Shown: piece after piece, positions 1-64,000 of the stretch
How the letters are laid out: every line of letters starts with the position of its first letter
Position numbering within the stretch: position 1 is the first letter of the stretch
NCBI GenBank assembly: GCA_046331345.1
Contig: JAXLRA010000009.1
Span: 69,427 to 133,426 of the forward strand
Origin: Vicinamibacterales bacterium
GTDB lineage: Bacteria; Acidobacteriota; Vicinamibacteria; Vicinamibacterales; CAVVIG01
Direction: 5' to 3'
Length of the DNA: 64,000 bases
Made by a program: the position numbers and the translations under genes
The notes under the pieces: generated by a model
Seen by the model: only the letters and a program-made list of their open reading frames with translations
Databases searched by the model: none
What the model was told of the DNA's origin: nothing

Positions 1-145
1 GAGGGCCTCCATGGGCAGGCAGGGAACCGTCCCAAAAACACAACCGGCCGCTGCGGGTGAGGCAGCGGCCGGGCAGAGTCCGTATGGCGTGAGGGGCGGT
101 TGACGCTGGCCCCTCACATTCGAGCGCGAACGGCCCGGTGCAGCC

Positions 146-712
146 TCAGAGGGCGACAGCCGGCGAGCCGAGCACCTGACGCCAGCCCTTCACGTTGAAG
201 GCGAAGGCGAGCAGGAGGATGCCCGAGACGAGCGCGAAGCCGCCCAGCATCATGATCAGGGTGGCCGGAGCCATCGTGGTGTTGAAGAGGAGCGCGATGC
301 CGAACAGCAGCGAGATGGCGCCGTTCAGGCCGAGCATCCAGTCGCCGGTGACCATCGTGCCGCGGGCCTTGCCCTTGAGCCCCACCGCACCGGCCAGTTC
401 GATGCCGCCCGTCACGATTGCGTAGGCCGCGATGTTGACGACCAGCCAGTACTCCACGAAGTTCTGGGGCGCGAACAGCGTCACCAGACCGACTGCAATA
501 CCAACGAATCCTTCGAGGAAGAGCGAGAGCCAGCTCACCGCCAGGCCCGCACCCATTGTGAAGATACCGTCGGCCAGGGCGAAGAGGCCGAACAGCCTGA
601 GCAGCCACGCCAGCGTCGCATCCGGGGCGACGAGGGCGGCAACGCCGAACAGAGCCGAGACTGCGCCGCGAGCTGCCACGATCCACCAGCGGTTTACGAG
701 TTCGTCAAACAT
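146..712 (-). CDS. HdeD-family (DUF308) acid-resistance-type membrane protein
   Basis: 188-aa ORF that is entirely hydrophobic with Gly-rich repeats (GxxxG-like helices), typical of HdeD/DUF308. A GGAGGAG SD sits 7 nt upstream of the ATG at 712. Confidence 0.55.
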   Translation of the reverse strand: MFDELVNRWWIVAARGAVSALFGVAALVAPDATLAWLLRLFGLFALADGIFTMGAGLAVSWLSLFLEGFVGIAVGLVTLFAPQNFVEYWLVVNIAAYAIVTGGIELAGAVGLKGKARGTMVTGDWMLGLNGAISLLFGIALLFNTTMAPATLIMMLGGFALVSGILLLAFAFNVKGWRQVLGSPAVAL

Positions 713-999
713 GGGGTCCCTCCTCCTGAATCAACCTGTTGCCCTCCCTTGAGCAGACTCCGTGCCGGGTCCATCCAGGCGAAAACAGGCCGGTTTTCTT
801 CGAGATCCCCGGGGGGCTACGCGAAAGAACCCCCACCCCCGCCGATTTTTCGGCGGGAGTGCGGACGGTCGAGCCGGGATGGACCCGGCACAAGGGCGGG
901 CCGGACTGGCGTCAGGTTCTGGCGGGATCGGGCGCAGGCGGCTGGTGCTGGCCGGCCGCGGCCGCTCCGGAGACGGGATGCCGTGGCGTGCGCGGGAGG

Positions 1000-2256
1000 C
1001 TACCGGGCTGCCGCGATTTCCGCGCTGACGAACCCCGGCCGCTCGCGCGCGAACGTGCGGAGGTCCTCGACCGCCTGTTCGAACTGCTCGTTCGTGAAGG
1101 GCTTCACCGGGTCGGTCAGCGCCGCTGCGTGAATCTGCTGGTACTCGCGCTCGATCTCGCGCTCGAGCCAGCCGCCCGACGCCGGGAACTCCTCATCGGG
1201 TTCGAGCGAGGTGCGGACGCACTCCTCGAGCGCGTCGAGCCACACCTTGCGCAGGTCGGTGTACTTGAGTGCGCGGTTCACGAGGCGGTTCTGCTGTTCG
1301 GGCGGCACGTCGGTGATGTTGTGCCACACCGAGGCGTACGGGCCCGAGATGAAGGCGTCACTCTTGTCCCACGGCAGGATGCTGAAGCGCGTCGTGCCCG
1401 GCATCCGGTAGGAATAGAAGTTGTTCATCCCCCAGTTCCCCAGCACCCCGTCGTCGTCGCCCAGGTAGGCTTCGATCGCGACATGGCGCAGGAAGGGACC
1501 GAGGTCGATGAACGGGCCGATGATGTCACGCCATGCCGCGTCGCGCGGGTCGTTGATGGCCCGCACCCAGTCGACCACCACGTCGCCGCGCGGGTCGCTG
1601 CTGTTGGTTTCCGGCGTGAACGGCACGGGCACGTAGGCCGCCGGGTCGTCGCCCCGATCCTCGAAGAGGAAGGGGCTCGCATCGGGCGGGTACTCGTAGC
1701 TGTAGAGCCAGCCGGCGTCGTTGCCCCACGTGCGCTTCAGGAACACTTTGTCCAGCGGCTCGACGATGGTGTACAGGCCGACGAATTCGCCGTTGATGAA
1801 CAGGCGGGCGTGCGCCTCGCGCGAGGCGGCGAGCCCGAGCCGCCGGAACAGCTGCATGCTGATGCGTTCCCGCATGCCCGACGGATCCTGCGTGTTGTTC
1901 CTCAGGACGATCGACTTCAGCCCCAGGAAGGTCTGGTCCGTCGTGTACTTCGCGAAGTCGACCTTGAGGCCCGGCTTCGTGCCGCTGCGACTGCCAGATC
2001 CCCGCGACTTGATGCCGACATTCCGCACCACGTTGTCCCGCCAGCGGAAGTCGGCCGGATAGTAGGTGTTCTCGAGGTACCTGGCCTTGAGCGTCTGCCA
2101 GTCCTGGGTGTTCACCGTCAGCGTGATGTCGTGCAGGAACGCGTCGTCGAACAGCGCGTCGGCTGCGGCCGGACCGAGCAGGCCCGGGCGTGACTGCGCC
2201 AGGAGCGGGCTGAAGACGAGCAGGGCCAGGAACAGGGCGGATAGCGCGCGCTTCAT
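1000..2256 (-). CDS. CotH kinase family protein, secreted (signal peptide MKRALSALFLALLVFSPLLA)
   Basis: The internal Met at aa 250 of the 667-aa track ORF starts a 418-aa protein with a signal peptide and CotH-like conserved blocks. Upstream of that Met the ORF is Arg-rich nonsense. The start overlaps the stop of the upstream gene by ATGA. Confidence 0.65.
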   Translation of the reverse strand: MKRALSALFLALLVFSPLLAQSRPGLLGPAAADALFDDAFLHDITLTVNTQDWQTLKARYLENTYYPADFRWRDNVVRNVGIKSRGSGSRSGTKPGLKVDFAKYTTDQTFLGLKSIVLRNNTQDPSGMRERISMQLFRRLGLAASREAHARLFINGEFVGLYTIVEPLDKVFLKRTWGNDAGWLYSYEYPPDASPFLFEDRGDDPAAYVPVPFTPETNSSDPRGDVVVDWVRAINDPRDAAWRDIIGPFIDLGPFLRHVAIEAYLGDDDGVLGNWGMNNFYSYRMPGTTRFSILPWDKSDAFISGPYASVWHNITDVPPEQQNRLVNRALKYTDLRKVWLDALEECVRTSLEPDEEFPASGGWLEREIEREYQQIHAAALTDPVKPFTNEQFEQAVEDLRTFARERPGFVSAEIAAAR

Positions 2257-2711
2257 AACCGCCTCAGGACCAATTGGCCGGAGTAGATGGCGCCGCCACA
2301 GGTGCTGCGGCCGGCGTAGGTGCCGCTGATGGACGTGGCGCCCGCGATGGCCTCGCCGCGCACGGTCGTCTCGCAGCCGTCCATCGGCGCATCGAAGCCG
2401 CCGGCCGTGATCGTGAGCGTGAACTGGAACTTCTGCTCCAGCACCGAGCCATCCACGCGGCCGCGGCCCGTGATGTCCATCCCGCGATCGACGATGTCCA
2501 TCTGCCCGGTGACCGTGCTGCCGGTCTGTTCGAGGTGCCAGCGCAGGTCGCCGAACCCCGACGTGTCGCTCGCCGTGCCGGCCCAGTTCCCCGTAAGGTC
2601 GAGTGCCGTGGTGGCCGTCGATGTCGGCGTGACGGGCGAGCGCGCGCACCCGTAGCCTCCCAGCATCACGATCCCGGCCACCGACAGCACTCTCCAGACT
2701 CCGCTTCGCAC
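2253..2711 (-). CDS. Hypothetical secreted/lipoprotein-like protein, translationally coupled to the CotH gene
   Basis: 152-aa ORF with an N-terminal signal-like segment (MRSGVWRVLSVAGIVMLGGYGC). Its stop overlaps the CotH start. Confidence 0.45.
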   Translation of the reverse strand: MRSGVWRVLSVAGIVMLGGYGCARSPVTPTSTATTALDLTGNWAGTASDTSGFGDLRWHLEQTGSTVTGQMDIVDRGMDITGRGRVDGSVLEQKFQFTLTITAGGFDAPMDGCETTVRGEAIAGATSISGTYAGRSTCGGAIYSGQLVLRRL

Positions 2712-2876
2712 GACGCGCCTGTCGAGGTGGTGAGCAAACCACGTGCCTCGCGGTGCCGGCGTTTCTCCTGCGAATTCGTGGGGGCATGAATGGCGGCCGC
2801 CCGGATCGTGACGAATCGCCGACGCTGCGGTTGTCGGCGGCTTGCCTCAGGCTGCGCGCTTTCATATGCTCCCGTG

Positions 2877-3743
2877 ATGCACACGTCACGCTACGAAGCG
2901 CCGGCGACGATCGCCGGTGCCGTCGGGATTCTCGCGGCCGATCCCGGCGCGCGGGTCCTCGCCGGGGGCACCGACCTGCTGGTGCAGTATCAATCGGGCG
3001 CACGCCGGCCCACCGTCTTCCTCGACGTCAAACGCATTCCGGAACTCACGGCGATAGCCGCGGACGCCAGCAGCGTGGTCATCGGCTCTGCCGTGCCCGC
3101 CGCGGCCATCTGCAGCCATCCGGTCGTCAGCGCCTGGTTCCCCGGGGTGGTGGACGGCGTCCGGCTGATTGGTTCCACCCAGATCCAGTCGCGCGGCAGC
3201 ATTGGCGGCAACCTCTGTAACGGATCGCCCGCGGCCGACTCGATCTGCGCGCTGTTGACGGCGGGTGCGACCGCCCGCATTGCCGGCCCTGGAGGCGAGC
3301 GCGAGGTGCCGGTGGCGCAGTTCGTGGTGTCGCCGGGCCGGACGGTGCTGGCCCCCGGTGAGCTACTGGTGTCCGTGCGGTTGCCGAAGCCCGCGCCACG
3401 AACCGCCGACGCGTACCAGCGGCTCATTCCGCGTACCGAGATGGACATTGCGGTGGCGTCCGTGGCGGTGGCGCTCACGCTCGACGCCAGCGGCACCTGC
3501 ACCGCGGCCCGGGTGGCCATCGGTGCCGTCGCGCCGACGGCGCGCCTGGTGCCCGACGCCGGAGCCGCGCTGGTGGGCTCGCAGTTGGAGGAGGCGGCGC
3601 TCGAACGGGCCGCCGCCGCTGCGAGTGCGGCGGCGCAGCCAATCGACGACAAGCGGGGCACGGTGGCCTATCGGCGAACGGTGGTCGGCGTGCTCACGAA
3701 GCGGGTGGCGCTCGTCGCTGCATCGCGCGCGAAGGGACTCTAG
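2877..3743 (+). CDS. Xanthine dehydrogenase/CO dehydrogenase family FAD-binding subunit (CoxM/XdhB-like)
   Basis: 288 aa from the ATG at 2877. Glycine-rich FAD-binding segments (AGGTDLL, GSIGGNLC) and the C-terminal CO-dehydrogenase flavoprotein domain. First gene of the M-S-L operon. Confidence 0.8.
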   Translation: MHTSRYEAPATIAGAVGILAADPGARVLAGGTDLLVQYQSGARRPTVFLDVKRIPELTAIAADASSVVIGSAVPAAAICSHPVVSAWFPGVVDGVRLIGSTQIQSRGSIGGNLCNGSPAADSICALLTAGATARIAGPGGEREVPVAQFVVSPGRTVLAPGELLVSVRLPKPAPRTADAYQRLIPRTEMDIAVASVAVALTLDASGTCTAARVAIGAVAPTARLVPDAGAALVGSQLEEAALERAAAAASAAAQPIDDKRGTVAYRRTVVGVLTKRVALVAASRAKGL

Positions 3744-3745
3744 CC

Positions 3746-4228
3746 GTGTCGAAACTCCATATCGAAACCACCGTGAACGGCGAACCGGCGGAATTCCTCT
3801 GCGCGCCTGACGAAACCCTCCTGAGCGCGCTGCGCGGCGGGCTCGGGCTGACCGGCACCAAGGAAGGCTGCGGCACGGGCGACTGCGGCGCCTGCAGCGT
3901 CATCGTGAACGACCGCGTCGTTGCCTCGTGTCTCGTGCTGGCCGCCGAGGCGCAGGGGTGCTCGGTGACGACGATCGAGGGGATCGCCTCGGGCACCGTC
4001 CTGCATCCGCTGCAGAAGGCCTTCCTGAAGGAAGCGGCCCTGCAGTGCGGTGTCTGCACGCCCGGGTTCATCGTCGCGGCCAAGGCGCTGCTCGACGTGA
4101 ACGCGAATCCCACCGAAGAGGAGGTCCGCTACTGGCTGGCCGGCAATCTGTGCCGCTGCACGGGCTACGACAAGATCATCCGCGCGGTGCTCGACGCCGC
4201 CGCTGAAATGAGGAGTGCCACGGTATGA
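3746..4228 (+). CDS. (2Fe-2S)-binding small subunit of the Mo-hydroxylase (CoxS/XdhC-like)
   Basis: 160 aa with a GTG start. Cysteine motifs CGTGDCGACSV and CGVCTPG...CRCTGY are diagnostic of the two [2Fe-2S] clusters. Confidence 0.85.
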   Translation: MSKLHIETTVNGEPAEFLCAPDETLLSALRGGLGLTGTKEGCGTGDCGACSVIVNDRVVASCLVLAAEAQGCSVTTIEGIASGTVLHPLQKAFLKEAALQCGVCTPGFIVAAKALLDVNANPTEEEVRYWLAGNLCRCTGYDKIIRAVLDAAAEMRSATV

Positions 4229-6483
4229 GCGAGCCTGTTTACACCGCGATCGGCACGCGCCCGGTCCGCCACGACGGCGTCGACAAGGTGACCGGTCGCG
4301 CGAACTACGGCGCCGACCTGTCGCTGCCGGGCATGCTGTTCGGCGTGGTCGTCCGCAGCCCGCACGCGCACGCGCGCATCCTGCGCGTGGACGGCTCCGG
4401 GGCGCTCGCCGTACCCGGCGTGAAGGCCGTCATCAGCGGGAAGGACGTGCCGCTGGTCGACGCGAAGCTCGGCATGGGTGAAGGCGCCATGGACCTCAAG
4501 GACATGAGCGACAACCTGCTGGCGCGCGACAAGGCGCTGTACCACGGACACGCGGTCGCCGCTGTCGCGGCCACCAGCCTTGCCGCGGCCCGCGAAGGCG
4601 CGGCGCTCGTCAAGGTCGAGTACGAGGTGCTGGAACCGGTGCTCGACGTGGACCGCGCCATGGAACCGGGCGCACCGATCCTGCACGAGACGATGACAAC
4701 GCACGCGAGGCCGCCGATTGAGCAGAAGGGGCCGACGAACGTCGCGGGCCGGATGGAGTTGAAGCGGGGCGACCTCGAGGCCGGCTTCGCCGAGGCGGAC
4801 GTCGTGGTCGAACGCGTGTTCCGCACGCCGACCAGCCACCAGGGCTACATCGAGCCGCATGCCTGCGTGGCCCGCGTGAACGAAGACGGCCGCATCAGCA
4901 TCTGGACGAGCACGCAGGGACCCTTCCTGGTGCGTGACGCCACGGCCATGATCCTCGGACTGGACGCGGCGAACGTGAAGGTGACGCCGAGCGAAATCGG
5001 CGGCGGCTTCGGCGGGAAGATTCCCGTCTACCTGGAGCCGCTCGCCGTTGTGCTGGCCAGGGCGACGCAGCGGCCGGTGAAGATGGTGATGACCCGCGAC
5101 GAAGTGTTCCGCGCGTCGGGGCCGACGTCGGCGACGAAGATCCGCATGAAGATGGGCGCGAAGAAGGACGGCACGATCGTCGCCGCGTCAGCATCGCTCT
5201 ACTACGAAGCGGGCGCGTACCGCGGCTCGCCGTCGGGCGCCGGGGCGATGTGCGCCTTTGCCCCGTACAACATTCCCAATTTCTTCATCGAGGCCTACGA
5301 CATCGTCGTCAACAAGCCGAAGGTGGCGGCGTACCGCGCGCCGGGTTCGCCGATGGCGGCGCTCGCGACCGAGTCGCTGATCGACGAGATCGCGGACACG
5401 CTCAAGCTCGACAAGGTCGACATCCGCGTGAAGAACGCCGTGAAGGAGGGCGACAACGCGCCCTACGGCCCGAAGTACGCGCGCATCGGCTTCCACGACG
5501 TGCTGGAGCAGGTCCGCAACAGCGATCACTGGAAGAGCCCCGTGGCCGCGGGCACCGGACGCGGCCTGGCGTGCGGCTTCTGGTTCAACGCCGGCATGAG
5601 CTCGAGCGCCACCGTCACGCTCGGGGCCGACGGCAGCGCGGCCGTGGTGACCGGCAATCCGGACATCGGCGGCACCCGCGCCGCCCAGGCGCTGATGGTG
5701 GCGGAGGAACTCGGCATTCCGGTGGAGCGCGTGCGGCCGAGCGTGGCCGACACCGACACGGCCGGTTTCACCGAGATCACGGCCGGCAGCCGAACCTGCT
5801 ATGCCACGGGCATGGCGGTCGTCGAGGCCTCGCGCGACGTGCGCGAGCAACTGCGCGCCAGGGCCGCGAAGATCTGGAACGTACCGGTCGAGGACACGCG
5901 CTGGGAGCAGGGCCGCGTGGTGCCGCTGAACCCGTCGGACGATCGGCAGCCGCTCACGGTGGCCGAGCTGGCGGCGAAGCTGGCCAAGACCGGCGGTCCC
6001 ATCATCGGCCGCGCGTCGGTGAATCCGCCGATGGCCGGACCGGCGTTCGCCGCCCACATCTGCGACCTTCAGGTCGACAAGGACACGGGCTGCAGCCGCG
6101 TGGTCCGCTATACGACCGTGCAGGACGTCGGCAAGGCCATCCACCCGAGCTACGTCGAGGGGCAGATGCAGGGTGGGGCGTCCCAGGGGATTGGCTGGGC
6201 GCTCAACGAGGAGTACATCTACAACGCCCAGGGCGTGATGGAGAACGCCGGCTTCCTCGACTACCGGATGCCGGTGGCCTCGGATCTGCCGATGATCGAT
6301 ACCATTCTGGTCGAGGTGCCGACACCCGGACATCCCTATGGCGTTCGTGGCGTGGGTGAAGTGCCGATCGTGCCGCCGCTCGGGGCGGTGGCCAACGCGA
6401 TGAGCGCCGCGACCGGGCTCCGGTTCACCGACCTGCCGCTGTCGCCGCCGCGCGTCCTGGAGCGCCTGTCGCAGGCACGGTAG
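4225..6483 (+). CDS. Molybdopterin-binding large subunit of a xanthine dehydrogenase family oxidoreductase (aldehyde oxidase/CoxL-like)
   Basis: 752 aa. The start overlaps the preceding stop (ATGA). Ald_Xan_dh N-terminal block (GxARY..DL, HAHARI) and molybdopterin-binding blocks. Confidence 0.85.
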   Translation: MSEPVYTAIGTRPVRHDGVDKVTGRANYGADLSLPGMLFGVVVRSPHAHARILRVDGSGALAVPGVKAVISGKDVPLVDAKLGMGEGAMDLKDMSDNLLARDKALYHGHAVAAVAATSLAAAREGAALVKVEYEVLEPVLDVDRAMEPGAPILHETMTTHARPPIEQKGPTNVAGRMELKRGDLEAGFAEADVVVERVFRTPTSHQGYIEPHACVARVNEDGRISIWTSTQGPFLVRDATAMILGLDAANVKVTPSEIGGGFGGKIPVYLEPLAVVLARATQRPVKMVMTRDEVFRASGPTSATKIRMKMGAKKDGTIVAASASLYYEAGAYRGSPSGAGAMCAFAPYNIPNFFIEAYDIVVNKPKVAAYRAPGSPMAALATESLIDEIADTLKLDKVDIRVKNAVKEGDNAPYGPKYARIGFHDVLEQVRNSDHWKSPVAAGTGRGLACGFWFNAGMSSSATVTLGADGSAAVVTGNPDIGGTRAAQALMVAEELGIPVERVRPSVADTDTAGFTEITAGSRTCYATGMAVVEASRDVREQLRARAAKIWNVPVEDTRWEQGRVVPLNPSDDRQPLTVAELAAKLAKTGGPIIGRASVNPPMAGPAFAAHICDLQVDKDTGCSRVVRYTTVQDVGKAIHPSYVEGQMQGGASQGIGWALNEEYIYNAQGVMENAGFLDYRMPVASDLPMIDTILVEVPTPGHPYGVRGVGEVPIVPPLGAVANAMSAATGLRFTDLPLSPPRVLERLSQAR

Positions 6484-6725
6484 TGGCGGTCGTGCACTTC
6501 TCCAGCGCGCTGATGTCGCACACCGGCGGCCTCGCGCAGGTCACGATCGATGCGCCGAGGGTCCGGGAACTGCTCGCCGTGCTGCGCCGGCAGTTCCCCG
6601 GGCTCGAGGGGCAGCTCGACGACCTCGCCGTGGCCATCGACGGCGACGTGCGGACGGACGCCGAGTTCGAGCCGCTGCTGCCGACGAGCGAGGTCTACTT
6701 CGTGCCGAAGATTGCGGGAGGCTGA
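6483..6725 (+). CDS. MoaD/ThiS-family ubiquitin-like sulfur carrier protein (C-terminal Gly-Gly)
   Basis: 80 aa ending ...VYFVPKIAGG. Its size and C-terminal GG match MoaD. The start overlaps the CoxL-like stop (TAGTG). Confidence 0.6.
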   Translation: MAVVHFSSALMSHTGGLAQVTIDAPRVRELLAVLRRQFPGLEGQLDDLAVAIDGDVRTDAEFEPLLPTSEVYFVPKIAGG

Positions 6726-7099
6726 TGTCGTTCCTGATCCGTCTTGCCGTCAATGCCATCGCCCTGTGGGTCGCCACGCAGTTCGTGCCCGGCGTGCACT
6801 ATGCCGGCGACCCGCTGCCGTTCCTCGTCGTGGCCCTGATCTTCGGCATCATCAACGCAACGATCCGTCCGCTGCTCAAGCTGATGACCTGCCCGCTGAT
6901 CCTGCTGACGCTGGGCCTGTTCGCGCTGGTGGTGAACGGACTGATGCTGATGCTCACCAGCCGCATCGCGGCGGCGCTGGGTATCGGCTTTCACGTGGAC
7001 GGCTTCTGGCCCGCCTTCTGGGGTGCGCTCGTCGTGAGCGTGGCCAGCGCGCTGCTGTCGATGACGGTGAGGGTGGAGACTGCCGACGAGAGAAGGTAG
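6725..7099 (+). CDS. DUF360 / phage-holin-family-4-like small membrane protein
   Basis: 124 aa with 3-4 TM helices. The start overlaps the previous stop (TGATG). The sequence pattern (NAIALWVATQFVPG...) is typical of YvlD/DUF360. Confidence 0.55.
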   Translation: MSFLIRLAVNAIALWVATQFVPGVHYAGDPLPFLVVALIFGIINATIRPLLKLMTCPLILLTLGLFALVVNGLMLMLTSRIAAALGIGFHVDGFWPAFWGALVVSVASALLSMTVRVETADERR

Positions 7100-7182
7100 A
7101 ACTTAGAAGTAAGAAGTGAAGTTGGGACGTGAAGTTCTGAAGTTCACTTCTCACTTCCAAGTTGCGAATTCTACTTGCAGGG
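7096..7182. repeat. AT-rich palindromic intergenic repeat element, copy 1 (see copy 2 at 9243..9315)
   Basis: Sequence gtagaacttagaagtaagaagtgaa...ttcacttctcacttccaagttgcgaattc. It has 9-bp perfect inverted arms (agaagtgaa / ttcacttct), is AT-rich in a GC-rich genome, and lies between convergent gene ends. Confidence 0.7.
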
Positions 7183-7938
7183 CTGGCCGCCGACGGTCAG
7201 CAGCAGGACCGCCGGATTGCGCCCCTTGCGGGTCAGTGCGTGGGCCGTTCCGCGCGGAACCATGGCGTACCAGCCCGACTGCAGGCCCTGGTCGCGCCCA
7301 TTCAGGTTCAGCGTCACTTCACCGGCCACGACGTAGATCGTCAGGTCGGCGTCCTCGTTGGCAGGCGCCTTCACGCTCTCGCGCAGCACCATCATCTGGG
7401 TGTTGTCCAGCCCCGAACAGGCGACCGGCACCAGCTTGCTCGGCTCGCGGCCGCTCAGGTTCTTTTCCGCGAGGTCGGCAATCGACAGCACCCGGGCCTC
7501 GCCGGCCTTCGGCGCCGGCGCGGCAGGTGGCGGCGGAGGCGGTGCCACCGGGGGCGGGGGCGGCGGCGGGGGCGGTGCCAGGGTAAGGGCGAACTCGACA
7601 GGCGGGGCGGTCGCACCGGCCCGCAGTGTCACTTCCTTTTCGAGGGTGATGAACCCTTCTCCCTCGGCTCGCAGGCGGTAGGTGCCGGCGCCCAGCGTCC
7701 GGAACTGGACGGCACCCGTAGCGTCGCTGGTACCCTCGCGGCTGGCGGGTCCTTCCAGGCTGACCGTGACCCCGGACGCCGGCGTGCCGGTCCGGTCCGT
7801 CACGCGGACCTGGAGGGCCAGACCGTTCGCCGCCGGGGCCGGCCGTCTCTGGGCCGGCGCTGCAGGCGCGGCCGGGGCCTGGGCGGCAGGGGCCGCGGTC
7901 TGCAGCAGTGCCGCTGCCAGGGCGAGTCCAGCGATCAT
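7171..7938 (-). CDS. Secreted protein: carboxypeptidase-regulatory-like domain, poly-Pro linker, C-terminal cupin domain
   Basis: Signal peptide MIAGLALAAALLQTAAPAAQA from the Met at aa 18 of the track ORF, a run of about 20 Pro, and a C-terminal cupin-like beta-barrel segment. Confidence 0.55.
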   Translation of the reverse strand: MIAGLALAAALLQTAAPAAQAPAAPAAPAQRRPAPAANGLALQVRVTDRTGTPASGVTVSLEGPASREGTSDATGAVQFRTLGAGTYRLRAEGEGFITLEKEVTLRAGATAPPVEFALTLAPPPPPPPPPVAPPPPPPAAPAPKAGEARVLSIADLAEKNLSGREPSKLVPVACSGLDNTQMMVLRESVKAPANEDADLTIYVVAGEVTLNLNGRDQGLQSGWYAMVPRGTAHALTRKGRNPAVLLLTVGGQPCK

Positions 7939-8054
7939 CGTATCCTCCACCTCCGAAATGCGTCCCGAGCCATCCCCGCAGAGCCACACATCGACCGGGC
8001 TGGGAGTGGCCGCCGGGTGTCTGCTTCCGGATTATCGACCAGAACCGGGCATTT

Positions 8055-8600
8055 CTACCGCAAGGCGTCTGGTGTCAGCACAGCACGTGCCACCATCCGT
8101 GAGCTTTCCCGGATTTCCCGGGCAGCGGCGCGCACCGAGATCGTGGCGCGGGACGTGACATCGACGTCGTGCCCGACCTCGAACCGGTCGCGGATGCTCT
8201 TGCCCTTGAACTGCAGCGGAAACTCCGGCTTGTTGATCGAGATGTCGCCGTAGGGTTCGGTGTTCCGGTCCATGATCACGCCGGTAATCCGCCCCTGGGT
8301 GTTCATCCCGATCAGCATGTGGATGTGGCCGTGGTAACCCAGTTCTCCGGGGACCAGGTCGACCGTCCAGAAGGCCCACCCGAGCGGCTTCGCCCCCTTC
8401 ACCCTGGCCGGGTCCGCCGCGTAGGCCGTGAAATACAGCGGATCCTTCTCCCCACGGGGAGTAAACATCGTGGCCGAGGGAAAGAGCGTTCTCAGCCGGG
8501 CCGTCGGCATCGGGTCGATGAAGCCGGCGACCGACTGGGCCATCAGGGCCAGCGGGGCCAGCACGAGGGCCACCAGGGCACACACAAGCGAACGGGTCAC
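8055..8600 (-). CDS. FMN-binding domain protein (NqrC/RnfG/NosR-type FMN_bind), secreted
   Basis: GTG start at aa 60 of the track ORF, preceded by GGAG (6-nt spacer) and a TATAAT-like hexamer. Signal peptide VTRSLVCALVALVLAPLALMA. TSRATIS motif, which is the flavin-attachment Thr of FMN_bind. Confidence 0.55.
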   Translation of the reverse strand: MTRSLVCALVALVLAPLALMAQSVAGFIDPMPTARLRTLFPSATMFTPRGEKDPLYFTAYAADPARVKGAKPLGWAFWTVDLVPGELGYHGHIHMLIGMNTQGRITGVIMDRNTEPYGDISINKPEFPLQFKGKSIRDRFEVGHDVDVTSRATISVRAAAREIRESSRMVARAVLTPDALR

Positions 8601-8748
8601 GCGAATCTCCGCGCACCGATTATAGGGGACACGACCGTCTGGCCGGGCATTCGGCCGAGCTTCAGCCGGAGCGAGCGGCCTGCCCAGGCCTGCCCCGGCG
8701 TTCATGGCGGGCACGGCCGTTGCCGATAGCCTGTGCAAGGAGGAGCCG

Positions 8749-9246
8749 ATGGAACCGCTGTCCGACCTTCTCGCCACCTCAGAGCGTCAGGCCCTGGAGT
8801 TCTTCTTCATCGGCTTGAAGGATGTCTCGGGCGCCGACGTGGACCAGCAGGAACTGCTTTACACCGCGAGCGTGCTCGCGCACTACGCCCAGGTCTCGAC
8901 GCAGGCCGGGCTGGACATGCCGACGCCGGCCACGCTGACCGCGGTCTTCGATCAGTTCATTCTCGGGGGCAGTGTGGAACCGGACAGCGACCTGCTGGAG
9001 ATTGCAGCTACCCAGTGCCTGCTGCTGTCCGGGTTCTTCGAGGCGCAGATGCGGCAGCGGCACAACATCCGGTGGTACGCCGAACTGGGGTCGGGTTTCT
9101 TCAGGCGGGCCGCCGTGCTCTCGAAGCAGCGGAAGCGGGCGGAACTGCTGGATCTGGTCGGGCGCCACTTCGAACCGTGGCGCGTGCGGTACTCACGGCT
9201 GAGCCGGGAGCTGAGGGAACAGCAGTACTTGATGAGGACAACGTAG
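8749..9246 (+). CDS. Hypothetical protein
   Basis: 165 aa from ATG 8749, preceded by AAGGAGG. No recognisable motifs. Confidence 0.45.
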   Translation: MEPLSDLLATSERQALEFFFIGLKDVSGADVDQQELLYTASVLAHYAQVSTQAGLDMPTPATLTAVFDQFILGGSVEPDSDLLEIAATQCLLLSGFFEAQMRQRHNIRWYAELGSGFFRRAAVLSKQRKRAELLDLVGRHFEPWRVRYSRLSRELREQQYLMRTT

Positions 9247-9315
9247 AACTTGGAACTTAGAAGTTAGAAGTGAACTTCAGAACTTCACTTCTAACTTCCA
9301 GGTTGCCAATTCCGC
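9243..9315. repeat. AT-rich palindromic intergenic repeat element, copy 2
   Basis: Sequence gtagaacttggaacttagaagttagaagtgaa cttcagaac ttcacttctaacttccaggttgccaattc. It is a perfect hairpin (agaagtgaa/ttcacttct) and shares conserved flanks with copy 1. Confidence 0.7.
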
Positions 9316-9319
9316 AGCG

Positions 9320-9853
9320 TCAGAGCCGCGGCAGTTTCCCCAGGATCTTCGTCACCGCGTCGTCGACGCGCCATTCGATCATGTCCTGGTGGTCGATGCC
9401 CTCCAGCGACCCGTCGGACCAGCCGCGCCACACCAGCCTGTTCGTCTTCGCATCGACGAAGTCGAGCGTGATCGTGCCCGCGTCGTAGATGCTGGAGTGG
9501 CAGTCCTCGCAGTAGCCATACGGCCGGTCGAGCGCGTTGACGTCGATCTTCTGCGTGGCGTTGGCGTGGTAGTGGATGACCAGCGCCGCCGTCGCCGCCG
9601 TGGTCTTCTCGAGCCCCCTGGCCGCCAGCAGTTCGTCGGCCTTCGCCTGGAGCCGGCGTTCGAAGAATTCGTTGTTGTCCAGCCGCGCGTCACCAGTGCC
9701 GAACATGCCTTCCTCGGCCCAGGTGTAGCTGGTGTAGTGAGTGAAGTCCATCCCGCGCTCGAGCGAGGCGTTGACGCGGACCGGCGCACAGGCCGAGAAC
9801 GCGGTCGCCGCCGCAAGCAGCAGGAGCCCCAGAGTCCATCTCATCGTTCGCAT
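9320..9853 (-). CDS. DUF4136-family lipoprotein
   Basis: Start at the second Met (GGAGGG 6 nt upstream). Lipobox AFSAC. Conserved RLDNxFF...LVWRGW pattern shared with the next gene. Confidence 0.55.
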   Translation of the reverse strand: MRTMRWTLGLLLLAAATAFSACAPVRVNASLERGMDFTHYTSYTWAEEGMFGTGDARLDNNEFFERRLQAKADELLAARGLEKTTAATAALVIHYHANATQKIDVNALDRPYGYCEDCHSSIYDAGTITLDFVDAKTNRLVWRGWSDGSLEGIDHQDMIEWRVDDAVTKILGKLPRL

Positions 9854-9914
9854 GACCACCCTCCGTCGCGCCATTCGCGCATCCGCATCGAGCCGCCGTG
9901 TCTCCGTGGACCGG

Positions 9915-10463
9915 TCAGACCGACTTCGGGAACCTCGCGAACATGCGCGTCACTGCTTCCTGAATGCGCGCCTGGAACTTCTGCTGGTGATCCAGGACAC
10001 CGTGGACCGGGTTCTGCGCCCAGCCGCGCCAGATCAGCCGGTTGGTGTGGCCGTCGACCACGTCGATGACGATCGTGCCAACCTCGTTGTCGAATACCCG
10101 GACGGTGCAGTTCTCGTCGTAGCAGGCGCCGGTAGTCTGGTCGCCGGTGTTCACCTGCAGCTTCGAGGAGATGCTGGCGTGGTAGTGGACCCGCAGATCC
10201 GGGACGTCTCCCTCGGCGAGGGTCTGGGAGAAGCCGCGGGCGCTGAACTCGCGTTCGACCGCGCCCTGGAAGTGATCCTTGAAGAAGGAGTTATCGAGCC
10301 TGGCGTCGTTCTCGGGCAGGGCGTCGGGAGTGGACCAGTCCCAGGTGTGGTACTGCTTGATGTCGAGCCCCCGCTCCACATGCGAACTCACGTTCATCGT
10401 GGCGCAGGCGGACACGGAGAGCGCGAGAACCGCCACCGCTGGCCACCGCAGGAATCGCAGCAT
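9915..10463 (-). CDS. DUF4136-family lipoprotein (tandem paralog)
   Basis: Start at Met 23 of the track ORF (GAGGTG upstream). Signal peptide MLRFLRWPAVAVLALSVSACA. Paralogous to 9320..9853 (ARLDN, NRL(I/V)WRGW). Confidence 0.55.
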   Translation of the reverse strand: MLRFLRWPAVAVLALSVSACATMNVSSHVERGLDIKQYHTWDWSTPDALPENDARLDNSFFKDHFQGAVEREFSARGFSQTLAEGDVPDLRVHYHASISSKLQVNTGDQTTGACYDENCTVRVFDNEVGTIVIDVVDGHTNRLIWRGWAQNPVHGVLDHQQKFQARIQEAVTRMFARFPKSV

Positions 10464-10642
10464 GATGCACCTCGTTCCGTCGAATCGGGTCGTACTGCCC
10501 GCATGAACTGCGAAACCAGTACCACCCACCGGACAGATGCATGCGGCCGAAAGTTGGTGACGTGCGCCGGGTTCCCGGCAACTGTCGGGGAAAGATCAGC
10601 AGGGGAGGCGCGGAGTTCTCCCCGCCAGGGCACTCATGGGGG

Positions 10643-10656
10643 CCGCCTTCAGGCGG
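10643..10656 (-). terminator. GC hairpin with TTCA tetraloop (ccgcc ttca ggcgg) just downstream of the zinc-ribbon gene
   Basis: Perfect 5-bp GC stem with a 4-nt loop. The same motif recurs at 30945 and 37245. Confidence 0.3.
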
Positions 10657-10670
10657 ACCTGGCAGGGTGG

Positions 10671-11078
10671 CTACTTCCAGCCACTCGACTTGCGCGTGAA
10701 GCGGGCCGGCAGCGCGGGCTTCTTCTCGGGTTCCGGCTCGGTTTCGCCGGACGCCGCACGAATCTCGGCCTCGAGTTCGTCCTCGTTCGGCAGCCCGGCG
10801 AGCTGGTCGACGAAGAGGAGCGAGTGCTGCGACGGAATCTCGAACTTCTTGCCGCAGGACTTGCAGACCACATCCTCGTCGAGGCGCAGCAGGTAGTCGC
10901 GGAGCTTGGCGAAGCGCGCCCGGTCCTGCTCGTCGGCGCCCTGCGGAATCCGGTCCTTCTTCACGCGACGCACCCAGCGGACGTGGTACTCGTTGGTGCG
11001 GCGGCACTTCGGGCAGGTGTAGTGCCCGGGACGGGACTCGGGCCGGTCGGTGAAGAACGCACGCTCGTCTAGCGACAT
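10671..11078 (-). CDS. Zinc-ribbon (2x CxxC) hypothetical protein
   Basis: 135 aa with CPKC...CKSCGKK, an acidic middle and a Lys-rich C-terminus. Confidence 0.5.
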   Translation of the reverse strand: MSLDERAFFTDRPESRPGHYTCPKCRRTNEYHVRWVRRVKKDRIPQGADEQDRARFAKLRDYLLRLDEDVVCKSCGKKFEIPSQHSLLFVDQLAGLPNEDELEAEIRAASGETEPEPEKKPALPARFTRKSSGWK

Positions 11079-11103
11079 GGGACGATCTTACTTCGGGCGA
11101 TCG

Positions 11104-11952
11104 TTACCTCGTTAGATCGTTCGCCGTGAAGGCGACCACCTTGTTCCCGATCCCCCTGGCCCGTTCATCCGCCGTGGCCCGGATCACGCCGTAGATGACA
11201 CCCGGCTGGCTCCGGTCCCACGCGATGCCCTGACCGCGGATGTTCATCGGCAGTGTCGCCACGAGTTCCAGGACCGACCCGGCCTTCGGCAGCTGCACCT
11301 TGTACAGCTCGCCGAGATCGTGTCCGGTCAGGTAGAGATACCCGTCCGGGCCCCAGGAGCCGCCTGAATTGCTCATCACGTCGAACTTGTCGAGGATGCT
11401 GCGTGGCAGCGCCCACGCTTCGACCATCTGGAACGCCGGCGTGAACTTGATCAGCTGGGTGTTCAGCTTGTTGCCGTACTTCGATCGGTCCGGCCCGTAC
11501 GGCTGGTCGTAGTTCGCGAACACCATCCACCAGAACCCGTCGCGGAAGTCGACCCAGGTCAGGGAACCCCAGTTGATGCCGAAGCTGTGCGACCCGACGT
11601 GCTCCAGTGTCCCGGCATCGAAGATTTCGAGCGAGCTGGTCATCGGCCAGGCCGGGTAGTTGGAGTGCGGCGCGTAGATCTTCCCGTCCAGGACCATGGC
11701 GCCGTCCATGTGGATCAGCGGGCCGCCCTTGTCCTGCGCCCACTTCTTCACCAGGGCGCCGGTCTTCTTGTCGTACTTCGCGATCGTCGTGTTGTCGATG
11801 GCGTAGAAGTGCGACGCATCGACGGCGACGCCCTGGCCCGCTTCCGGTGCGATGAACTCGGCGATCTGGGTGAGCGAGGGCTGCGCGAGGAGGAGCGCCG
11901 GCGCGATGATCAGGGAGACCACCGCGCCGGCAAGGGTCGTGAGTCGTGGCAC
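11104..11952 (-). CDS. Secreted hypothetical protein (beta-rich), last gene of the GMC dehydrogenase cluster
   Basis: The ORF has no internal ATG before aa 100. The GTG at aa 23 (11952) avoids overlapping the upstream gene. The alternative GTG at 12018 would overlap the upstream gene by 56 nt. Signal peptide LAGAVVSLIIAPALLLAQP. Confidence 0.45.
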   Translation of the reverse strand: MPRLTTLAGAVVSLIIAPALLLAQPSLTQIAEFIAPEAGQGVAVDASHFYAIDNTTIAKYDKKTGALVKKWAQDKGGPLIHMDGAMVLDGKIYAPHSNYPAWPMTSSLEIFDAGTLEHVGSHSFGINWGSLTWVDFRDGFWWMVFANYDQPYGPDRSKYGNKLNTQLIKFTPAFQMVEAWALPRSILDKFDVMSNSGGSWGPDGYLYLTGHDLGELYKVQLPKAGSVLELVATLPMNIRGQGIAWDRSQPGVIYGVIRATADERARGIGNKVVAFTANDLTR

Positions 11953-11962
11953 GAACGCGATC

Positions 11963-13630
11963 TTACAGCTTCGCGAGCGTCCCGTTCTTCGCCGCCTTCG
12001 TGATGTGTTCGGCCGCACGGAACGCCAGCGCCTGAATCGTCATCGTCGGGTGGTTGCGGCCGCCCGTGACGAGGGTGCTGCCGTCGACGATGAAGAGGTT
12101 GGGGACGTCGTGAGCCCGGTGGTACTTGTTCACGACGGAGGTCTTCGGGTCGTTGCCCATGCGGCAGGAGCCGCGGTTGTGCGCGCTGCCGCGGGCATCG
12201 TTGACCGGCGCGGCCCAGGTCTTCGTGGCCCCGGCGGCCTGCAGCACTTCCAGCCCCTTCTGCCGGAAGAACTCCATCGCCTTGATGTCGTCCGGATGGC
12301 TCTGCGAGGTGATGCGCATGGCCGGGAGCCCCCAGGCGTCCTTCACCTCGGGGTCGAGATCCACGCGGTTCGACGCGAGCGGCAGCTGGGTGACGAACGA
12401 GGTGATCGTCATCTTGTGGTTCGCCTCGTCGCGCAGCGCCTGCTTGTAGGCGGCGCCCCAGCGCGCCGTGCCCGGCGACAGGCCGCGCAGCGCGTAGTTG
12501 ATGGGCGTGTCGAAGCCACGCGCCGTCATGCGGCCGCCGCCGTAGAAGCCGCGCTTCGGATCGCTCGGCACGAAGTCGACGATGGCCGCGCCGGTGACGA
12601 GCCCCTTGTAGTCGTTCAGCGGGTGCTCGAAGAGCGCGTTCGCGCTCACGGTGTTGCCGAGCATCAGATAGCGGCCGACCACGTCGTTGTTGTTGGCGAG
12701 GCCGTTCGGGAAGCGCTGGCTCTTCGAGAGCAGCAGCAGCCGGGCGGACTCGGTGCCGTTCGCTGCGAGAATCACCGTCTTCGCGCGCTGGCGGACGACG
12801 CGCTTGTCGGCGTCGAAGTAGGCCACACCCGTGCACTTGCCCGTGGAGTCCACGGTGATCTCGTGCACGTACGACCGGACGCGAATCTCACACTTGCCCG
12901 TCTTCTCGGCCAGCGGCAGCATCGACACCGCCGAACTCGAACGTGCCTTGACGTGGCAGCCGAACCCGGAGCACATGCCGCAGTTCACGCACGCCGAGCG
13001 CCCCATGTAGTCCTTCGAGATCACGGCGAGCGGTCCGCGCACGACCGTGAGGCCCATCTTGGCGGCGCCCATCTTCATGAGTGCGCCGGACGCCTTCAGC
13101 GGCACCGGAGGCACCGGGTAGTCCTTCGACATCGGCGCGACGAGGGGCGAGTCGATCCGCATGCCCGAGATGCCCATCTCCCACTCGGCCTGCACGTAGT
13201 ACGGCTCGAGCTCCTCGTAGGTGAGCGGCCAGTCCTGGAGGCCCGTGCCCGAGACGCCGCCGGTCACCGTGGCCTCGTTGAACTCCCAGGGCAGGTGACG
13301 CCAGCTGCTGCCGCCGTACGTCACGGTGCCGCCGCCGACCACGCAGCCGTAGCTGTGCGAACCGGGGACGGTCTTGTCTTTCTCGGTCCGGCGGAACGTG
13401 TTCGGCTGACGAACCGGGTCGCTCATCAGCTGGTAGTCCATGCCGCCCTGATCGTTCAGGTACTCGTCCTTCGTGTACTCGTGCTCCTTGCCGTACTTGC
13501 CCCAGCCGCCCTGCTCGAGGACGACGACGGTGAAGCCGGCCGTGGCGAGCTGCTTGGCCATGATGCCGCCGCCGGCGCCGGAGCCGATGACGACGAAATC
13601 GACCTCAGTGTTCGGTGAGAACTGAGCCAT
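11963..13630 (-). CDS. GMC-family FAD-dependent oxidoreductase (gluconate 2-dehydrogenase flavoprotein-like)
   Basis: 555 aa. N-terminal DFVVIGSGAGGG dinucleotide fold and GMC C-terminal blocks (HxxGSCRMG, FIVDGS). Confidence 0.8.
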   Translation of the reverse strand: MAQFSPNTEVDFVVIGSGAGGGIMAKQLATAGFTVVVLEQGGWGKYGKEHEYTKDEYLNDQGGMDYQLMSDPVRQPNTFRRTEKDKTVPGSHSYGCVVGGGTVTYGGSSWRHLPWEFNEATVTGGVSGTGLQDWPLTYEELEPYYVQAEWEMGISGMRIDSPLVAPMSKDYPVPPVPLKASGALMKMGAAKMGLTVVRGPLAVISKDYMGRSACVNCGMCSGFGCHVKARSSSAVSMLPLAEKTGKCEIRVRSYVHEITVDSTGKCTGVAYFDADKRVVRQRAKTVILAANGTESARLLLLSKSQRFPNGLANNNDVVGRYLMLGNTVSANALFEHPLNDYKGLVTGAAIVDFVPSDPKRGFYGGGRMTARGFDTPINYALRGLSPGTARWGAAYKQALRDEANHKMTITSFVTQLPLASNRVDLDPEVKDAWGLPAMRITSQSHPDDIKAMEFFRQKGLEVLQAAGATKTWAAPVNDARGSAHNRGSCRMGNDPKTSVVNKYHRAHDVPNLFIVDGSTLVTGGRNHPTMTIQALAFRAAEHITKAAKNGTLAKL

Positions 13631-13645
13631 GTCGTGTCTCCTCGG

Positions 13646-14230
13646 TCAGCGGCTCGTGGAGCCGGGAAGGGCGTCGTAGTAGCCGAAGGGGGGCGTGTGC
13701 TTCAGCGAGTCGTCGTAGTGCACGAGCGCCCAGCCCACCTTGCCCTGGTTGCCGCCGTGCGACGGCGCGGCGAAGAAGCCGGTCACCGTGTGGGTGCGCA
13801 CCATGTTGAAGAAGGCGCCCTTCTCCATGGCCGTCAGCACCTTGATCTGGTCGGCGGAGGAGAGGGACGCGAACGAAGTTGCCGCCGGCACCAGCTGCTT
13901 CGTCTGGGCCGCCAGTTCGGCGAGCCCCTTGGTGTAGTCGGCCTGTGCGTCCTTCTCGAACGTGGTGAGGATGCGGTCGATGAACACGATGACGCGCGCC
14001 TCGCGGGCGCCCGGCGTCGAGTCGGTCGGAATGATCTGGGCGGCCATGGCCTCGACGTCCGCGGCCTGGGCCGCCGTGAAGAAGCCGAAGGCTGGTGTGG
14101 CCCCTCCGCGCGTGGACTGCTGCACGAAGGCGTAGGCCTCCGCAATCCCGCCCGCGTTGGCCGTGGCCCACGCAGCGCCCGCTCCGATCAGCGATGCCCG
14201 CAGGAATTCGCGCCGTGACCGCTCGCTCAT
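13646..14230 (-). CDS. Gluconate 2-dehydrogenase subunit 3 family protein (TAT-exported small subunit)
   Basis: 194 aa from MSERSRREFLRASLIGAGAAWA (twin-arginine signal). The C-terminal PPFGYYD pattern is shared with the paralog at 28647. Confidence 0.7.
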   Translation of the reverse strand: MSERSRREFLRASLIGAGAAWATANAGGIAEAYAFVQQSTRGGATPAFGFFTAAQAADVEAMAAQIIPTDSTPGAREARVIVFIDRILTTFEKDAQADYTKGLAELAAQTKQLVPAATSFASLSSADQIKVLTAMEKGAFFNMVRTHTVTGFFAAPSHGGNQGKVGWALVHYDDSLKHTPPFGYYDALPGSTSR

Positions 14231-14322
14231 GATGTGTCCTTTCAGCCCGCGACGGGCCGCCATGTGACCCGCGGTTGTACGTCGGCGGCCCGCCCCTGTC
14301 AATGAGGAAGAAGCCGGGAGGG

Positions 14323-15534
14323 TTACCCGATCAGGCGCAGGACCAGCAGGCTTGCCACCACGACGGTCGTCCAGCGCGCCACGCGGGCATGTGTGTGCTT
14401 CAGGCGGTTCCAGCCAAAGGCCGCCAGGGTCATCGTCGAGATGAGGAGGACGATGAGCGGAAGGAGCTGGAGGGGCGTCAGCGTGGGGCCGAAGATGTTG
14501 AGGAAACCCGGAGCCCAGACGGAGCCGAACACGATGAAGAGGTGGAGGACGTAGATCAGGAGCGACTCCTGGGCCACCGCGCCGAAGACGTGCGGCAGCT
14601 GGGTGAGCCGGTTGCTGGCCTGGGCGATGACGCCGACGATCGCCAGGCACACGCCGGCCCTGAGCAGGAGGTTGCCGGGCACCCACGCGAACGCACCGGC
14701 GCCGAAGATCTGGAACTGGTAGGCGTTCAGCACCGTACCGGCACAGACGCTGAGCGCGCCCGGTACGAGCAGGGCGCGCGTGGCGTACTGCCCCAGGTGC
14801 GCCGCGCCCCAGCGCGCATACAGCTGTCCCAGCGCCGCGCCGGTGAGGATGAACGCCGACCAGGGCATCAGCGGGAACAGGGAGCCGGTCGCGGGTGTCA
14901 GGTAAGCCGCCAGCGCAGCCGGCAGCCGCGCCGACCAGTCCGTGGTCCAGGCCCACGGTGCCGCGACGACGAGCGCGAGTGACAGGGCCAGGGTGACGGC
15001 GCCGAACACCCGCCGCGAACGGCAGAGCAGCACCAGGACCTGCACGCCGATGAAGGTCACACCGATCAGCTGGAGGACGTCCACGCCGAGCAGCGTCCGC
15101 CACTCTGCCTCGCTCGCCGTGGCCATCCGGCTGAGCGGGGCCAGCGGGGCCCGCATGGCGTAGCCGATCACCACGAACAGCAGGAAGCGGCGCATCCGCT
15201 TCAGCAGGGCCGGCGACAGCGTGAGGTGCGACGACCAGTGTCGCGCGGTGGCGATGCTGAAGGCGAACCCCGAGAGCAGCAGGAACAGGCATGACGTGAG
15301 CCCGCGCTGGAATTGCCAGACATCGAAAAGGTAGCCGGTGCGGTAGGCAGGAGCCAGCAGGGCGTCCACCGTGTGGCCGTAGAGCATGAAGACCACCGCC
15401 AGCGCGCGCGCGAGGTCGATGAAGATGACGCGCGTCTTGTGGGATCCCGGGCGCGCAGCCTTCGGCGAGGCAGCTTCAGACGTCACAACGGCACCGGGGC
15501 GACCCGGCTCCTGGGGTGACATCGGCGGCGGCAT
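14323..15534 (-). CDS. DUF1624 / acyltransferase-3-like (HGSNAT-type) polytopic membrane protein
   Basis: 403 aa from MPPPMSPQEP, with about 10 TM helices. IFIDLARALAVVFMLYGH is the typical N-terminal block of this family. The rest of the 1178-aa track ORF is antisense to rapA. Confidence 0.5.
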   Translation of the reverse strand: MPPPMSPQEPGRPGAVVTSEAASPKAARPGSHKTRVIFIDLARALAVVFMLYGHTVDALLAPAYRTGYLFDVWQFQRGLTSCLFLLLSGFAFSIATARHWSSHLTLSPALLKRMRRFLLFVVIGYAMRAPLAPLSRMATASEAEWRTLLGVDVLQLIGVTFIGVQVLVLLCRSRRVFGAVTLALSLALVVAAPWAWTTDWSARLPAALAAYLTPATGSLFPLMPWSAFILTGAALGQLYARWGAAHLGQYATRALLVPGALSVCAGTVLNAYQFQIFGAGAFAWVPGNLLLRAGVCLAIVGVIAQASNRLTQLPHVFGAVAQESLLIYVLHLFIVFGSVWAPGFLNIFGPTLTPLQLLPLIVLLISTMTLAAFGWNRLKHTHARVARWTTVVVASLLVLRLIG

Positions 15535-15560
15535 GGGGGAGATGGTACCGCTAAACCACG

Positions 15561-18410
15561 TCACCGCGCCGGCCCCCGGTGCACGAGCCGGAGGCTGTCG
15601 AGCCGCAGGCGTGCGGCACCGAGCAGGGCATCCAGGGCGTGCTGCTGTTCCTGGAGCAAGGCGATCTCTTCGTCGCGAACCGTGCGGTTGAGGACCTGGA
15701 GTTCGCGGAGTCGCGTGGCTTCGTGTGTCAGCTGGCCGTGCATCGCCGCACGCGCGGCCGAGATGAGGGGCGGCACCTGTGCGCCGGCGAGTTCGCGCAC
15801 GCGCTCGAGCATCCGCGGCAGCAGGCGGTCGCGGACGTCTTCGCGTACCACGAGCGCGCGGGCGCCCGCGAGGCCGGGTGGGGCGGCGAGCGGGGCCGCC
15901 GCCAGCAGGGCCGTGGCGTCGTGGCCGCGGTGGTCCACCGCCGCCGTGAGCGGTGTTGGCGGCAGGAAGCGGTCGGCGTGCATCGCACCCGGCGCTACGC
16001 ACTCGAGGACGAATGTCGCCTCCAGGTACAGCGTCGTCTTCGATGCGTCGGGCCACCGGGCGAACGCGCAGTTGCCCTTCTCGGAGCCGAGGAGCAGGTC
16101 GATGGCGCCCGTGGTCAGCGGATGGTCCCACGTGAGGAACTGCAGGTCTTCGCGAACGAGGGCACGCGCACGATCCCGCGTGACGGTCAGCCCTTCTGCC
16201 TTGAGTCCGGGGAACTCGTCGACCAGCACGCCGGCGGAACCGAGCTTGAAGGTCCGCGGGGCAATCTCCTCGACGTCGATGAAGAAGAGGTCGAACGCCG
16301 CGAGCATGAAGTCGTCCAGGCGACGGTCCGCGTCCTGCGCACGGATGGCGTCGACCACCCGCGACGACTGCGCGGGGCGCGACGAGTTCCACTCGAGGAG
16401 CCGATCCCGTCCCTCCTCCATCCGGTGCGCCGTTTCCTCGCGGGCACGCCGGACCTCGTCGATGAACGCCGGAAGGTCGCCAGCTACGGCGGCCGCCGCG
16501 CGCGGCATGGCCGTGGCCAGGTCGCGGATGCGGGGCTCGAAGCGTTCGAGCAGTTCGCGCGCGCCGGGCACGTGCTGCTGCAGGGCATCCAGCCCCTCGT
16601 GGTACCAGGCCGCCAGCACCTCGAGGTGGGTACCGCGCACCACCGGCACGTGCACGTGGATATCGGACGTCTGGCCGATGCGATCGAGCCGCCCGAGCCG
16701 CTGCTCGAGCAGCGCCGGGTCGAGCGGGAGGTCGAACAGGACCAGGTGGTGCGCGAACTGGAAGTTGCGTCCCTCGCTGCCGATCTCCGAGCAGACGAGG
16801 AGCCGGGCCCCGTCGGGCTCGGCAAACGACGCGGCGCCCCGATCGCGCTGCACCAGTGTCAGGCCTTCGTGGAAGGCCGTGACCGCGATCGTGGTGCGCT
16901 GCCGGAGCGCGGCTTCGATCGCGAGCGCCTTGCGCTGCGAGCGGCAGATCACCAGCACCTTCTGATCGCCGAGCGACTGCAGCGTGGCGAGCAGCCACTC
17001 GATACGCGGGTCGTCGGGCCCGAGGACCTGCCGCGTGGTGTCCGGCTCCCCGAGGTCGTGCTGCCATTCGCGGGCGAACGCCTCGCGTGACGCGCGGCCT
17101 GCGGAGTCGAGCATGGTGAGGCGCGCGATCCGTCTCGGGAAGCCCGCGATCGTGGCGCGCGTATTCCTGAACATCACGCGGCCGGTCCCATGCTGATCGA
17201 GGAGCCTGTCGACCCACTCGGCCCGCACCGCCGCCGCACCTGCGCCGGCGAACCCGTGCGCGATGGCGCTGGCCGGTTCGCCGAGCACGAGGGCCAGCGA
17301 CGCCTGATCGCTGGTCGAGAGCGGGGTGCCGTCGCGCAGCAACTGCGCGAGATGCGCCACCTGCCGGAATTCCGCGGACTCCCTGGCGAACTGCTCGAGG
17401 TCGACGAAACGGTCCGGATCCAGCAGCCGCAGGCGCGCGAAGTGGCTGGCCACACCGAGCTGCTCGGGCGTGGCGGTCAGCAGCAGCAGGCCCGGCGACA
17501 CCCGCGCCAGGCGCTCGATCGCCGCGTAGCCGGGGCCGGGGGCGGCGGGCGTCCACTCGAGGTGGTGCGCCTCGTCGACCACCAGGATGTCCCACCCGGC
17601 CTCGGCGGCCTGGTCGAGCCTGGCCGGATTCTCGGTGAAGAGTGTCAGCTCGCAGAGGAGCAGTTGGTCGTCGAGGAACGGATTGGCGCCGGGGTCGGCA
17701 TCCTCGATGGCGACGCAGCGGGCTTCGGTGAAGATGTGGAACCAGAGGTTGAAGCGCCGCAGCAGTTCGAGGAACCACTGGTGCACGAGCGTCTCCGGCA
17801 CGACGATCAGCACGCGGCTCGCACGCCCGGTGAGGAGCAGCCGATGCACGATGAGACACGCCTCGATGGTCTTGCCGAGGCCGACCTCGTCGGCGAGCAG
17901 CACGCGAGGCAGCAGCCGCGACGTGACCTCCGCCGCGATCCCGAGCTGATGCGGCAGCAGGTCGATGCGGCCGCCGACCAGCCCCCGCACCTCCGATTTC
18001 CGTCGTTCGTGCTGGTGGACCAGGGCCGTGCGCCGGGTCTCGAATGCCGTGGAGGCGTCGAACTGGGCGGCGAAGAGCCGCTCCAGCGGACTGCTGAAGC
18101 TGAGCGTGTGGCTCAGCTCCGTCTCGCAGAACTCGCCGGTGTCGACGGTGTAGTAGCGCAGTCCGTCCTGCTCCCGGACGGACACGACCGTGGTCGGGCC
18201 GTGGCCTCTGGACGCGACCGTATCGCCCGCGCGGAAGGCGGCGCGCCTGATCGGCGCCTCGTCGCTGGCCACGTACTGACGGGTCTCGCGTGTCGCTGGA
18301 AACCAGAGTGTGACCGTGCGCGGGCCGGCGCTCCTGATCTCACCCAGCCCGAGTTCCGGTTCGCTGACGCTGATCCACCGCTGCCCCGGCGTGAAGGCGG
18401 GTGCGCTCAT
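15561..18410 (-). CDS. rapA: RNA polymerase-associated SNF2-family ATPase RapA (HepA)
   Basis: 949 aa. Walker A LADEVGLGKTIEA, DEAH-like VVDEAHHL, a C-terminal helicase domain, and the RapA-specific N-terminal Tudor-like fold. Confidence 0.85.
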   Translation of the reverse strand: MSAPAFTPGQRWISVSEPELGLGEIRSAGPRTVTLWFPATRETRQYVASDEAPIRRAAFRAGDTVASRGHGPTTVVSVREQDGLRYYTVDTGEFCETELSHTLSFSSPLERLFAAQFDASTAFETRRTALVHQHERRKSEVRGLVGGRIDLLPHQLGIAAEVTSRLLPRVLLADEVGLGKTIEACLIVHRLLLTGRASRVLIVVPETLVHQWFLELLRRFNLWFHIFTEARCVAIEDADPGANPFLDDQLLLCELTLFTENPARLDQAAEAGWDILVVDEAHHLEWTPAAPGPGYAAIERLARVSPGLLLLTATPEQLGVASHFARLRLLDPDRFVDLEQFARESAEFRQVAHLAQLLRDGTPLSTSDQASLALVLGEPASAIAHGFAGAGAAAVRAEWVDRLLDQHGTGRVMFRNTRATIAGFPRRIARLTMLDSAGRASREAFAREWQHDLGEPDTTRQVLGPDDPRIEWLLATLQSLGDQKVLVICRSQRKALAIEAALRQRTTIAVTAFHEGLTLVQRDRGAASFAEPDGARLLVCSEIGSEGRNFQFAHHLVLFDLPLDPALLEQRLGRLDRIGQTSDIHVHVPVVRGTHLEVLAAWYHEGLDALQQHVPGARELLERFEPRIRDLATAMPRAAAAVAGDLPAFIDEVRRAREETAHRMEEGRDRLLEWNSSRPAQSSRVVDAIRAQDADRRLDDFMLAAFDLFFIDVEEIAPRTFKLGSAGVLVDEFPGLKAEGLTVTRDRARALVREDLQFLTWDHPLTTGAIDLLLGSEKGNCAFARWPDASKTTLYLEATFVLECVAPGAMHADRFLPPTPLTAAVDHRGHDATALLAAAPLAAPPGLAGARALVVREDVRDRLLPRMLERVRELAGAQVPPLISAARAAMHGQLTHEATRLRELQVLNRTVRDEEIALLQEQQHALDALLGAARLRLDSLRLVHRGPAR

Positions 18411-18592
18411 TCGGAGCCGTCGGCGCGGCGCACGTCGAGCGTCCGGTCGTCACCGCGTCCGACAATGCGGAGCCGCCAGGGGTTGCAGCACACCTCGCAG
18501 TCCTGGACGAAGGTGCCTCGGACATCCGCCTCGACGTAGATCTCCACCGATTCGCCGCAGTAGGGGCAGGTCACCCAGAACGCGTCGTCCAT
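18407..18592 (-). CDS. CPXCG-motif cysteine-rich small protein (zinc ribbon), overlapping the rapA start
   Basis: 61 aa with CPYCG...CEVCC. Its stop overlaps the rapA ATG (ATGA). Confidence 0.6.
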   Translation of the reverse strand: MDDAFWVTCPYCGESVEIYVEADVRGTFVQDCEVCCNPWRLRIVGRGDDRTLDVRRADGSE

Positions 18593-18595
18593 GGC

Positions 18596-19078
18596 CTAGG
18601 GGTGCTGCGCCGAGGCGAGGTAGGGCGCGATGAAGGCGAGCACGTGCGCTTCGAGCACGCCGACGCGGACGTCGATGCCGGCCCGCCGCATGATGTCGAT
18701 GCCGGCGCCGTTGTTTCGCGGGTCGGGGTCGAGGGTCCCGACATACACCTTCCGGATGCCGGACATCACCAGCGCACGCGCGCACGACGGAGTACGGCCG
18801 ACGAACGCGCAGGGCTCGAGGGTGACGAAGACCGCGAGTTCCCCGGGGTCGTCCACCTCGCCGAGATTGAGCAGGGCCGCGGCCTCGGCGTGGGGCATGC
18901 CCGGGGCGCCGGTGAACCCCCGCGCCACGATGGTCTGGCCGTGCACGATCACGCACCCGACGGGCGGGTTCGGGTGGCAGGCGGGGAGTGCCTGCTGGCT
19001 CTCGGCCAGCGCCTCGAACATGAAGCGCCGCTGCGACTCCTCGTCGTAGCTCAACGGGAGCATGGAACGATCGGCCAT
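18596..19078 (-). CDS. CMP/dCMP-type zinc deaminase (tRNA-adenosine/guanine deaminase-like)
   Basis: Start at Met 42 of the track ORF. HAE...PCxxC zinc-binding motif (GMPHAEAAAL, LEPCAFVGRTPSCA). Confidence 0.6.
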   Translation of the reverse strand: MADRSMLPLSYDEESQRRFMFEALAESQQALPACHPNPPVGCVIVHGQTIVARGFTGAPGMPHAEAAALLNLGEVDDPGELAVFVTLEPCAFVGRTPSCARALVMSGIRKVYVGTLDPDPRNNGAGIDIMRRAGIDVRVGVLEAHVLAFIAPYLASAQHP

Positions 19079-19190
19079 CGTGGCCGGATTGTACCGCGAG
19101 TAGGGAACCCCTGACCTCGCCGTGCGCCCAGCCGGCTGGTCGTTCGTGCTGGTCGAGGGCCGGTCGTGGGGGCCTGTCGAGGACGGTCGC

Positions 19191-19284
19191 GGGGTCTTCA
19201 CGCGACCAATCGTGCGGGCTTCACGCCAGCAATCGTGGGGTCTTCACGGCGAGCAATCGTGGGGGCTTCAGGCCAGCAATCGTG
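19191..19284. repeat. Four tandem copies of an approximately 23-bp direct repeat (GGGKCTTCACGCCAGCAATCGTG)
   Basis: Read directly from the sequence: ggggtcttcacgcgaccaatcgtgc / gggcttcacgccagcaatcgtg / gggtcttcacggcgagcaatcgtg / ggggcttcaggccagcaatcgtg. Confidence 0.7.
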
Positions 19285-19306
19285 GGGTCCACCTTCAGGT
19301 GGACCC
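19285..19306 (-). terminator. Hairpin gggtccacc ttca ggtggaccc downstream of the STP-rich gene
   Basis: Perfect 9-bp stem with a TTCA loop, 27 nt after the stop at 19333. Confidence 0.4.
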
Positions 19307-19332
19307 TCACGTTGCCCCTCACGCCGGCAGGC

Positions 19333-20109
19333 TTAGCGTGGCGTGCCTGAACTCGAGCCCGCTCCCGGAGTCGTCGCGGTGCTCGCCCCGGGTGACGTGC
19401 TCGTTCCGCTGCCGAGCGTCCCGGAGCCGGTTCCACGCGAACTGCCCGGCGTGGGCGTGCCGCTCGTCACCCCCGTCGCGGGCGGCGTCGTCGACGGCGT
19501 GACGTTCCCGCTCGGCGGGCAGGGCACGGCGGTTCCGCTGGTGCCGACGCTGCCAGGCGTCGAGCCGGTCGTTCCGGTTGTGTTGTGTGCGGTCGTGCCT
19601 GTCGTCGAACTCGGGCCCGACTGCTGCGCCGCGGCGGCAGCGGACGGCGACCCGCTCTGGGCCAGCGGGCCCGCTTCGGTCGCGCTGTTGGTCGTGCCGT
19701 TGCTCGACGTGGTGGTGCCGGTCGAGCTGTTCACGCGGCTATGCGGATCGTTCGCGGCAGCCGAGCCGCTCTGCGTCGAGCCCGCGACCGTGCCAGGCGT
19801 CGAGCCGCCCGAAGACGGCGTGCCCGGGCTTCCGGTGGTGTTGCTCGCGGTTCCCGTGGCCGCGCCTGTGACCGGCACGCAGGGTGTGGTCGACACGCTG
19901 CCGGGTTGCGTGGTGGTCGTCCCGCTCGTGCCTGTCGGGGTGCGGCCGCTGCTCTGTCCCGTGCCACCCGTGGTCGGTTGAGACGTGCTCGTCGAGCCCG
20001 GCTGCGTCGTGCCCGGCTGGGGTGTCTGGTTCTGCGCGGCGGCGGCACCTGCACACAGCGCGGCCGCCAGGGCGGCGCTGCTGGTCATCATCGCGAATCT
20101 GCGTGACAT
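19333..20109 (-). CDS. Secreted low-complexity Ser/Thr/Gly/Pro-rich (mucin-like) protein
   Basis: Signal peptide MSRRFAMMTSSAALAAALCAGAAAAQ and a GGAGGG SD, followed by about 230 aa of T/S/G/P repeats. The antisense ORF 19343..19981 is a mirror artefact. Confidence 0.5.
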   Translation of the reverse strand: MSRRFAMMTSSAALAAALCAGAAAAQNQTPQPGTTQPGSTSTSQPTTGGTGQSSGRTPTGTSGTTTTQPGSVSTTPCVPVTGAATGTASNTTGSPGTPSSGGSTPGTVAGSTQSGSAAANDPHSRVNSSTGTTTSSNGTTNSATEAGPLAQSGSPSAAAAAQQSGPSSTTGTTAHNTTGTTGSTPGSVGTSGTAVPCPPSGNVTPSTTPPATGVTSGTPTPGSSRGTGSGTLGSGTSTSPGASTATTPGAGSSSGTPR

Positions 20110-20184
20110 GCATCCCTCCAGTTGTCAGTCACGCTGGAGATTGCACGTGATGTGCCGGACTCACGCCTGAGCCCGAAGATCGGC

Positions 20185-20736
20185 TCAGACGACCTCGAGC
20201 GGACGGTGGGGTGTGGCGGGAAGTTCGACCTGGATGGCATCGCCCGGCACGACATCGCCCGAGCTGAGGACGATGCTCATCACGCCGCTCTTGCGGTGCA
20301 CGTGCCCCTGCCCGTCGCGTTCGAGCACAGCCGAGAGCAGTCCTTCGTGGAAGTTCTCGATCTGCACGCACGGGTTCCTGAGACCGGTCACCTCGACGAC
20401 AGCCGACGAGCCGATGCGCAGCCGCGTACCGGTGGGGAGCCCGACCAGGTCGATGCCGTTCGTGGTGATGTTCTCGCCGAGCATCCCCGGCTCGATCGGG
20501 AAGCCTTCTGCGCGCAGTTGAGCGAGCAGTTCGCCGGCAATGAGGTGCACCTGCCGCAGATTGGGTTGGCCGGGATTCTTTGCCACGCGGGATCGATGCT
20601 GCACCGTGACGCCGGCATGCGCGTCCCCCTGGACGCCGAGCCCTTGAACGAGATGAATCCGATCGGCCGTGGCCTTGCTGAAACGGTGGGCCGCATCGCG
20701 GGCAACCGCCAGGACAGTCGGGGGGACATGGGTCAT
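20185..20736 (-). CDS. MOSC domain-containing protein (YiiM-like)
   Basis: 183 aa from MTHVPP. MOSC beta-barrel blocks and a conserved Cys (LRNPCVQIE). The start overlaps the upstream stop (ATGA). Confidence 0.65.
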   Translation of the reverse strand: MTHVPPTVLAVARDAAHRFSKATADRIHLVQGLGVQGDAHAGVTVQHRSRVAKNPGQPNLRQVHLIAGELLAQLRAEGFPIEPGMLGENITTNGIDLVGLPTGTRLRIGSSAVVEVTGLRNPCVQIENFHEGLLSAVLERDGQGHVHRKSGVMSIVLSSGDVVPGDAIQVELPATPHRPLEVV

Positions 20737-21488
20737 GGCCGTGCTCCTGCCCACGCGCGTACGCGGGCTGCCAGTTCGGGTGTGCGCGCCAGGATGGTGA
20801 CCTGGTTCTGCGAGGCGATGGTGTAGGGCGCTCCATCGAGGTGTGTCACGACGCCGCCCGCCTCCTGGAGCACCAGCGCCGGCGCACCGTGGTCCCAGGG
20901 GAGGAGCCGGAAGTAGACGACCAGATCCTTCCGGCCCCGCAACACGTCGGTGTATTCCACCGCCGCCGCGCCGCACGCGGCAGCGCTCTCGAGGTGCGGC
21001 GATACGTGGGCGACGAAGACCTCGCGCGTGTCGTCAGGCATGAAGCGCACGAACAACGATGCGCGCGGTCTGGCGGCCGGCGCCGTGTCCGGCACGCGGA
21101 GCGCGGCACCGTTGAGCTGGGCGCCGCCACCCTGTTCGGCGACGAAGGTCTCGCACCGTGCAGGCAGGTGAACCCAGGCGGCGCGCACGGCCCGCCGTTC
21201 GACGAGCGAGACCATCACGCCGAACCCGTCGTTTCCAGCCGCGAAGTTCTTCGTCCCGTCGAGCGGGTCCACCACCCACCGCGCCCCCTCGTCGTCCAGG
21301 AGTCGGAGTCGTGAGGCGTCAGCGGCGGCGGCCTCTTCTCCGATGACCGGCACGTCGAGGAGCGTGCGCAGGCCCTGCGTCAGCGCCGCTTCCGCCTCTT
21401 CATCCGCGACGGTCACGATGTCCTCGATGTCGCCGTCCGTGGCCTTGGCGCTGATGTCCGCCTGGGCCAGCGACCTGAACCTCGGCAT
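20733..21488 (-). CDS. Inositol monophosphatase family protein
   Basis: 251 aa from MPRFRS. DPLDGT and WVVDPLDGTKNF metal-binding motifs of the IMPase fold. Confidence 0.7.
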   Translation of the reverse strand: MPRFRSLAQADISAKATDGDIEDIVTVADEEAEAALTQGLRTLLDVPVIGEEAAAADASRLRLLDDEGARWVVDPLDGTKNFAAGNDGFGVMVSLVERRAVRAAWVHLPARCETFVAEQGGGAQLNGAALRVPDTAPAARPRASLFVRFMPDDTREVFVAHVSPHLESAAACGAAAVEYTDVLRGRKDLVVYFRLLPWDHGAPALVLQEAGGVVTHLDGAPYTIASQNQVTILARTPELAARVRAWAGARP

Positions 21489-21572
21489 GATGCACTGATG
21501 ACTCACGTGCTGAATCAGCCGGGTGACGGCGTCCGTCTCGATTCGGAGTGGCACTGTGCCTATGCTACCTGC

Positions 21573-22412
21573 ATGCAGGCTGGCCAGGCGCGCCCGGCTG
21601 ACCCGGGCGGTGGTGCCCGCGAGCGTGGCGGCGACGACGACCGGCGTGTCGCGAGGGCCATCAATGGCGAGCGCGTCGTCCTGCTCGGATGGGCGTCCGC
21701 CATCCTGATGCAGCTCGCGCATCCCTTGATCGCGGCCGGTGTCCGCGATCACAGCACGTTCCGCGACGATGCGCTGGCTCCTGCGCGGCGGCTCCACGCC
21801 ACCGTCCGCGCGATGCTCGGCCTGACCTTCGGCGACGCGCGAGCGGTCGACGCCGTCCTCACCCGGATCCGCAACGTGCACGTGCAGGTCCACGGACGCC
21901 TGCGGGAGACCGTCGGTCCCTGGCCGGCCGGCACGCCGTACTCGGCCGAGGATACCGACCTGCTCCTCTGGGTCCACGCGACCATGCTGCACACCACGAT
22001 GCTGGTGTTCGAACGGACGGTGCGTCCGCTCACCGCCGCCGAGCGCGACGCGTACTGCCGCGAGAGCGCGCCGATCGCGATCGGCCTGGGAGCGGCGGAC
22101 GAGCGCGTGCCCCGGACGTACGACCGCCTGACGTCACTCGTCGCGCAGGAACTGGCGCTCGCCCTGGCGGTCGGCCCGGACGCGCGCGAACTCGCCACGG
22201 CCATCCTGCATGCCCAGACCATGCGCGCCCTGGGGCCGGGCGCAGCGATGCTGCGGCGCCTCACGGTGCACTGGCTGCCTCCCACGCTGCGGGACGGGTA
22301 TGGATTCGTCTGGAACCCGGCAGAGGAGCGTCGAGCGCTGAGAACGGAACGGTTCCTGCGGCGTGCCCGCCGGATCACGCCCGCCGTGCTCGCACGGTGG
22401 CAGCGCGGGTGA
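21573..22412 (+). CDS. MpaB-family oxygenase / DUF2236 protein
   Basis: The ER-bound oxygenase MpaB-like pattern is only weakly recognisable. Start chosen at Met 26 to leave a divergent promoter gap; the start is uncertain. Confidence 0.4.
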   Translation: MQAGQARPADPGGGARERGGDDDRRVARAINGERVVLLGWASAILMQLAHPLIAAGVRDHSTFRDDALAPARRLHATVRAMLGLTFGDARAVDAVLTRIRNVHVQVHGRLRETVGPWPAGTPYSAEDTDLLLWVHATMLHTTMLVFERTVRPLTAAERDAYCRESAPIAIGLGAADERVPRTYDRLTSLVAQELALALAVGPDARELATAILHAQTMRALGPGAAMLRRLTVHWLPPTLRDGYGFVWNPAEERRALRTERFLRRARRITPAVLARWQRG

Positions 22413-22460
22413 ACGCTCGACAGGCCCCGGGCCGAAGCCCGGAACCTGTCGCGTGCCCGA

Positions 22461-24851
22461 TCAGACCATCGGCGGATCGGTCTCCCGCTCGTAGAACCGG
22501 TGCCGGGCCATGGCCGTGATGAACGCGGGCGCCGTCGCGGCGGCGCTGCCGCTCCCGATCACGAAGACGCCGAGGTCGGCCGAGGCAGACGGCGGCACGC
22601 CGGCAGCCTGCAGGAGCGCCGTGCCGTCGCCGAGGACGAGAATCGGCTTGCAGTGCCGGTACTGATCCCGGACGAACTCCACCATCCGGCCATCGGGCGC
22701 CACGGCGGGCTGGCCGGCGGCCACGACCACGGCGTCCCACAGCACCGACGGCATCGCTTCGGCGGTCGTGTCGACCTCCAGTTCGCTCGACCCCGCCTGC
22801 ACGCGTCCGAGTACGGAGCCGACCCGCCGGGAGACGATCCCCGACGCCAGCAGCGCCTCCTCGACGGCACGCACCGCGTCGGCGTCGACGCCCGTGTCGA
22901 CCAGCACCGCCACCCGGCGTCCCGCAAGCGCGCCGTCACCCGGGCGTGCGGTCAGCGACAGCGCGGGCGACCGCGTCACCTCGCTCTGGACGGCGTCCGG
23001 CAGGACCATCGGCAGCGGCTCCGGGAGGTCGCGCAGGCCCAGCCCGCTCGCCACCTCGCGGCCGAGCGTCGGGTCCACGTTGAGCAGGCCGGCCACCATC
23101 CGGGTGCGGATCGACGGCGTCTGCACGCGCGACAGCTCGAAGCGGAACGCATTGACGATGTGGGCGCGCTCGATCGGGGTCTGGCTCTCCCAGAACAGCC
23201 GCGCCTGCGCGTAGTGTTCCGCGAAGCGCCGCGCCTTGCCCCTCACCTTGTCGGCGTCCTGCGTCATCGGCTCGCGATACAAGAAGAACCCGGCCTGCCC
23301 GGCCTGGAACGGACACCCGCCCGCGAGCGAATTGGGCTCGTACGACACCCGTCCGCGGTTGATGGTCTGGCGGTGCATGCCATCGCGCTGGTTGTTGTGC
23401 ACCTGCGCGACCGGCGTGTTGATCGGGATCTCGTGGAAGTTCGGGCCGCCCAGCCGCGAGATCTGCGTGTCCACGTACGAGTGGATGCGTCCCTGCAGCA
23501 GCGGGTCGTTCGTGAAGTCGATGCCCGGCACGACGTGCGCGGTGCAGAACGCCACCTGTTCGGTCTCGGCGAAGAAGTTGTCCGGATTGCGGTTCAGCAC
23601 CATCCGGCCGACGGGGCGCACCGGCACCAGTTCCTCGGGCACGAGCTTGGTGGCATCCAGCACGTCGAAGCTCCAGCGTTCAGCCTGCTCCTCGGTGAAG
23701 ATCTGCAGGCCGAGCTCGTACTCGGGGAACGCGCCCGCTTCGATGGCCTCCCACAGGTCGCGCCGGTGGAAGTCTGGATCCGCCCCCGAGATCTTCACCG
23801 CTTCGTCCCACACGAGGGAGTGCGTGCCTCCGGTCGGGTTCCAGTGGAACTTCACGAAGTGCGACTCGCCAGCGTCGTTGACGAGCCTGAACGTGTGGAC
23901 GCCGAACCCCTGCATCGTCCGGTAGCTGCGCGGGATGGCGCGGTCGGACATGGCCCACATGAGCATGTGGGTGATCTCGGGCATCAGCGAGGCGAAGTCC
24001 CAGAAGGTGTCGTGGGCGGTGGCCGCCTGCGGCATCGCGAAGTGCGGCTCCGGCTTGGCGGCGTGCACCAGGTCGGGGAACTTCATCGCGTCCTGGATGA
24101 AGAACACCGGGATGTTGTTGCCGACGAGGTCCCAGTTCCCCTCCTGCGTGTAGAACTTGGTCGCGAAGCCGCGGACGTCGCGGGCGGTATCGGTCGAGCC
24201 GCGCTCGCCGATCACGGTCGAGAAGCGGACGAACACCGGCGTCTGCAGTCCGGCTTCCGAGAAGAGGTGTGCGCGCGTGTACTTCGTGAGGGGCTCGTAG
24301 CACTCGAAGTACCCGTGCGCGCCCGAGCCGCGGGCGTGCACGATGCGCTCGGGAATCCGCTCGTGATCGAAGTGCGTGATCTTCTCGCGCAGGATGAAGT
24401 CCTCGAGGAGCGTTGGCCCGCGGAGCCCGGCCTTCAGCGAGTTCTGGTTGTCGGCGACCGGCACCCCCTGGTTGGTGGTGAGGCGCTGCCCGGTCGAGTC
24501 GGCGCGCACCCGGTCGAGCGTGTCGTTGGTGTGGTTCGTGCCGATGGGCGGCGTCCCGTCGCCCACCTTGTCCGACGCGACGGTTTCCTGGACCGTGCTT
24601 GCCGTCACCACGTCGTCGTCAGGCGAGTGCGGCCGCCCGGCGTCGGGAGCGAGTTCCGCCGGTTCGTACTCGGAGTCCTTCAGCGGATTGAACGGCATGT
24701 CAGCCGAGAGAGCGTCCGTGCCCGCCAGGCGGGCCGTGAGTGCGTCCGAACCTGACCGCGATGCGGACGGCTCAGTGGGGCCCGAGACCGTGGCTCTGCT
24801 ATTCGGATCGGAAACCTTGCGTGTGCCTGCTGCGCGCTTTGCTTTTGCCAT
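22461..24851 (-). CDS. katE: Large-subunit (HPII-type) catalase with a C-terminal DJ-1/PfpI-like domain
   Basis: 796 aa from MAKAKRAAG. Catalase core motifs [20 protein letters not shown] and RLFSYxDT-like, plus the C-terminal flavodoxin-like domain typical of HPII. Confidence 0.85.
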
Positions 24852-24954
24852 GAGCCGCCGGCGGTGCAAGATTCGCCCCGCGGCCGGCCGGCTCGACGGG
24901 ATAATTGTCCGATGTCTCCGGCACGAGCAGACCTCGAGCGAGTGGCGCCTTCGC

Positions 24955-26010
24955 ATGGCGCGGCAGCGGCTGGGCGGGAGGGCGCACGCCTCTCCAGCCG
25001 AGGCCGTGCGATGGAGCGGCGCGGTGCAGTCGCAGGAGTACCAGCTGGCCTGCTGGTCACTCGGACAGCGCACCACAGGGGCGACCCTCGCATCCGTCGA
25101 CGCGGCAGTGGCGGAGGGCAGTGTCCTGCGCACGCACGTGCTGCGGCCCACCTGGCACTTCGTTGCGGCTGACGACCTGCGATGGATGCTCGCGCTGAGC
25201 GGGCCGCTCGTGAAGCGGAAGCTGGTGCCGTTCGATTCACGCGGCGGCCTGACGCCGGCGGTGGTGGCGCGCGGCGTTGCGGCGATCGCGGCCCTGATGA
25301 AGAGCGGCGCGCACTACACGCGGGCACAGATCACGGCCGGACTGCGGACGCACGGGATGGGTGAGGTGTCGGGCTGGACGGTCGGTCACCTGCTCATGCA
25401 CGCGGAACTCGACGGCATCGTGTGCAGTGGGGTGCCCGCAGGAGTCCACCAGACCTACACCGCCTGCGACAGGCGGTGCCCACCCACGCGCCTCACCCGC
25501 GCGGAGGCGCTCGCCGAACTCGGCCGGCGATACTTCCGCAGCCACGCGCCCGCGACCCTGCGCGACTTCCGCTGGTGGAGCGGGCTCTCCGCGTCGGACG
25601 CCCGCGCCGCCGTGGACGCCTGTCCCGAACTTCGGCCCGTGCGGGTGGGCGACCTCGACCTGCTCGACTGGACGTCAGACGAGGAGCCGGATGAGGCGGA
25701 GCCTCGCGCGCACCTCCTGCAACCCTTCGACGAGCTTGTCGTGGCGTATACCGACTCGCGCCATGTCGTCGATGCGAAGCGCCTGCTCCGCGAGCCAAAG
25801 GCTGACGGGCTGCTCAGCCGCATCGTGCTGCTCGACGGGCAGGTGGCCGGCCGCTGGCGGCGCGAGATCGGACGGGCCGGTGTGGCCATGCAGATCGACC
25901 TGGCCGTTCCTGTCCGCCGGCCCATCATCGAGGCGCTCGCAGATGCCGCTGGCCGGTACGCCGCGTTCATGACCCGCCCGCTCGCGTCCTTCGACGTGTC
26001 GCGCCTCTGA
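24955..26010 (+). CDS. Winged-helix DNA-binding domain protein (YcaQ/DUF1006-like, AlkZ-type glycosylase family)
   Basis: 351 aa. The N-terminus MARQRLGG...LACWSLGQR resembles the YcaQ-family start. Start picked at Met 24955 because the track ORF upstream overlaps the katE start. Confidence 0.45.
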   Translation: MARQRLGGRAHASPAEAVRWSGAVQSQEYQLACWSLGQRTTGATLASVDAAVAEGSVLRTHVLRPTWHFVAADDLRWMLALSGPLVKRKLVPFDSRGGLTPAVVARGVAAIAALMKSGAHYTRAQITAGLRTHGMGEVSGWTVGHLLMHAELDGIVCSGVPAGVHQTYTACDRRCPPTRLTRAEALAELGRRYFRSHAPATLRDFRWWSGLSASDARAAVDACPELRPVRVGDLDLLDWTSDEEPDEAEPRAHLLQPFDELVVAYTDSRHVVDAKRLLREPKADGLLSRIVLLDGQVAGRWRREIGRAGVAMQIDLAVPVRRPIIEALADAAGRYAAFMTRPLASFDVSRL

Positions 26011-26029
26011 GCTGTCGTACCATTTCTGC

Positions 26030-26845
26030 GTGGCTCGGATGCGTGCGCGTGTGTTGAAGGCGGTCGTCCTCGGGTGTGCCCTGCTGTGTGCGGCTGGTGC
26101 CAGCGCACAGGAGAAGCCGGTGCCTGTCGAGCCGGTGCTGAACCAGAAGGGCAAGGACGTCCAGTGGGTGCCGTCGCAGGCGGCCCTCATCGAGAAGATG
26201 CTCGACATGGCGCAGGTGACACCGAAGGACCGCTTCGTCGATCTCGGCTCCGGCGACGGGGTGACCGTCATCGCGGCCGCAAGACGCGGCGTGCGCGCAA
26301 CGGGCATCGAGTACGACGGCAACCTCGTCGAGGTGTCGAAGCGGAACGCGAAGGCGGCCGGCGTCGAGAAGCTGACCAGGTTCGTCCGCGGCGACATCTT
26401 CAAGAAGGACTTCTCGGACGCGACGGTGGTGTTCACGTTCCTCCTGCCGTCGCTCAACCTGCAGCTGCGGCCGACGCTGCTGAAGATGCCTCCCGGCACC
26501 CGCGTCGTGTCGAACACGTTCCCGATGGGCGAGTGGGAGCCTGACGACACGGTCAGCATCGACGGCCCGTGTGAGCGCTGGTGCAAGGCCCTGTTCTGGG
26601 TCGTGCCGGCACCAGCCGGCGGTTCGTGGCGGTCCACGCGCGGCGAACTCGTGCTGACCCAGCGCTTCCAGTTCGTGACCGGAACGCTCGGCAAGGATCC
26701 GATCGAGAACGGCCGGCTTCGCGGCAAGGCGATCGCGTTCAAGGCCGGCGGCGCCAGCTACACAGGTACCGTCGATGGCGCCCGCATCAGCGGCACGTTC
26801 GAGGAGGACGGCCGCACCGGCAACTGGAGCGCGTTCCATCGCTGA
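26030..26845 (+). CDS. Class I SAM-dependent methyltransferase with an N-terminal signal peptide
   Basis: Signal peptide MRARVLKAVVLGCALLCAAGASA and SAM motif I VDLGSGDGVTVIAAARRG. Confidence 0.6.
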   Translation: MARMRARVLKAVVLGCALLCAAGASAQEKPVPVEPVLNQKGKDVQWVPSQAALIEKMLDMAQVTPKDRFVDLGSGDGVTVIAAARRGVRATGIEYDGNLVEVSKRNAKAAGVEKLTRFVRGDIFKKDFSDATVVFTFLLPSLNLQLRPTLLKMPPGTRVVSNTFPMGEWEPDDTVSIDGPCERWCKALFWVVPAPAGGSWRSTRGELVLTQRFQFVTGTLGKDPIENGRLRGKAIAFKAGGASYTGTVDGARISGTFEEDGRTGNWSAFHR

Positions 26846-26907
26846 AGAGAGGGCGGGCAGGACGGGCCGGACTGGGCGGCGGTCGCACGTCGCCGGGTCC
26901 GCCGACG

Positions 26908-28275
26908 TCACGCGATGGGTGGCGGCACTCCGTCGCCACGGACCCCGAGCAATCCTTCGAGCACCCTCACCTGCGCCATCGTGTTCGGCAGCGGCGCCGC
27001 GTCGGGATGGAAAACCCGGACGACGCGCGGGTGGCTGGCGGTGCGGGGCGTCAGATCGAGCCAGCGGAATCGCGACGATGTCAGGCGATGCGTGGCGCCG
27101 ACGTGCGGTCGTGAGAAGCGCCGCGTGAGTTCCTGCACGGCTTCGACCGGTTGCGCAGCCCAGAACGTTTCGAACAGGCTGCGATGGACGGCTCCCGGTA
27201 CGCCAGTCTTCGTCCGCGCCGCCAGGCCTGCGAAGACGCGTGGGCCCAGTTCACGATGCGCGAGAACATGCCCCAGATGCGAGCCGGCGGCTTCGAAGAA
27301 CGCCTTGCTGGCCGCGTCTTCAAGGGACGGTCGTGCCGCCGAACCGAGGCCAAGGTGCGGGGCACGCACACCGCTCAAGACACAGGTCACCGTCCAGGTG
27401 CGCTCACCTCCAAGCGCGAACCAATGGGTGTCCAGCCCCACCGCAGCCGCCTTCGCGCGGAGCGTGCGGAGTGCCGTGCGCGCCAGTTCATCCGGCGTGA
27501 GCGGGCGTGACGCGAGCACGCCGTACCAAGCGCGCAGGAGCGCGTCTCGTTCGATCAATTCGAGGCGTGCGGCCGCCGTCGCTCGACCGAGCGTCGGCCC
27601 CGAGGCGACGCCGTTGCTGTTCGAGGCGGGCGACGCGTCCGGATAGATCCACTGCCCGGGGAACAGACCTCGTCCCTCGCCTGTCGTGCACGATCGAGAC
27701 ACGCGATCCACGGCTGCGGGAAAGCGGGCAGAGGAGAGTGGCGCCGTATCGCGCAGGAAGTCGAACAGCACCCCGTGTGCTGCCGACACTGACCGCAGTC
27801 CACGGAGATCTGGCTCCGGCCGGGCCAGGTCAGGGCGCAGGAGCGCGTGCCGTTCAAAAGCTTCGCCCCTCGCCGCGGCCGTTGCCCGACGGGCCGATGT
27901 GGACACGCCGAAACCAGCGGGCTTGGCGTCGATGAACCCCTGACGGTAGGCCAGTGTCACCACTCCGTGTGGCACGTGGTGGTACACCGGCCTTTCACTC
28001 AGGCTCGGCGTATCGCCGCCCGTGACGTGGAGGAGTCTGTGTGCGCGCAGGCGCGACAACAACTGGCCGGCGAGGCGCCGGCTGCCAGCGGCTTCAGCCA
28101 TCTGCTCGCGGGTGAACGCCGGCCCGAGCCGGAGCAGGCGCGCCGCGACCGACGACGGCACCTCCGCGGCGAACCGCGCGGACCCGCTCTCCGCCCACAC
28201 GACCTCGGCCCACCCGGCGCCGAGCGACCTGAGCGAGAGCGAGGTGCCGGATCCGAAGCGATACGAGGCTGGCAT
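26908..28275 (-). CDS. YcaO-family protein (ATP-dependent amide-activating/cyclodehydratase-type)
   Basis: Two YcaO ATP-binding signatures are present. The first is GVSTSARRATAAARGEAFERHALL, which aligns with E. coli GKGATKKAALASALGEYFERL. The second is SNGVASGPTLGRATAAARLELIERDALL, which aligns with E. coli SNGMSAGNTRNEARVQGLSEVFERY. The ATG at 28275 has GGAG only 1 nt away, so the start is uncertain (alternative Met at 28101). Confidence 0.7.
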   Translation of the reverse strand: MPASYRFGSGTSLSLRSLGAGWAEVVWAESGSARFAAEVPSSVAARLLRLGPAFTREQMAEAAGSRRLAGQLLSRLRAHRLLHVTGGDTPSLSERPVYHHVPHGVVTLAYRQGFIDAKPAGFGVSTSARRATAAARGEAFERHALLRPDLARPEPDLRGLRSVSAAHGVLFDFLRDTAPLSSARFPAAVDRVSRSCTTGEGRGLFPGQWIYPDASPASNSNGVASGPTLGRATAAARLELIERDALLRAWYGVLASRPLTPDELARTALRTLRAKAAAVGLDTHWFALGGERTWTVTCVLSGVRAPHLGLGSAARPSLEDAASKAFFEAAGSHLGHVLAHRELGPRVFAGLAARTKTGVPGAVHRSLFETFWAAQPVEAVQELTRRFSRPHVGATHRLTSSRFRWLDLTPRTASHPRVVRVFHPDAAPLPNTMAQVRVLEGLLGVRGDGVPPPIA

Positions 28276-28354
28276 GCTCCAGCCCGGATTCTAGCTGCGC
28301 TGGTGGTACCATTCCCCCTGAGTCGCATCGGTGCGACTATCCCGGAGGAGACAC

Positions 28355-28501
28355 ATGGCAAAGACGCAGGCCCGTACGGCCGCCAAGTCGGCCGGCAAGA
28401 CCAAGGTGGCAGTGCGCAAGGTCGCGATCAAGGACCTCGACGCGAAGAAGCGCGACGACGTCAAGGGCGGCTCGTACTCGGTCATCCAGCGCTGCCGTTA
28501 G
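28355..28501 (+). CDS. Unannotated 48-aa ORF: MAKTQARTAAKSAGKTKVAVRKVAIKDLDAKKRDDVKGGSYSVIQRCR (candidate leader-GG-core peptide or small basic protein)
   Basis: GGAGGAG SD 5 nt upstream of the ATG. GC3 is about 90%, as in genuine genes here. It is divergent from ycaO with an 80-nt gap. A GC hairpin cgggaga-N7-tctcccg lies 25 nt downstream. It is absent from the six-frame track, which looks limited to ORFs of at least 60 aa. Confidence 0.4.
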   Translation: MAKTQARTAAKSAGKTKVAVRKVAIKDLDAKKRDDVKGGSYSVIQRCR

Positions 28502-28646
28502 CACAACGGCAGGTTCGGTCCGTACGGGAGAACCCCGGTCTCCCGTCCAGCACTGCCTCGGCGGAGTCTGCACGCTTAACCCGGTCACCTCATCTTTACG
28601 CAACGACAGCGCCGTTCCGCGCCGGCCTGGGCCATAATCAGCGGCC

Positions 28647-29228
28647 ATGCTGGACATCCAGAATCGCCGCGCGTTCCTGCGCGCCGCCATGGCCGCAGGC
28701 GCGGCCTGGGCCACCGCCGACCTGCTGCAGGTAGAGGACGCACTCGCATTTGCCGCACATCAGGCTCCTGCCACTGGCGCTGCCGTCGCCGCAGCGCTGA
28801 CGCCAGCGCAGCGCGCGGTCGTCGAGACGCTCGTGAGCCGAATCATTCCCGCGGTGGACGGACGCCCCGGTGCCCGAGAGGTGGGCGCGGCGCGCTTCAT
28901 CGATCGTGCGCTCGCCACCTTCAATGCCGGACAGAAAGCGGCGTACGCCGCCGGTGTCGCGGACCTGAATCGCCGCGCGGCAGCCAAGCAGGCGGGGGCT
29001 ACGTTCGACAGGCTGCCTCCGGCGCAGCAGGACGAGGTGCTGCGCGACGTCGAGCAGACCCCGTTCTTCCAGATGGCGCGCTTCGACACCATCGTCGGCA
29101 CGTTCGGCCTGCCCACCTACGGCGGGAACCAGGACTATGCGGGCTGGCACATGATCGGGTTCGACCACCAGCCGCGCTTCCAGGCGCCGTTCGGCTACTA
29201 CGACGCGCAGCCCGCGGGGAGGGACTGA
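28647..29228 (+). CDS. Gluconate 2-dehydrogenase subunit 3 family protein (TAT signal), paralog of 13646..14230
   Basis: TAT signal MLDIQNRRAFLRAAMAAGAAWA and the C-terminal APFGYYD. Confidence 0.7.
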   Translation: MLDIQNRRAFLRAAMAAGAAWATADLLQVEDALAFAAHQAPATGAAVAAALTPAQRAVVETLVSRIIPAVDGRPGAREVGAARFIDRALATFNAGQKAAYAAGVADLNRRAAAKQAGATFDRLPPAQQDEVLRDVEQTPFFQMARFDTIVGTFGLPTYGGNQDYAGWHMIGFDHQPRFQAPFGYYDAQPAGRD

Positions 29229-29230
29229 CC

Positions 29231-30895
29231 ATGATGCAGGAGCCACCGCGCCGCCCAGCCGCGCGCTTTCGTCCGAGCGACGTCGTCGACTTCGTCATCG
29301 TGGGGTCCGGTGCCGCAGGCGGCATCATCGCCAAGGAACTCTCGACCGCCGGGTTCACCGTCGTCGTGCTCGAGCAGGGGCCCCGCCTCACGGAAACCCA
29401 GTTCGATCACGACGAGTTCGGGACGTTCATGCGCAACAAGCTCGCGAACGATCCCGCCCTGCAGCCGCAGACCTTCCGGCCCACGCCCGATGCGCAGGCG
29501 AAGACGCAGCAGGCGCTAGTCTACGGACGGCTGGTCGGCGGCAGCAACGCCCACTTCACGGCGAACGTCTGGCGGCTGCGCCCGATCGACTTCAATGAAT
29601 CGAGCCGCCTCGGGTCGGTGTCGGGTGCCAACTTCGTGGACTGGCCCATCGGCTACGAGGACCTCGAGCCGTACTACACGAAGGTGGATTGGGAGATGGG
29701 CGTGTCGGGCGTGCCCGGCCCCTTCGACCCGCCGCGGTCGAAGCCGTACCCAATGCCTCCGCTGCCGGTGAAATCCTCGGGCGTGCTGATGGACCGCGCC
29801 GCCCAGAAACTCGGCTGGCACTCGCAGCCGGCGTCGATGGCGATCAACTCGCAGTACTACAACGGCCGGCCGGCCTGCCAGCACTGCGGGTTCTGCCTGT
29901 TCTTCATGTGCGAGTACCGGTCGAAGTCGACGTCGATGGCGACGATGCTCCCGGTGGCGGAAGCGACGGGGAAGTGCGAGATCCGCCCGAACAGCTACGT
30001 CGCGAAGGTCGAGATGGGCGCGGACGGCAAGGCCCGTGGCGTGTCCTACTTCGACGCGCAGAAGCGCCTGCAGCTCCAGCGGGCCCGGGCCGTCGTGCTC
30101 TGTGCCAACGGCGGTGAGACGCCGCGCCTCCTGTTGAACTCGCACACCACGCGCTTCCCGAACGGCCTGGCGAACAGCAGCGGCTACGTGGGCAAGCACC
30201 TGATGTTCAACACCTACTACGGCGTCAACGCGCAGTTCGACCAGCCGCTCAACGAGCACAAGAGCGTGCAGAACACCCGCATCGTGCTCGACTTCTACGA
30301 GAGCGATCCGAAGCGCGGCTACTACGGCGGGGGCGGCATCGACGCGCGCTTCGGCAAGTACCCGATCACGTTTGCGCTCGGCGGACTCCCGCCCGGCTCG
30401 CCGACCTGGGGCGAAGGGTATGCGCGCGCGCTGGCGCAGCAGTACACCCACTCGATGTTCTTCGGCTGCCACGGCACGTCGCTGCCGGTTGAGGCGAACA
30501 GCGTCGCGCTCGATCCGGCGCTGAAGGACGCCTGGGGGCTTCCGGCCATGCGCGTCACCTACAAGGATCACCCGGACGACCTGAAGAATGCGGCGTACCT
30601 CGTGGACAAGGCCACTCAGCTGGCCGAGGCCGCGGGCGCATCGAAGCACTGGCCGGATCCGATCGAGCCGCAGACCAACTCGGTGCACCTGCTCGGCACG
30701 TGCCGGATGGGGAACGACCCGAAGACGTCGGTGGTCGACCGGTTCAACCGCACGCACGACGTGAAGAACCTCTTCATCTGCGACGGCAGCAGCCTGGTCA
30801 CGTCGACGCGCGGCCAGCCGACCATGACCATCATGGCCCTCGCGTTCCGTGCCGGCGAGAACATCGCCGGCTTCGCGAAGCGAGGCGAGATCTGA
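29231..30895 (+). CDS. GMC-family FAD-dependent oxidoreductase, paralog of 11963..13630
   Basis: DFVIVGSGAAGG and the GMC C-terminal block HLLGTCRMG...FICDGS. Confidence 0.8.
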   Translation: MMQEPPRRPAARFRPSDVVDFVIVGSGAAGGIIAKELSTAGFTVVVLEQGPRLTETQFDHDEFGTFMRNKLANDPALQPQTFRPTPDAQAKTQQALVYGRLVGGSNAHFTANVWRLRPIDFNESSRLGSVSGANFVDWPIGYEDLEPYYTKVDWEMGVSGVPGPFDPPRSKPYPMPPLPVKSSGVLMDRAAQKLGWHSQPASMAINSQYYNGRPACQHCGFCLFFMCEYRSKSTSMATMLPVAEATGKCEIRPNSYVAKVEMGADGKARGVSYFDAQKRLQLQRARAVVLCANGGETPRLLLNSHTTRFPNGLANSSGYVGKHLMFNTYYGVNAQFDQPLNEHKSVQNTRIVLDFYESDPKRGYYGGGGIDARFGKYPITFALGGLPPGSPTWGEGYARALAQQYTHSMFFGCHGTSLPVEANSVALDPALKDAWGLPAMRVTYKDHPDDLKNAAYLVDKATQLAEAAGASKHWPDPIEPQTNSVHLLGTCRMGNDPKTSVVDRFNRTHDVKNLFICDGSSLVTSTRGQPTMTIMALAFRAGENIAGFAKRGEI

Positions 30896-30910
30896 CCGTG
30901 CGTCCAAAGC

Positions 30911-30963
30911 GTAGTGCCCGGCTTCAGCCGGGCTCCGTCAGCTCCGCCTGAAGGCGGACACTA
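30911..30963. repeat. Compound palindromic (REP-like) element: GTAGTG-[gcccggc ttca gccgggc]-N12-[ccgcc tgaa ggcgg]-CACTAC
   Basis: Read directly from the sequence. It lies between convergent genes and shares the core with 37241..37263 and 10643..10656. Confidence 0.6.
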
Positions 30964-31082
30964 CATTGGCTGTGAACGCACTCTCAGCGAATTGGTGAGT
31001 GGGTTGGTGGGATGCGAGAGGGTGAGGGGCGCCTTCGTCGTATCCCCTCACCCTCGAGTCTTTCACGTCTGCTGTCCGGCGC

Positions 31083-32918
31083 TTACGCCTGGCCGATCGT
31101 GTTTCCGGCGATGAGCCGCGCGAGCATGACGTTCAGGACGCCGCTGCCGCCTTCGCCGGTCACGGCGATGTCGGGCACCAGCTTCACCTTGTGCTCGCCG
31201 AGGATGGCGGCGAGCTGCATGGCCGTATACCCGTCGGCGCCGACGGCCTCGATGCCGGCCTTGTAGGCTTCCGCCTTGGCCGCGCCGACGGCGCGGATCG
31301 ACGCCGCCTCGCCTTCACCCGTGAACCGCGCGCCCGCACCCTGGGCCTCGGCCTGCAGCCGCACCGCTGCCGCCTTGCCTTCGGCCTGCAGGCGCGTCGC
31401 GTTGGACTCCCCACGCGCGTGCTCCGCCGCGGCTTCCGCATTCTGCTTCGCGATCCGGACCGCCTGTTCGGACCGGACGACGTCGCCCTGCATGTTGGCT
31501 ACGGCGGTTTCGCGTTCGAGCGCCTGACGCTTCACCTGCGCCTCCCGCTGCGCGTCGTAGGTCGCCTCGAGCTCGGCGGCGATCTTCCTGTCGGTCTGCG
31601 TCTTCATCAGTTCCACGGGCGGCACGATGTCGCCGATGAGCGTGTCGATGCATTCCACGTCGTAGGCGGCGATGGCCGCCTGGATGTCCGCGAACGCCTC
31701 GCGCTGGCGCGTCGTCCGGGCGGACAGAAAGTCGAGCACCGTGACCTGCTGCGCCGAGTTGCGGAAGTAGTTGCCCACCGTGGGCTGCAGCACGTGATCC
31801 ACCAGGTTCTGCATCGAGCCGACCCGCGAGATGACGCGCGGCGCGTTCTTCATGCCGATGTGGATGATCTGCGACACATCCAGGGTGAAGGAGAAGCCGT
31901 CCTTCGACCGCACGACGATCGACGAGAGCCGCTCGTCGTAATGATGCGCCTCGGTCCTCTGCGCCCAGTTCAGCACGATGTTCGTGGTCGGCACGAGTTC
32001 CACCTTCATGACGCGCGTGTTCACCGGATGCTTGCCGGGGAGCAGCGGTTCCACCCACACACCCTTGCGTCCGCGTTCCACGAGGTCGCCGTGCGTGAAC
32101 GTGTCGCCCGAGACGTCCAGGTGCTCACGGCCGACGTAGCTCACCACGACGCCCACGTAGCCAATCGGGATCTCCGTCAGCGGCACCTGTTCCACCTGCA
32201 CGAGCCAGGGGTTGAGGTTCCAGGAACCGGAGAGCAGCACCTCTTCCTGCAGGCCGCGACAGCCCCCGGCGTCGATGAAGGCCTGCCCGCGCTGGAAGCT
32301 CTCGTGGCCGGCTACGAGGGGACCGGCCAGGTCGCCCGAGGCGATCGGATGCCCATCGAGCATCGTCACGATGCCGACCCGATCGGGCGAGACCTGGTAG
32401 ACGTGCAGGTCGACCGGACTCACGCCGTGGGCCGCCGCATTCGCGGGCGTGACCACCTCGAAGAGCGCCGGGTTGATGCGGTAGGTGCCGGACGTCAGCA
32501 TCGCGATCTGCCGGCCGCGCTCACCACCGCGGCGCAGGAACGCATCCGCGTCCTGGAAGTTGTCGCACGCCACCGCTCTCGCCAGCACCCGTTCGGACGG
32601 CATGGCCGCGCCGTCTGCCGCGACGATCAGCGCCAGTTCGCCGGGTTTCACGACGATGGTCGGCACGTGCTCCACCTTGTAGGCCCAGCGCCACAGCCAG
32701 AAGTGCCAGCCGGGCGAGAGCATCCGGGCCTGATAGCCGGCTTCACCATCGAGCGCGATGATGCGTCCCGGCGCGAGCGGCCGGCCCCAGCGCTTGATGA
32801 CGAGGCCCGACTCGTCCTCCGCGATCACCCGCGTGCCGAGCAGCATCACGATCAGCACGAGCACCTTCAGCGCAACCACGGCCGCGATGACCGTGATCCA
32901 GAACGTCGAGATCTGCAT
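31083..32918 (-). CDS. Flotillin-family (SPFH/band-7) membrane protein with a long coiled-coil Ala/Glu-rich C-terminus
   Basis: 611 aa from MQISTFWITVIAAVVAL (GGAGGAG 6 nt upstream). SPFH domain, then EA-repeat coiled coil. Confidence 0.75.
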   Translation of the reverse strand: MQISTFWITVIAAVVALKVLVLIVMLLGTRVIAEDESGLVIKRWGRPLAPGRIIALDGEAGYQARMLSPGWHFWLWRWAYKVEHVPTIVVKPGELALIVAADGAAMPSERVLARAVACDNFQDADAFLRRGGERGRQIAMLTSGTYRINPALFEVVTPANAAAHGVSPVDLHVYQVSPDRVGIVTMLDGHPIASGDLAGPLVAGHESFQRGQAFIDAGGCRGLQEEVLLSGSWNLNPWLVQVEQVPLTEIPIGYVGVVVSYVGREHLDVSGDTFTHGDLVERGRKGVWVEPLLPGKHPVNTRVMKVELVPTTNIVLNWAQRTEAHHYDERLSSIVVRSKDGFSFTLDVSQIIHIGMKNAPRVISRVGSMQNLVDHVLQPTVGNYFRNSAQQVTVLDFLSARTTRQREAFADIQAAIAAYDVECIDTLIGDIVPPVELMKTQTDRKIAAELEATYDAQREAQVKRQALERETAVANMQGDVVRSEQAVRIAKQNAEAAAEHARGESNATRLQAEGKAAAVRLQAEAQGAGARFTGEGEAASIRAVGAAKAEAYKAGIEAVGADGYTAMQLAAILGEHKVKLVPDIAVTGEGGSGVLNVMLARLIAGNTIGQA

Positions 32919-32963
32919 GTCGTCTCCTCCGCAGCAGTCGGTCGTGACTGCCTGCGTGGAAGA

Positions 32964-32982
32964 GGTGCACCGGCTGGGCCAG
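32964..32982 (-). promoter_or_regulatory. Candidate sigma-54 (-24/-12) promoter cTGGCccagccggTGCAc upstream of the flotillin gene
   Basis: GG and GC elements with consensus spacing, about 45 nt upstream of the flotillin ATG. A sigma-54 enhancer-binding protein is encoded divergently next to it. Confidence 0.35.
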
Positions 32983-33070
32983 CTCAGGCTCGCGGAATAT
33001 GGCCGGAAAAGCATCGGTCGCGATCACTAACACGATTGAAATCGCGGCGTCCCAGTGTTTAAATCGCGAA

Positions 33071-34462
33071 ATGGTCAAGAGCGATGCGGTCGTCTCGTGG
33101 CGGGGCTCCGCCCCGTCGGCGTTGTTTCGCGCGGCGCTGGAGAAGGCAGGCGTCCGTGTCTCCACGGCCGGCGAGCGCGTCGACCAACCCGCCGGCGTCG
33201 TCGTCGTCGCAACGGAGCGAGGCACCTTGCCGCGCCGCATCCCGTCCACCCCGTGGGTGTGGCTCACCGCCGCCGACGTGAGCGACGACGTGGCGACTGA
33301 GGCCACGCTGGCCGGGGCATATGCCGTGGTGTGCGGGACCGACGGGCGTGCGGCCGAGGTCCTGGGCGCGCGCTGCCTCGAACTGGCGGAACCGGAGCCG
33401 GACGTGCCGGAGTCGGCCGACCTCGTGATGGGGAGCGCGGTGTCGCGGCGCGCCCTCTCCCGTGCGGTTCGCGCGGCCCGCACGGCGATGCCGGTGCTCC
33501 TCACGGGTGAAACGGGCAGCGGCAAGGAGGTCATGGCCCGCCTCATTCACAGCTGGTCGCCACGGGCGAAGCGGCGGCTGGTGGCGATCAACTGCTCCGC
33601 GATTCCGAACGAACTGATGGAAGCCGAGCTCTTCGGCTACGCGCGCGGGGCGTTTTCGGGGGCTGTGCAGCGGTACGACGGGCAGTTGATGGCGGCCGAA
33701 GGGGGAACGGTGTTCCTCGACGAGATCCAGGAGACGCCGCCGGAGACGCAGGCCAAGCTGCTGCGCGTGCTCGAGGACCACGTCGTCTCGCGCCTCGGCG
33801 AGAACGACTGGCACAAGGTCGACTTCCGCGTCATTGCCGCCACGAACCAGAACCTGCGCGAACTGGTGGACGCCGGCCTGTTCGGCAACGACCTCTATGA
33901 GCGGCTCGCCACCGTGACCATTCGCCTGGCCCCCCTGCGTGAGCGCATCGACGACCTCCCGCGCTTCGTGTCGCTCTTCGTCGAGCGGTTCGCAAAAGAG
34001 CAGGGGAGCGAGCCGATGCTGCAGGTGGCGCCGGCCGCGATGCGGGCCCTGGCCGCGTACCCGTGGCCGGGCAACATCCGGGAACTGCGCAACGTGATCT
34101 ACGAGACCCTCGTGTTCAAGCGGGCCGGGCGCGAGGTGCTGCTCTCCGATCTGCCACGGCGCATCCTCAAGGGCGGTCGCACCACCTCGGACTCGGCGGT
34201 CGATCGTGAGGCGCTCGTGCGCAAGATCCAGGCGGGCGAGATGAACCTGAAGGCCGAGGTCGCCGCCCTCCAGCGGATGGCCATCGAGGAGGCGCTGGCG
34301 CGCGCCAACGGCAACGCGGCGCAGGCGGCTCGGCTCCTTGGCGAGGTGGGGCGGGGTGTGGCGCGCGACCCCGGGGGCACGCTCCGCGCGATGCTGAAAC
34401 GCATGGGGCCCACCGGGCTGCCCAAGAAATTTCACAAAACCGGTGCGCTCCGGGTAGTTTGA
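33071..34462 (+). CDS. Sigma-54-dependent Fis-family transcriptional activator (AAA+ EBP with C-terminal HTH)
   Basis: Walker A GETGSGKE, the GAFTGA-like loop [13 protein letters not shown], and the C-terminal Fis HTH. Start chosen at Met 33071; the alternative at 32999 is less plausible. Confidence 0.8.
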
Positions 34463-34471
34463 TAGGACGAC

Positions 34472-37189
34472 ATGTACAGATCCCACTCCTTCTGGCGCGC
34501 GGCCCGGCTGGCCGTCTTCTCCATTCTTGTGTCGACTTCGGCCTGGGCCCAGGTCGTCGTCACCGGCATCGTCCGGCAGGCGGACGGCGCGCCGGTCACG
34601 GGGGCGACGGTCACCATTTCGCCGCAGGGGCTCTCCACGCAGACCGACGCCAACGGCACCTACCGCATCGAGCAGGTGACGCCAGGAACCTGGTCGCGCG
34701 TCAGCGTGCGGCAGGGGATTGCGAAAGAGCCGCTGGCCTCGCGAGTCGCCCTGATTTCGCTCTCGACCGAGCGGGTCGATATCACCGTCGAGGCCGCGGG
34801 AGCGCTGGGCGATGCGAGCGGCAATGGCGGCATCCGCGGTGTCGTGCTGTCGAGCGACGGGCTTCCCGTGCCAGGGGCCCGGGTCGCGCTCGACGTTGCC
34901 GACGTCGCGACGGTTGCCGATGCGTCGGGGGCCTTCTCGCTGCTCGGACTCAGGACCGATCAGGAAGTAAGTCTCCTGGTCACCGCGCCTGGGTTCAGCG
35001 ACGGGCGGCTGAGCGTGACCGTTCCGAAAGGCGCGCCGGCGACCGTGAACGTGATGCTCGGTGTCGGAGCCACGAGCCAGGCGATCACGACGCCTGGTGA
35101 TGTGCCGATCCTCTCCGCGTCAGGTGCATCCAGCACCATCGCCGTTCGCACGCAGGACGCCGGCACCCTGCCGTCGTTCGAGCAGGGCGACGCGCGGGTG
35201 GTCATCCGGTCCCTGCCGTCCGCCGATGGGACCCAGGACGCGACGGGGGGGCTCTTCGTGCGCGGCGGCCTGCCCGGGAACACCCAGCTCTCGCTCGACA
35301 CCTTCACGCTCTACAACAGCGATCATCTGGCCGGCTATGTCGGCGCCCTGAACCCGGATGCGGTCGACCGTGTCGAGTTCTCGCCGGACGCCCTCGAGCC
35401 GCAGAGCGGCGGACGGCTGACCGGCGCCATCCATGTGGTCGGGAAGGACCGCGAGACCGTGCGCCCGTCGGGCTACGCCGACATCAGCGGCATCAGTGCT
35501 GGCGGCATGCTGAGCGCATCGGCCGGTTCGCGCGCGTCGTTCCTCGTGGCGGGCCGCAAGTCGGTCGACACCGAGCTGTACAGGAACCTGGCCGGGCTCT
35601 TCTCCTCCAACGGCGTGCTCTACCAGACGACGCCAGACTCCGAGTTCGACGACCTGAACGGGAAGGTGACGCTCCGACCCACGTCGCGCGACCGGCTGTC
35701 GGCCACCTTCTACAACGGACGCGACACCATCGACACCATCGGCTCGCTCGGGGTGAGCACCCTGGTCTCGAGTCTCACGTACGTGGCGGGTACCTCGACC
35801 CTGTCGAATGGAGCCGACGGCCTGACACTGGGTGTGAGCGCCGAACAGCGCGGCGAGAACCGGGGCGTCGGCGGCTCGTGGACGCACGTCTGGAACACCC
35901 GTTCGCAGACGCAGGTCACCTTCGGCCGCTCGAACTCGTCGGCGACCCGTGCAGACGCGAACGCGCTCACGAGCGTGCTGACGGATCTGGACTATTCCTA
36001 TGACGTGGGACGCGGCGCGGCCGGAGCGCAGGGGTCGGCGAACGACATCGAGGACCGCACCGCGAGCCTGACGACGACGGTCGGGCTCGGCGCGGCACAT
36101 ACCGTCCTGCTTGGCGGATCGCTGTCGCAGTACACGATGTCGTTTTCCGCCTCGACGTCGGCCGCCGTGAAGTCCACGTCGGGCATCTACACGCCGCGCA
36201 GCGTGACGTTGCTCTCACGCGCGCAGACGGGTCGCACGACCTCCGGCTTCGTGCAGGACACGTGGACGCCGATCGCCGGCCTCACGATCGCTCCGGGGGT
36301 GCGCATCACGCGGTATGACGTGACAGGTGAGACCTTCGCCGAGCCGCGCGTCAGCGCGACCGTCGAACTCCTGCCGGGCCTGCAGGTGAAGGCGGGCTAC
36401 GCGCACGGCAGCCAGATGGCCACGACCGTCCTGCAGGAGGATCGCTGGCAGGGGAACCGCACGTTCTGGACGCTGGCCGATGGTGCCGATGTGCCTGTCG
36501 CGCAGTCCCGCCGGGCCAGCGCGAGCGCCAGCCTCCGTAATCGGTACGTCCTGCTCGACCTGAGCCTCTATCGCAGCACCTTCGACAACCTGACCTGGTT
36601 TGCCCCGCGCCTCACCCCGGGCGACGCGCCGCTCTCGCCGTCCGCCGCATTCTTCGCCGGCGCTGGCACGGCGCGAGGGGTCGAGGTGCTCTTCCAGCAC
36701 CGGTCGCCCAGGCAGAACGGCTCCATCAGCTACACGCTCAGCCAGTCGGAGCAGTTGTTCCCGGGACTCGAGGCGCTGTCGTTCGCCGCACCGGACGACG
36801 AGCGGCACCGGGTGAAAGCGGTGGAGAGCGTCAACCTGTACCGCGGGCTGAACGTGGCCGCCACATGGTGGTTCGGCAGCGGCCGCCCGTACACGCGCGG
36901 GCTCGGCATCGACGCCGTGCTCCTGCCCGTCGGACTCACCGTCGATCGGGTTCTCTTCTCCTCGATCAACACGGGCCGGCTGCCGCGCTACCAGCGTCTC
37001 GACCTCTCGGCGCAGGAGAACGTCACGCTGTTCGGCATCCGCACGACCGTCGGCGCCACCGCCTACAACGTGCTGGACCGGTCGAACGTCGGCTCCTACA
37101 CCTACCAGACGTTCGGCGGGCTCGCGACGCGCGCCAGCGTCAGCTACCTGCCGCGTGCGTTCAACGCATTCCTGAAGGTCGGGTTCTAG
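34472..37189 (+). CDS. TonB-dependent outer-membrane receptor with N-terminal carboxypeptidase-regulatory-like domains
   Basis: 905 aa with a signal peptide, GTV/GVV CarbopepD_reg repeats, plug and barrel, and a C-terminal aromatic residue (..FLKVGF). Confidence 0.75.
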   Translation: MYRSHSFWRAARLAVFSILVSTSAWAQVVVTGIVRQADGAPVTGATVTISPQGLSTQTDANGTYRIEQVTPGTWSRVSVRQGIAKEPLASRVALISLSTERVDITVEAAGALGDASGNGGIRGVVLSSDGLPVPGARVALDVADVATVADASGAFSLLGLRTDQEVSLLVTAPGFSDGRLSVTVPKGAPATVNVMLGVGATSQAITTPGDVPILSASGASSTIAVRTQDAGTLPSFEQGDARVVIRSLPSADGTQDATGGLFVRGGLPGNTQLSLDTFTLYNSDHLAGYVGALNPDAVDRVEFSPDALEPQSGGRLTGAIHVVGKDRETVRPSGYADISGISAGGMLSASAGSRASFLVAGRKSVDTELYRNLAGLFSSNGVLYQTTPDSEFDDLNGKVTLRPTSRDRLSATFYNGRDTIDTIGSLGVSTLVSSLTYVAGTSTLSNGADGLTLGVSAEQRGENRGVGGSWTHVWNTRSQTQVTFGRSNSSATRADANALTSVLTDLDYSYDVGRGAAGAQGSANDIEDRTASLTTTVGLGAAHTVLLGGSLSQYTMSFSASTSAAVKSTSGIYTPRSVTLLSRAQTGRTTSGFVQDTWTPIAGLTIAPGVRITRYDVTGETFAEPRVSATVELLPGLQVKAGYAHGSQMATTVLQEDRWQGNRTFWTLADGADVPVAQSRRASASASLRNRYVLLDLSLYRSTFDNLTWFAPRLTPGDAPLSPSAAFFAGAGTARGVEVLFQHRSPRQNGSISYTLSQSEQLFPGLEALSFAAPDDERHRVKAVESVNLYRGLNVAATWWFGSGRPYTRGLGIDAVLLPVGLTVDRVLFSSINTGRLPRYQRLDLSAQENVTLFGIRTTVGATAYNVLDRSNVGSYTYQTFGGLATRASVSYLPRAFNAFLKVGF

Positions 37190-37191
37190 GA

Positions 37192-37232
37192 AAGGCCGGG
37201 AAGGCCGGGAGAGCCGGGAAGGCCAGGAACCG
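37192..37232. repeat. Four tandem copies of an approximately 10-bp GC-rich unit (aggccgggaa) directly after the TonB receptor stop
   Basis: Sequence gaaaggccgggaaggccgggagagccgggaaggccaggaac. Confidence 0.5.
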
Positions 37233-37240
37233 GCACGCTC

Positions 37241-37263
37241 GTAGTGCCCGCCTTCAGGCGGGC
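37241..37263. repeat. GTAGTG-gcccgcc ttca ggcgggc palindromic element (same family as 30911..30963)
   Basis: Perfect 7-bp stem with a TTCA loop, preceded by the conserved GTAGTG. Confidence 0.6.
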
Positions 37264-37312
37264 TGTCGCCGGTGCACGAGGGCCATCGGAGAGAAGGCGA
37301 ACGGAGGGCTGC

Positions 37313-38251
37313 ATGGCTGGACAGACAGGGAAGGTCGGACGTCGCGCCTTGATGAAGAGCGCGGCAATGGTCGCGGTGGCCGCAACCGCACGCGCGCAGA
37401 CGCCGGCCGCACAGGCGCCGGGCACGGAGCCGCAGACCACGCTGCAGGATATCCCCCTGACGCCGGCCAATACCGTCACGGCCGAGCGCCGGGGCGACAT
37501 CGTCCTCGTGGGGCTGAACCGTCCCGGAATCCAGAACCGGATCGATCCGCCGACGCGCCTGAAGCTCGGTGAGCTGTACTACCAGTACGAGCACGACCCG
37601 TCGCTGCGGGCGCTGGTGCTCTTCGGCCACGGGGACAACTTCTCACGCGGCATCGACGTGGACGCGTCGCAGCAGGGCATCGTGTCGGGCACCCGTGTCA
37701 CCAGCACGGCGGTCGCGCTCGACATCCTCGGCAACTCCTCCGGCCCGAAGCGGACGAAGCCGATCGTGGCGGTCGTGCACGGCGACACCTGGAACCTCGG
37801 GCACGAGATCTACCTCGCCTGCGATATCCGCATTGCGTCGGCGGACACGCGGTTCGGACAGGACGAGAACACCCATGGCCGTTTCCCCGGCGGAGGCGCC
37901 ACGGTGCGCTTCGTGCGGGAGGCCGGGTGGGGCAATGCCATGCGCTACATGCTGACGGGCGATCACTGGGATGCCCAGGAGTCGTACCGCATGGGCGTGA
38001 CGCAGCAGGTCGCGCCCAACCGGCAGGCGGCACTCGAGGCGGGCATCGCCATGGCCCGGAAGATCGCCGGGTGCGGGCCGCTGTCGATCAAGGCGACGCT
38101 CGCCTCCGCCCATCAGGTGATCGACCCGGTTGAAGCCGATGCGCTGGGCAAACTCGGGGCGCAGTACGCGGCCCTGTATCGGACCGAGGATTTCCTCGAG
38201 GGCCGGCGCGCCGAAGCGGAGAACCGGCCCCCGAGGTATCAGGGGAAGTAG
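37313..38251 (+). CDS. Crotonase-fold (enoyl-CoA hydratase/isomerase family) protein with a predicted TAT/Sec signal peptide
   Basis: GGAGGG SD. N-terminus MAGQTGKVGRRALMKSAAMVAVAATARA. Oxyanion-hole motifs FGHGDNFSRGIDVD and AVVHGDTWNLGHEIYLACDIRIA. Confidence 0.6.
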   Translation: MAGQTGKVGRRALMKSAAMVAVAATARAQTPAAQAPGTEPQTTLQDIPLTPANTVTAERRGDIVLVGLNRPGIQNRIDPPTRLKLGELYYQYEHDPSLRALVLFGHGDNFSRGIDVDASQQGIVSGTRVTSTAVALDILGNSSGPKRTKPIVAVVHGDTWNLGHEIYLACDIRIASADTRFGQDENTHGRFPGGGATVRFVREAGWGNAMRYMLTGDHWDAQESYRMGVTQQVAPNRQAALEAGIAMARKIAGCGPLSIKATLASAHQVIDPVEADALGKLGAQYAALYRTEDFLEGRRAEAENRPPRYQGK

Positions 38252-38261
38252 GGCGCCGCGA

Positions 38262-40070
38262 CTACGCGGCGTCCTCGGTGAGGAACCCGCCGGACTGGTG
38301 GGCCCAGAGCCCGGCGTAGATCCCGTGCCTGGCCAGCAGCGCATCGTGTGAGCCGCGCTCCACGATGGTGCCGCCGTCCATGATGATCAGCTCGTCCATC
38401 CGGCGCACGGTCGAGAGCCGGTGGGCGATGACGAGTGCCGTCCGCCCTTCGAGCAGCGTCAGCAACGCATCCTGGATGGCCGCCTCGCTCTCGGAGTCGA
38501 GCGCGCTGGTGGCTTCGTCCAGGATCAGGATCGGCGCATCCTTCAGGATGGCGCGCGCGATCGCAATGCGCTGGCGCTGCCCGCCAGAGAGCTTCACGCC
38601 CCGTTCGCCAACCATCGTGTCGTACGCCATCGGCAACGACTCGATGAAGCCGGCGGCGTGCGCCAGCTCCGCCGCCCTGCGCACGTCCGCGTCCGTGGCG
38701 TCCGGCCGCCCCACGCGGATGTTGTCCGCGATGGAGCGGTGGAACATCGACGGATCCTGCGGCACATACGCAATCGTGCGCCGCAGCATGGTCTGCGGCA
38801 CGGTGTCGATGGGCGTTCCGCCGATGAGAATCCGCCCGGCCTCCACGTCGGAGAACCGCAGCAGCAGCCGTGTCAGCGTGGTCTTGCCGCCGCCGGAACG
38901 CCCGACGAGTCCCAGCTTGGAACCCGACGGAATGTCGAGCGACAACCCCTCGAACAGCAGGGGCTGCGAGTCGCTGTAGCGGAAGCTCACGTTGCGCAGG
39001 GCGATGCTGTGGTCGACCGGCGTGAACGGCACCGGGTCCGGCCGATCGCTCACGACCGGCGGGTCGAGCAGCAGATCGGCGAACTGCGCCGCATCCGTCA
39101 ACGCCGTCTCCAGCACGCGGTAGATGCGGTTGAACTCCCACATCACGCGCGTGGCGGTGGAGTAGTAGCTGAACGTGATGAACACCGCCTCCAGGCTTGC
39201 CCCGGTCGTGCCGCGCGTGGCGAGCGCCGTCACCAGCCCGAGGATGTTGGTCGTGACGAACATCGAGGAGGTGACGATGTCGATGCGGAAGTTCTGGTAG
39301 TCCCAGGACCGCTTCGTCTTCGCCCCGAAGTCGCCCACGTTGGCCGCGTGGATGCGCGCTTCGTGATCCTCACGCGCGAACGCGCGGACCACTTCCGCAT
39401 TGGTGATGGAGTCCGCCAGGTGGCCAGCCAGCGTGTTCGAGGCCGCCTCGCGGATGTCCACCAGGGCCCGCCCCCGGCGCACGATCGGGATGACGATCGA
39501 CACCGTGATGACGAGCACCGAGAAGAGCACGACGATCAGCCACGGCGAGTACTGCCACAGCACCGCCGCCACGAACACCAGCGGCAGCATCGTCGGCGCA
39601 ATCATGAAGACGAGCACGTCGAACACGTCTTCGTACCGCCGCGCATAGCCGAGCGCGCGCTTGGTGAGCGAGCCGGAGAAGTTGCTCTGGAAGAACGTCA
39701 GGTCCTTCGCGAGCAGTTCGTCCATCGCCTCCAGGTACAGCGCTTCGAGGCCGCGGACCTCGACCCGCGTGATCAGGATGGTGGCGATGCGCCAGCATGC
39801 CTGCCCGGCGATCCACAGCCCGGCAAACGTCAGGATGTACGGCAGCAGGTCGGGCCACGTGAGCGTCTCGTTCCGGCCCAGCCGGCCGAGGAGCCGCGCG
39901 ATGACGAGCGGCGGCGCGTAGTGGTTCAGGATGTCCGCAATGGCCGGCAGCAGCACCGCGGCCGTGGACATGATCGGCGTCTTCCTCGCCTGGCGCCAGT
40001 ATCTGGCCAGCACCAGCCGCAGCGACGCCGTGAGGCGGCTTCCCTCCGGTGGTTTCAGTTCGGTTGTCAT
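38262..40070 (-). CDS. ABC transporter permease/ATP-binding fusion (MsbA-like exporter)
   Basis: 602 aa with six N-terminal TM helices, Walker [10 protein letters not shown], signature LSGGQRQR and Walker [13 protein letters not shown]. Confidence 0.85.
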
Positions 40071-40096
40071 GACTGTTCTCGAAACGATCGCGAGCC

Positions 40097-40135
40097 AAAA
40101 GAAAAAGGGCCATCACCTGCGACAGGTGATGGCCC
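40097..40135 (-). terminator. Intrinsic-terminator-like hairpin (13-bp perfect stem gggccatcacctg/caggtgatggccc followed by a U-run) in the 5' leader of the ABC exporter gene
   Basis: On the minus strand the hairpin is followed by TTTTTCTTTT, and it lies 27 nt upstream of the ATG at 40070. Candidate attenuator. Confidence 0.45.
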
Positions 40136-40287
40136 TTCGAAAAGGCCGCGTCTTGCAGACGGTTCACCTGCGCATGTGTCTATCGACATACGTGCCGGCC
40201 TGCGGCCGGACGCACGACATGACGTGGAGAATGGCGGTGAACATGGTCTTGAGAGTAGGCCACACCGTTCACGCGCGTGTCAACCTC

Positions 40288-40302
40288 CGTATCCTGGATA
40301 CG
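40288..40302. promoter_or_regulatory. Perfect palindrome CGTATCCTGGATACG (candidate operator) next to a minus-strand TTGACA at 40279..40284
   Basis: Read directly. It lies in the 290-nt divergent region between the ABC exporter and the prolyl oligopeptidase gene. Confidence 0.35.
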
Positions 40303-40360
40303 CCTCGGTCCTACAGGCGCGGCCGCACGGCCGCGCTCGGTGTGGCACCATGACCGTCAT

Positions 40361-42403
<2,043 letters not shown>

Positions 42404-42576
42404 GGCGGTCGGTTCGCCCGAACGCATCTCGCTAGCCAGCCAGTTCACTCCGGCCATCCAGCGGATCCGTCCATTCCCGATTGCCGTTCCACGAATGTGG
42501 GACGGCCGGGAGCGGCCCCTCGCGCGGCACTCCGCCGGCGAGGGCGGCCGCCGGGTCCGATCCCCGGGAGTGGACC

Positions 42577-43371
42577 ATGCCTGGATCCGTCCGTCGCTAC
42601 GCCGTGTATGCCTGTGCCGCTGTGTGCGTGCTGAGTCGCGCTGCCGCCGCGCAGGATCTCGTGACCGACCGTCCCGACTTCACCGAATCCAGCGAGGTGG
42701 TCGGCACGGGCCGCGTCCAGTTCGAAACAGGACTGTCGATCGAGGCCGACGGCCAGGGCCCCGACCACGTCCGCGACCTCACCCTCCCGTCGTCGCTCGT
42801 GAGAATCGGCCTGTCGTCGCGTGTCGAACTGCGGCTGAGCAGCGACGGGTTCACCTCGGAGCGGCAGGGGCCCACCGGCATCCGGGGGCTCTCGGACGTC
42901 GAGGTTGGCGCGAAGGTGAAACTGCTGCAACAGGATCGGGCCGGCTTCGACATGGCGATCATCCCCATGGCGTCGCTGCCGACGGGCGCGGCCTCGTTCT
43001 CCGAAGGTGTGGTGGTCCCGACGCTGAAGCTGACCTGGGCACGCTCGCTGCCCGCCGGCGTCGACCTGAGCGGCAACTACAACATGACCTCGGCGCCGGA
43101 CCAGGACGGGCGCTACCTGCAGCAGGCCGTGAGCCTCTCGATGGCGCATGACCTGCCGCGTGGCTTCGGCGGCTACTTCGAGGCGTACGGCTTCACGCCG
43201 ATGGGACCGGGACAGGCCAGCGGGTGGACGCTCAATGGAGGCGTCTCGCACGCACTCGGCGCGAATGCGCAGCTGGATGTCGAAGCGGGCCGCGGCGTCA
43301 CCGCGGACGCGCCGGACTGGTTCGTCGGCTTCGGGTTTGCCGTGCGCGGGTGGTTCCGCGGGCGCCCCTGA
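42577..43371 (+). CDS. Putative outer-membrane beta-barrel transporter (MetA-pathway/phenol-degradation-like family)
   Basis: GGGAGTGG SD. Signal peptide MPGSVRRYAVYACAAVCVLSRAAAA. Alternating beta-strand pattern. The family assignment is tentative. Confidence 0.4.
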   Translation: MPGSVRRYAVYACAAVCVLSRAAAAQDLVTDRPDFTESSEVVGTGRVQFETGLSIEADGQGPDHVRDLTLPSSLVRIGLSSRVELRLSSDGFTSERQGPTGIRGLSDVEVGAKVKLLQQDRAGFDMAIIPMASLPTGAASFSEGVVVPTLKLTWARSLPAGVDLSGNYNMTSAPDQDGRYLQQAVSLSMAHDLPRGFGGYFEAYGFTPMGPGQASGWTLNGGVSHALGANAQLDVEAGRGVTADAPDWFVGFGFAVRGWFRGRP

Positions 43372-43520
43372 CGGCCCGCAGGCATGGCGCTGGCACCTCG
43401 GGCGTCGGCCCGGGGCGCCAGCGGCCGCGTGCACGAGCTGGCGAGCCCCTCCACAAGTCGACGCCAGACGCGGTAGACTCTCTGGTGCCTGTGGTCCGTG
43501 CTTCGGGGGAGCGTTACATC

Positions 43521-44003
43521 GTGCGGAGAGCGTCGAGTCTGGCAGCGATTGCGGTAGCAGCGGTACTGTGTGCGGCGTCCGGTGCCCGCGTCGAGGGTCG
43601 CCCGGCCATTGCGGTCGAGCCGTTCCGGTTCGTCCCGACCGGTCTGGTGCTCGCCGAGGGAAGCCCGGTCGAGCACGGCAAGTACCTGGTCGAGCATGTC
43701 GCACGGTGCCCGGAGTGCCACACGCCCCGCACCGAGTCCGGTGAACTGGATCGCTCGAAGTGGATGAAGGGCGCCATGGTGGCGGCGCTGCCGATGCGCT
43801 CGCCCAACGACTGGCGCAAGCGGACGCCGGATCTGTCGTCCACCAGCCCGCTGTGGATCCGCTGGGGGCAGGACGGGGTCGCCCGGTTCCTGCAGACCGC
43901 CCGCAGCCCGCATGGCAGCCCGGCCGAACCGCCGATGCCGGCGTTCACCCTCGCCGCGCCGGACGCCGAGGCGATCGTCGCCTACCTGCGCACACTGCCG
44001 TAG
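43521..44003 (+). CDS. Monoheme c-type cytochrome (CPECH), secreted
   Basis: GTG start with GGGGGA 10 nt upstream. Signal peptide VRRASSLAAIAVAAVLCAASGA. One CxxCH. Confidence 0.55.
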   Translation: MRRASSLAAIAVAAVLCAASGARVEGRPAIAVEPFRFVPTGLVLAEGSPVEHGKYLVEHVARCPECHTPRTESGELDRSKWMKGAMVAALPMRSPNDWRKRTPDLSSTSPLWIRWGQDGVARFLQTARSPHGSPAEPPMPAFTLAAPDAEAIVAYLRTLP

Positions 44004-44068
44004 TTCGCACCGGCCAGGACGGCTGACAACCGCTCCACCACGGTGGACCTGAGGATGCGCCTTCTACG

Positions 44069-44800
44069 CTAGCGGCTCACGGCGTCTGCCAGCGCGAGCG
44101 CGTCGACGAACGCCGGCACATCCTCGAACTCCCAGTCGGCGTGGGCGCGGCGTTCCTCGATGACATGCGGCCACCACTGGCCGACCAGCCGCGTCACCAG
44201 TACCGTGCCGATGCCGAGCGCCCGCGCACCTCGATGTTCACTGCTGCCGCCGTCGCCGACGAAGAGCGCGTCTGCTGGCGCCACACCCAGCGTGTCCAGC
44301 GCGTGCCGGTAGATGCGGGCATCGGGTTTCCGCATCCGTAGCGCGTACGAGAAGCAGGTGACGTCGAACCGTTCCCGCAGCGGCGACTCCTCCCAGCACT
44401 CCACATCGTCGGCGCCCGCGTCCGAGATGAGCGCGGTGCGAATGCCCGCGGCGCGCACGCGGTCGATGGCGTCGAGCACCGCGGGATCGACCTGGATCAG
44501 CGCGACTTCCAGCCGGCGCCGACGGCTTTCCACGGCTCGATGGATGCGGTCGTGCCCAACCGTCGCGTCGAGCAGGTGGGTGACCCGCCGCATCGCCTCG
44601 ACTGCATCCGTCACGTCGCCGAGCGCGCGTCCGCACACATCCTCCTGATAGAAGAGCCGCTCCCACTCCTTCGGCGGCACCCCGAGGATCTGCCCGATGG
44701 AGTCGAACCCCATCGACTCCGGGGTCGGGATGCTCACGAGCGTGTGGAACAGGTCGAAGAGCACGGCGCGGGGCAGGGGCAGCGGGCGCGGTTGGGACAC
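44069..44800 (-). CDS. HAD-superfamily hydrolase
   Basis: Motif I at the N-terminus (AVLFDLFHTL), motif III K, and motif IV (FVGDGGSSE). Confidence 0.7.
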   Translation of the reverse strand: MSQPRPLPLPRAVLFDLFHTLVSIPTPESMGFDSIGQILGVPPKEWERLFYQEDVCGRALGDVTDAVEAMRRVTHLLDATVGHDRIHRAVESRRRRLEVALIQVDPAVLDAIDRVRAAGIRTALISDAGADDVECWEESPLRERFDVTCFSYALRMRKPDARIYRHALDTLGVAPADALFVGDGGSSEHRGARALGIGTVLVTRLVGQWWPHVIEERRAHADWEFEDVPAFVDALALADAVSR

Positions 44801-44901
44801 GCCGCTGATTGTACGCGCGCTCTCAGGGCGTGCCGGCCGTGCCCGCAGGGCGTCGTACGTAGCGCCACACTTCAGTGTGGCGAGACTACAATCGAGGACA
44901 C

Positions 44902-46707
44902 ATGAAACTGCTCGTCTCCTACCTGAAGGGCTACTGGACCCTGGTGGTCTTCGCGCTCGTGCTCGCGGCGATCAACCAGGTCTTCTCACTGCTGGATCCG
45001 CTGATCTTCCGCCACGTGATCGACGAGTACGCAACGCGCTTCTCGGAGTACACGACCGGCGAGTTCTTCCGCGGCGTGAGCGTGCTCCTCGCGGCCGCCG
45101 TCGGCGTCGCGTTCGTCTCGCGCGTGGCGAAGAACTTCCAGGACTACTTCATCAACGTGATCACCCAGCGGCTTGGCGCGCAGATCTATGCGGACGGCAT
45201 CCGTCACTCGCTGGAGCTGCCGTACTCGGTGTTCGAGGATCAGCGGAGCGGCGAAACGCTCGGCAAGCTGCAGAAGGTGCGCACGGACGTCGAGAAGCTC
45301 ATCTCGGCCTCGATCAACATCCTGTTCACGTCGCTGGTCGGGATCATCTTCGTGATGGCGTACGCCTTCAGCGTGCACTGGCTGATTGCGCCGATCTACT
45401 TCCTCACGGTGCCCGCGCTCGGCTTCCTCAGCTCGGTCCTGAGCCGGAAGATCAAGACGATCCAGAAGGTGATCGTCGCAGAGACGACGGCGCTCGCCGG
45501 TGCGACGACCGAGTCGCTGCGCAACATCGAGCTGGTCAAGAGCCTCGGCCTCGCGCCGCAGGAGATCGCCCGCCTGAACAGCACCACCGACAAGATCCTC
45601 CAGCTCGAACTGAAGAAGGTGCGCTACATCCGGAGCCTGAGCTTCATCCAGGGCACGGTGGTGAACTTCCTGCGCACGAGCATCATGTTCCTGATGCTCT
45701 ACCTGATCTTCACGCGCGCCATCACGGTGGGGCAGTTCTTCTCGCTCTTCATCTACTCGTTCTTCATCTTCGGGCCGCTGCAGGAACTCGGGAACATCAT
45801 CAACATCTACCGCGAAGCCGAGGTGTCGCTGAAGAACTTCCAGGACATCCTCGACATGAAGAAGGAGCCGCGTCCCGACCAGCCGGTGGCGCTGCCGGCG
45901 CTCGAGACGCTCACCTTCGCGCATGTCGGCTTCCAGCACCAGAGCGCGTCGTCGCCCGCCCTCACCGATATCTCGTTCGAGGTGCGGCGCGGCGACACCA
46001 TCGCCTTCGTCGGCCCGTCAGGCGCCGGAAAGACGACGCTGGTGAAGCTGCTGGTGGGACTGTATCCGCCGCAGTCCGGCGACATCCTGTACAACGGGCA
46101 CTCGGCGTCCACGGTGGACCTGAACCAGCTGCGCGAGCGCATCGGCTTCGTCACCCAGGACACGCAGCTGTTCTCGGGCACGATCCGCGAGAACCTGCTC
46201 TTCGTGAATCCATCGGCGACCGACGCGGAATGCCTCGACGTGCTGCGCAAGGCAGCGTGCCACACGCTGCTCGCCCGCGCGCAGAACGGGCTCGACACCG
46301 TGATTGGCGAAGGGGGCGTGAAGGTGTCGGGCGGCGAGAAGCAGCGACTGTCCATCGCCCGCGCCCTCCTGCGTCGCCCGCACCTGCTCGTGTTCGACGA
46401 GGCGACCTCATCCCTCGACTCGCTGACCGAGGAGGAAATCGGCCAGACCATCCGCGAGGTCGGCGCGAGCCAGGATGTAATGACGATCCTCATCGCGCAC
46501 CGGCTCTCGACCATCATGCACGCGGACCGCATCTTCGTGCTGGAGCGCGGCTCCATCGTGGAAGCCGGGTCGCACGAGGAGCTGCTGGCCGAGAAGGGCC
46601 TCTACTACGCGATGTGGCGCCAGCAGATCGGCGAGCGCCGGCCGCTGGGCGCGCCGGCGGTGGGTGGGCCTGCGGCCCCGCGGACCCCGGCAGTCGCGCG
46701 GGCGTGA
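44902..46707 (+). CDS. ABC transporter permease/ATP-binding fusion (exporter)
   Basis: GAGGA SD. TM domain, then Walker A GPSGAGKTT, signature VSGGEKQR and Walker B LLVFDEATSSLD. Confidence 0.85.
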   Translation: MKLLVSYLKGYWTLVVFALVLAAINQVFSLLDPLIFRHVIDEYATRFSEYTTGEFFRGVSVLLAAAVGVAFVSRVAKNFQDYFINVITQRLGAQIYADGIRHSLELPYSVFEDQRSGETLGKLQKVRTDVEKLISASINILFTSLVGIIFVMAYAFSVHWLIAPIYFLTVPALGFLSSVLSRKIKTIQKVIVAETTALAGATTESLRNIELVKSLGLAPQEIARLNSTTDKILQLELKKVRYIRSLSFIQGTVVNFLRTSIMFLMLYLIFTRAITVGQFFSLFIYSFFIFGPLQELGNIINIYREAEVSLKNFQDILDMKKEPRPDQPVALPALETLTFAHVGFQHQSASSPALTDISFEVRRGDTIAFVGPSGAGKTTLVKLLVGLYPPQSGDILYNGHSASTVDLNQLRERIGFVTQDTQLFSGTIRENLLFVNPSATDAECLDVLRKAACHTLLARAQNGLDTVIGEGGVKVSGGEKQRLSIARALLRRPHLLVFDEATSSLDSLTEEEIGQTIREVGASQDVMTILIAHRLSTIMHADRIFVLERGSIVEAGSHEELLAEKGLYYAMWRQQIGERRPLGAPAVGGPAAPRTPAVARA

Positions 46708-46715
46708 GCCTCGCA

Positions 46716-48173
46716 TCACTTCGCGCTGCACATGAAGACGCTCAGGTAGTACACCGTCTTCGTTCCTGAGCGCTGCTCGCCAAGGGTGAGCTGCCCGCTC
46801 GCCGCCGCGAAGGCCCGCAGCGCCGCGGACTGGCGTTCTTCGCCCTGCTCCGCCCGGACCTCGTCGGTCGAGACCCGGTAGCCGTCGCGGGCGTTGACCG
46901 CGGGCGTGAGTGCCCGCAGGCGCACCCGACCGACAGGGAAGGCGAGGCTGTTCGGGATGGGCCCTCCGCGTTCGACCTGCCGGCCGCGCTCGGCGGTCAG
47001 GAGGTTGACGAGGCTCTGGGCGCGGGTCCGGTTCGGCTCACCGCCGCTCTCACACCAGAACACGTCGATGTCCCAGCCCAGATCGACGTAGGCCTGACGC
47101 ACCGCCGCCTGCACCGCGCTCTGCGCTGGCGTCTGCGCGCCATCGGGCGTCGCCACCGGGGGCACGTACGTGGGCTCGGGCGCGGCGGTGATGGCCGACG
47201 GGGGCGGAGCGCCCCCTGCAGCGCCGGAGCGGCCGCCGCTCGACGGGGCCGGCGCGGGCAGGGGCCGGGGCGCCGTTGGTGGGGCGGGCCGTCCCGCCGC
47301 GTTGGCCTGAGCGGTCGGGAGAATCGCGCGCAGGCTCGTGGCCGCGTTCTCCACGTCCTGCGTCTTCGCCTCGAGCTGCAGCTGGGCCTCGTGCAGTTCG
47401 TCGGTCAGCGCATCGAGCTGTGCCTGCTGCCGCCAGAGGTAGACACCGGCGGCTGCCGCGACGATGAGGAGCAGGATGGCCAGCCCCCCGGCGATCTTCG
47501 TGCGGCGCCCGAGTTCGTTGAGCGTGGCCTGCCGCTCGGCCAGACGCGCCTGCTCCGCGCTGGTGCGCAGCTGCTCGGCGGCGTCGCTCTCGTTGATGTA
47601 GTCGCGATGGAACTGCGTGGGCTCGGGCGCACCGGGCTTCCACGCCTTCAGCCAGGCCTGCGCGGCCTTCAGGTCTGTCCCGCGCAGCAGCAGATCCTCT
47701 GGACGATCCCGCTGATGCCACCGCAGGGCATCGTCGGCCAGCCGCGTGTGTTCGCGCACCCAGGCGAGGTCGGTCCGCAGCGCCGACGCCAGCTCGCGCA
47801 GGGAGGCGCCGTAGCTGTGCCCCTTCGAGAAGAAGACGTAGTTCAGGCGCCGGAGCGGCTCGGGGGTGTCGGCCTCCGGCACGTCGATGGCCACGACCGG
47901 AATGACGCGCTTCGAGAGCGTTTCGGCCTGCTTGATCTCCCAGGCACAGCGCTCGGACCGCACCGACGCCGGCGTGAGCACGTAGACGACCGTGTCGGCC
48001 TGCTGCAGGAGGTTGACGAGGCGAGCCTCCCAGTCCTCACCGCCGCCGATGTCATGACGATCGAGGAACGGGTCGAACCCCGCCGCCTCGAGGCCAGCCA
48101 TCAGTTCCTCGGCGAAGGCGCTCCCGTCGCTCCGGGCGTAGGAGATGAATACGCGCAGGCTCGTGTCGGCCAT
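46716..48173 (-). CDS. TIR-domain protein with a central TM helix, coiled coil, Pro-rich linker and a C-terminal domain of unknown function
   Basis: N-terminus RVFISYARSD...YVLTPASVRSERCAWEIKQA (TIR beta-A and alpha-C/Glu region). TM IAGGLAILLLIVAAAAGVYLW. LHEAQLQLEAK coiled coil. Confidence 0.7.
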   Translation of the reverse strand: MADTSLRVFISYARSDGSAFAEELMAGLEAAGFDPFLDRHDIGGGEDWEARLVNLLQQADTVVYVLTPASVRSERCAWEIKQAETLSKRVIPVVAIDVPEADTPEPLRRLNYVFFSKGHSYGASLRELASALRTDLAWVREHTRLADDALRWHQRDRPEDLLLRGTDLKAAQAWLKAWKPGAPEPTQFHRDYINESDAAEQLRTSAEQARLAERQATLNELGRRTKIAGGLAILLLIVAAAAGVYLWRQQAQLDALTDELHEAQLQLEAKTQDVENAATSLRAILPTAQANAAGRPAPPTAPRPLPAPAPSSGGRSGAAGGAPPPSAITAAPEPTYVPPVATPDGAQTPAQSAVQAAVRQAYVDLGWDIDVFWCESGGEPNRTRAQSLVNLLTAERGRQVERGGPIPNSLAFPVGRVRLRALTPAVNARDGYRVSTDEVRAEQGEERQSAALRAFAAASGQLTLGEQRSGTKTVYYLSVFMCSAK

Positions 48174-48243
48174 CGTCTGTCCGGGACAGCTTAGCGCGGC
48201 TCGCGGTGAACTGTGTGCGCGAACTGACGGACGCGACCGCGCG

Positions 48244-49038
48244 TCACTTCGGCTTCAGCGACTTGTAGTACGCCTCGATCGGCTGGAACGGACCGAGTTT
48301 GTGCTGCTCTTCGGGGAACGTGTCTGCGAACGGGCCGTAGGGATTGTCGACCGGCTTCGTCGTGCGGTCCGGGTAGTCGCGCTCCAGGTTCGGCATCTGG
48401 GGCCGCGGCTGGACGTTGATGAACGCGGCCACGTCGAAGGCCTCGTCGTCGGTGAGCGTCGCTTCACCGAGCGGCATGCGCGCCTTGATGAACCGGGCGG
48501 CGGTGAGGACGCGGTGCAGGCCGGCGCCGTCGTTGAACGAATCGGGTCCCCACAGCGGCGGGAAGAGGTAGCCCTTGCGCCGGTCTTCCGCGGCCAGGCG
48601 GCCCTGGCCGTTGACGCCGTGGCACACCGTGCACCGGCTCTCGAACACCTGGCGTCCGTGCTCGGGGTCCGCGGCACGTGCAGGCGTCTTGAACGCCGCT
48701 GGCTCCGAGGGTTTGCGGCCCGTGGCACCTGTGGCCGTGTACTGTGCGTTGAGGCTGCGCAGGTAGGACGCGATGGCGATCATCTCCGGGCTGCCCATCG
48801 GCAGCGGCTTGCCGTTCATGCTCCGCTGCATGCACTCGTTGATGCGGTCCTCGATGTCGGTCATCACGCCCGCACGGCCGGAGAAGCGCGGGTAGTGGTC
48901 GTCGGTCTGCTGCAGCGTGAGCGTGCCCGGTTCGCCGCCCGCTTCCAGGTGGCACGAGCCGCAGTTCAGGCGGCTGTTGATGTACTGCAGGCTCGCGTCG
49001 GGCTGGTCCGGTCCGAGCAGTTCGGCCGTGTGAGCCAC
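48244..49038 (-). CDS. Diheme c-type cytochrome (CGSCH, CTVCH; TsdA/SoxA-like fold possible). The true start is probably the ATG at 49198 in the +1 frame, so the gene is frameshifted or has a sequencing error
   Basis: The in-frame upstream sequence encodes a signal anchor (GFGLFIGAGAVAGIAVLAVGLFAASGL) but has no start codon. The ATG with an SD at 49198 is in another frame. See the finding for 49171..49198. Confidence 0.6.
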   Translation of the reverse strand: MAHTAELLGPDQPDASLQYINSRLNCGSCHLEAGGEPGTLTLQQTDDHYPRFSGRAGVMTDIEDRINECMQRSMNGKPLPMGSPEMIAIASYLRSLNAQYTATGATGRKPSEPAAFKTPARAADPEHGRQVFESRCTVCHGVNGQGRLAAEDRRKGYLFPPLWGPDSFNDGAGLHRVLTAARFIKARMPLGEATLTDDEAFDVAAFINVQPRPQMPNLERDYPDRTTKPVDNPYGPFADTFPEEQHKLGPFQPIEAYYKSLKPK

Positions 49039-49194
49039 CAGCCGTCGTCCGTATTCCTCGGTGGCGTGGGAGGGCGTGGATCGGTCGGCACTCCGTGCGC
49101 GAAGACCCGAGGCGGCGAACAGGCCGACGGCCAGTACCGCAATCCCGGCGACGGCGCCGGCGCCGATGAACAGGCCGAAGCCCCTTCTGCTCGG

Positions 49195-49359
49195 TCATGA
49201 TCTGCCCTCGTGGCGACGGCGTTCGTGCGCCTGCAGCCTGTCCTGGAACTGGTGCTTCGGCTCCTCGATGCGGTCGCGCAGGGCCGGCGAGCGCAGCCAC
49301 GCGAGCGCGAACAGGCCCGTCAGCACGAGCGATGCCCCGACGATGAGGTTCGTAATCAT
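49195..49359 (-). CDS. 54-aa single-TM small protein (MITNLIVGASLVLTGLFALAWL...), translationally coupled on both sides by ATGA
   Basis: Its ATG overlaps the ccoOP stop, and its TGA overlaps the cytochrome ATG at 49198. High GC3. Confidence 0.45.
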   Translation of the reverse strand: MITNLIVGASLVLTGLFALAWLRSPALRDRIEEPKHQFQDRLQAHERRRHEGRS

Positions 49360-50600
49360 GGCTGCGCCGCTCCGGTCCGGCCGGTGTAGAACGCCCGCAC
49401 GTAGTGCGAAACGGCCGTCACGTCGGCATCGGAGAGTTCGGTCGTGAACGGGGCCATGGGGGTACCGGGCACTCCGCGCCTGATGGCAGCGGCGGCGCGC
49501 GCGAGCGTGGCGCGCTGTGCAGTGAAGTCGGCCGGCGCCACCGCCAGCGCGGCGGCTGCCGTGCCCAGTCCATCACCGCGGGCGCCGTGGCACTGGGCGC
49601 AGTGCTGCTGATAGACGCGGGAACCCTGTTCGAGCTGTTCCGCCGCGGGAACCGGGTCCTGGGAGGGGGCGTGCAGCGCCTGCACGGCTGCGACCAGTGA
49701 GGCGAGATCGGCCGGGGCGTGATCGCGCCACGCGGGCATGGCGGTGCCGGACACCCCGTTCCACAGGGCCTGCGCGACACGCGCGCCGGTGTACTCGTGG
49801 TCGGCCAGGTTGGCGGGAGCCGGCGAGAGACCGGCGGCGCCTGGACCATCGCCCGCGCCTCGGGGTCCGTGGCACGACGCGCAGTGGTCGGCGTAGAGCC
49901 TGGCCCCGGCGGCTCCGTCGGCTGCGCCTGGCAGCGCGGGCACCTCGCGCGATCGGCGGGTGCGCGCCGGGTTGGCGTTGAGCGGGCCGTGAAACGCCAT
50001 CTGCATCATCTCGTCGTCGGCGCAGTTGCAGGCCTCGCGCGCGTGGGCTTCGCCTTCCGGGGCCGCAAGCTCGCGCGCCCGGCCGAGCGAGTTCAGGTAG
50101 GCGACGAGGTCGCGCGCATCCTGCCGCGGCCGGGTGGAGGCACCGTCGAAGAGGCCCGGGTAGGCGGGCATCACCGAGAGCGACACCACGGAGCGCGGGG
50201 CGAAGAAATGCTGATAGTGCCAGTCGTCGGAATGGTTGCCGCCCGCGCGCGCCAGGTCCGGGCCGATGCGCCGCGTCCCCCACAGGTGCGGGTAGTCGAA
50301 CCGCGTCTCCCACGCGAGTGTCGGCGCCCCGAAGCGCGCTTCGTCCGACTCCAGATAGCGGACCTGCTGCGTGTGGCAATAGGCGCAGCCCTCGCGTGCG
50401 TAGATCGCGCGGCCGCGCTGCTCGCTCGCACTGAGCGGCAGGGCGGCGGCAGGGGCCATGGCCTTCGCATCGGCGTCGAGCACGCGCTTCGGCCAGTAGC
50501 CGAGCAGGAGTACCGAGAGGATGAAGAACCCGATGCCCGCCACGCTGGCAACGAAGTAGGCAGTGCGGAGGGCGCTGCCGGTGCGGTTCGTCGTGCTCAT
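49356..50600 (-). CDS. cbb3-type cytochrome c oxidase CcoO-CcoP fusion (monoheme CcoO domain followed by a diheme CcoP-like domain)
   Basis: N-terminal TM, then the CcoO block GRAIYAREGCAYCHTQQVR...FAPRSVV..MPAY. Two further CxxCH motifs follow (CASCH, CAQCH). The start overlaps the ccoN stop (ATGA). Confidence 0.7.
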   Translation of the reverse strand: MSTTNRTGSALRTAYFVASVAGIGFFILSVLLLGYWPKRVLDADAKAMAPAAALPLSASEQRGRAIYAREGCAYCHTQQVRYLESDEARFGAPTLAWETRFDYPHLWGTRRIGPDLARAGGNHSDDWHYQHFFAPRSVVSLSVMPAYPGLFDGASTRPRQDARDLVAYLNSLGRARELAAPEGEAHAREACNCADDEMMQMAFHGPLNANPARTRRSREVPALPGAADGAAGARLYADHCASCHGPRGAGDGPGAAGLSPAPANLADHEYTGARVAQALWNGVSGTAMPAWRDHAPADLASLVAAVQALHAPSQDPVPAAEQLEQGSRVYQQHCAQCHGARGDGLGTAAAALAVAPADFTAQRATLARAAAAIRRGVPGTPMAPFTTELSDADVTAVSHYVRAFYTGRTGAAQP

Positions 50601-51988
50601 GCGAACTCCGGCGCAACGGTGTCGGCGGGCACGTCAGCGCTCACGCCGGACTGCGGACCCGTGGTGAACCCGACGAGCAGCGCGATGAACCCACCAACGA
50701 GCGGGATGGCCGAGAGCGAGCGGATGGCCCAGTACGGTTTCGATGCGGTGACGGCCGCCAGCCACGGCGCGCCCGATTTCCAGAACGCCCCCTGCTGCAG
50801 GCCGGCCAGCGTCAGGTCCGACATCATCACGATCACCCCGATGGTGAGCAGCCACCACGCGAGCTCGATCGCCGGGCGGTTGAAGTGCCGGCCCGGCAGG
50901 CGCTCCCACGCGTAGACCAGCCCGCCCGCGGCCGCGAAGCTGGCGAAGCCGAGCATCGCCAGGTGCGCGTGGCCGATCACCCAATCAGTGAAGTGCACGG
51001 TCTGGTTGATTGACATCTGCGCCTGCAGCGCGCCCTGCACGCTGACGATCACGTAGAACAGCGTCGACGCACCCATGAAGCGCAGCGCCGGATCCCGCGG
51101 CAGGAACCCTGCGCCTCGCATCGACAGGAACAGATTGGTGACGACGATGAGGACGGTGACGCCGAGGAGTCCGGAAGCCGCCACCGCGCCGACCTGCGCC
51201 GGCATCGGGATGACGGAGAACACGTAGTGGTGCGTGCCGTTCAGCGGATACAGGAAGAACAGCAGCCAGAACCCGAGCATCGACAGGAAGTGGCTGAACA
51301 CTGGCCGTCCCATCGACGCCGGAATCACGAAGTAGATGATGGCCAGCGCCATTGGCGTGACGAACAGGCCCACGGCGTCGTGAATCCAGAGCCCGCTGAA
51401 TGCCGCACCCGCCGCACCAGGCACGAACTCCGGCACGAGGTTGCCCATCGGGTACGCGAGCAGGGTGAAGATGAGGCCGCCGAGCACGTACCAGCTGGAC
51501 ACGTAGAGCGACTCCACGCCGCCCCTGAAGAAGCCGGGGAGGAACTGCACGGCTGCCATCAGGAAGCAGACGACGATCATCGCGTCGATCACCAGCGGGA
51601 ACTCGGCCCACTCGAGCGGCTGGCTCACGCCGGACAGCACGAGCAGCCAGCCCGGCACCACGACCGCGAGGTTCCACAGTGCGAAGAGCCACTGCCCGAG
51701 GCGCCGGCTCATGACCGGGCGTCCGCTCAGCACCGGCACGCCGTGATAGAGGAACGCCAGGAACGCGTTCACCAGCCAGCCGAAGAGGATGCCCTGAGTG
51801 TGCGCGTAGCGCAGCCGCCCCCACGAGAGCCAGGCCGTGCCGCCCGTGAGGTCGGGCCACAGCAGTTCGAGGGACGCGATGACGCCGAAACTGGCCGCGA
51901 ACAGCAGCGTCGCCAGCGAGGCGATGCCGTGGGCGAAGACCAGGTCGTGTTCGATGGCGGGCGCGGTGCGCGGTGCGGGCGGGCGCAT
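50597..51988 (-). CDS. ccoN: cbb3-type cytochrome c oxidase subunit I (CcoN)
   Basis: 463 aa, 12 TM helices, and heme-copper oxidase His ligands (WIHDAVGLF, HHYVFSV, GHAHLAMLG). Confidence 0.8.
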   Translation of the reverse strand: MRPPAPRTAPAIEHDLVFAHGIASLATLLFAASFGVIASLELLWPDLTGGTAWLSWGRLRYAHTQGILFGWLVNAFLAFLYHGVPVLSGRPVMSRRLGQWLFALWNLAVVVPGWLLVLSGVSQPLEWAEFPLVIDAMIVVCFLMAAVQFLPGFFRGGVESLYVSSWYVLGGLIFTLLAYPMGNLVPEFVPGAAGAAFSGLWIHDAVGLFVTPMALAIIYFVIPASMGRPVFSHFLSMLGFWLLFFLYPLNGTHHYVFSVIPMPAQVGAVAASGLLGVTVLIVVTNLFLSMRGAGFLPRDPALRFMGASTLFYVIVSVQGALQAQMSINQTVHFTDWVIGHAHLAMLGFASFAAAGGLVYAWERLPGRHFNRPAIELAWWLLTIGVIVMMSDLTLAGLQQGAFWKSGAPWLAAVTASKPYWAIRSLSAIPLVGGFIALLVGFTTGPQSGVSADVPADTVAPEFA

Positions 51989-52214
51989 GTGGCCCGATTA
52001 TATGCGCCCGGGTGGACGAGCGTTCCGGACGGCTGCCGGGGGACTGGTGGAGACGGCGCCGCCTGGTCTGCACGCGAGTTCTGAGTTCTAACGCCTGAGT
52101 TCTGACGTCGGGACGGGTTCGCGGTGCTCCGACCTGACCCACCGCTCCGGCCTGAGTCATTTGTCGGAATTTTGATGACACTGTAGAGCTAGGATCGACA
52201 GTGAGGCACCAGCG

Positions 52215-54536
52215 GTGGATGAACCCACGCCCGCAGCCGTGACGCATCAGGGCCAGGCGAACCCGGCCTTTGGGCAGTTCGCGCGCCTCTGCGCCGAGAA
52301 CAGCAGCGTAGGACTGGTGTACTTCGACCGCGATGCGAATGCCGTCTGGATCAACCCCGCGGCCGCTCGCTCCTTCGGCTTGAGCCAAGGGGATCTGCCG
52401 CGGCTCGCCAGTCACGAGCGGCGTTCGATGATGCTGGCGGAGGACGGAACGCCGCTCGCGCCACATGACTTTGCGCCCGTCCAGGCCATTCGGACGGGGC
52501 GGACAATTCAGCAGGTGTTCGGCTTGCCGACGGGTGCCTGGTTCGAGGCCAGCGTCCAGCCTGTAATCGATGCTGGTGGTGCCGTGAATGGAGCCGTGAT
52601 GTCCGTCACGGACATTACGGCGGTCCGGCTTGCCCGCAGCGAACTGGCAAAGACCGAAGCCATGCTGTCGTCCGTCTTCGCCGCGATGCAGGAAGGCGTC
52701 GTCGTGCAGAAGCGCGGCGGAGCCATCATCCACGCGAACGCTGCCGCCGAACGCATCCTCGGATTGACCGCCGACCAGATGTCCGGTCGGACATCGATGG
52801 ACCCCCGGTGGAAGGCAGAGCACGAGGACGGTACGCCGTTTCCGGGCGAGACCCATCCGGCGATGGTCGCCCTGGCGACGGGTAAACCCGTACGCGGCGT
52901 CGTGATGGCAGTTCACCGTCCTGCGGACGCTTCGCGCGCACTTATCGAGATCAACTCCGAGCCGCTTTGGAGCACGGCTCAGAGCGTGACCCATGCGGTG
53001 ACGACTTTCCTCGACATCACGAAGAGGAGAGCCGCGGAGAACGAGCTTCGGGCGATGGCTGCTCGGGTATCGGACCTGTACGATCGCGCCCCGTGCGGCT
53101 ATCACTCGCTCGGCCCTGACGGCCGGTATCTGGAGATCAACCAGACCGAGCTCGAGTGGCTGGGCGTGTCGCGCGAAGACGTCATCGGCCTCAAGAGCCC
53201 GTCTGATTTCATGACCGAGGAAAGTCGCGAGACGTTTCCGGCGCACTGCGCTGAGCTTCGCGCCGGACATGAGACTCACGGGGTGGAGTGCGACATTGTC
53301 AGGCCGGGTGGCGGGACTAGACGTGTCAGCGTGACAGCCTCGTCAGTTACGGCTGAAGACGGGCGGTTCCTGAGGACGCGCTCCGTCATGTATGACATCT
53401 CGGACCTGCACGAACTCCGCAAAGCACTGATGCAGAGGACCCACGAGATGGAGTCGATGCTCGACAACGATGTCGTCGCCATCGCGCGACTGCGGAACCG
53501 CCGTTTCGTCTGGGTCAATCGCGCTGCCGCCGCCATGTTCGGTTATGAGCCGCAGCAGATGGTCGGGCTGTCAACCCGCGTGACGTATCCCGAGGATTCT
53601 GCGTTCGAGGCCACAGGCAAGTCCTTCTATGCTCAGGTGCGCGCGACGGGTGCTTTCCGCCAGCAGACCGAGTTGGTGAGGAAAGACGGTTCACGTATCT
53701 GGGTCGATCTCTACGGAGCGCCGCTGGCCGGCACGGACGACGCCCTGGCGTTCTTCGCCGATCTCACGGCGATTCGCAATGCACAGGCGCGCATGATGGA
53801 GGCGCGGCGGATGGAGTCCGTTGGTCGCCTGGCTGGTGGAGTCGCGCACGAGTTCAACAACAAGCTGCAGACGGTGCTCGGAATATCTGAATTGGCGCTG
53901 CTCGACACCGGCGTCAGCGAAGCAACCGCGCAGGACTTTCACGAGATTCAGAAAGCGGCACGGCACGCGGCTGATATTGCCCGGCAGTTGATGGCCTACG
54001 CTGGAAAGCAGCACGGCGTGGCTGAAGTGACCGACCTCCGCTCGGCGGTGAAGGCTCGGTTCCCGCTTCTGACGCCCCTGCTGCCGATGGGCGTGGAACT
54101 GGCCCTCGACGCGAATGACGCCGTGTGGCCGGTGCGGATCGACCCCGCGCAACTCACCGAAGCGCTCGCCAATCTCGTGATGAACGCCATCGAATCGATC
54201 GCGGCAGACGGGCGCGTTTCCATTCACGTCGGCAATCTCACGGTTGATCCGGAACGTGCCGAGCGCACCGCCGAAGGTCGCACAGGCGACTTCGTGGAGA
54301 TCCTGGTGCGTGATACGGGCGTTGGAATGTCGCCCGACGTGTTGAAACGAGCGTGTGAACCCTTCTTCACCACGAAGCGGTTCGGACGGAACAGCGGACT
54401 CGGCCTGTCTACCGTGTACGGAAGCGCCCTTCAGAATGGCGGCTGGCTGGAAATATCAAGCGAGGTCGGCAGGGGCACAGCCGTTTCCTTCCTGCTGCCG
54501 CGAATGGGCGCACAGTCGACGCCAGGAAGCCACTGA
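52215..54536 (+). CDS. Multi-PAS (about 4 PAS/PAC) sensor histidine kinase
   Basis: Repeated PAS blocks, HisKA (VAHEFNNKLQ) and HATPase_c (DTGVGM, GLGLSTV). GTG start. Confidence 0.8.
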   Translation: MDEPTPAAVTHQGQANPAFGQFARLCAENSSVGLVYFDRDANAVWINPAAARSFGLSQGDLPRLASHERRSMMLAEDGTPLAPHDFAPVQAIRTGRTIQQVFGLPTGAWFEASVQPVIDAGGAVNGAVMSVTDITAVRLARSELAKTEAMLSSVFAAMQEGVVVQKRGGAIIHANAAAERILGLTADQMSGRTSMDPRWKAEHEDGTPFPGETHPAMVALATGKPVRGVVMAVHRPADASRALIEINSEPLWSTAQSVTHAVTTFLDITKRRAAENELRAMAARVSDLYDRAPCGYHSLGPDGRYLEINQTELEWLGVSREDVIGLKSPSDFMTEESRETFPAHCAELRAGHETHGVECDIVRPGGGTRRVSVTASSVTAEDGRFLRTRSVMYDISDLHELRKALMQRTHEMESMLDNDVVAIARLRNRRFVWVNRAAAAMFGYEPQQMVGLSTRVTYPEDSAFEATGKSFYAQVRATGAFRQQTELVRKDGSRIWVDLYGAPLAGTDDALAFFADLTAIRNAQARMMEARRMESVGRLAGGVAHEFNNKLQTVLGISELALLDTGVSEATAQDFHEIQKAARHAADIARQLMAYAGKQHGVAEVTDLRSAVKARFPLLTPLLPMGVELALDANDAVWPVRIDPAQLTEALANLVMNAIESIAADGRVSIHVGNLTVDPERAERTAEGRTGDFVEILVRDTGVGMSPDVLKRACEPFFTTKRFGRNSGLGLSTVYGSALQNGGWLEISSEVGRGTAVSFLLPRMGAQSTPGSH

Positions 54537-54663
54537 CGGCTCTGGTCCGCCGCCGGCCACTGCGACACGGCCACGCTCCCGCAGCGCTCATGCACCCCTG
54601 ACGTTTCGGTCGTCCAGCAGGGCAAAGCCGATACAGGCAGCTAAAGTGTTTGTATTGTGTGGA

Positions 54664-54714
54664 TTAAGTGGTGGGCGCTACTGGATTCGAACCAGTGACC
54701 TCATGCGTGTGAAG
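54664..54714. repeat. 51-bp direct repeat identical to the 3' half of tRNA-Val (attL-type) bounding the integrated element
   Basis: ttaagtggtgggcgctactggattcgaaccagtgacctcatgcgtgtgaag is identical to 60182..60232. Confidence 0.8.
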
Positions 54715-54927
54715 GATTTCAGCTACTAGCACACGGTAGATCGCCGTACTCCGACCTGACACAAATCAGCGAGATCACTGAGCAAATCACTGCGATTCAC
54801 GTTGTACGCAGTACTAGCGCGTGCTACCGTCGTCCACGTCCGCTGCACCCCCACTGCACCCCAGCGAATCCGCTCAAGGGTGCAATTCCACAGGTGGGGC
54901 ATCCGTTCAGCGCCTGAGGACTCGACC

Positions 54928-56136
54928 ATGCTCCGGAAGATCACTGTTGAACTGACGCGCAAGCTTCCCACCCGCGACGTGGACATCCGTGACACCAAGC
55001 TCACCGGTTTCATGATCCGCTGCCGGGCGACGGGCAGGCACGTCTACCGGGTCCAACTGGGACGTGCGCGCGCGATGACAATCGGGCCGGTGGCGGAATT
55101 GACGCCGGAGCAGGCCAGAGACAAGGCGTGGGAGCACCTGAACGCCGACAAGAGGGGGCTGGACCCTGTCGCCCGGAAGCGCGCAGAGAAGGCCCGCAAG
55201 CCCTTCAGCGCCTTTCTGGACGACGACTATGAGCCGTGGGTGCTGGAGCACCACAAGCGGGGTGCTGAATCGCTGCGTCGTCTCCGCACGGTGTTTGCCG
55301 AACTGAATCACCGCAAGCTCGATGAGATCACGGCGTTCACTGTGGAGAGTTGGCGAACGAAGTGGCTGAAGTCCACAGGTGCCAAACCGGCAACCGTGAA
55401 CAGCTACGTCACAACGCTTCGCGCCGCCCTGTCCCGCGCGGTCGAGTGGGGCATGATTCCGGCGCACCCCCTCAAGAGCGTGAAGCAGTTGAAGGAAGAC
55501 AAGACCGGCCGCGTGAGGTTCCTCAGCGCCGCCGAGGAAACCCGCCTTCGCGACGCCCTGGCCAAGCGAGACGAGGCACGCAAGGCGCGCCGGGAGAAGG
55601 CGAACGCATGGCGGCGTGCGCGGGGCTATGCCGAGTACGACGCGGAAGGGCGGGACCACGTCACCGCGATTGTGCTGCTGGCCCTGAATACCGGACTCCG
55701 CAAGGGCGAGGTCTTCAATCTGGGATGGGCGGATGTGGACTTGCTGACCAAGCTCGTGACGGTGCGCGGCGAGGGGGCGAAGTCCGGTCAGACTCGCTAC
55801 GTCAACCTGAACGATGAGGCTCTTGCCGTGCTGAAGGACTGGCGCAAGCTCTCTGGCGGTGACGGCTACGTGTTCCCCGGCCGCGTCGAGGGCAAGCCGC
55901 TGGAAGACATCAAGCACGCGTGGGGGCCGCTGATGGAGTCCGCGCGGATCACGAACTTCACGATCCACGACCTCCGCCACACATTCGCGTCGAATCTCGT
56001 GATGGCTGGCGTGGACCTGAACACGGTGCGAGAACTGCTCGGACACGCCGACATCAAGATGACGCTGCGTTACGCGCATCTCGCCCCGGAGCACAAGGCT
56101 GCGGCCGTCCAGACCCTGATGCGGCGCGTGTCGTAA
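54928..56136 (+). CDS. Tyrosine-type site-specific integrase (phage integrase family)
   Basis: 402 aa with a C-terminal catalytic box (HDLRHTFAS...LLGHADIKMTLRYAHL) and an N-terminal SAM-like/arm-binding domain. Confidence 0.8.
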   Translation: MLRKITVELTRKLPTRDVDIRDTKLTGFMIRCRATGRHVYRVQLGRARAMTIGPVAELTPEQARDKAWEHLNADKRGLDPVARKRAEKARKPFSAFLDDDYEPWVLEHHKRGAESLRRLRTVFAELNHRKLDEITAFTVESWRTKWLKSTGAKPATVNSYVTTLRAALSRAVEWGMIPAHPLKSVKQLKEDKTGRVRFLSAAEETRLRDALAKRDEARKARREKANAWRRARGYAEYDAEGRDHVTAIVLLALNTGLRKGEVFNLGWADVDLLTKLVTVRGEGAKSGQTRYVNLNDEALAVLKDWRKLSGGDGYVFPGRVEGKPLEDIKHAWGPLMESARITNFTIHDLRHTFASNLVMAGVDLNTVRELLGHADIKMTLRYAHLAPEHKAAAVQTLMRRVS

Positions 56137-56207
56137 AAAGATCGCAAGGCAAAGATCGGCGCTATAGATAGCACAGTCATTCTGCGCGCTACCCGTACGC
56201 TGGATCC

Positions 56208-56447
56208 GTGATGACGAGCGCACCAGACTCACGCCCCGCCGCGCAGACCAGCGCAGCGCCAACCCCCGCTACGCTGTTCGAGAACGACGCCGCCAACTAC
56301 GTCGGCTTCTCGACGGCCTATCTCCGGCTCTGCCGGTCGAAGGGGCGTGGCCCCGCATTCATCCGAGTTGGCCGTTCCATCCGGTACCGCGTAGCCGACC
56401 TGGACGCATGGCTTGACGCTCACCGCGTCGAGTTCCGCAACCGCTGA
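56208..56447 (+). CDS. AlpA/excisionase-like helix-turn-helix DNA-binding protein
   Basis: 79 aa. The FSTAYLRLCRSKGRGPAFIRVGRSIRYRVADLDAWL pattern matches MerR/AlpA-type Xis. Confidence 0.5.
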   Translation: MMTSAPDSRPAAQTSAAPTPATLFENDAANYVGFSTAYLRLCRSKGRGPAFIRVGRSIRYRVADLDAWLDAHRVEFRNR

Positions 56448-56617
56448 CTCTGCGATCTCCGCTCACCTGTTCGCCATGAACCGGTGAACGTCTGCACGTG
56501 CGCGTTCCCGTGCGCGTGGGTGGTCTGGGGCGCGTGAGCCGGGCGGTAGCTGCTGCCTTGCCACTGCTGCGGCGGTGGCCGATCACCTTCAACTCTTGAT
56601 TGCCCGAGGTGTGTCTA

Positions 56618-57211
56618 ATGGCACTGACGACGAAGTGGCCTACGCTGAATCTGGCAGCGGAGTGGAAGGGACGGCACAAGATCAAGCCGCACAACGTGCG
56701 GCGCGCGTGGGACGACTACCTGGGGCGCTTCCCGTGGGAGTGGTTCTGTACCCTGACGTTCGACCCGAACCGGGCCCACTCCAAGCGCGACCTCGTAGAC
56801 CGGGAAGCGTTCGACTGGTGCAATCTGACGGCGCGGACAGTGCGGAGGCCAATCGGCTGGGTCTACGCGCCAGAGCGCACGCGCAGCGGCGCGTGGCACG
56901 CGCACGTCCTGATGACCGGAGGGATCGAACGGCGAGAACTGCGGGCCTCAGAAGCCTTCTGGCGCGCGCGAAACGGCATTCTGGACATCAAGGCTGTCTG
57001 GGAGCGCCGGGGCGTTAGCATCTACACCTCAAAGTCCGCTTCGATGGCGGGCACGCTGGTTTGCTCCGACACTCTGATGCGCTACCGCAGCGGTCTTCAG
57101 GACTCAGTGCTGGTCGCGCTTCATCCTGCCGAACCTGACGCCGCAATCGCCGTCGCCGATTGCTGGACAACACGCGAAGCGCCTAGTTGTCCCGAGCGCG
57201 CTGACGATTAA
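56618..57211 (+). CDS. HUH-endonuclease rolling-circle replication initiator (Rep)-like protein
   Basis: Motif 1 FCTLTFDP, HUH motif AWHAHVLM, and a candidate catalytic Tyr in SIYTSK. Confidence 0.5.
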   Translation: MALTTKWPTLNLAAEWKGRHKIKPHNVRRAWDDYLGRFPWEWFCTLTFDPNRAHSKRDLVDREAFDWCNLTARTVRRPIGWVYAPERTRSGAWHAHVLMTGGIERRELRASEAFWRARNGILDIKAVWERRGVSIYTSKSASMAGTLVCSDTLMRYRSGLQDSVLVALHPAEPDAAIAVADCWTTREAPSCPERADD

Positions 57212-57228
57212 ACAGTTCGAGGAAATTC

Positions 57229-57513
57229 GTGGCCAGAAACATCAGCGGACTGCGGCGCGGCGGGCCTGGACGACCGAAAGGTGTGCCGAACGTCGCTACC
57301 CGCACGCTCAAAGAGTTCTGGGGTGGGTTCTTCGACTCCCAAGAGTATCGGCAGAGCGCAAAGCGTCGCATGCTGGCGGGGCGGGCACCCCACTTGGAGA
57401 CGTACCTGCTGTCCAGAGTGTTCGGTCGGCCCGTTGCTGGCGAAGATTCAACGGCTCTTGCTGGGCCCGCGATAATCACCTACCGCTGGCTCAACGATTC
57501 TGACCTGGGTTGA
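57229..57513 (+). CDS. Hypothetical small basic protein (island cargo)
   Basis: 94-aa ORF with a GTG start. Weak coding evidence. Confidence 0.3.
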   Translation: MARNISGLRRGGPGRPKGVPNVATRTLKEFWGGFFDSQEYRQSAKRRMLAGRAPHLETYLLSRVFGRPVAGEDSTALAGPAIITYRWLNDSDLG

Positions 57514-57790
57514 CGCAGCTGTCCCGCCGGTCAAGGGAATGCCGTCGCGGATGTAAACGTCCACGGGTGGCAAGCTTGCGCGTCTGCTTATCGATGATGC
57601 GAGCGCGCGTCCTGGCTGGGGATAGCAACCGGGAGGTTCAGCCGCTGCGTTGAATGCCGTACCGCCACTGCGTCCTAGCGTCGGGTAGGGGGACCGCGTT
57701 GGACATTCATGCTTGCCTAGATAGAATGCCCGGCGAAAGGTTCAAGCCCGCTTGCCACGATGGCTTGGGCCCTCGTTGTGGAGGCCTTTG

Positions 57791-58837
57791 ATGACGCGCG
57801 CGCCCCTCGATGCGTTTGGACGTTCCCTTGCGACCGCTCTGAGTAGTGCAACCCTTGCATCTGCTATCGCGTGTAGCGGCGGGTCCACGAGTCCGACGCA
57901 AAACTCTGGCAACGCAGGGGGCTCTAGCGGCACGGTGGCGGCACCTACGCAAGCGCGACTGACGGTAAATGCCACCGAGACCTTTAGCGGGAGTCCGATC
58001 ACCGTCGACTACACAGCAATTTGCGGCGGCTCCAAGGCTAGTGGCAAGACGAATGCAGAAGGCGTACTAGTTCCTGTAGGGACCTGCGAAGTCAGAGTTG
58101 GGATGGACGCGAGCGACAGCCGAACATCGTCGCAGTTGGTGCCCTCAATCTACTCGAACTACACCATTGCCGGGGACACAACACTGACGACTGATCTCCC
58201 AAGCTGGGAGAAGCTATTCAAGCCGGCTTCCCATCCAAACCTTGAGCCCAAGCACTTCATCGAAGCGTACAGAGGTAGAGGCAATCAAGGCGTGAACCAA
58301 ACCTGGCGGACACAGCCATCCAAGTACGTCGTCAGCGACCCCAATGGACGCCTGTCTCAGTATGCCGACCCTAGGCAAAACCCGGAGTTTGACTACATCA
58401 TTCGGGCGTTTGAAGCGGTCAATGACTACACGAGGGGCTTCCTGAGGGTTCCGGATCGGGGCGAGATTGAAATCACGGCCCAGAATAGGGACCACACGAC
58501 GCTGAGAGAGGGTGAATTCCTGATCAAAATCTCCTCGGGAGGGAACGAGTGGGAGATGCGTCGCAACAACGAGATCATTGCTAGCTATGCGCTAGGAAAC
58601 ACAGACGTCGCAAACGCGTTTACGCTCCAATCAGAAATGGTCTCTGCCGTGCAGGGAGGAGACAGCGAAAGCGAGCCCTACTCTCGGAACGGGATGAGAA
58701 ATGCAAGAGTGCTCGACATAGATAGAGTCTGGGGAGAGTTCAACTATCAAAAGAGAAGAAATGGGGAGAAGATTCTCCCGTCAGGTGACATCACACCGTC
58801 GCCATTCGACTTTCCCGTCGAATTTAGGCTTCAGTGA
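57791..58837 (+). CDS. Hypothetical lipoprotein (island cargo, lower GC)
   Basis: GGAGG SD. Lipobox ASAIAC|SGG. Codon usage is atypical for the host. Confidence 0.5.
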   Translation: MTRAPLDAFGRSLATALSSATLASAIACSGGSTSPTQNSGNAGGSSGTVAAPTQARLTVNATETFSGSPITVDYTAICGGSKASGKTNAEGVLVPVGTCEVRVGMDASDSRTSSQLVPSIYSNYTIAGDTTLTTDLPSWEKLFKPASHPNLEPKHFIEAYRGRGNQGVNQTWRTQPSKYVVSDPNGRLSQYADPRQNPEFDYIIRAFEAVNDYTRGFLRVPDRGEIEITAQNRDHTTLREGEFLIKISSGGNEWEMRRNNEIIASYALGNTDVANAFTLQSEMVSAVQGGDSESEPYSRNGMRNARVLDIDRVWGEFNYQKRRNGEKILPSGDITPSPFDFPVEFRLQ

Positions 58838-59033
58838 AGACGTGAGGCTCCAGAACCATTTCAGCACCGCCCTTGTCCCCAAACGTTGCTCGTCGTCCTG
58901 GCGCCGGAATGGGCGGCGCTGCAACGCCGCGATCTCGCCGACCTCCGCCCCACAAACAATCCAAGGCAGTGGCCGGTTTAACTCCAAGCGGACCGGCGGC
59001 GTTTGCGCTGGCCAGAGATGAACCCTGGCTGTT

Positions 59034-60014
59034 CTAGTCTCTGGGCGACACGACTGTGACGCCGCCGCCGCCGTGCTTGGCCACGATTTCCGGCCGTTCA
59101 GTGGTAAGGCCTGGAACCACTCGGTGTGGTATTCGCAGCGTGATCGGTCGGCGCGGCATCAGAGTGGGCAATTCAAAGCTACCGATCGCGGCAATCTCGG
59201 GGGCTATGCGGCCACTTGCGGCGTCGGCTGTGGGTTGAACCGAGCGGTATCTGACTTCAACCATGAAACGCTGCAGCGGTGCCGTTTCGAGGTTCTCGAC
59301 CACAACGATTGAGTCCATCCGATCGGGGAATTTGACTGGCGTAACGAATCGCACCATGACTCTCGCCGGACCATTGAACGGAAGAGAATCCGCCTTTGCC
59401 TCTGGAACTGGCGTCACGGGGAGGAGTTCCAGCGATTCACGGGCGTCGTTCCTCCTAGCCGTGTCGAGCGGCGTAAGGATCGGGGGAGCGAGTCTTGACG
59501 GCTTCGGCGGCGTCGGTGGGGCTGGTTCCGGTTCGATGATGCCCAGGATCTTGTAGGTTTCAGATTGAGCCTTCCGGCCGTCGAGGCTCACCGACCACGA
59601 AAGCTTGGCAGCATCCCCGTTGAACGTAACGCTGACGCGGTCTGCCAGTGGAACGCGGCAACTCCGCCGGTTGATGTAGTCGAACCGGAGCGCATACTTG
59701 CTGTCGCAGTTCACGACAACGACTCGCCCATCAGGCAACCCCAGTGTGAGCGTCGCGCCCATGACTGAATATGCGATCGGGCGTGGTGGTGTTACGACAG
59801 CACTTCCCGTGCTGCTGCCCGAGCAATTGACCGAGTTGCCGAGAACCCCGCAGTCCACCAGCCCGAAAGACTGGGTCTGTACTCGCCCTGGGACGACGTA
59901 CGAATAGCGCGATTCGCTGCTCTGGCGGTCCATCACGGCGGCTGTGAAGGTTTGTGCTGGCGCGTCGGACGCGAGCAACGTGGCGGCTGCCATCAACGCG
60001 AGAATCGTCTTCAC
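59034..60014 (-). CDS. Hypothetical secreted protein (island cargo)
   Basis: GTG start with GGGGGGA upstream. Signal peptide MKTILALMAAATLLASDAPAQ. Contains a PEPAPPTPPKP linker. Confidence 0.5.
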   Translation of the reverse strand: MKTILALMAAATLLASDAPAQTFTAAVMDRQSSESRYSYVVPGRVQTQSFGLVDCGVLGNSVNCSGSSTGSAVVTPPRPIAYSVMGATLTLGLPDGRVVVVNCDSKYALRFDYINRRSCRVPLADRVSVTFNGDAAKLSWSVSLDGRKAQSETYKILGIIEPEPAPPTPPKPSRLAPPILTPLDTARRNDARESLELLPVTPVPEAKADSLPFNGPARVMVRFVTPVKFPDRMDSIVVVENLETAPLQRFMVEVRYRSVQPTADAASGRIAPEIAAIGSFELPTLMPRRPITLRIPHRVVPGLTTERPEIVAKHGGGGVTVVSPRD

Positions 60015-60186
60015 CTGCTCCCCCCCGCCACACCTCGATGTGGAGTCGCCCGACTATACGCAAACGATGGCAGGCCGCGTCAACAGTTCACGCGGCCGAG
60101 CACCCCTAATGCACCCCCGCCACGGGGTTCGAAAACGACCCGGCTCTGGCGTGTGCGCCTATCTTGTTGAAGCGTATGTGTTTAAG

Positions 60187-60263
60187 TGGTGGGCGCTACT
60201 GGATTCGAACCAGTGACCTCATGCGTGTGAAGCATGCGCTCTAACCAACTGAGCTAAGCGCCC
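60187..60263 (-). tRNA. tRNA-Val (anticodon CAC)
   Basis: Reverse complement reads GGGCGCTTAGCTCAGTTGGTTAGAGCGCATGCTTCACACGCATGAGGTCACTGGTTCGAATCCAGTAGCGCCCACCA. Cloverleaf: 7-bp acceptor stem, anticodon stem CATGC/GCATG, loop TTCACAC, T-loop TTCGAAT, encoded CCA. Confidence 0.85.
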
Positions 60264-60399
60264 CGGCGGGGGAGACTTCGAATTCTACAACATCGAACCG
60301 CGAACGCAGAAGTCCCAAGTCAGCGGTTGGCCAGAGGCCGACCTGTCCCGCAGCCTGAAGCCCGGAGCCTGAAGCCAGCGCCCATCGGCCATCCCCCCG

Positions 60400-60906
60400 T
60401 CAGACCCCGAGGCCGCGCCGGTTCCGCCAGAGCCACCACACCACCGCGGGCGCAACCGTGAAGCAGGTGGCGTGAACGGCCATCTCTCCGTAGATCGCTG
60501 GATCCGGCTGCGCGTACAAGCCGTTCTGGGTGAAGAACACGACGTCGACCAGGCCCAGGTACATCAGCGAACTGCCGCAGACGATGCCGAAGAGGACGCC
60601 GGACGGTGCGCGTCGCCACAGTCCGGTGGCGCCGAGCAACGCGGCGATGGTCGTCCAGGCGTTGGCCGCCGGAAACGACAGGTCGAACGTCCGGAAGCAG
60701 GCGACGCCAGGAAACCGCAGGGCGTCGGTCCCGAAGAACGTGGTCCAGTACGTAGCCTCGCCGAGGGCCGCCAGCACCAGCAGCGCGATGACGATGCGCC
60801 GCTGGGTGTCGTTCACGCGCACGTCCTGGTTGGTCCACCTGAAGGTGGACCCCACGAATGTCTCCGTGGCTGCCCCCGTCCCTCCGCCCCCGCCCGCCTC
60901 ACTCAT
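60400..60906 (-). CDS. Hypothetical polytopic membrane protein
   Basis: Start at MSEAGGGGG (Met 42 of the track ORF). The upstream part of the track ORF is a translation of the heptamer repeat. Four TM helices. Confidence 0.4.
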   Translation of the reverse strand: MSEAGGGGGTGAATETFVGSTFRWTNQDVRVNDTQRRIVIALLVLAALGEATYWTTFFGTDALRFPGVACFRTFDLSFPAANAWTTIAALLGATGLWRRAPSGVLFGIVCGSSLMYLGLVDVVFFTQNGLYAQPDPAIYGEMAVHATCFTVAPAVVWWLWRNRRGLGV

Positions 60907-60933
60907 CACCGATGCCTCGTCTCCGCCTCGAGT

Positions 60934-61135
60934 CCCTGATCCCGAATCCCCGGGTCTCTGCCCTGATCCCTGAGTCCCTAGTCCCTGAACCCTGATCCCG
61001 AGTCCCTGCCCCCAAGTCCCTGCCCCCAAGTCCCTGACCTCTGGCCCTGGTCGCTGGCCCCTGATCTCTAATCCCTAGTCCCTAGTCCCTAGTCCCTAGT
61101 CCCTAGTCCCTAGTCCCTAGTCCCTAGTCCGTGAC
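60934..61135. repeat. Heptanucleotide tandem repeat tract: about 7-8 perfect CCCTAGT units preceded by about 20 degenerate units (ccctgat/ccctgag/ccctgaa/gtccctgccccca)
   Basis: Read directly from the sequence. The stop codon of the hydroxylase gene is supplied by a repeat unit (CTA on plus). Coordinates are approximate within about 7 nt. Confidence 0.7.
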
Positions 61136-62002
61136 CCCGATCCCTGACTCCCTGCTGTCCAGTTCCTGCGTGCGCCGCAGCCCGCGGAACGGGAGCAGCA
61201 GCTGCCCGATGAACGTCGGCGGCACGGGATTCGGGTCGATGCCGATGGTGATGCAGGGTGTCTCCGACGGAGGGATGTAGGTGCCGAAGATGTGGTCCCA
61301 CAGCATGAGGTTCATGCCGAAGTTGCTGTTGCCCTCGCGCTTGTCGATGGAGTGGTGCAGCCAGTGCGTGGCCGGCGTGCCGACGATCGCATTCACCCAT
61401 CGCGGCGTGGGGAGGGTGACATTCGAATGCTGGAGCTGCGCCGTGAAGTTCCCGAATGCGGTGGCCCAGAGGAGCACGGCCGGGGGCGCCCCGAGTGCGA
61501 GCAGCGGTGCTGTCGTGAGGAACGCGCCGCTGCCGATGTCGAGGGCGTGGATGCGCGTGGTCTTCAGGAACGTCATGCGCGTGGCGCTGTGGTGCAGCAT
61601 GTGCACCCACCAGAGTGCCGGCACGCTGTGCAGCAGGCGGTGCTGCCAGTACTGGAAGAACTCGGCGATGAACAGCGCCAGCGGTACCTGCAGCACCAGC
61701 GGCCAGTCCGACGGCCAGACCTGCCAGGCCGCCGCAGGCACGAACGCCTGCGCCAGGGCCACGCCGCCGAAGGCGCCCAGCGCGAACCCGAGGAAGAAGT
61801 GCCCGATGTCGTGCCAGAGGTCGTCGTCGGCGTCGAGCCACGCCGCCTGGTCGGGCCAGATCCGTTCCGCCACCAGCAGCAGGGCCCCTGCCACGACGGT
61901 CGCGAGGTTGACGACGAGGTCGCCGGCGACGTGGAGGGCGAGCCCCGCGTACACGCTCCCAAGGGCCGCCGCGAAGCACGCGGTCCAGAGTGCGCCGCTC
62001 AC
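61124..62002 (-). CDS. Fatty acid hydroxylase / sterol desaturase superfamily membrane protein (His-box di-iron enzyme)
   Basis: 292 aa from GTG (GGGGG 5 nt upstream). His boxes HRLLH, HMLHH and HWLHH. The start overlaps the reductase stop (GTGA). Confidence 0.65.
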   Translation of the reverse strand: MSGALWTACFAAALGSVYAGLALHVAGDLVVNLATVVAGALLLVAERIWPDQAAWLDADDDLWHDIGHFFLGFALGAFGGVALAQAFVPAAAWQVWPSDWPLVLQVPLALFIAEFFQYWQHRLLHSVPALWWVHMLHHSATRMTFLKTTRIHALDIGSGAFLTTAPLLALGAPPAVLLWATAFGNFTAQLQHSNVTLPTPRWVNAIVGTPATHWLHHSIDKREGNSNFGMNLMLWDHIFGTYIPPSETPCITIGIDPNPVPPTFIGQLLLPFRGLRRTQELDSRESGIGVTD

Positions 62003-63090
62003 GCGCGCCCCCAGTTGCAGGCCATCCGCGCCTCGACGATCCGCGGGAGGTAGTCCGGGGCGGCGGGCGCGGTTGCTGCGGCGCCGAGCCGGGCGTCGAC
62101 GCGGTCCCGCACGAAGTGCTTCGACAGGAACAGGTAGTCGGCCACCACGTCGAACATCCAGAAGGCGGCTGGCGAGAGTTGGTCGGCGCCGTCCGCAGCC
62201 CTCAGCTGGGCCCATTCGCACTCGTCGATCCACTCGACGTCCCACTCCGGAGTGCCGAGCACGCGCCGGCAACTCTCGACCAGGTCCGCTCCAGTGGCCG
62301 CGCGGTGGCCCGCGGAGATCTGCACGGTCTCGCCGGCCACGAAGTGCCGGGCGAACAGGGTGTGGAGCACCTGCGCCGCGTAGTCTGTCGGGAGCATGTC
62401 CAGGGTGTTCGCCGGGGCGCCGGGGATGCGCGTGGCGCGACCTGAGAGGAACAGCTCGAACATCTTGTGCGCCTCGAGCGTGCGGTGCACGTAGCCGTCC
62501 GAGGCGCGTCCCATGAGAAGCGAGAGGCGATAGGTGGCGATCGGCAGGTCGACGCACTGGGTGCGGATGTACTGCTCGGCCTCGTACTTCGACTGTTCGT
62601 ACGGGTTCACGAACCCTGCGTCGTGATCGAGGTCGTCCTCGCCCACCGTGCCGGTGCGTCGTCCTGCCACGTAGAGCGTGCTGACGTGCGCGAGCGCCTG
62701 GAGACGCCTCGCCCCCCGCGCCAGCGTGAGCACGTGACGCAGGCCGTCCACGTTCACCTGCCGCGCCAGGCGCAGGTCGGCGTTGAAGTCGGTCAGTGCC
62801 GCCGCGTGCATGATGTGCGTGGCCTCCGCGCCGACCCACGCCGCATCCGCGTCCGCCAGCGCAAGCCGCTCCGTCGTCAGTTCCCCGCGCAGCAGACGCA
62901 GCGTGGCGGCCGCCTGCGATTTGGCACCGATGCCCACGTCGCGCAGGAGCGTCTGACGCCGGGCGCCAAGGGCCGTGTCCGTGTCTGCCCGGACGACCAC
63001 GCCGATTTCGTCGTAGGTCCGGTGGGCGAGCGCCTGCCTGAGGAACTCCACGCCGACGCTGCCGGTGCCACCGGTCAGCAGGAGCTTCAT
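61999..63090 (-). CDS. NAD-binding thioester-reductase-like SDR (male-sterility/NAD_binding_4-type fatty acyl reductase family)
   Basis: 363 aa from MKLLLTGGTGSVG (Rossmann). YxxxK (YEQSKYEAE). Confidence 0.6.
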   Translation of the reverse strand: MKLLLTGGTGSVGVEFLRQALAHRTYDEIGVVVRADTDTALGARRQTLLRDVGIGAKSQAAATLRLLRGELTTERLALADADAAWVGAEATHIMHAAALTDFNADLRLARQVNVDGLRHVLTLARGARRLQALAHVSTLYVAGRRTGTVGEDDLDHDAGFVNPYEQSKYEAEQYIRTQCVDLPIATYRLSLLMGRASDGYVHRTLEAHKMFELFLSGRATRIPGAPANTLDMLPTDYAAQVLHTLFARHFVAGETVQISAGHRAATGADLVESCRRVLGTPEWDVEWIDECEWAQLRAADGADQLSPAAFWMFDVVADYLFLSKHFVRDRVDARLGAAATAPAAPDYLPRIVEARMACNWGRA

Positions 63091-63282
63091 GCGCGCTCCC
63101 GGCCGCCGTCCCGGGCGGGCGTCGCGCGACGGGCGTCCGTGCATGCGGCGGCGCCGCGACGGTGGTGCTGGCCGACTCGGGGTTGGAAAGTGGCTGCTTT
63201 ACGCGACGGCACGGCGTGTTCCCGCAGGCCGGGCACACGTGGTGCAAGGCTGCTACTCTGATAAGCGGCAGCGGACGGCAAA

Positions 63283-63870
63283 GTGGATCACGCGTCGAAC
63301 ATCACGAGATTGCTGCGGGAGTGGCAGGGCGGACGGGCCGAGGCGCTCGACCAGTTGATGCCGCTCGTCTATCGGGAACTGCACGCCGTCGCCGCACGCT
63401 ACCTGTCGCAGGAACGCCGCAGCCACACCCTGCAGCCGACGGCGCTGGTTCACGAGGCCTACCTGAAACTGGCCGACGCAGGCACGGTGGACTGGCAGGG
63501 GCGCGCCCACTTCTTCGCCCTGGCCGCGCGCGTGATGCGGCGGATCCTGGTGGACCACGCGCGGGAGGCGCGCCGGCTGAAGCGCGGCGGCGGACAGACC
63601 ATGCTGCTGCTCGATGCGCTGGACCCCGTGGCACCGGCGCCGGTCGATGCCACGGACGCCCTGGCTGTCGATCTGGCCCTGACGCGGCTCGAGGCCATGG
63701 ACCAGCAACAGGCGCAGGTCGTGGAACTCCGCTTCTTCGGTGGGCTCACCATCGAAGAGACAGCCGATGTCCTGCGCGTGTCGACCGGCACCGTCAAGCG
63801 CGACTGGGTGGTTGCCCGCGCCTGGTTGTACCGCGAGCTGTCCAGTTCGCCGCCGTCAGGCCTCGCCTAG
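63283..63870 (+). CDS. ECF-type RNA polymerase sigma-70 family factor
   Basis: The N-terminus ITRLLREWQGG..LDQLMPLVYRELHAVAARYL is the typical region-2 start of this ECF subgroup. The C-terminal region 4 HTH is LTIEETADVLRVSTGTVKR. Confidence 0.8.
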   Translation: MDHASNITRLLREWQGGRAEALDQLMPLVYRELHAVAARYLSQERRSHTLQPTALVHEAYLKLADAGTVDWQGRAHFFALAARVMRRILVDHAREARRLKRGGGQTMLLLDALDPVAPAPVDATDALAVDLALTRLEAMDQQQAQVVELRFFGGLTIEETADVLRVSTGTVKRDWVVARAWLYRELSSSPPSGLA

Positions 63871-64000
63871 CGTGTCGTGGGTGAGCCGACGTCGCATCCG
63901 ACGGCGGCTTCCCGCAGGCCGGCCATGACGTCGGTGTCGCCCGGGTCCGGCGTCCGCAGAACCGGCGCGAACAGCTCCATGCCCGATGTCAGCACCCTGC

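Follow-up and report, generated by a model that had tools for sequence, protein, structure and literature searches.

PICIs are phage satellites of about 10-15 kb that replicate with primase/helicase-type Rep proteins from iteron origins, in most cases encode a master repressor and frequently include capsid-size genes, and VEIMEs are defined by their presence in virions. RS1 and TLC of Vibrio provide the comparison cases for satellites that depend on inoviruses; these and the inoviruses integrate by XerCD, and the Ff model places the origin in structured intergenic DNA right before the rep gene. Satellites of 5-6 kb packaged as concatemers have precedents in PICMI of the Vibrionaceae (PMC10803314) and in VEIMEs with terS homologues (PMC9618062), and PICIs and VEIMEs also provide the concept of helper packaging being redirected by a small terminase of the satellite (PMC9618062). 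PICMI (~6.1 kb) replicate with a primase, integrate beside fis, lack a terS homologue and have a virulent vibriophage as helper (PMC10803314). The pSAM2 or RepSA-type AICEs of Actinobacteria integrate into tRNA genes via a tyrosine integrase and Xis, encode a rolling-circle Rep beside int-xis with a CTTGAT-type (pC194-family) nick site, and spread by conjugation (PMC2440964).

The element described here (Table 1) lies in a stretch of 64,000 nucleotides from a soil Vicinamibacterales bacterium (the window), and its core genes follow the co-directional order int - xis/alpA - rep - terS-like, with two cargo genes. Similar to PICMI, it is small (5.5 kb) and minimal, with int, an AlpA-type regulator, one replication gene, a few genes of unknown function and no capsid-remodelling genes. 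Unlike PICMI, it has an HUH Rep, a tRNA target, a terS-like gene and a host in the Acidobacteriota; moreover, rolling-circle-like amplification and concatemer packaging are demonstrated for PICMI but only proposed here. The order int - regulator/xis - replication - terS homologue - accessory genes is that of PICIs/SaPIs and marine VEIMEs (PMC6092414, PMC9618062), although none of the PICI traits listed above, nor the virion origin of VEIMEs, is seen, and no repressor/anti-repressor module of the PICI type is visible within the element. The resemblance to AICEs is in the integration and replication genes and the nick site, while the FtsK-like TraSA, spread and kor genes are absent; the likeness of the Rep to RepSA is one of description, and its only Pfam match is PF23343, a family named for plectrovirus ORF2/inovirus G2P. 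The Rep thus shares its Pfam family with the gene II-type initiators of inoviruses and plectroviruses, but the element differs from inoviruses, RS1 and TLC in having no assembly ATPase or coat genes, in encoding its own tyrosine integrase and in carrying after rep a gene from a tailed-phage packaging family.

Table 1. Features of the element and of its tRNA-Val target, in window positions.
Feature	Position	Strand	Remarks
attR, displaced copy of the tRNA-Val 3' 46 nt + 5 nt downstream	54664..54714	-	51-bp identity
Candidate arm-type integrase sites, CTGCACCCC x2, 11 nt apart	54843..54862	+	function inferred
Tyrosine integrase, 402 aa	54928..56136	+	ATG 54928; ORF open from TTG 54802
Xis/AlpA-like HTH protein, 79 aa	56208..56447	+	
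GC-rich hairpin, 10-bp stem, 4-nt loop	56495..56518	+	DNA fold
Conserved four-way junction, sense-strand-specific	56519..56587	+	candidate origin structure or rep leader
CTTGAT box, candidate double-strand-origin nick site	56595..56600	+	18 nt ahead of rep ATG
HUH rolling-circle Rep, 197 aa	56618..57211	+	GenBank U0Q55_16260
Orphan small-terminase-like orf94, 94 aa	57229..57513	+	synteny
Sigma-70-like promoter match, TGGACA-16-TAGAAT	57700..57727	+	10/12 positions, consensus match only
Cargo 1, putative lipoprotein, 348 aa	57791..58837	+	ATG 57791; ORF open from 57752
Cargo 2, putative secreted protein, 326 aa	59034..60014	-	
Second candidate arm-type pair, GCACCCC x2, 11 nt apart	60100..60117	+	
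attL, 51-bp repeat copy forming the 3' part of intact tRNA-Val	60182..60232	-	
tRNA-Val(CAC), intact, integration target	60187..60263	-	ARAGORN; Rfam RF00005, 74.5 bits

The only tRNA gene called by ARAGORN in the window is the intact tRNA-Val(CAC), and no tRNA was called at attR. A repeat search returned a direct repeat in which 53 of 54 bases are identical (54664-54717 and 60182-60235), and pairwise alignment gave exact identity over 51 bp, with similarity dropping on both sides. This repeat covers tRNA positions 32-77, from the anticodon loop to the 3' end, plus five nucleotides downstream, and its start-to-start spacing of 5,518 bp is the element unit. Since an exact 51-mer recurs within 9 kb, chance cannot account for it. 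As read from the DNA, this arrangement shows that a tyrosine integrase recombined the element into tRNA-Val across a 51-bp core, restoring the tRNA. The two att copies agree at every one of the 51 bp, and each of the four core ORFs is intact. Within the element we found no genes for capsid, tail, lysis, the large terminase or conjugation (ORF list, Pfam and PHROG). An earlier note on this DNA had described exact 51-bp repeats in tRNA-Val, with an integrase, an AlpA/Xis-like HTH protein and an HUH Rep between them and no transfer genes; alignment and ARAGORN agree with the repeats, Pfam confirms the three proteins, the element ORFs include no transfer gene, and the coordinates in the note need no correction.

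The integrase matches the Pfam families Phage_integrase (2.8e-31), Arm-DNA-bind_3 (6.4e-9) and Phage_int_SAM_5, and in PHROG phrog_1 integrase (3.4e-66). The 79-aa protein that follows matches HTH_17 (2.3e-8) and phrog_66, "excisionase and transcriptional regulator" (1.4e-7). With its counterpart in the same position of the related locus L014 it shares 83% identity, and the gene at this position in L001, another relative, matches Phage_AlpA. Paired GCACCCC repeats with 11-nt spacing are found inside both ends of the element, the left pair 131 nt inside attR and 66 nt ahead of the int start, the right pair 65 nt inside attL. The matching pairs at both ends, the Arm-DNA-bind_3 domain and the same geometry in L001 make these repeats candidate arm-type binding sites of the integrase.

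The Rep scored 30.8 bits against PF23343 (REP_ORF2-G2P), above the curated cut-off of 27.8, so that the HMM search set beforehand as the test of HUH membership gave a positive answer. The Rep motifs pointed out in the earlier note are real: TLTFD, H94xH96 and Y136xxK139 are invariant in 60 homologues. A profile search recovered 1773 cluster representatives at E<=1e-3 (73 at E<=1e-30), and the best 150 of the 1773 are mostly ~120-250 aa long. No match appeared among 72,556 plasmids, and a single weak phage match came from the annotated collections. L009 encodes a Rep of 40% identity 1.1 kb upstream of a TerS+TerL pair; the presence of a family member beside a complete pair indicates that this Rep is not specific to satellites.

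Just upstream of rep there is an 82-nt four-way junction and then the CTTGAT box. The stems of the junction are P1 (56519-56525 with 56581-56587), P2 (56529-56540), P3 (56541-56558) and P4 (56560-56579), and the GC-rich hairpin directly 5' of it is kept in the closest relatives (L014 and L015). The upstream intergenic sequence is nearly invariant while the Rep proteins are only 59-71% identical. In 10 of 13 relatives the fold of lowest energy has this four-way architecture, versus 1.9% of shuffles, a covariance model built without the window recovers the window junction (E=2.8e-5), 95.3% of cells are paired versus at most 56% in slid controls, and compensatory changes occur in 5 of the 13 junction pairs. 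No Rfam family matches the junction. Most relatives have the CTTGAT box at this site too, two of them in the form CTTGGT or CTTGAC, and 5'-CTTGAT-3' is the nick consensus of the pC194 family (PMC2440964, PMC10378824). Junction and box together are a candidate origin; the junction could instead be a leader of the rep mRNA.

Directly after rep and before the cargo comes orf94, which is apparently unannotated in the GenBank record. The earlier note had overlooked this gene, as well as the four-way junction with its CTTGAT box and the GCACCCC pairs. It has 31 homologues with the N-terminal motif RNxSGLRRGGPGRPKGVPNKAT. In 12 of the 12 phage contexts checked (L072/L073, L076 and all 10 IMG/VR contigs tested) the family stands immediately upstream of TerL, and L072/L073 additionally carry portal and SU10-type capsid genes. 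For this reason we regard orf94 as an orphan small-terminase-like gene, a role suggested by gene order only: neither Pfam nor PDB gave a match, nor was similarity to a solved or Pfam-defined small terminase detectable. No TerL follows orf94 in the window or its homologues in L013, L071, L004 and L074. In other Rep lineages the slot after rep is filled differently, in L007/L017 by another small-terminase family (phrog_2538 and phrog_7344, at ~1e-6) and in L009 by a Terminase_2 protein.

GC content falls to 0.53-0.57 at ~58000-59000 versus 0.62-0.72 in the flanks, and cargo 1 is the lowest-GC stretch of the element. The cargo 1 gene has the sigma-70-like match upstream and a GGAGG 6 nt ahead of its ATG, and is annotated in GenBank as a shorter 244-aa product (U0Q55_16265). 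Its N-terminus, MTRAPLDAFGRSLATALSSATLASAIAC, contains by eye a lipobox-like AIAC. The protein had four matches, its own shorter GenBank product among them; the other three include one paralogue from the same MAG. In its AF2 model, confidence is limited to an N-terminal beta-sandwich that as modelled resembles transthyretin-like domains. Cargo 2 begins, by eye, with a signal-peptide-like sequence, MKTILALMAAATLLASDAPAQ, and its AF2 model (mean pLDDT 45) is not interpretable. Neither cargo protein matched Pfam, PHROG, PADLOC or NCBIfam. Of the earlier claim that a lipoprotein and a secreted protein are encoded in a low-GC region, the GC part stands, and the export calls, taken from these N-termini, are kept as putative.

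DNA identity over the block Xis-Rep-orf94 is 71-80% in L013-L015, the order Int-AlpA-Rep recurs in L001 and L018, and L019 has an integrase with HTH-Rep. The cargo varies among relatives sharing the core genes, and this recurrence of the core with differing cargo identifies a family of compact elements rather than a one-off. L001, a metagenome contig of 5,006 bp, has a tRNA-fragment core with the doubled arm motif on both sides, and the window arm geometry matches it; judged by its layout, this is an attP-type junction, as would derive from a circle or a tandem array. In L018 the same core adjoins host DNA.

The earlier note had offered a small integrative-replicative element, pSAM2-like or satellite-like; its structural claims hold and this hedged reading was right. 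Of its two options the satellite-like one is favoured because the orf94 family occupies the small-terminase position of tailed phages. We consider it somewhat probable that the element represents a new small phage-satellite family, analogous to PICMI and PICIs and replicating by rolling circle. Excision would probably be triggered when a helper tailed phage infects or is induced; Int, acting on the GCACCCC pairs near the two ends, and the HTH protein would then release a 5.5-kb circle. The HUH Rep would then nick the sense strand at or near CTTGAT, beside the four-way junction, and start rolling-circle replication, which yields head-to-tail concatemers naturally. The orf94 product may recruit the large terminase of the helper to the element DNA, and helper capsids, filled with the multimers by headful packaging, would deliver them to further cells for integration at tRNA-Val. 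Both genes for putatively exported proteins would be accessory, with other cargo at the same position in relatives.

A less probable reading, to which we still give appreciable weight, is an integrative rolling-circle plasmid-like element, pSAM2 minus its transfer genes, that would leave the chromosome, multiply as a small circle and integrate again, spreading only vertically or by chance mobilisation, with orf94 an accessory DNA-binding protein unrelated to packaging. The int-xis-rep set and the CTTGAT-type box do match pSAM2 and the pC194 family, structural phage genes are absent and no terminase fold or family can be recognised in orf94; against this stand the position of the orf94 family in every phage context checked, the non-homologous TerS-like gene in the same slot of L007/L017 and a Rep that is missing from the plasmid collection. 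Still more doubtful is a decayed tailed prophage that kept its left end (int, xis, rep, terS) and lost everything from terL through the lysis genes, the deleted interval being now occupied by unrelated genes. The L009 locus, with its Rep close to TerS+TerL, favours such a history, as does int-xis-replication-terS being a temperate phage gene order, but decay fits poorly with perfect att copies and intact core ORFs, with the same compact core and different cargo in independent relatives, with the attP-type junction on a related 5-kb contig and with the strong conservation of non-coding sequence upstream of rep.

Rep-like HUH proteins act as relaxases in some integrative mobilisable elements, and the absence of transfer genes would suit an element of this kind, with the CTTGAT region as oriT and a foreign conjugation pore; we think this very unlikely, as the element encodes neither a coupling protein nor any other conjugation function, members of the Rep family otherwise occur in viral and satellite-like settings with none in the plasmid collection, and the orphan terS-like gene suggests transfer in capsids. 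Equally slight is the chance of a filamentous (inovirus-type) ssDNA element, defective or a satellite in the manner of RS1/TLC, that would use a gene-II-like Rep and take coat and assembly from a helper inovirus. The Rep Pfam family, distant IMG/VR Rep relatives that are small inovirus-like genomes, among them L011 with a Zot-type-like P-loop protein and a coat-like gene (by eye from ORF translations) and a sense-strand-specific structure that fits an ssDNA intermediate all speak for it. However, the element has no Zot/pI-type ATPase, coat-like small membrane protein or ssDNA-binding protein, the gene that follows rep comes from a family associated with tailed-phage TerL, and the nearer Rep relatives adjoin terminase genes.

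We found no literature description of such a Rep and integrase element in Acidobacteriota, which is absence of evidence only, and the suggestion that this combination is undescribed in the phylum could not be contradicted. If the element is indeed a phage satellite, its lifestyle would be one not yet described for Acidobacteriota or with an HUH-type Rep.

The 3' 46 nt of the tRNA-Val(CAC) gene, together with the 5 nt downstream of it, are duplicated exactly at the other end of the element, giving a 51-bp direct repeat with sharp identity edges and a spacing (5,518 bp) that is the size expected of an excised circle. Within the tRNA the repeat covers everything between the anticodon loop and the 3' end, which is where tyrosine integrases that target tRNA genes usually cross over. 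As in other tRNA islands, the tRNA is intact on one side of the element, and a displaced fragment of it lies on the other. The earlier note had proposed an integrated element here, and at the coordinates given there it is real and beyond chance; the low GC ascribed to its cargo region was found as well (0.53-0.57 around 58000-59000, against 0.62-0.72 in the flanks outside the element). The neighbours are ordinary host genes, on the left one for a PAS histidine kinase and on the right one for a membrane protein. Just to the right of the tRNA there is also a degenerate tandem array of the heptamer CCCTRGT (60929-61153, about 24 copies, 72% matches), which extends over the 5' end of the ORF for this 209-aa membrane protein (60400-61029, minus strand) and would encode a Gly-rich N terminus there.

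Features of the integrated element and its attachment sites (window coordinates)
Feature	Position	Strand	Remarks
Displaced tRNA fragment (attR)	54664-54714		51 bp
GCACCCC pair near attR	54845-54862		11-nt spacing
Tyrosine integrase with arm-binding domain (int)	54928-56136	plus	Phage_integrase 2.8e-31; phrog_1 3.4e-66
HTH_17 protein, "excisionase and transcriptional regulator" (xis/alpA), 79 aa	56208-56447	plus	Pfam and PHROG matches
Candidate origin	56519-56604	plus	covariance-model match, E=2.8e-5
Rep, 197 aa, U0Q55_16260	56618-57211	plus	PF23343 above curated threshold
orf94, 94 aa	57229-57513	plus	ORF
Putative lipoprotein	57791-58837		GGAGG 5' of ATG; sigma-70-like match upstream
Putative secreted protein	59034-60014	minus	
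GCACCCC pair near attL	60100-60117		11-nt spacing
tRNA-side repeat (attL)	60182-60232		51 bp
tRNA-Val(CAC)	60187-60263	minus	sole tRNA gene in window; Rfam 74.5 bits

The four core genes are all directed away from the displaced tRNA fragment. They include the trio typical of satellites, i.e. an integrase, an AlpA/Xis-type regulator and a replication initiator of its own, the latter being an HUH Rep and not a primase-helicase. Altogether the element holds six genes in 5.5 kb, and Pfam and PHROG searches of these six detected no virion structural, lysis or large-terminase (TerL) gene. The intergenic gaps measure only 167-238 bp and therefore leave no room for further genes. The previously reported lack of transfer genes was borne out, since FtsK/TraSA-type and spread domains were found in none of the six genes and the gaps are too small to hide others. 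The earlier gene list was right about the integrase, the Xis-like HTH protein and Rep, all of them confirmed by Pfam or PHROG, but had left out orf94. The GenBank annotation of the Vicinamibacterales MAG seems to lack this gene too: the next annotated gene after Rep (U0Q55_16260) is the lipoprotein (U0Q55_16265), and these tags are consecutive if they step by five, as is usual for the GenBank pipeline.

The claim that Rep is an HUH protein also withstood the HMM search, with 30.8 bits against PF23343 (REP_ORF2-G2P; curated cut-off 27.8), and five of seven Rep homologues carry the same precomputed Pfam assignment. PF23343 is the family of plectrovirus ORF2 and inovirus G2P. The protein has TLTFD, HxH and YxxK motifs that are conserved in an alignment of 60 sequences, where T47, H94, H96 and Y136 never vary and conservation reaches at least 90% at T45, L46, F48 and K139. 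With one catalytic Tyr, it is by its motifs a minimal HUH initiator of the single-tyrosine type. Those seven homologues are all that a word-indexed search of 5.8 billion proteins returned, and an exhaustive profile search retrieved 1773 cluster representatives at E<=1e-3 (73 at E<=1e-30); among the best 150 of the 1773, most are about 120-250 aa long. In 50,697 phage records the only match to Rep was a weak one, to the initiator protein of a virus of 6.3 kb, and 72,556 plasmids gave none. Scanning species-representative genomes gave one full-length relative, in an Acidobacteria gp6 MAG, and in a Bifidobacteriaceae MAG a match that is short and partial. No solved structure related to Rep by sequence was identified when its profile was searched against PDB.

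The gene order around orf94 gives the main clue to the nature of the element. This small protein has 31 homologues that share the N-terminal stretch RNxSGLRRGGPGRPKGVPNKAT. Neither the single sequence nor any of the 33 family members matched Pfam, save one member to DUF5681 at E=0.028; a profile search of PDB sequences gave no credible match, nothing matched in the annotated phage collection, and no sequence or profile similarity to a characterised small terminase (TerS) was detected. The TerS-like assignment is thus one of synteny only, given that Pfam and PDB are silent. In all 12 phage contexts checked, the family adjoins TerL on its upstream side. Two long phage contigs (L072 and L073) carry portal and SU10-type capsid genes, and in both the homologue overlaps the start of TerL (phrog_2, 7.6e-40); in a third phage contig (L076) it likewise precedes the large terminase (Terminase_6N). 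IMG/VR gave more than 600 pattern matches, and at least 61 of its viral contigs contain confirmed relatives. Of 17 such contigs examined, 16 have an ORF of about 410-500 aa immediately behind the homologue, and all ten of these ORFs that were tested are large terminases (E 1e-17 to 1e-50). Since the family adjoins TerL across these contigs, it occupies the small-terminase position in many uncultivated tailed phages. This GRPKG-type family of 90-115 aa upstream of TerL is widespread in the uncultivated phage contigs of IMG/VR (L080-L140), with no Pfam family other than a faint echo of DUF5681. Among those examined, the gene beside TerL most similar to orf94 of the element is in L080 (53% identity).

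No terminase follows orf94 in the window, so that by position the gene is an orphan small-terminase-like gene. TerL is also missing behind the homologues of several relatives, where the next genes are a 167-aa ORF (L013), cas genes (L071) or genes on the opposite strand (L004 and L074); the L015 contig ends about 160 nt past its homologue and is uninformative on this point. In L013, the closest relative (Rep 71% identical), the ORF is partial (1068-1568), occupies the cargo slot and looks by eye like a restriction endonuclease, with no PHROG, PADLOC or NCBIfam match. The 7.4-kb contig L071 (260-7201) has an orphan homologue about 54% identical, preceded by 259 non-coding nt and followed by Cas_GSU0053, Cas_GSU0054, a Cas3-like protein and a 306-aa protein; neither Rep nor TerL is present on it. 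Other Rep lineages have a different small-terminase-like family in the position behind rep: a 155-aa HTH protein (phrog_2538 and phrog_7344, ~1e-6) with no TerL behind it in L007 and L017, and a Terminase_2 protein followed by TerL in L009.

For the search of related loci we have used the alignment of seven Rep sequences as query, those of 60 or 20 Reps being too diverse. Three short soil contigs (L013-L015) preserve xis, the intergenic region, rep and orf94 at 71-80% DNA identity. The Int-AlpA-Rep series recurs in loci L001 and L018 (Rep 46-49% identical, Int about 25%), and integrase homologues are found near Rep in at least 11 loci; in L019 and L020 the integrase is on the opposite strand, adjoining HTH-Rep, beside a tRNA-Lys. 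In no relative examined were the two cargo genes of the window next to Rep, i.e. the cargo is not conserved. One relative (L003, 4869-14803) is riddled with insertion sequences; it has a truncated integrase and, around rep, at least three copies of Transposase_mut (IS256-family), two of which encode identical 419-aa proteins.

Scans of the relatives for tRNAs and repeats were mostly uninformative, the contigs being short. In L018 a truncated tRNA 3' fragment is located between host DNA and int, as in the window. L001 (5,006 bp) is 78% identical to L018 from the tRNA fragment onward, and its fragment has GCTACCCCGGyGCTACCCCGG on either side, at a distance of 52 nt on the left and of 136 nt on the right. 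Such a layout is that of an attP junction with arm-type sites, and the source of L001 is hence most likely a tandem array or an excised circle. In the window the ends of the element are built in the same way, and paired motifs that are candidate arm-type sites lie just inside both, one GCACCCC pair 65 nt inside attL and another 131 nt inside attR. Over the window as a whole GCACCCC is not over-represented (19 matches against 18 expected), and eight of the 19 are in or adjoining the element. The att core of L001 (337-390) and L018 (about 5756-5810) is the 3' fragment of a different tRNA, TGGTCGGGATGGCGGGATTyGAACCCACGACCCCCTGA on the minus strand, and their paired arm motif is GCTACCCC instead of GCACCCC; core and arm sites therefore change together with the lineage of the integrase. 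L018 and the window's element both have a PAS histidine kinase at their side, but a shared chromosomal locus was rejected, as the kinases are only 24% identical and the tRNA fragments differ. Outside the element, 83 nt to the left of attR, GCAGCGCTCATGCACCCC (54581-54598) resembles GCACCCCTAATGCACCCC (60100-60117), which is found at an equal offset to the left of attL; the likeness could be due to chance, to extended attB/attP homology or to the trace of an earlier occupant of the site.

Another conserved component of the family is the spacer between xis and rep. Its 170 bp are nearly invariant in the window, L014 and L015, whereas the Reps are only 59-71% identical. More distant relatives have a common architecture directly 5' of rep, in which P1 is an outer stem around three arms, namely a 3-bp hairpin whose GCRNGA loop is conserved (P2), a hairpin of wholly variable sequence (P3) and a long stem (P4). 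A tail of a few to about 15 nt follows on the 3' side, then CTTGAT and the ribosome-binding site of rep. Of 13 sequences, 10 have this four-way junction as their minimum-energy fold and two more as a near-optimal one, whereas only 1.9% of dinucleotide shuffles fold in this way. MAFFT misaligned the variable hairpins, so an alignment guided by a covariance model was used in its place; the model was restricted to P1, P2 and P4 and built from six relatives, the window and its close kin being left out. It retrieved the copy in the window and those in L013-L015, and every match at E<0.05 was upstream of rep and on the rep strand. In the resulting alignment 95.3% of the cells are paired (at most 56% with slid partners), five of 13 pairs have compensatory double changes, and the covariation score was reached by none of 500 shuffles. 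RNAalifold recovered P1, P2 and P4, with conserved U-G pairs. Pairs taken from the per-sequence minimum-energy folds were set aside as evidence of covariation, the argument being circular, and P3 is supported by independent folding and the shuffle control only. No known RNA family in Rfam matched in the element or its relatives, junction region included. The P2 loop followed by CTTGAT 40-105 nt downstream occurs once in the 64-kb window, and in the other loci almost only 5' of rep.

Rolling-circle replicons of the pC194 family, pSAM2 included, have CTTGAT as the consensus of their nick site (PMC2440964; PMC10378824). Here the box, as a candidate nick site, accompanies the conserved structured region upstream of rep. 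The sense strand usually folds better than its complement (in the window, -40.5 against -24.7 kcal/mol). We read the region as a candidate replication origin, in which the fold would form in the displaced sense strand next to the nick site; it could also be the leader of the rep mRNA. In five relatives (L016, L019, L024, L009 and L028) the inner loop of arm P4, just upstream of rep, has GCTTAGCGA with TAGCGA, a hexamer that PMC10378824 gives as the CS-6 consensus for single-strand origins of the ssoA type; the clade of the window has lost this inner hairpin.

PADLOC, NCBIfam, Pfam and PHROG gave no matches for either cargo protein, and the AF2 models were poor (mean pLDDT of 54 and 45 for the lipoprotein and the secreted protein, respectively); Foldseek against PDB recognised only an N-terminal transthyretin-like beta-sandwich in the modelled lipoprotein. 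The GenBank product of the latter (244 aa) is shorter than the 348-aa reading with a signal peptide. The lipoprotein has three homologues of about 300 aa (49-54% identity), one of them a paralogue on another contig of the same MAG (U0Q55_02820, 49% identical). Another of the three, about 54% identical (L078, 2823-8888), adjoins a BilA-D ubiquitin-like anti-phage operon and an HTH_3/Peptidase_M78 pair, a context that looks like a defence island or a mobile one. A role of the cargo in defence or superinfection exclusion is speculation.

At the level of sequence, integration into tRNA-Val through the 51-bp core, an intact int-xis-rep-terS-like core, the lack of virion and conjugation genes, and conservation as a family with variable cargo are all evident. 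PICI-type satellites are marked by the combination of an orphan small terminase with int, xis/alpA and an initiator of replication (PMC9618062). The nearest functional counterpart is PICMI, which measures 6.1 kb, has int-alpA-prim and is packaged as eight-mers (PMC10803314). What we tentatively propose, as a possible life cycle, is that the family amplifies by HUH-Rep rolling-circle replication from the conserved four-way-junction origin with its pC194-type CTTGAT site, that the orphan small terminase gets the concatemers into the capsids of soil tailed phages, and that the variable cargo (exported proteins here, possibly defence genes in relatives) is ferried between soil bacteria. Excision would be carried out by Int and the HTH protein through the arm sites; Rep would then nick at CTTGAT and produce concatemers, the small-terminase homologue would recruit the TerL of the helper, and the multimers would be packaged by headful, delivered and re-integrated.

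The pC194-type box that suits this proposal is shared with pSAM2, and the element might instead be a pSAM2-like integrative rolling-circle plasmid in which orf94 has no packaging role. We consider this unlikely, though not negligible. Elements of the AICE class (pSAM2-like) possess an FtsK/TraSA-type translocase and spread genes; the six genes here include none. A deleted prophage remnant would also combine an integrase with a terminase-like gene, but the perfect repeats, the intact genes, the recurrence of compact relatives with other cargo and the attP-type contig make it improbable. The family of Rep could suggest a defective or satellite inovirus. Distant Rep relatives (28-30% identity) in IMG/VR are small inovirus-like genomes, and in one of them (L011) the ORF translations, inspected by eye, show a P-loop protein that resembles a Zot-type assembly ATPase, together with a coat-like gene; the neighbourhoods of nearer Rep relatives are of another kind. 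The element itself has neither a Zot/pI-type ATPase nor a gene for a small hydrophobic major coat protein, and the gene beside rep belongs to a family tied to tailed phages, so that an inovirus is very hard to credit. Just as doubtful is a mobilisable element in which Rep acts as the relaxase.

A tRNA-integrating island with satellite-like architecture is in itself known already. To our knowledge, phage satellites come from a handful of bacteria, mostly host-associated or marine, and we know of no described satellite family that uses anything other than primase- or helicase-type replication modules. No description was found in the literature of a minimal G2P-family HUH Rep together with a putative orphan small terminase of an uncharacterised family, a conserved candidate four-way-junction origin with CTTGAT and an acidobacterial host. 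In the 94-aa proteins we have a candidate for a new family of small terminases in many uncultivated phages, and in the structured region a candidate for a new origin or RNA motif that is not in Rfam. Even without a satellite lifestyle, this is a well-delimited, apparently intact integrative rolling-circle element and a possible genetic tool for Vicinamibacteria. If the proposed life cycle is true, Rep plus orf94 without TerL and the junction-CTTGAT motif would be simple markers for metagenomes, rolling-circle initiators of the ssDNA-phage type would be linked to the parasitism of tailed phages, and the satellite lifestyle, here with a very small HUH Rep and an orphan small terminase, would be extended to a dominant and poorly tractable soil phylum.
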